NCBI GenBank assembly: GCA_964014485.1
Contig: CAXHAT010000211.1
Location: forward strand, 1 to 12,996
DNA from: an uncultured Deferribacteres bacterium
Lineage (GTDB): Bacteria > Zhuqueibacterota > Zhuqueibacteria > Zhuqueibacterales > Geothermadaptataceae
DNA length: 12,996 nt
Reading direction: 5' to 3'
The translations under genes were made by a program, and so were the position numbers. A model generated the notes under the pieces. That model did no database searches, was not told the origin of the DNA, and saw only the letters and a list, made by a program, of their open reading frames with translations. Shown piece by piece: positions 1-12,996 of the stretch (position 1 is the first letter of the stretch; each line of letters begins with the position of its first letter).

Positions 1-83
1 AACGCCTTCGGCGTAAGCTTTTAAGCGTTTCACCCACACAAAACGACATAGAGCCAATATTTTTCTACGATCGCTTACGAAAA

Positions 84-1073
84 TCAAGCATAACTTTTGA
101 TCGCGCGCATGTAGTTGGCGCGTTCGAAAGCGGCGGGTTCGGCGCAACGACGCTGGCTCATGACGCCTTGCATCTGCTGCACCGATTCGTAGTCATTTTT
201 TTCCATCCACAGCCGCATGTCTTCCAAAACTTTGGCTATGTGCGAAACGCCGTTCTTAAGCAGCGCCGAGGTCATCATCGTCACATTCGCGCCCGCCATC
301 AGCATTTTCAAAACGTCTTCAGCGCTGTGAACGCCGCCGGTTGCGGCAAGATCGGCTTCGATTTGACCGTAGAGAATCGAGATCCAGTGCAGCGGCAAAC
401 GCATGGCCTGCGGTGTGCTCAGCAAAACATTTGGCACAACTTGGAGCTTTTCCAAATCCATGTCCGGCTGGTAAAAGCGATTGAACAGCACCAACGCATC
501 CGCGCCAGCCGCCGATAAACGCTTGGCCATCCACGTCATCGCACTGAAAAATGGGCCGATTTTAAGAGCAACCGGAAAATTGACGGCCCCTTTCACCGCC
601 GCCAGCGTATCGAGATACATTTGCTCGATTTCGTTCGAGTTAGTGTCGGGGTCTGTGGCGAGATAGTAAATATTTAACTCTAGAGCGTCCGCGCCCGCTT
701 CTTCGATCATTTTCGCGTACCTGATCCATCCGCCCTTCGAAACGCCGTTCAAGCTGCCGATCACCGGAATATCCGTCGCGTCCTTCAGCTTACGAATATG
801 CTCAAGATATCTTTCCGGCCCGGTCATGTAGCGTTCATGAATCGGGAAGTAAGTCAATGCTTCGGCAAAAGTGTCCTTGCCATGCACGAGAAAATGATCG
901 AGTTCTTCCGCTTTGTGAATCATTTGCTCTTCGAAAATCGACTCCATCACCACCGCCGCGACTCCGAAGTCTTCCATTTCGCGTACGATTTTGAGCTCAC
1001 GTGAAAGCGGTGAGGCGGAGCAAACAATCGGGTTTTTCAGCGTCATGCCCAGGTATTTAGTTGTTAAGTCCAT
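84..1073 (-). CDS. Dihydroorotate dehydrogenase-like FMN flavoprotein (DHOD-like subfamily often encoded near PFOR/nifJ)
   Basis: 329-aa ORF. N-terminal MDLTTKYLGMTLKNPIVCSASPL, SIFEEQ, IPVIGSLNG, GADALELN, PVALK, LVLFNRFYQPD, LAATGGVH and C-terminal FERANY match the DHOD-like family. The canonical ELNxSCPN catalytic loop is replaced by ELNIYYL, so it is not called pyrD. Confidence 0.88.
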   Translation of the reverse strand: MDLTTKYLGMTLKNPIVCSASPLSRELKIVREMEDFGVAAVVMESIFEEQMIHKAEELDHFLVHGKDTFAEALTYFPIHERYMTGPERYLEHIRKLKDATDIPVIGSLNGVSKGGWIRYAKMIEEAGADALELNIYYLATDPDTNSNEIEQMYLDTLAAVKGAVNFPVALKIGPFFSAMTWMAKRLSAAGADALVLFNRFYQPDMDLEKLQVVPNVLLSTPQAMRLPLHWISILYGQIEADLAATGGVHSAEDVLKMLMAGANVTMMTSALLKNGVSHIAKVLEDMRLWMEKNDYESVQQMQGVMSQRRCAEPAAFERANYMRAIKSYA

Positions 1074-1160
1074 TTTTCACTCTTTCACTGTTTTTGGTTT
1101 TGGATTGACTGACTCCTATTTCTCAAAGTTCCGTGACTGCAGATCGCGCGTCGCCCGGCC

Positions 1161-1874
1161 TCAGGACATTTCATTGGCGTCCACGGCAAAATGCGCCTCG
1201 AGGTCTCGCAAAGTATTCTCTCCGGTTTCTATATCTCGGATTATGCAGCCTTTTTCCAGAATTGCAATCCGGTCGCAAACTTCCGTCACGTGATTCAAAT
1301 CGTGGCTTGAAATCAGCATGGTCATTTCTCGTTCAGCGTGCAGTTTTTTCAGGAGATTTTTGAGTCGGATGACGGAAGTCGGGTCGAGATGCGGAAAAGG
1401 TTCGTCCAGGACAAGCACGTCGGGGTTCGCCGCCAGCGCCGCCGCAATGCCGACTTTCTTCTGATTTCCCTTCGACAGCTCCCGGATGTACTTGTTTTTC
1501 CCGATGATTTCACCATTAAAAAACTCTTTAAAAACGCCCAAAGCGACATACGATTTTTCCTTTGAAAATCCGTGCAGGCTCCCTAAAAATTCAAAGTATT
1601 CTTCAGGCGTCAGAAAGTCGATCAGAAAGTGTTCGTCCAAATATGAGCCTGTGTAGCTCTTCCAATGCTCGCTTTGTTTAACGTTCACGCCGTTCGAGCT
1701 AACCAGACCGTCATCCGCCTGGATCAAATCCAAGATGAGGCGGAAGAACGTCGTTTTTCCCGCGCCGTTGTTGCCGACCAGCCCAAAACATTCTCCTTCT
1801 GCAATCGACAATTCCGGGAGGTCTAAAACTGTGACGCCGTCATAGATTTTCTTGAGATTTTTTGCTTCAATCAT
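1161..1874 (-). CDS. ABC transporter ATP-binding protein (export type)
   Basis: Walker A GNNGAGKTT, signature-like LSKGNQKK, Walker B VLVLDEP, H-loop ISSHD. Start is ATG at 1874 or GTG at 1880. Confidence 0.95.
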   Translation of the reverse strand: MIEAKNLKKIYDGVTVLDLPELSIAEGECFGLVGNNGAGKTTFFRLILDLIQADDGLVSSNGVNVKQSEHWKSYTGSYLDEHFLIDFLTPEEYFEFLGSLHGFSKEKSYVALGVFKEFFNGEIIGKNKYIRELSKGNQKKVGIAAALAANPDVLVLDEPFPHLDPTSVIRLKNLLKKLHAEREMTMLISSHDLNHVTEVCDRIAILEKGCIIRDIETGENTLRDLEAHFAVDANEMS

Positions 1875-1896
1875 AGCCACGCCTTTTGCTCAATTT

Positions 1897-2100
1897 TTAT
1901 TAAATGATGTTACGCACGTCGCAAACATAAGGAGTGCAAAGCTTGCTTTGCCTTTCACTCGCCGCCGACAAGAAAAGCGGCGAATTCAGACTTCTTGGCG
2001 CAGAAGTTCGAAAATATCCGCAACTGAATAGCAAGGCAAGCCTTGCACTCCATTTTCTGTACGATCCGCGTAACATCAGTTATTAAATGATGTTACGCGC
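1897..2100. mobile_element. Miniature inverted-repeat element (1904-2079) flanked by TTATTAA direct repeats, followed by a second copy of the left end
   Basis: TGATGTTACGC (1905-1915) and GCGTAACATCA (2068-2078) form a perfect 11-bp inverted repeat. TTATTAA lies at 1897-1903 and 2080-2086. TTATTAAATGATGTTACGC occurs at both 1897-1915 and 2080-2098. Confidence 0.6.
1931..2051. repeat. Inverted pair of 21-bp REP-like palindromes
   Basis: GGAGTGCAAAGCTTGCTTTGC (1931-1951) and GCAAGGCAAGCCTTGCACTCC (2031-2051) are 19/21 reverse complements, and each is an internal hairpin. Confidence 0.75.
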
Positions 2101-2253
2101 TGCCCGAAACAGAATGTGCCACTTTGTTTCTCCCTAATTGAGAACCACAGTTGAAATTGAGACAGCCCAAACACCGAAACGCTTGTTTCGGTCATTCCCA
2201 CACAGGCGGGAATCCAGGGAGTTGGCGCCATTTTCTGGATTCCCGCCTGCGCG

Positions 2254-2532
2254 CACGCGCGATAAAAAGAATGTGGATAACTTGCACCTTGTCCCAGAGG
2301 GACATTCGAAAATAGCCAGCCAATTCATTGGCTGGACTGAAGTTACGCCTGATTTCCATAAAGTCCCGCAAGGGACGGTTGAAGTTCGGCGCCGTGTAAA
2401 AATCTCAGTCGTCCCTGCCGGGACTTCACTCGAAACACGGCTGATTTTGCCCCGCCAATGAATTGGCGGGCTAGTTTCAGTCGTCCCGCTGGGACTGATT
2501 TGAGTTATCCACATTCTTTATTATCGCGCGTG
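2254..2532. mobile_element. 279-bp non-autonomous MITE with 29/30-bp TIRs and a 10-bp target-site duplication
   Basis: Left TIR CACGCGCGATAAAAAGAATGTGGATAACT (2254-2282) and right TIR AGTTATCCACATTCTTTATTATCGCGCGTG (2503-2532) differ by a single 1-nt indel. The direct repeat CGCCTGCGCG flanks them at 2244-2253 and 2533-2542. No transposase is encoded inside. Confidence 0.88.
2291..2495. repeat. REPIN-like array of six hairpins inside the MITE
   Basis: GTCCC-N3/4-GGGAC at 2291-2303, 2363-2376, 2411-2424 and 2483-2495. CCAGCCAAT-TC-ATTGGCTGG at 2316-2335 and CCCGCCAAT-GA-ATTGGCGGG at 2451-2470. The order is mirror-symmetric. Confidence 0.8.
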
Positions 2533-2606
2533 CGCCTGCGCGGGAATGACGTAAAGGCAACGCTTTTATTTAATCGCTACGTTATCAAGCGGGCGCGAAA
2601 CACCAG

Positions 2607-4082
2607 TTAGGAGGCTTCTCTGAATCCGGCGGCGATTTTATATTTTTGTCTGAGAAACATCGAGACGGTCAGATTGAGAAGCGGCCTGGCAAGCAACAAT
2701 CCAATCAGTCCGATAACGCCTATCGCCAGCACGCCTGCGTACGGTTGATTATTAAGTTTGAACGGCAGATAAATCAGAATTGGAATAATGATCAACAACA
2801 GAACCATGAAAAATTGCTTCGAATCCTTACCCTGCATGCTGAAAGTGCTCACGTCCAGATCAATTTTTTGTCGATTCAAAGTTGCCTTCATCAAGAGAAA
2901 AAACGAATTGACGCCGAGGTTAAAAAGCAGGACGGCGGTGTTCAGGTACAAGATATCCAGCCCAAAGTAAGCGAAGGGCGTCAAAAGCAAATAAAGCAGA
3001 AGGCATGAGACAATCATGATGACAAGCTTTGCTTTGAAGTACAAATACGGATTTATCCGCCTGGTGATGATCGTGTCAAAATACCCGCTCTCCCAGGAAA
3101 GAATAAACTGACCGTAGGTGATCATAAACATGCCAGTGAAAAACACGCTCATATAGATGAGCATAAACTCATATTTTCTATACTCTTCCATCCCAAAAAA
3201 CATAAATCCCAAGAGCAGAATGGTCGGGCTGAGATAGAGCGTCGATTTGAGTCGTTTGTTGCGCAAAATGAGCTTCAACTCCAGCGAAATCAGTTCACCG
3301 AGACCTCCGAATCTGTCAAGAAACGTCATTTGCTCGCCAACGTCGCCGCGCGTTTTTTCTCTGACGCCCAAATCATCAAGGTAAGTGTGCGCTTTTAGAA
3401 ATCTGAAGTTCAAGCCGTACAGACACGCCAAAAGAACTAGAGGCCCCAGCAGCAAAATCTTGTTTTGAAGCACGCTGCCGAAGATCGTCGTCGAAAGTTC
3501 GGAAAGTGAAAAAATGGCGAACTGGTCAAGCAAAAAAATCACGACGAGAACCGCCAGGAAGGCAAAATGCGTTTTGGGGTGAACAAAGTTTTGTCTTTTG
3601 ATATAAATCGCCAAATAGCTGTTACAAAGCAGCATAATAAAAATGGTCGCCAGCCAAATCGCCGCGCCGCCCTGCGAATCAGCGGCGATGATTTTAACTG
3701 CGAAAGGTGCGGCCACGAGCAAGGGCAGGAAATTGAACAAGCTCCAGAGTGATTTTGACAGCAGAAAGTGCGTCACCGTCGACGACTTCACCTTGAGATG
3801 CAGGTATGGCCGGATAGAAAGGCCAGGGACTTTTTGCAGCATGAGCCGCATCAAAAGATCAACGCCGAAATAGTAGAGCAGGAAGCTATTGAACAAGACG
3901 GTTGGGCCGGATTCCGAAGCGCGCGCCGCGAGAAGCCTGTCAAGGTAGAGGCCGATTGCGAGAAGGTTCAGCGCCACCAGGAAAATGAGCAGTCCGAGAA
4001 AAATATTGGCAACGATTCTACGCTGCCAGACAGATGATCGAAAAAATTGCTTCCATTGATGGACGACAAGCCATTTTATCAT
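2607..4082 (-). CDS. Polytopic membrane protein, probable ABC exporter permease (DUF5687-like)
   Basis: 491-aa ORF with many hydrophobic segments in two blocks. Motifs HQWKQFFRS, IRPYLHL, LELKLILRNKR and YGQFILSWES resemble DUF5687 proteins as recalled. It is co-oriented upstream of an ABC ATPase. Confidence 0.75.
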   Translation of the reverse strand: MIKWLVVHQWKQFFRSSVWQRRIVANIFLGLLIFLVALNLLAIGLYLDRLLAARASESGPTVLFNSFLLYYFGVDLLMRLMLQKVPGLSIRPYLHLKVKSSTVTHFLLSKSLWSLFNFLPLLVAAPFAVKIIAADSQGGAAIWLATIFIMLLCNSYLAIYIKRQNFVHPKTHFAFLAVLVVIFLLDQFAIFSLSELSTTIFGSVLQNKILLLGPLVLLACLYGLNFRFLKAHTYLDDLGVREKTRGDVGEQMTFLDRFGGLGELISLELKLILRNKRLKSTLYLSPTILLLGFMFFGMEEYRKYEFMLIYMSVFFTGMFMITYGQFILSWESGYFDTIITRRINPYLYFKAKLVIMIVSCLLLYLLLTPFAYFGLDILYLNTAVLLFNLGVNSFFLLMKATLNRQKIDLDVSTFSMQGKDSKQFFMVLLLIIIPILIYLPFKLNNQPYAGVLAIGVIGLIGLLLARPLLNLTVSMFLRQKYKIAAGFREAS

Positions 4083-4398
4083 TTTTATTGCTCGCTTATT
4101 TTTGCAGGCGCGGGCTGTACGCTAGCGCAATGGGCGCCAGGTCTTTTTCGGCGTAATTTTACTGCCGGCCGCAAGTTTCACCACAGCGCCAAAGGCGTCG
4201 TTTTCGATATTTGCTCGTCGGTATTAGAGCAGGCTTCAGGTCCAGCAGCAAAATATTGACTTCATTACCAAACGCAAAACGTGTTCCAGAGCGCCAAAAC
4301 CGACGCCGTAGTTGCTGACGATGATCCAGCCGCTTTTTTCACCAGTACGACTTTTGCATCCCGACGGCGGTCTTTTATAGTCTTTCCCAGAATTGAGA

Positions 4399-4423
4399 AT
4401 ATTGCAATCCCTATTTGCAATAT
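4399..4423. promoter_or_regulatory. Candidate transcription-factor operator (perfect 9-7-9 inverted repeat)
   Basis: ATATTGCAA-TCCCTAT-TTGCAATAT in the AT-rich part of the divergent intergenic region, about 195 bp upstream of rnfB. Confidence 0.5.
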
Positions 4424-4617
4424 CTGCGAAGAATAGTCGTCTTCGTCCATACTGATATTTCATATTATGATCTGCTTTACTACACTTTCCATAGCTTGGT
4501 CTGGATGGCCCGGTGATTGCATTCCGCAGGTCAATTGTCGCTTTTTGGTGATACGCCAGGCGCTTTGAGCACGGACGCAAGGAACCGAATTAATCAGGTA
4601 AAACTTGGACGGATAGC

Positions 4618-5490
4618 ATGTCGTTAATTCTGACCGCGATCGCGACAATGGCCGGCATTACGCTCGCGCTGGCCAGTCTGCTGGTGCTGGCGAATCGAAA
4701 GCTTTATGTTTATGAAGACCCTCGCATCGATGTTGTCGAAGACATGCTTCCCCATGCAAATTGCGGCGCGTGCGGATTCCCCGGATGCCGGCCTTTCGCC
4801 GAAGCCTTGGTGGGAGGAAAAACAGAACCTGCCAAGTGTACAGTCAGTTCGGAGGAAGGCCGCGTTGCCATTGCCAATTACCTGGGCGTGGACGCGGGCT
4901 CGCAGGAAAAAATCGTTGCGAGACTGGCGTGTGCGGGCGGCGTCAACGTCGCGCGGATGCAAGCGAGATATCAGGGCATGGAGTCCTGCCGGGCGGCGGC
5001 GCTTGTTTCCGGCGGCGGCAAGGGATGCTCTTGGGGCTGTCTCGGCTTTGGCGATTGCGAAGTGGTGTGCGATTTTGACGCGATTTCGATGACTCCGTGG
5101 TCGCTGCCGGTGGTGGACGAAGCCAAATGCACGGCCTGCGGCGATTGCGTGGACATTTGCCCGAAAGACCTGTTTTCACTGCATCCGGACAGCCGCCGTC
5201 TTTGGGTCGCATGCAAAAGTGAAGAGGCCGGTGACGAGATTCTCGAAGAATGTGAAGTGGCCTGCACTGCCTGCGCCCGCTGCGCGATGGACGCCCCAAA
5301 CGGCCTGATAGCCATGCAAAACAACCTGCCGGTCGTCGATTATTCAAAAAATCATACATCCCAAGTTCCGATTCAGCGCTGCCCGACAGGTGCGATTGTG
5401 TGGCTGGAACAAAACGGAGAGATTATCAAGGGTAAAGAAAGCAAGAAAATTGTTAGGCGGAGTGCCAGGCCCGTGGCGTCGACGCTTTGA
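4618..5490 (+). CDS. rnfB: Rnf electron transport complex subunit B (membrane-anchored polyferredoxin)
   Basis: N-terminal hydrophobic anchor followed by VYEDPRID. FeS domain LPHANCGACGFPGC...C, then GCSWGCLGFGDCEVVCDFDAI and CTACGDCVDICP. rnfC lies nearby on the same strand. Confidence 0.93.
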   Translation: MSLILTAIATMAGITLALASLLVLANRKLYVYEDPRIDVVEDMLPHANCGACGFPGCRPFAEALVGGKTEPAKCTVSSEEGRVAIANYLGVDAGSQEKIVARLACAGGVNVARMQARYQGMESCRAAALVSGGGKGCSWGCLGFGDCEVVCDFDAISMTPWSLPVVDEAKCTACGDCVDICPKDLFSLHPDSRRLWVACKSEEAGDEILEECEVACTACARCAMDAPNGLIAMQNNLPVVDYSKNHTSQVPIQRCPTGAIVWLEQNGEIIKGKESKKIVRRSARPVASTL

Positions 5491-5514
5491 CTTTATCGGT
5501 CTCCATAATATTAT
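5487..5514 (+). promoter_or_regulatory. Possible sigma70-type promoter overlapping the rnfB stop codon
   Basis: TTGACT (5487-5492), a 16-bp spacer, then TATTAT (5509-5514). Each hexamer is a 5/6 match to consensus. Confidence 0.3.
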
Positions 5515-5531
5515 TAACTGGTGTTACGCGC
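5511..5531 (+). repeat. Solo copy of the TTATTAA + (A/C)TG(A/G)TGTTACGC element end
   Basis: TTATTAACTGGTGTTACGCGC matches TTATTAAATGATGTTACGCGC at 2080-2100 at 19/21 positions. Confidence 0.6.
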
Positions 5532-5567
5532 AGCAAAGCATTTCCGAGACTCAAACGCAAACAGCGG

Positions 5568-5691
5568 CTCGTTCCCAAACTCCAGTTTGGGAATAGAAAT
5601 GGGCTCGAAACTCCGGTTTCGAATCAAAGAACTCACTCGAAACTGGAGTTTCGAGTGCAATTGCGTTCCCAATCCGGAGATTGGGAACGAG
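5568..5691. repeat. 124-bp four-hairpin REPIN-like element
   Basis: Termini CTCGTTCCCAA ... TTGGGAACGAG are a perfect 11-bp inverted repeat. Hairpins lie at 5572-5593, 5605-5622, 5634-5657 and 5664-5689, with loops TCCA, TCCG, TGGA and CGGA. Confidence 0.85.
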
Positions 5692-6004
5692 AATAAAGGG
5701 GAAATCCAGACGCTTCGCGCCTTTGGTTGACGCTTATGCGTGCAGGCAGGAGCGAGTATGACATTTTTCGTAGTTGAGTATAAATTGGCGGTTTATGAGT
5801 ACAGGTTAGAATAACCCCAAATAATGGATAAGCCTTTGGTTTCTCTGAATTTCTCAAATTCGCATAAATTTTCACCAGCACGACGAGTAAACCTGATTTT
5901 GCTTGTTCAGATCATTGCATTTGCGTTTTCTTTGAAGTGAGAAGTTCGCTTACCCGTTAATTTGAGAAGATTCATATTTCGGAAATTTCACGTTTTAACC
6001 AGGG

Positions 6005-9000
6005 ATGAGCAGCATGTCGAAAGCCAAAAAACAATTTAAATACCCCGGAACGCGCGCGGCGATGGACGGCAATACCGCGGTCATCATGTGCGAACGCGAA
6101 TCGTCGGACGCCGCAGGCGCATACCCGATCACGCCGTCGACGCAAATGGGCGAATACTGGGCCGAAGCAGCCGCAGCCGGACATCTCAATATTTCAGGCC
6201 GACCTTTGATCTTCATTGAGCCCGAGGGCGAACATGCCGCCGCTGCTGTCACTGCCGGGATGGCGATGACCGGATTGCGTGCGGCTAATTTTTCCTCCGG
6301 TCAGGGCATTGCCTACATGCACGAATCGCTGTACGCCGCCGTCGGCAAGCGCTTGACCTACGTGCTCAATATCGGCGCGCGGGCAATGACAAAATCCACG
6401 CTGAATGTTCACGCCGGTCATGATGATTACCACTGTGTGGATGACACCGGATTTTTTCAGCTTTTTGCCAAAAACGCCCAGGAAGCGGCCGATTTCAACA
6501 TCATTGCCCACCGCATAGCGGAACTGGCGCTGAATCCCGGCGTCGTGGCGCAGGACGGATTTCTGACCACGCATCTGATCGAATCGGTGCAGGTGCCGGA
6601 ACGCGACTTGATCGCGGAGTATCTCGGCAAGCCTGACGACATGATTGAAACGCCGACGCCGGCGCAGCGATTAATTTATGGCGATACGCGCCGCCGAATT
6701 CCAGAGTTGTGGGACGTCGACAATCCGATGATGGCGGGCATCGTGCAGAATCAGGACGCCTACATGCAGAGCGTAGCTTCCCAGCGCCCGTTCTTTTTCG
6801 ATCATCTACAGGAATTCACGGATCAGGCGTTCGAAGAATTCTACGCCCTGACCGGACGCAGGTATGGCCGGGTACAAACTTACCGCGCAGATGACGCCGA
6901 ATATCTGATTCTCGGGCAGGGCAGCATCATTCCGAGCGCTGAAGCGGTGGTGGATTATTTGCGTGAATCGAGGAAGATCAAAGTGGGCGTGGTGAACATG
7001 AGCATGTTTCGCCCCTTCCCTTCTGATCTCGTCGGCAAAGTTCTCAAAGGCAAAAAAGCGGTCGCCGTGCTCGAGCGACTCGATCAGCCGCTGGCGGAAG
7101 ACCTGCCGTTGATGCGGGAAATCCGCGCGACTTTGAGCAAATGTCAGGAAAATGGTCGTGCGGGGAAATCTCCCCTGCCCTACCCCGCGCTTGAGAGCTT
7201 TAAAAAGGCCGATGACGCTCCGGCGCTCTACTCCGGTTCCTTTGGCATGGGCAGCCGCGACTTACAGCCGGAAGGTTTGATTGCGGCGGTGGAAAACATG
7301 CTGCCAGACGGTCTGCATAAGAAACTGTTTTATCTTAGCATCGACTTCATTCGTGACAAGCCGTTTACCCCGAAGCAGGCCGTGCATCAGCAGAATATTG
7401 AAAAAGACTACCCGCATGTGAAGCAGTTGGCGCTTCGCGGCAGCGAAAATCCGAACTTGATGCCCAAAGACAGCATCACGGTGCGGTTTCATTCCGTCGG
7501 CGGCTGGGGCGCGATGACGACCGGTAAAAACCTCGCGATGACGTTGTTCGACTTGCTTGGCTACCACATCAAAGCCAATCCAAAATACGGCTCGGAGAAA
7601 AAGGGCCAGCCGACGACATACTATCTTTCCGCGGCGCCGGAGCCGATTCGCATCAATTGCGAGTACCACTACGTCGACGTTGTGTTGTCGCCGGATCCCA
7701 ATGTATTCGAGCATACGAACGCTCTGGCCGGTTTGAAAAAAGGCGGCGTGTTCATCATCCAGAGCGATCAAGGCGCGCCGGAAAAAGTCTGGGCGGAGAT
7801 TCCGTACGGCTACCGGCAGATCATCGTGAAAAACGAGATCAAAGTCTACTACATCGACGCCTTCAAAGTGGCTCGTGCGGAAGCCACTGATTCGGATTTG
7901 CAACTGCGGATGCAGGGCATCGCTTTCCAGGGCGCCTTCTTCGCCGCTTCGCCCGTAATGCAGCAGGCAGGCCTGACTGAAGCGGAGTTGTTCAAAGCCA
8001 TCCATGATCAGCTTGAGCACAAGTTCGGCCACAAAGGGGCGCGGGTTGTGGAGGACAATATGCGCGTCGTCCGGCGCGGCTTCGATGAAATCCATGAGAT
8101 TCAAAACAAGCCGCTCAACGCCTCCAATGGCAAAGCCGAAGCCGCGCAGATTGAGAAAATGCTCCCCCTCATGCTCAAACAACAGCCGCAGAGCCAGGCG
8201 CCGCTTTCCGATATTCACCGTTTCTGGGAACAGACCGGCAATTTCTACGCGCGCGGCATGGGCAGCGACAACATTACCGATCCGTTCATCGGACTGAGCG
8301 TAATGCCTGCCGTCACCGGCGTCTTTCGCGACATGACCGGCATCCGTTTCGAGCATCCGGTCTGGGATCCGGAGAAATGCACGGCTTGCGCCGCGTGCTG
8401 GACGATTTGTCCTGACACAGCCATCCCGGGACTGGTCAACGATCTGTCTGAGATTCTGGACACAACCGTAAAACGGGTGAGAAAGAACGGCCATGCCGTG
8501 AAGCTGCTTCCCAAGGCAACCCGCGTGATGGAGCAGAAACTGCGATTGCTCTTTGCCGAAGCGAAGGAAACCGATCCGGTGCAGGATTTGATCGGCGAGG
8601 CGATTACGCAGACCAGCGTCGACAGCACGTTCCCTGACGCAGACAGGGATGCGCTAAAGCAGGAATTGGAGTGGTTCAAGGAGGAAATCTGGGACTACCA
8701 ATTTGCCCTGTCCCGGCCCTACTACACCGTGCGTGAGAAGAAACAGGCGGGCGACGGCGGACTCTTGAGCATCACCGTCAACCCTTACACCTGCAAGGGT
8801 TGCATGGAATGTGTGGCGGTGTGTGATGACGACGCGCTTAAACCTGTTACTCAGACGAAGGAATCGATCGACCAACTCCGGCAGAATTGGGATTTTTGGC
8901 TTGATCTGCCAAACACGCCCAAAAAATTCATTCGCGTGGACGATCTCGAACAGGGCATCGGCGCGTTAGAAACCATTCTGCTGGACAAACGCAACTACAT

Positions 9001-10954
9001 GTCATTGATGAGCGGCGACGGAGCCTGTCTGGGCTGCACCGAAAAGACCGTGATCCATCTCTTCACCGCTACGATAGAAGCGCTCATGCAGCCGCGCATT
9101 GAAAAGCACGTGGTGAAACTCGATGATCTCATCCAGCGGCTCGAAAAGCACATTCAGCAGAAGCTGCTCGGCGGCATGGAGGTCACCGATCCTGCGAAAA
9201 TCGGAAGCGTCCTCGATCAGTTCCAAGGCAACGATTTGACGCTTTCCGGGTTGGCGGGAAAACTGGAACAAGAACGAGGCGGCGATCCCATCGATCCGGC
9301 CTGGCTGAGACGGGTGACGCAATTGGTTGCGAAATTGAAGCAGTTGAAATGGAAATACACGGAAGGGACGACCGGCCGCGGACGCGCCGCGATGGGCATT
9401 TTGAACGCGACGGGCTGCACTTCCGTTTGGGGCAGCACCTACCCGTTCAACCCATATCCGTTTCCGTGGGCGAACCATCTGTTTCAGGACAGCACTTCCA
9501 TGGCCATGGGCGTGTTTGAAGGTCACATGGCCAAGATGGCCGAAGGTTTCTCAGCCGTCAGAATGGCGGAGCTCGAACTTAGCGACGAATACAATTCCGA
9601 AAAACACGACGAGTTCTTTTCCTACTTCAACTGGCACCAGTTTACGGATGAGGAATGGCTGCTGTGCCCGCCTGTTGTGGCCGTTGGCGGCGACGGCGCC
9701 ATGTACGACATCGGCTTCCAGAACCTTTCCCGCATGATGGCCTCCGGCAAACCGATCAAAGCCTTTGTGGTCGATACGCAGGTCTACTCAAACACAGGCG
9801 GCCAGGCGTGTACGTCAGGCTTCATCGGTCAAATCTCCGACATGGCTCAGTACGGCAAAGCCATCAAAGGCAAAGAAGAACCGCGCAAGGAAATCGGTCT
9901 GATCGGCATGGCGCATCGCACGACATATGTGCTGCAGAGCACGAGTGCGCACCCCAGCCACATGATCGAGGGATTCGTCCAGGGCTTGACGGCCCGGCGA
10001 CCGGCGCTGTTCAACATCTTTTGTCCCTGCCAGCCGGAGCACGGCATTGGGGACGACATGGGACAGCATCAATCAAAATTAATCGTGGAATCGCGAGCCT
10101 ATCCATTGTTTCGCTACAATCCTGAAAACGGTAAAACGCCGCAGGAATGCTTTGATCTGGAAGGCAATCCCGCCATGGATGAGAAGTGGCCGAAATATAC
10201 GATTCACTACCTCGACGGAAAGCGTGAGAAGACGATGGAACTGCCCATGACTTTTGCCGACTACGCCGTCACCGAAGTCCGGTTCCGCAAGCATTTCCGT
10301 AAAGCGCCTCCAGACACGTGGAACGATAACATGGTGCTCCTGGCCGACTTTCTCGAAATGGATGAAGATGAACGAGAAGGCAAATTCCCTTACATCTGGG
10401 CGGTCGATCCGGCGCAGAATCTCATGCGGCTGATGGTCGCCAAGCCGATTGTGGAATCCTGCGAAGAACGCATGGATTTCTGGGCGATGCTAAAGGCTCT
10501 CGCGGGCGCCGAGAGGAAGGCCGAAGCGGCGGAAGACCAGACCGAAAAAATACGCGCCGAAGTCGTTCGGAAAATCACTTCCGGGCTGTTGCAGCTTGCC
10601 GGAGGGAACGGCGCCGGATTAACCGCGCTGGCAGAATTACCTGTGACGCCAGAAGTCGCTCCTGCTGCAAGTGAGGCCGCAACCGGGGCTGAACCCGCGA
10701 GCGACTACATGGCCCCTTGGCTGGAAACGGAAGAATGCACATCCTGCGATGAATGCATCAAAATCAATCCGAATATTTTCGAATACAATGGCGACAAGAA
10801 GGCGTTCATCAAAGATCCGAACGGCGGGCCGTATTCCGACCTCGTCAAAGCAGCGGAGAAGTGTACCGCACAGGTAATTCACCCTGGTCTTCCGGCAAAC
10901 AACTCGGAGAAGGATATCGAGAAGTGGATCGAGCGTGGGAAGAAGTTCAACTGA
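6005..10954 (+). CDS. Large single-chain pyruvate/2-oxoacid:ferredoxin oxidoreductase (PFOR/NifJ-like) with a fused C-terminal ferredoxin
   Basis: 1649 aa. Motifs: AYPITPS; FRPFP; gamma-like domain FHSVGGWGAMTTGK...YGSEKKG; CTACAACWTICP and CKGCMECVAVC; GACLGC; NATGCTSVWG; TPP-binding GGDGAMYDIG...YSNTGGQ; CPCQPEHG; C-terminal CTSCDEC...AAEKC. An alternative start is ATG at 6014. Confidence 0.93.
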   Translation: MSSMSKAKKQFKYPGTRAAMDGNTAVIMCERESSDAAGAYPITPSTQMGEYWAEAAAAGHLNISGRPLIFIEPEGEHAAAAVTAGMAMTGLRAANFSSGQGIAYMHESLYAAVGKRLTYVLNIGARAMTKSTLNVHAGHDDYHCVDDTGFFQLFAKNAQEAADFNIIAHRIAELALNPGVVAQDGFLTTHLIESVQVPERDLIAEYLGKPDDMIETPTPAQRLIYGDTRRRIPELWDVDNPMMAGIVQNQDAYMQSVASQRPFFFDHLQEFTDQAFEEFYALTGRRYGRVQTYRADDAEYLILGQGSIIPSAEAVVDYLRESRKIKVGVVNMSMFRPFPSDLVGKVLKGKKAVAVLERLDQPLAEDLPLMREIRATLSKCQENGRAGKSPLPYPALESFKKADDAPALYSGSFGMGSRDLQPEGLIAAVENMLPDGLHKKLFYLSIDFIRDKPFTPKQAVHQQNIEKDYPHVKQLALRGSENPNLMPKDSITVRFHSVGGWGAMTTGKNLAMTLFDLLGYHIKANPKYGSEKKGQPTTYYLSAAPEPIRINCEYHYVDVVLSPDPNVFEHTNALAGLKKGGVFIIQSDQGAPEKVWAEIPYGYRQIIVKNEIKVYYIDAFKVARAEATDSDLQLRMQGIAFQGAFFAASPVMQQAGLTEAELFKAIHDQLEHKFGHKGARVVEDNMRVVRRGFDEIHEIQNKPLNASNGKAEAAQIEKMLPLMLKQQPQSQAPLSDIHRFWEQTGNFYARGMGSDNITDPFIGLSVMPAVTGVFRDMTGIRFEHPVWDPEKCTACAACWTICPDTAIPGLVNDLSEILDTTVKRVRKNGHAVKLLPKATRVMEQKLRLLFAEAKETDPVQDLIGEAITQTSVDSTFPDADRDALKQELEWFKEEIWDYQFALSRPYYTVREKKQAGDGGLLSITVNPYTCKGCMECVAVCDDDALKPVTQTKESIDQLRQNWDFWLDLPNTPKKFIRVDDLEQGIGALETILLDKRNYMSLMSGDGACLGCTEKTVIHLFTATIEALMQPRIEKHVVKLDDLIQRLEKHIQQKLLGGMEVTDPAKIGSVLDQFQGNDLTLSGLAGKLEQERGGDPIDPAWLRRVTQLVAKLKQLKWKYTEGTTGRGRAAMGILNATGCTSVWGSTYPFNPYPFPWANHLFQDSTSMAMGVFEGHMAKMAEGFSAVRMAELELSDEYNSEKHDEFFSYFNWHQFTDEEWLLCPPVVAVGGDGAMYDIGFQNLSRMMASGKPIKAFVVDTQVYSNTGGQACTSGFIGQISDMAQYGKAIKGKEEPRKEIGLIGMAHRTTYVLQSTSAHPSHMIEGFVQGLTARRPALFNIFCPCQPEHGIGDDMGQHQSKLIVESRAYPLFRYNPENGKTPQECFDLEGNPAMDEKWPKYTIHYLDGKREKTMELPMTFADYAVTEVRFRKHFRKAPPDTWNDNMVLLADFLEMDEDEREGKFPYIWAVDPAQNLMRLMVAKPIVESCEERMDFWAMLKALAGAERKAEAAEDQTEKIRAEVVRKITSGLLQLAGGNGAGLTALAELPVTPEVAPAASEAATGAEPASDYMAPWLETEECTSCDECIKINPNIFEYNGDKKAFIKDPNGGPYSDLVKAAEKCTAQVIHPGLPANNSEKDIEKWIERGKKFN

Positions 10955-10981
10955 TAGCAATCGACGAGAAACCAGATCACA

Positions 10982-11311
10982 ATGCTCAAAGAACAGCCTG
11001 TGCGCCCGGTTGAATTGATTAAGTCTATCGAATATCAGACCGGCGCCGTCGTCAGCAAAACGCTGGTGAAAACGAAAACCGGCTCGATCACGCTCTTCGC
11101 ATTCGATAGAGAACAGGAGTTGAGCGAGCACACAACGCCTCATCATGCGTTCTTGAATGTCCTGGAAGGTGAGGCGAAAATTACAATTGCCGGAAATTCA
11201 CACCGACTGCAAGCCGGACAGGCGATGGAATTGCCCGCCGGAGTCCCACACGCCGTTGAAGCTGTTGATAAATTCAAAATGCTGCTAATAATGCTGAAGT
11301 CTTCTGAGTGA
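10982..11311 (+). CDS. Cupin domain protein
   Basis: 109 aa with TLFAFD..QELSEHT..., VLEGEA and LPAGVPHAV cupin motifs. It starts 27 bp after the PFOR stop. Confidence 0.9.
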   Translation: MLKEQPVRPVELIKSIEYQTGAVVSKTLVKTKTGSITLFAFDREQELSEHTTPHHAFLNVLEGEAKITIAGNSHRLQAGQAMELPAGVPHAVEAVDKFKMLLIMLKSSE

Positions 11312-11460
11312 TTTCCGAGCATCCGCCGCGGATTGAAACCCGCGGCTAAGTTGAAAAATCGCCTGAAGGCGGCTAAAATCACAGCCTGCTTTAGCAGGGT
11401 TAAACAGAATTAGCCTGACGGTTCAACGTCAGGCGGAGTGCTGGCAAAATGCTGAAGTCT
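11290..11460. mobile_element. 145-bp palindromic (REPIN-like) insert between 13-bp direct repeats
   Basis: AATGCTGAAGTCT at 11290-11302 and 11448-11460. Internal hairpins are GCCGCGG-ATTGAAAC-CCGCGGC, CGCCT-GA-AGGCG, CCTGCT-TT-AGCAGG and GCCTGACG-GTTCAA-CGTCAGGC. Confidence 0.65.
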
Positions 11461-11469
11461 GAAAAATAG

Positions 11470-12813
11470 ATGCTGTCACCAATTTTCACCAAACGGAAAA
11501 GTTTCGCCCACGGAGTACATCCCCCGGAGGCCAAAAATGAGACCAACGGCGCTCCGATCAAGCAGTTTCCCTTCGCACCGGTGATGGTGATCCCGCTTTC
11601 GCAGCACATAGGCGCCCCGGCAAAACCGATTGTGAGCGAAGGGCAAGAAGTTCTGCGCGGCCAAATGATTGCCGAGGCGGACGGGATGGTCTCCGTGCCG
11701 ATGCATGCTCCGGCCTCCGGTACGGTGAAGAGAATTGCTTTGGCGCCGAACGCGGCAGGAAAAATGGTGCAGAGCATCTATCTCCAACCGTTTCCCGCCG
11801 CTGGTCAGGAAGTCAACGAGGGCGACCCGTGCGATTTGGAATCGGCTTCTCCGGAGCAGATCATCGCCGCAATTCAAAACGCGGGCATCGTCGGCTTGGG
11901 CGGCGCTGCTTTCCCTACGCATGTGAAGCTGAAAATTCCTGACGGCAAATCAGTGGATACGCTCATCATCAACGGCGTCGAATGTGAACCGTATTTGACG
12001 ACCGACCACCGGGTGATGCTCGAGCAGAAGGAAGATATTTTCACCGGAATTCGATATGTCCTCAAGGCGTGCGGGGCGCAGCGAGCGATCATCGGCGTCG
12101 AAGCGAACAAATTGGACGCTGCCGACGCTCTCAGGCGCGCGGCTCCGGCAGGCGATCCGATTTCCGTCGAAGTCGTTCAAGTGAAATATCCGCAGGGCGC
12201 GGAGAAAATGTTGATTACCGCGTTGCTGGGCAGAGAAGTTCCCTCGGGCGGACTGCCGATGGACGTCAACGTTGTTGTCGTCAACGTAGCGACGGCAGCG
12301 GAAATTGGCCGATTGCTGCCGCACGGACGAGGCATTCAGGAGCGGGTGATTACCATCACGGGCCCGGGCGTGAGGGAGAAAGGCAATTACTTGATTCCTA
12401 TCGGCACGCCGCTGCGCTTTGCGTTGGAGCAAATCGGTTTGGCGAGCAATGCCAGCCGAGTTTTTCTCGGCGGCCCAATGATGGGCGCAGCCGTCTCCAG
12501 CCTCGATATTCCGATCACAAAAGGAACGTCCGGCGTCGTCGTATTCACGGAAAATGAGGTGCGACGCATCCCGAACCGCGTGCTGCCGTGCATCCACTGC
12601 GCCTATTGCGTTGACGTCTGCCCGCTTTTCTTGAACCCGTCAAAACTTGGTATTTTGGCAAAATACGCCGAATACGACGAAATGGCGGCGCATTATCACC
12701 TGATGGACTGTTTCGAATGCGGCGCGTGCTCGTACGTCTGCCCTTCGAACATCCCGCTGGTGCAATATTTCCGCATGGCGAAGGGCATTGTTCGAGAACG
12801 GAAAGCGGCTTGA
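11470..12813 (+). CDS. rnfC: Rnf electron transport complex subunit C (NADH/FMN-binding, 2x[4Fe-4S])
   Basis: HGVHPP, PLSQHIGAPA, GIVGLGGAAFPTHVK, INGVECEPYLTTD, KYPQGAEK, GGPMMG, CIHCAYCVDVCP and CFECGACSYVCPSNIPL. Confidence 0.97.
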   Translation: MLSPIFTKRKSFAHGVHPPEAKNETNGAPIKQFPFAPVMVIPLSQHIGAPAKPIVSEGQEVLRGQMIAEADGMVSVPMHAPASGTVKRIALAPNAAGKMVQSIYLQPFPAAGQEVNEGDPCDLESASPEQIIAAIQNAGIVGLGGAAFPTHVKLKIPDGKSVDTLIINGVECEPYLTTDHRVMLEQKEDIFTGIRYVLKACGAQRAIIGVEANKLDAADALRRAAPAGDPISVEVVQVKYPQGAEKMLITALLGREVPSGGLPMDVNVVVVNVATAAEIGRLLPHGRGIQERVITITGPGVREKGNYLIPIGTPLRFALEQIGLASNASRVFLGGPMMGAAVSSLDIPITKGTSGVVVFTENEVRRIPNRVLPCIHCAYCVDVCPLFLNPSKLGILAKYAEYDEMAAHYHLMDCFECGACSYVCPSNIPLVQYFRMAKGIVRERKAA

Positions 12814-12878
12814 AGTTATTGTTTTCTTGAGGCCCAACCCGGAACCAATCAGAAGCGATCATTCAATCTCATGACTTA

Positions 12879-12913
12879 ACGCAGAGATGCAAAGGTCGCA
12901 GAGCTACGCGGAG
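12879..12913 (+). repeat. Degenerate short tandem repeat (ACGCAGAG-like x4)
   Basis: ACGCAGAG, ATGCAAAG, TCGCAGAG and ACGCGGAG in near-tandem arrangement, followed by a T-run. Confidence 0.45.
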
Positions 12914-12996
12914 TTTTTTTAACACAAATATTGGAAACCCTATTAGACCTTATGTTCAGTTAAGCTTTTGATTTTGTTGTACTTGATTATTTTGGG

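Follow-up and report, generated by a model that had tools for sequence, protein, structure and literature searches.

What has split the palindromic repeat at positions 2235..2550 of this DNA, and which enzyme could have moved it there? The window, i.e. the whole stretch of 12,996 nucleotides that was analysed, is contig C211 of an 8.4-Mb genome in 465 contigs. Sequence analysis revealed a gene-less element of 279 bp at 2254..2532, with CA at its start and TG at its finish. Its left (2254..2282, plus strand) and right (2503..2532, minus strand) terminal inverted repeats agree in 29 of 30 aligned columns, with one extra base in the right end, and identical 10-mers at 2244..2253 and 2533..2542 (plus strand) bracket the element. 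Excision of 2254..2542 yields a 27-mer, which agrees with the reverse complement of 2191..2217 at 25 of 27 positions. The earlier note had claimed the exact 10-bp duplication, the CA...TG ends, the 29/30-bp inverted repeats and a deletion that restores a REP in near reverse complement to its neighbour, and all of these were reproduced from the sequence.

The element has the traits of a MITE. It is short, has terminal inverted repeats, contains neither a start-to-stop gene nor a conserved open frame (five of the six frames carry stops), and occurs in multiple copies with common boundaries and target duplications. BLASTN, which the earlier note had advised for the terminal repeat, and pattern searches in its own genome show a multi-copy family, with eight full-length copies of 278-280 bp, 86-99% identical in pairs, and 44 ends, one of which (on C57) is probably a chance match inside a gene. 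There are many more ends than full copies, and these run off contig edges. Among the eight copies, 4 of 30 alignment columns vary in the left end, 6 of 30 in the right end and 54 of 221 in the middle, so that the left end is better conserved than the middle and the right end about as variable as the middle. The element folds into a single long hairpin (z = -13.5). A reading as a structured RNA was rejected, as the fold results from nested inverted repeats.

From the window copy alone the MITE boundary is ambiguous, because the flanking GCG/CGC prolongs the inverted repeat, and duplications of 4, 6, 8 or 10 bp all fit. The boundary is fixed at CAC...GTG by copies in other targets (C95, C105, C116) and by the ends of the related IS. 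The shorter duplications with longer ends (4, 6 or 8 bp) were rejected on these three copies and on the flanks of the relatives. Duplications recur in the other copies, as the earlier note had proposed to check, being exact or with one mismatch at 7 of 11 paired ends. They are exact over 10 bp at C30, C52 and C211, have one mismatch at C158, C289 and C131, and are exact over 11 bp at C95, where the MITE sits in a different hairpin. No direct duplication was found at four of the 11 paired ends (C40, C296, C388, C116). Three diverged ends begin with CAT (C10, C105, C131). Five sites resemble footprints of imprecise MITE loss (C2, C238, C247, C343, C116) and keep CA, CAC or CAT after the duplication; a sixth match, on C34, is doubtful.

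The interrupted repeat (2235..2550, minus strand) fits the NTS consensus, which contains dRS3 (Chenal et al. 2025, PMC11893778), and CGTC-1 of Di Nocera et al. 2013 (PMC3733652) equals NTS. It is the second member of an inverted doublet, whose partner at 2191..2217 (plus strand) is intact. The genome contains 121 intact inverted NTS doublets, including intact paralogues of the window's doublet on C5, C23, C42 and C50, and the consensus with its oriented flanks, which the MITE target matches, has 173 genome copies at up to one mismatch. An empty version of the window's own site was not seen in three sequencing runs of one study, in which no contig crosses the locus and no junction bypasses the element. 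One position of NTS (at most one substitution) is adjoined by 33 of the 44 MITE ends, against a genome background of 7.4e-5 per position. Given this concentration and the eight full-length copies, the MITE copies are not chance matches. The MITE occurs in both orientations relative to NTS, with its left end by the GTC half six times and by the TGG half eight times. The duplication at NTS comprises the 4-base loop with three stem bases on either side, whereas the C95 target has a 5-base loop and an 11-bp duplication. The duplicated loop also changes with the target (GCAG, GAAG, CTCC). A hairpin-centred palindrome whose centre can vary is a better description of the target than this one REP.

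When the strand is folded from 2232 to 2552, the outer stem of NTS stays paired at the base of one long hairpin. SsnA tolerates loop loss or extension (Chenal et al., PMC11893778), and for this reason an NTS split by the MITE may still be cut by SsnA, as we would predict. At one of six GIY-YIG loci examined, an SsnA-like 95-aa gene on C343, an NTS lies downstream and a footprinted NTS upstream. As a side observation, the upstream copy at this locus (C343:147-434 and 560-590) carries a three-base footprint, as if a MITE had been lost there.

The MITE is one layer in a stack of repeats. The three-level nesting described in the earlier note is real, but the levels number four, because the MITE middle is itself a repeat also present in other shells. 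The outermost is a shell (2087..2606), which holds the NTS doublet; inside this lies the MITE, and at the core a palindromic cargo (2290..2496). The right duplication of the shell is degenerate, and its right end abuts the stop codon of a DUF5687 gene. The end motif of the shell has 595 genome matches at up to two substitutions, and a neighbouring shell of the same family (1904..2079) is flanked by an exact 7-bp duplication (1897-1903 and 2080-2086). The nest lies between two co-oriented genes on the minus strand, encoding a DUF5687 membrane protein upstream (2607..4082; PF18940) and an ABC transporter ATPase downstream (1161..1880; PF00005). Between them, about 720 bp (1896-2610) are stacked repeats. 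Further along, at 4618-12813, the plus strand carries a gene cluster; we take its products to be a ferredoxin like RnfB, a protein of 1,649 aa resembling pyruvate:ferredoxin oxidoreductase, a cupin and a protein like RnfC.

Two arms of the cargo match Rfam Acido-Lenti-1 (RF01687), with 42.5 bits for 2451-2496 and 35.2 bits for 2290-2335 at a cut-off of 37. Similar cargo is found inside other shells of the genome and, without MITE ends, in 8 of 40 relatives. It was also observed as a four-hairpin unit in at least three shell kinds and in relatives (C49, C117, C12, C9, C122, C109; L002-L019), which suggests that the Acido-Lenti-1 motif is a mobile DNA palindrome in these genomes. Neither the cargo hairpin nor NTS was present within 800 bp of any of the seven Y1/RAYT loci in the genome. 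Elsewhere, the MITE ends surround a different middle (C296, C156, C351) or a shortened one (C131, C32). The MITE is a pair of ends around an exchangeable palindromic cargo.

A candidate for the mobilising enzyme emerged when repeats with a break at the same base were listed. At the same NTS position there is a second family of ends, which start with CAT, and it includes an IS of 3,010 bp (C388:473-3482) with a DDE gene inside and an exact 10-bp duplication. The earlier note had pointed to DDE transposases such as those of the IS4 family, and here an IS4-family element with the same target is present in the same genome. Its transposase passes NF033592 (transpos_IS4_1) with 197.8 bits at a cut-off of 115, and D102, D174, E305 and a YREK at 298-312 agree with the IS4-family spacings D(60-110)D(100-150)E and Y(2)R(3)E(6)K. 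The nearest named relatives of a close homologue are IS231A/C/F/R/S/Y, ISBce2, ISBth4 and IS1151, at 25-30% identity. Both ends of the C388 IS fit the IS231 signature CAT-------AA--TAA, and its 10-bp duplication falls within the 10-12-bp range (both from Table 1 of De Palmenaer et al. 2008, PMC2266710). The transposase class is likely IS231-like. Near its 5' end, the IS is interrupted by an ISAs1 element (975-2220, with own ends and a 10-bp duplication) and by a 297-bp repeat (597-893), which has further copies on C50 and C15. A MITE copy adjoins the IS; at C388 473-3764 (L031), the IS4 element and this copy, which is without its first bases, share one NTS.

The C388 transposase is the sole homologue in the assembly of its own genome. 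A PF01609 listing alone gives the further DDE genes as IS1182, ISNCY, IS1380, IS5 and one unrelated IS4. The latter, on C25 at about 31410-32930 (NF033592, 145 bits), has different ends and is apparently inserted in another palindromic repeat within an outer shell. Elsewhere, scoring of 7,996 candidates gave 1,013 relatives of the C388 transposase at E <= 1e-40, the best of which shows about 50% identity, and 4 of 166 other genomes of the phylum contain a match at E <= 1e-30.

How these relatives select their targets was examined at the best 80 of 535 metagenome loci and at six genome loci. Both IS ends were recovered at 64 of the 86 loci, and 12 have an exact duplication, of 9 bp (six times), 10 bp (five times) or 11 bp (once). 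The inner stem measures 3 bp at nine of these 12 loci and 4 bp at two, so that a half-site rule suits the data better than a fixed distance from the loop. The rule reads CC, then CG(C/A), 3-6 bases and (G/T)CG, and can be summarised as inverted half-sites around a 3-5-base centre. It fits 91 of 127 ends of metagenome relatives (background 342/50,000, 0.7%) and 36 of 43 MITE ends (background 785/100,000, 0.8%), counts that describe rather than test, because the rule comes from the very data that are counted and the loci include duplicates (L169/L171, L196/L198, L170/L173). The MITE targets outside NTS, on C95 and C105, satisfy it as well. None of 135 Bacillales IS231-type ends follows the rule; 60 of the 135 end in GGG-N4-6-CCC, and seven start with CAC. 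Flanks resembling NTS/dRS3 occur at 12 of the 80 metagenome loci.

Outside the duplication, the flanks of the relatives form 54 pairs at positions 3-10, compared to 31.1 +/- 4.2 when flanks are swapped among sites. None of 20,000 swaps reached 54 pairs, and the pairing exceeds what the consensus explains. From this excess it follows that the targets of the clade are real hairpins or long palindromes, whether extruded or not in the hands of the enzyme. Exact direct duplications were found in only 8 of 56 testable metagenome pairs, probably because collapsed assemblies join the flanks of different copies. A separate pattern is that the duplication loop is reverse-complemented on one side at seven of the 56 testable loci (L154, L160, L175, L176, L188, L195, L148), against the eight exact direct copies, and also in the genome at C40:16716-16993 and C296:399-605. 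At L148, a direct copy results if a second left end is used. These inversions could stem from assembly chimeras, from recombination between copies or from correction of a quasi-palindrome. Beside the MITE, loop-inverted half sites were not in significant excess (2/15 vs 6/208, Fisher p = 0.09).

The MITE and the C388 IS have in common the cut position, the rule also at non-NTS targets, a CA..GCG..AA start, and their adjacency. Their link is further favoured by the diverged MITE ends with CAT at the start and by a DnaA-box motif in the ends of both. Compared with the clade end consensus, itself gathered with a pattern favouring that consensus, the MITE end agrees at positions 1-2, 6-8, 11-12 and 17 and differs at 3, 9, 10, 13, 15 and 16. 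The MITE ends do not match the IS231 signature in full: AA is present at 11-12, positions 1-3 read CAC, and there is no TAA at 15-17, since the end differs from the clade consensus at 15 and 16. The earlier note had also proposed to locate an autonomous transposase with the MITE's ends; none with identical ends was found, and those of the C388 IS are related only. No transposase gene was seen between MITE-type ends in the own genome, the 166 phylum genomes, GTDB, the JGI metagenomes or IMG/VR, and no MITE-type end beside an IS in the retrieved homologue loci. Outside the own genome, the MITE ends were not found with an exact 32-base pattern in GTDB contigs, a 29-base pattern in JGI metagenomes, a 28-mer at up to three mismatches in the 166 other phylum genomes, a relaxed pattern in IMG/VR, or BLASTN in PLSDB. 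As the ends fit the IS231 signature partly, and no transposase with identical ends was found, we can only infer the exact partner.

Judging from sequence, there is a high probability that the MITE was mobilised in trans by an IS231-like IS4-family DDE transposase. If so, the mobiliser was either the C388-type enzyme or a sister enzyme, lost or unassembled, with close to equal chances and the sister presumably a shade ahead. This agrees with the view of the earlier note, that of a REP-targeting non-autonomous element moved in trans, which gains support from the copy number, the fixed insertion point, the 10-11-bp duplications and the IS4 element with the same target. In a comparison made without ISfinder, its further suggestion of a possibly undescribed group applies to a clade or subgroup only, not to a family. 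The MITE behaves as an IS231-type derivative and is not classed as a member of IS231. Several MITE copies have common outer flanks, so passive amplification probably accounts for some of them, and the number of independent insertions is below that of the copies.

Each MITE end also carries a 9-mer, at 2272..2280 (minus strand) and 2505..2513 (plus strand), which we take to be a perfect DnaA box. The 9-mer flanks dnaA on C46, at 35034 and 36743. Ends of the MITE family hold 41 of the genome's 79 perfect copies; one MITE can thereby supply half of these 9-mers in a genome. Both ends of the C388 IS contain the perfect 9-mer, which in the left end is shifted inwards by exactly 10 bases relative to the MITE; among the relatives, only 2 of 128 ends contain it. 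IS50/Tn5 likewise has IS4-family ends with a DnaA site (PMC3347997). In Tn5 this site overlaps the transposase-binding end (PMC3347997), whereas the putative box here lies 19-31 bases in.

Passive amplification might even be the whole story, if one or a few ancient NTS insertions had been spread by the outer shell, by gene conversion among hundreds of NTS, or by an SsnA-like nuclease, with no repeated targeting. The outer flanks common to C10/C22/C30/C40, to C30/C52/C253 and to C71/C179/C289 are consistent with such a spread, and so is the NTS-flanked SsnA-like gene on C343. However, it does not sit well with two insertion orientations, with a duplicated loop that differs by target, or with a MITE in non-NTS hairpins with its own duplication (C95, exact 11 bp; C105), and the cut made by SsnA falls upstream of the hairpin rather than in the stem next to the loop (PMC11893778 section 8). 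As a sole explanation it is already weakened by C95, and we regard it as quite improbable.

Repeated targeting by a different enzyme would be another solution. The ISAs1-family transposase nested in the C388 IS (NF033564, 193 bits) has a MITE copy no further than about 1.3 kb away, made a 10-bp duplication, and has ends that also start with CACG. Beyond these four bases, though, its end no longer agrees with that of the MITE, so the two do not share ends; its own target is not a palindrome, it is without a DnaA box, and it has no second clear end copy in the genome (about 70 matches at up to three substitutions were judged by eye to be chance). As mobiliser of the MITE it is barely credible. 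An IS4-family enzyme of another subgroup, IS4Sa-like as in ISRm22, could have been absent from the assembly and have converged on the target. IS4Sa ends begin with CA, are relaxed at the third base and go with duplications of 8-10 bp (PMC2266710), and ISRm22 inserts at REP symmetry axes (PMC1525189). Yet the IS4Sa signature has T at position 9 where the MITE has A (PMC2266710), one duplication measures 11 bp, the MITE and the IS231-like element agree in the DnaA-box motif and in the exact position of the cut, and the second IS4 gene of the genome (C25) has unrelated ends and another target. Such an enzyme is highly unlikely to have been the mobiliser.

If the MITE was moved in trans by an IS231-like enzyme, as we prefer, the clade enzyme probably binds two inverted half-sites (CC then CGC or CGA) that face each other across a 3-5-base centre, and joins the element ends three bases in from each edge of this centre. 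The duplication would then equal the centre plus six bases, as with the 10 bp in NTS, the 11 bp in the C95 hairpin and the 9-11 bp in the relatives. The many insertions in NTS would follow from the fact that no other perfect target is as common in the genome. The chemistry was probably cut-and-paste, as known for IS231A, and movement in trans is known for MIC231 (PMC2266710, PMC6199540); DnaA or an extruded hairpin may play a role. These elements could be joined into one reading, in which a widespread, unnamed IS231-like clade reads DNA structure. Its enzyme would capture an extruded hairpin or cruciform and cut three bp below the loop on each arm, so that the loop length would set the length of the duplication. 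As the insert's own ends pair up, the host hairpin stem would survive and NTS would stay an SsnA substrate. The MITE would do no harm as a passenger, and through it NTS repeats would come to carry other palindromes, and the DnaA boxes would time the jump to replication, when hairpins form. In this complete form, we consider the reading unlikely.

IS4 elements targeting REPs and IS231-derived elements without a transposase are known already. MIC231 resembles the MITE in having IS231-type ends without a transposase, movement in trans and an exchangeable middle, but it measures 0.7-3 kb and carries genes, unlike the 279-bp MITE with palindromic repeats as cargo (PMC6199540). In ISRm22, also of the IS4 family, every copy lies in a REP, at the axis of the palindrome (Tobes and Pareja 2006, PMC1525189); this element differs in belonging to the IS4Sa subgroup, in being autonomous, and in its 6-bp repeats and different REP (PMC1525189). 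With the IS231 subgroup of IS4, the clade has in common the YREK, the CAT...AA..TAA ends of the C388 IS and its relatives, a duplication of about one helical turn, palindromic target ends and a size from 1.4 kb (PMC2266710). In contrast to IS231, the clade occurs outside Bacillales at 25-30% identity only, its target is CC-CG(C/A)...(G/T)CG-GG inside longer hairpins rather than GGG...CCC, its duplications go down to 9 bp, and the MITE ends fit the signature only partly (PMC2266710). The target itself is like dRS3/NTS/CGTC-1 in matching the consensus, in its inverted dimers and in the NTS-flanked SsnA-like gene, whereas the accessible text of these papers names a phage recombinase, not an IS4 element or MITE, as targeting dRS3 (PMC11893778, PMC3733652).

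Literature searches, which covered mainly papers outside subscription and not ISfinder, yielded no description of an IS231-like element or MITE in dRS3/NTS. New are a broad clade of IS231-like elements outside Bacillales, whose palindromic target is sharp, tolerates different spacers and includes Neisseria-type dRS3/NTS in unrelated samples, and a MITE that exploits the target of this clade. The locus offers a simple system for asking whether a DDE transposase recognises the sequence of half-sites or the structure of an extruded hairpin. The enzyme of the clade is a candidate site-selective integrase, whose insertions spare genes. For the NTS repeats, MITE and IS insertion is one named force acting on them.

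A second MITE family, with canonical IS231-type ends, occupies the same targets (C328:63-241, C204:9465-9629, C148:13978-14142, C318:232-277). Its duplications are exact over 10 bp at C328 and C204, and the C318 member is only 46 bp long. One end of this family is also present in the window, at 5738 on the minus strand, inside another shell at 5511-5760.
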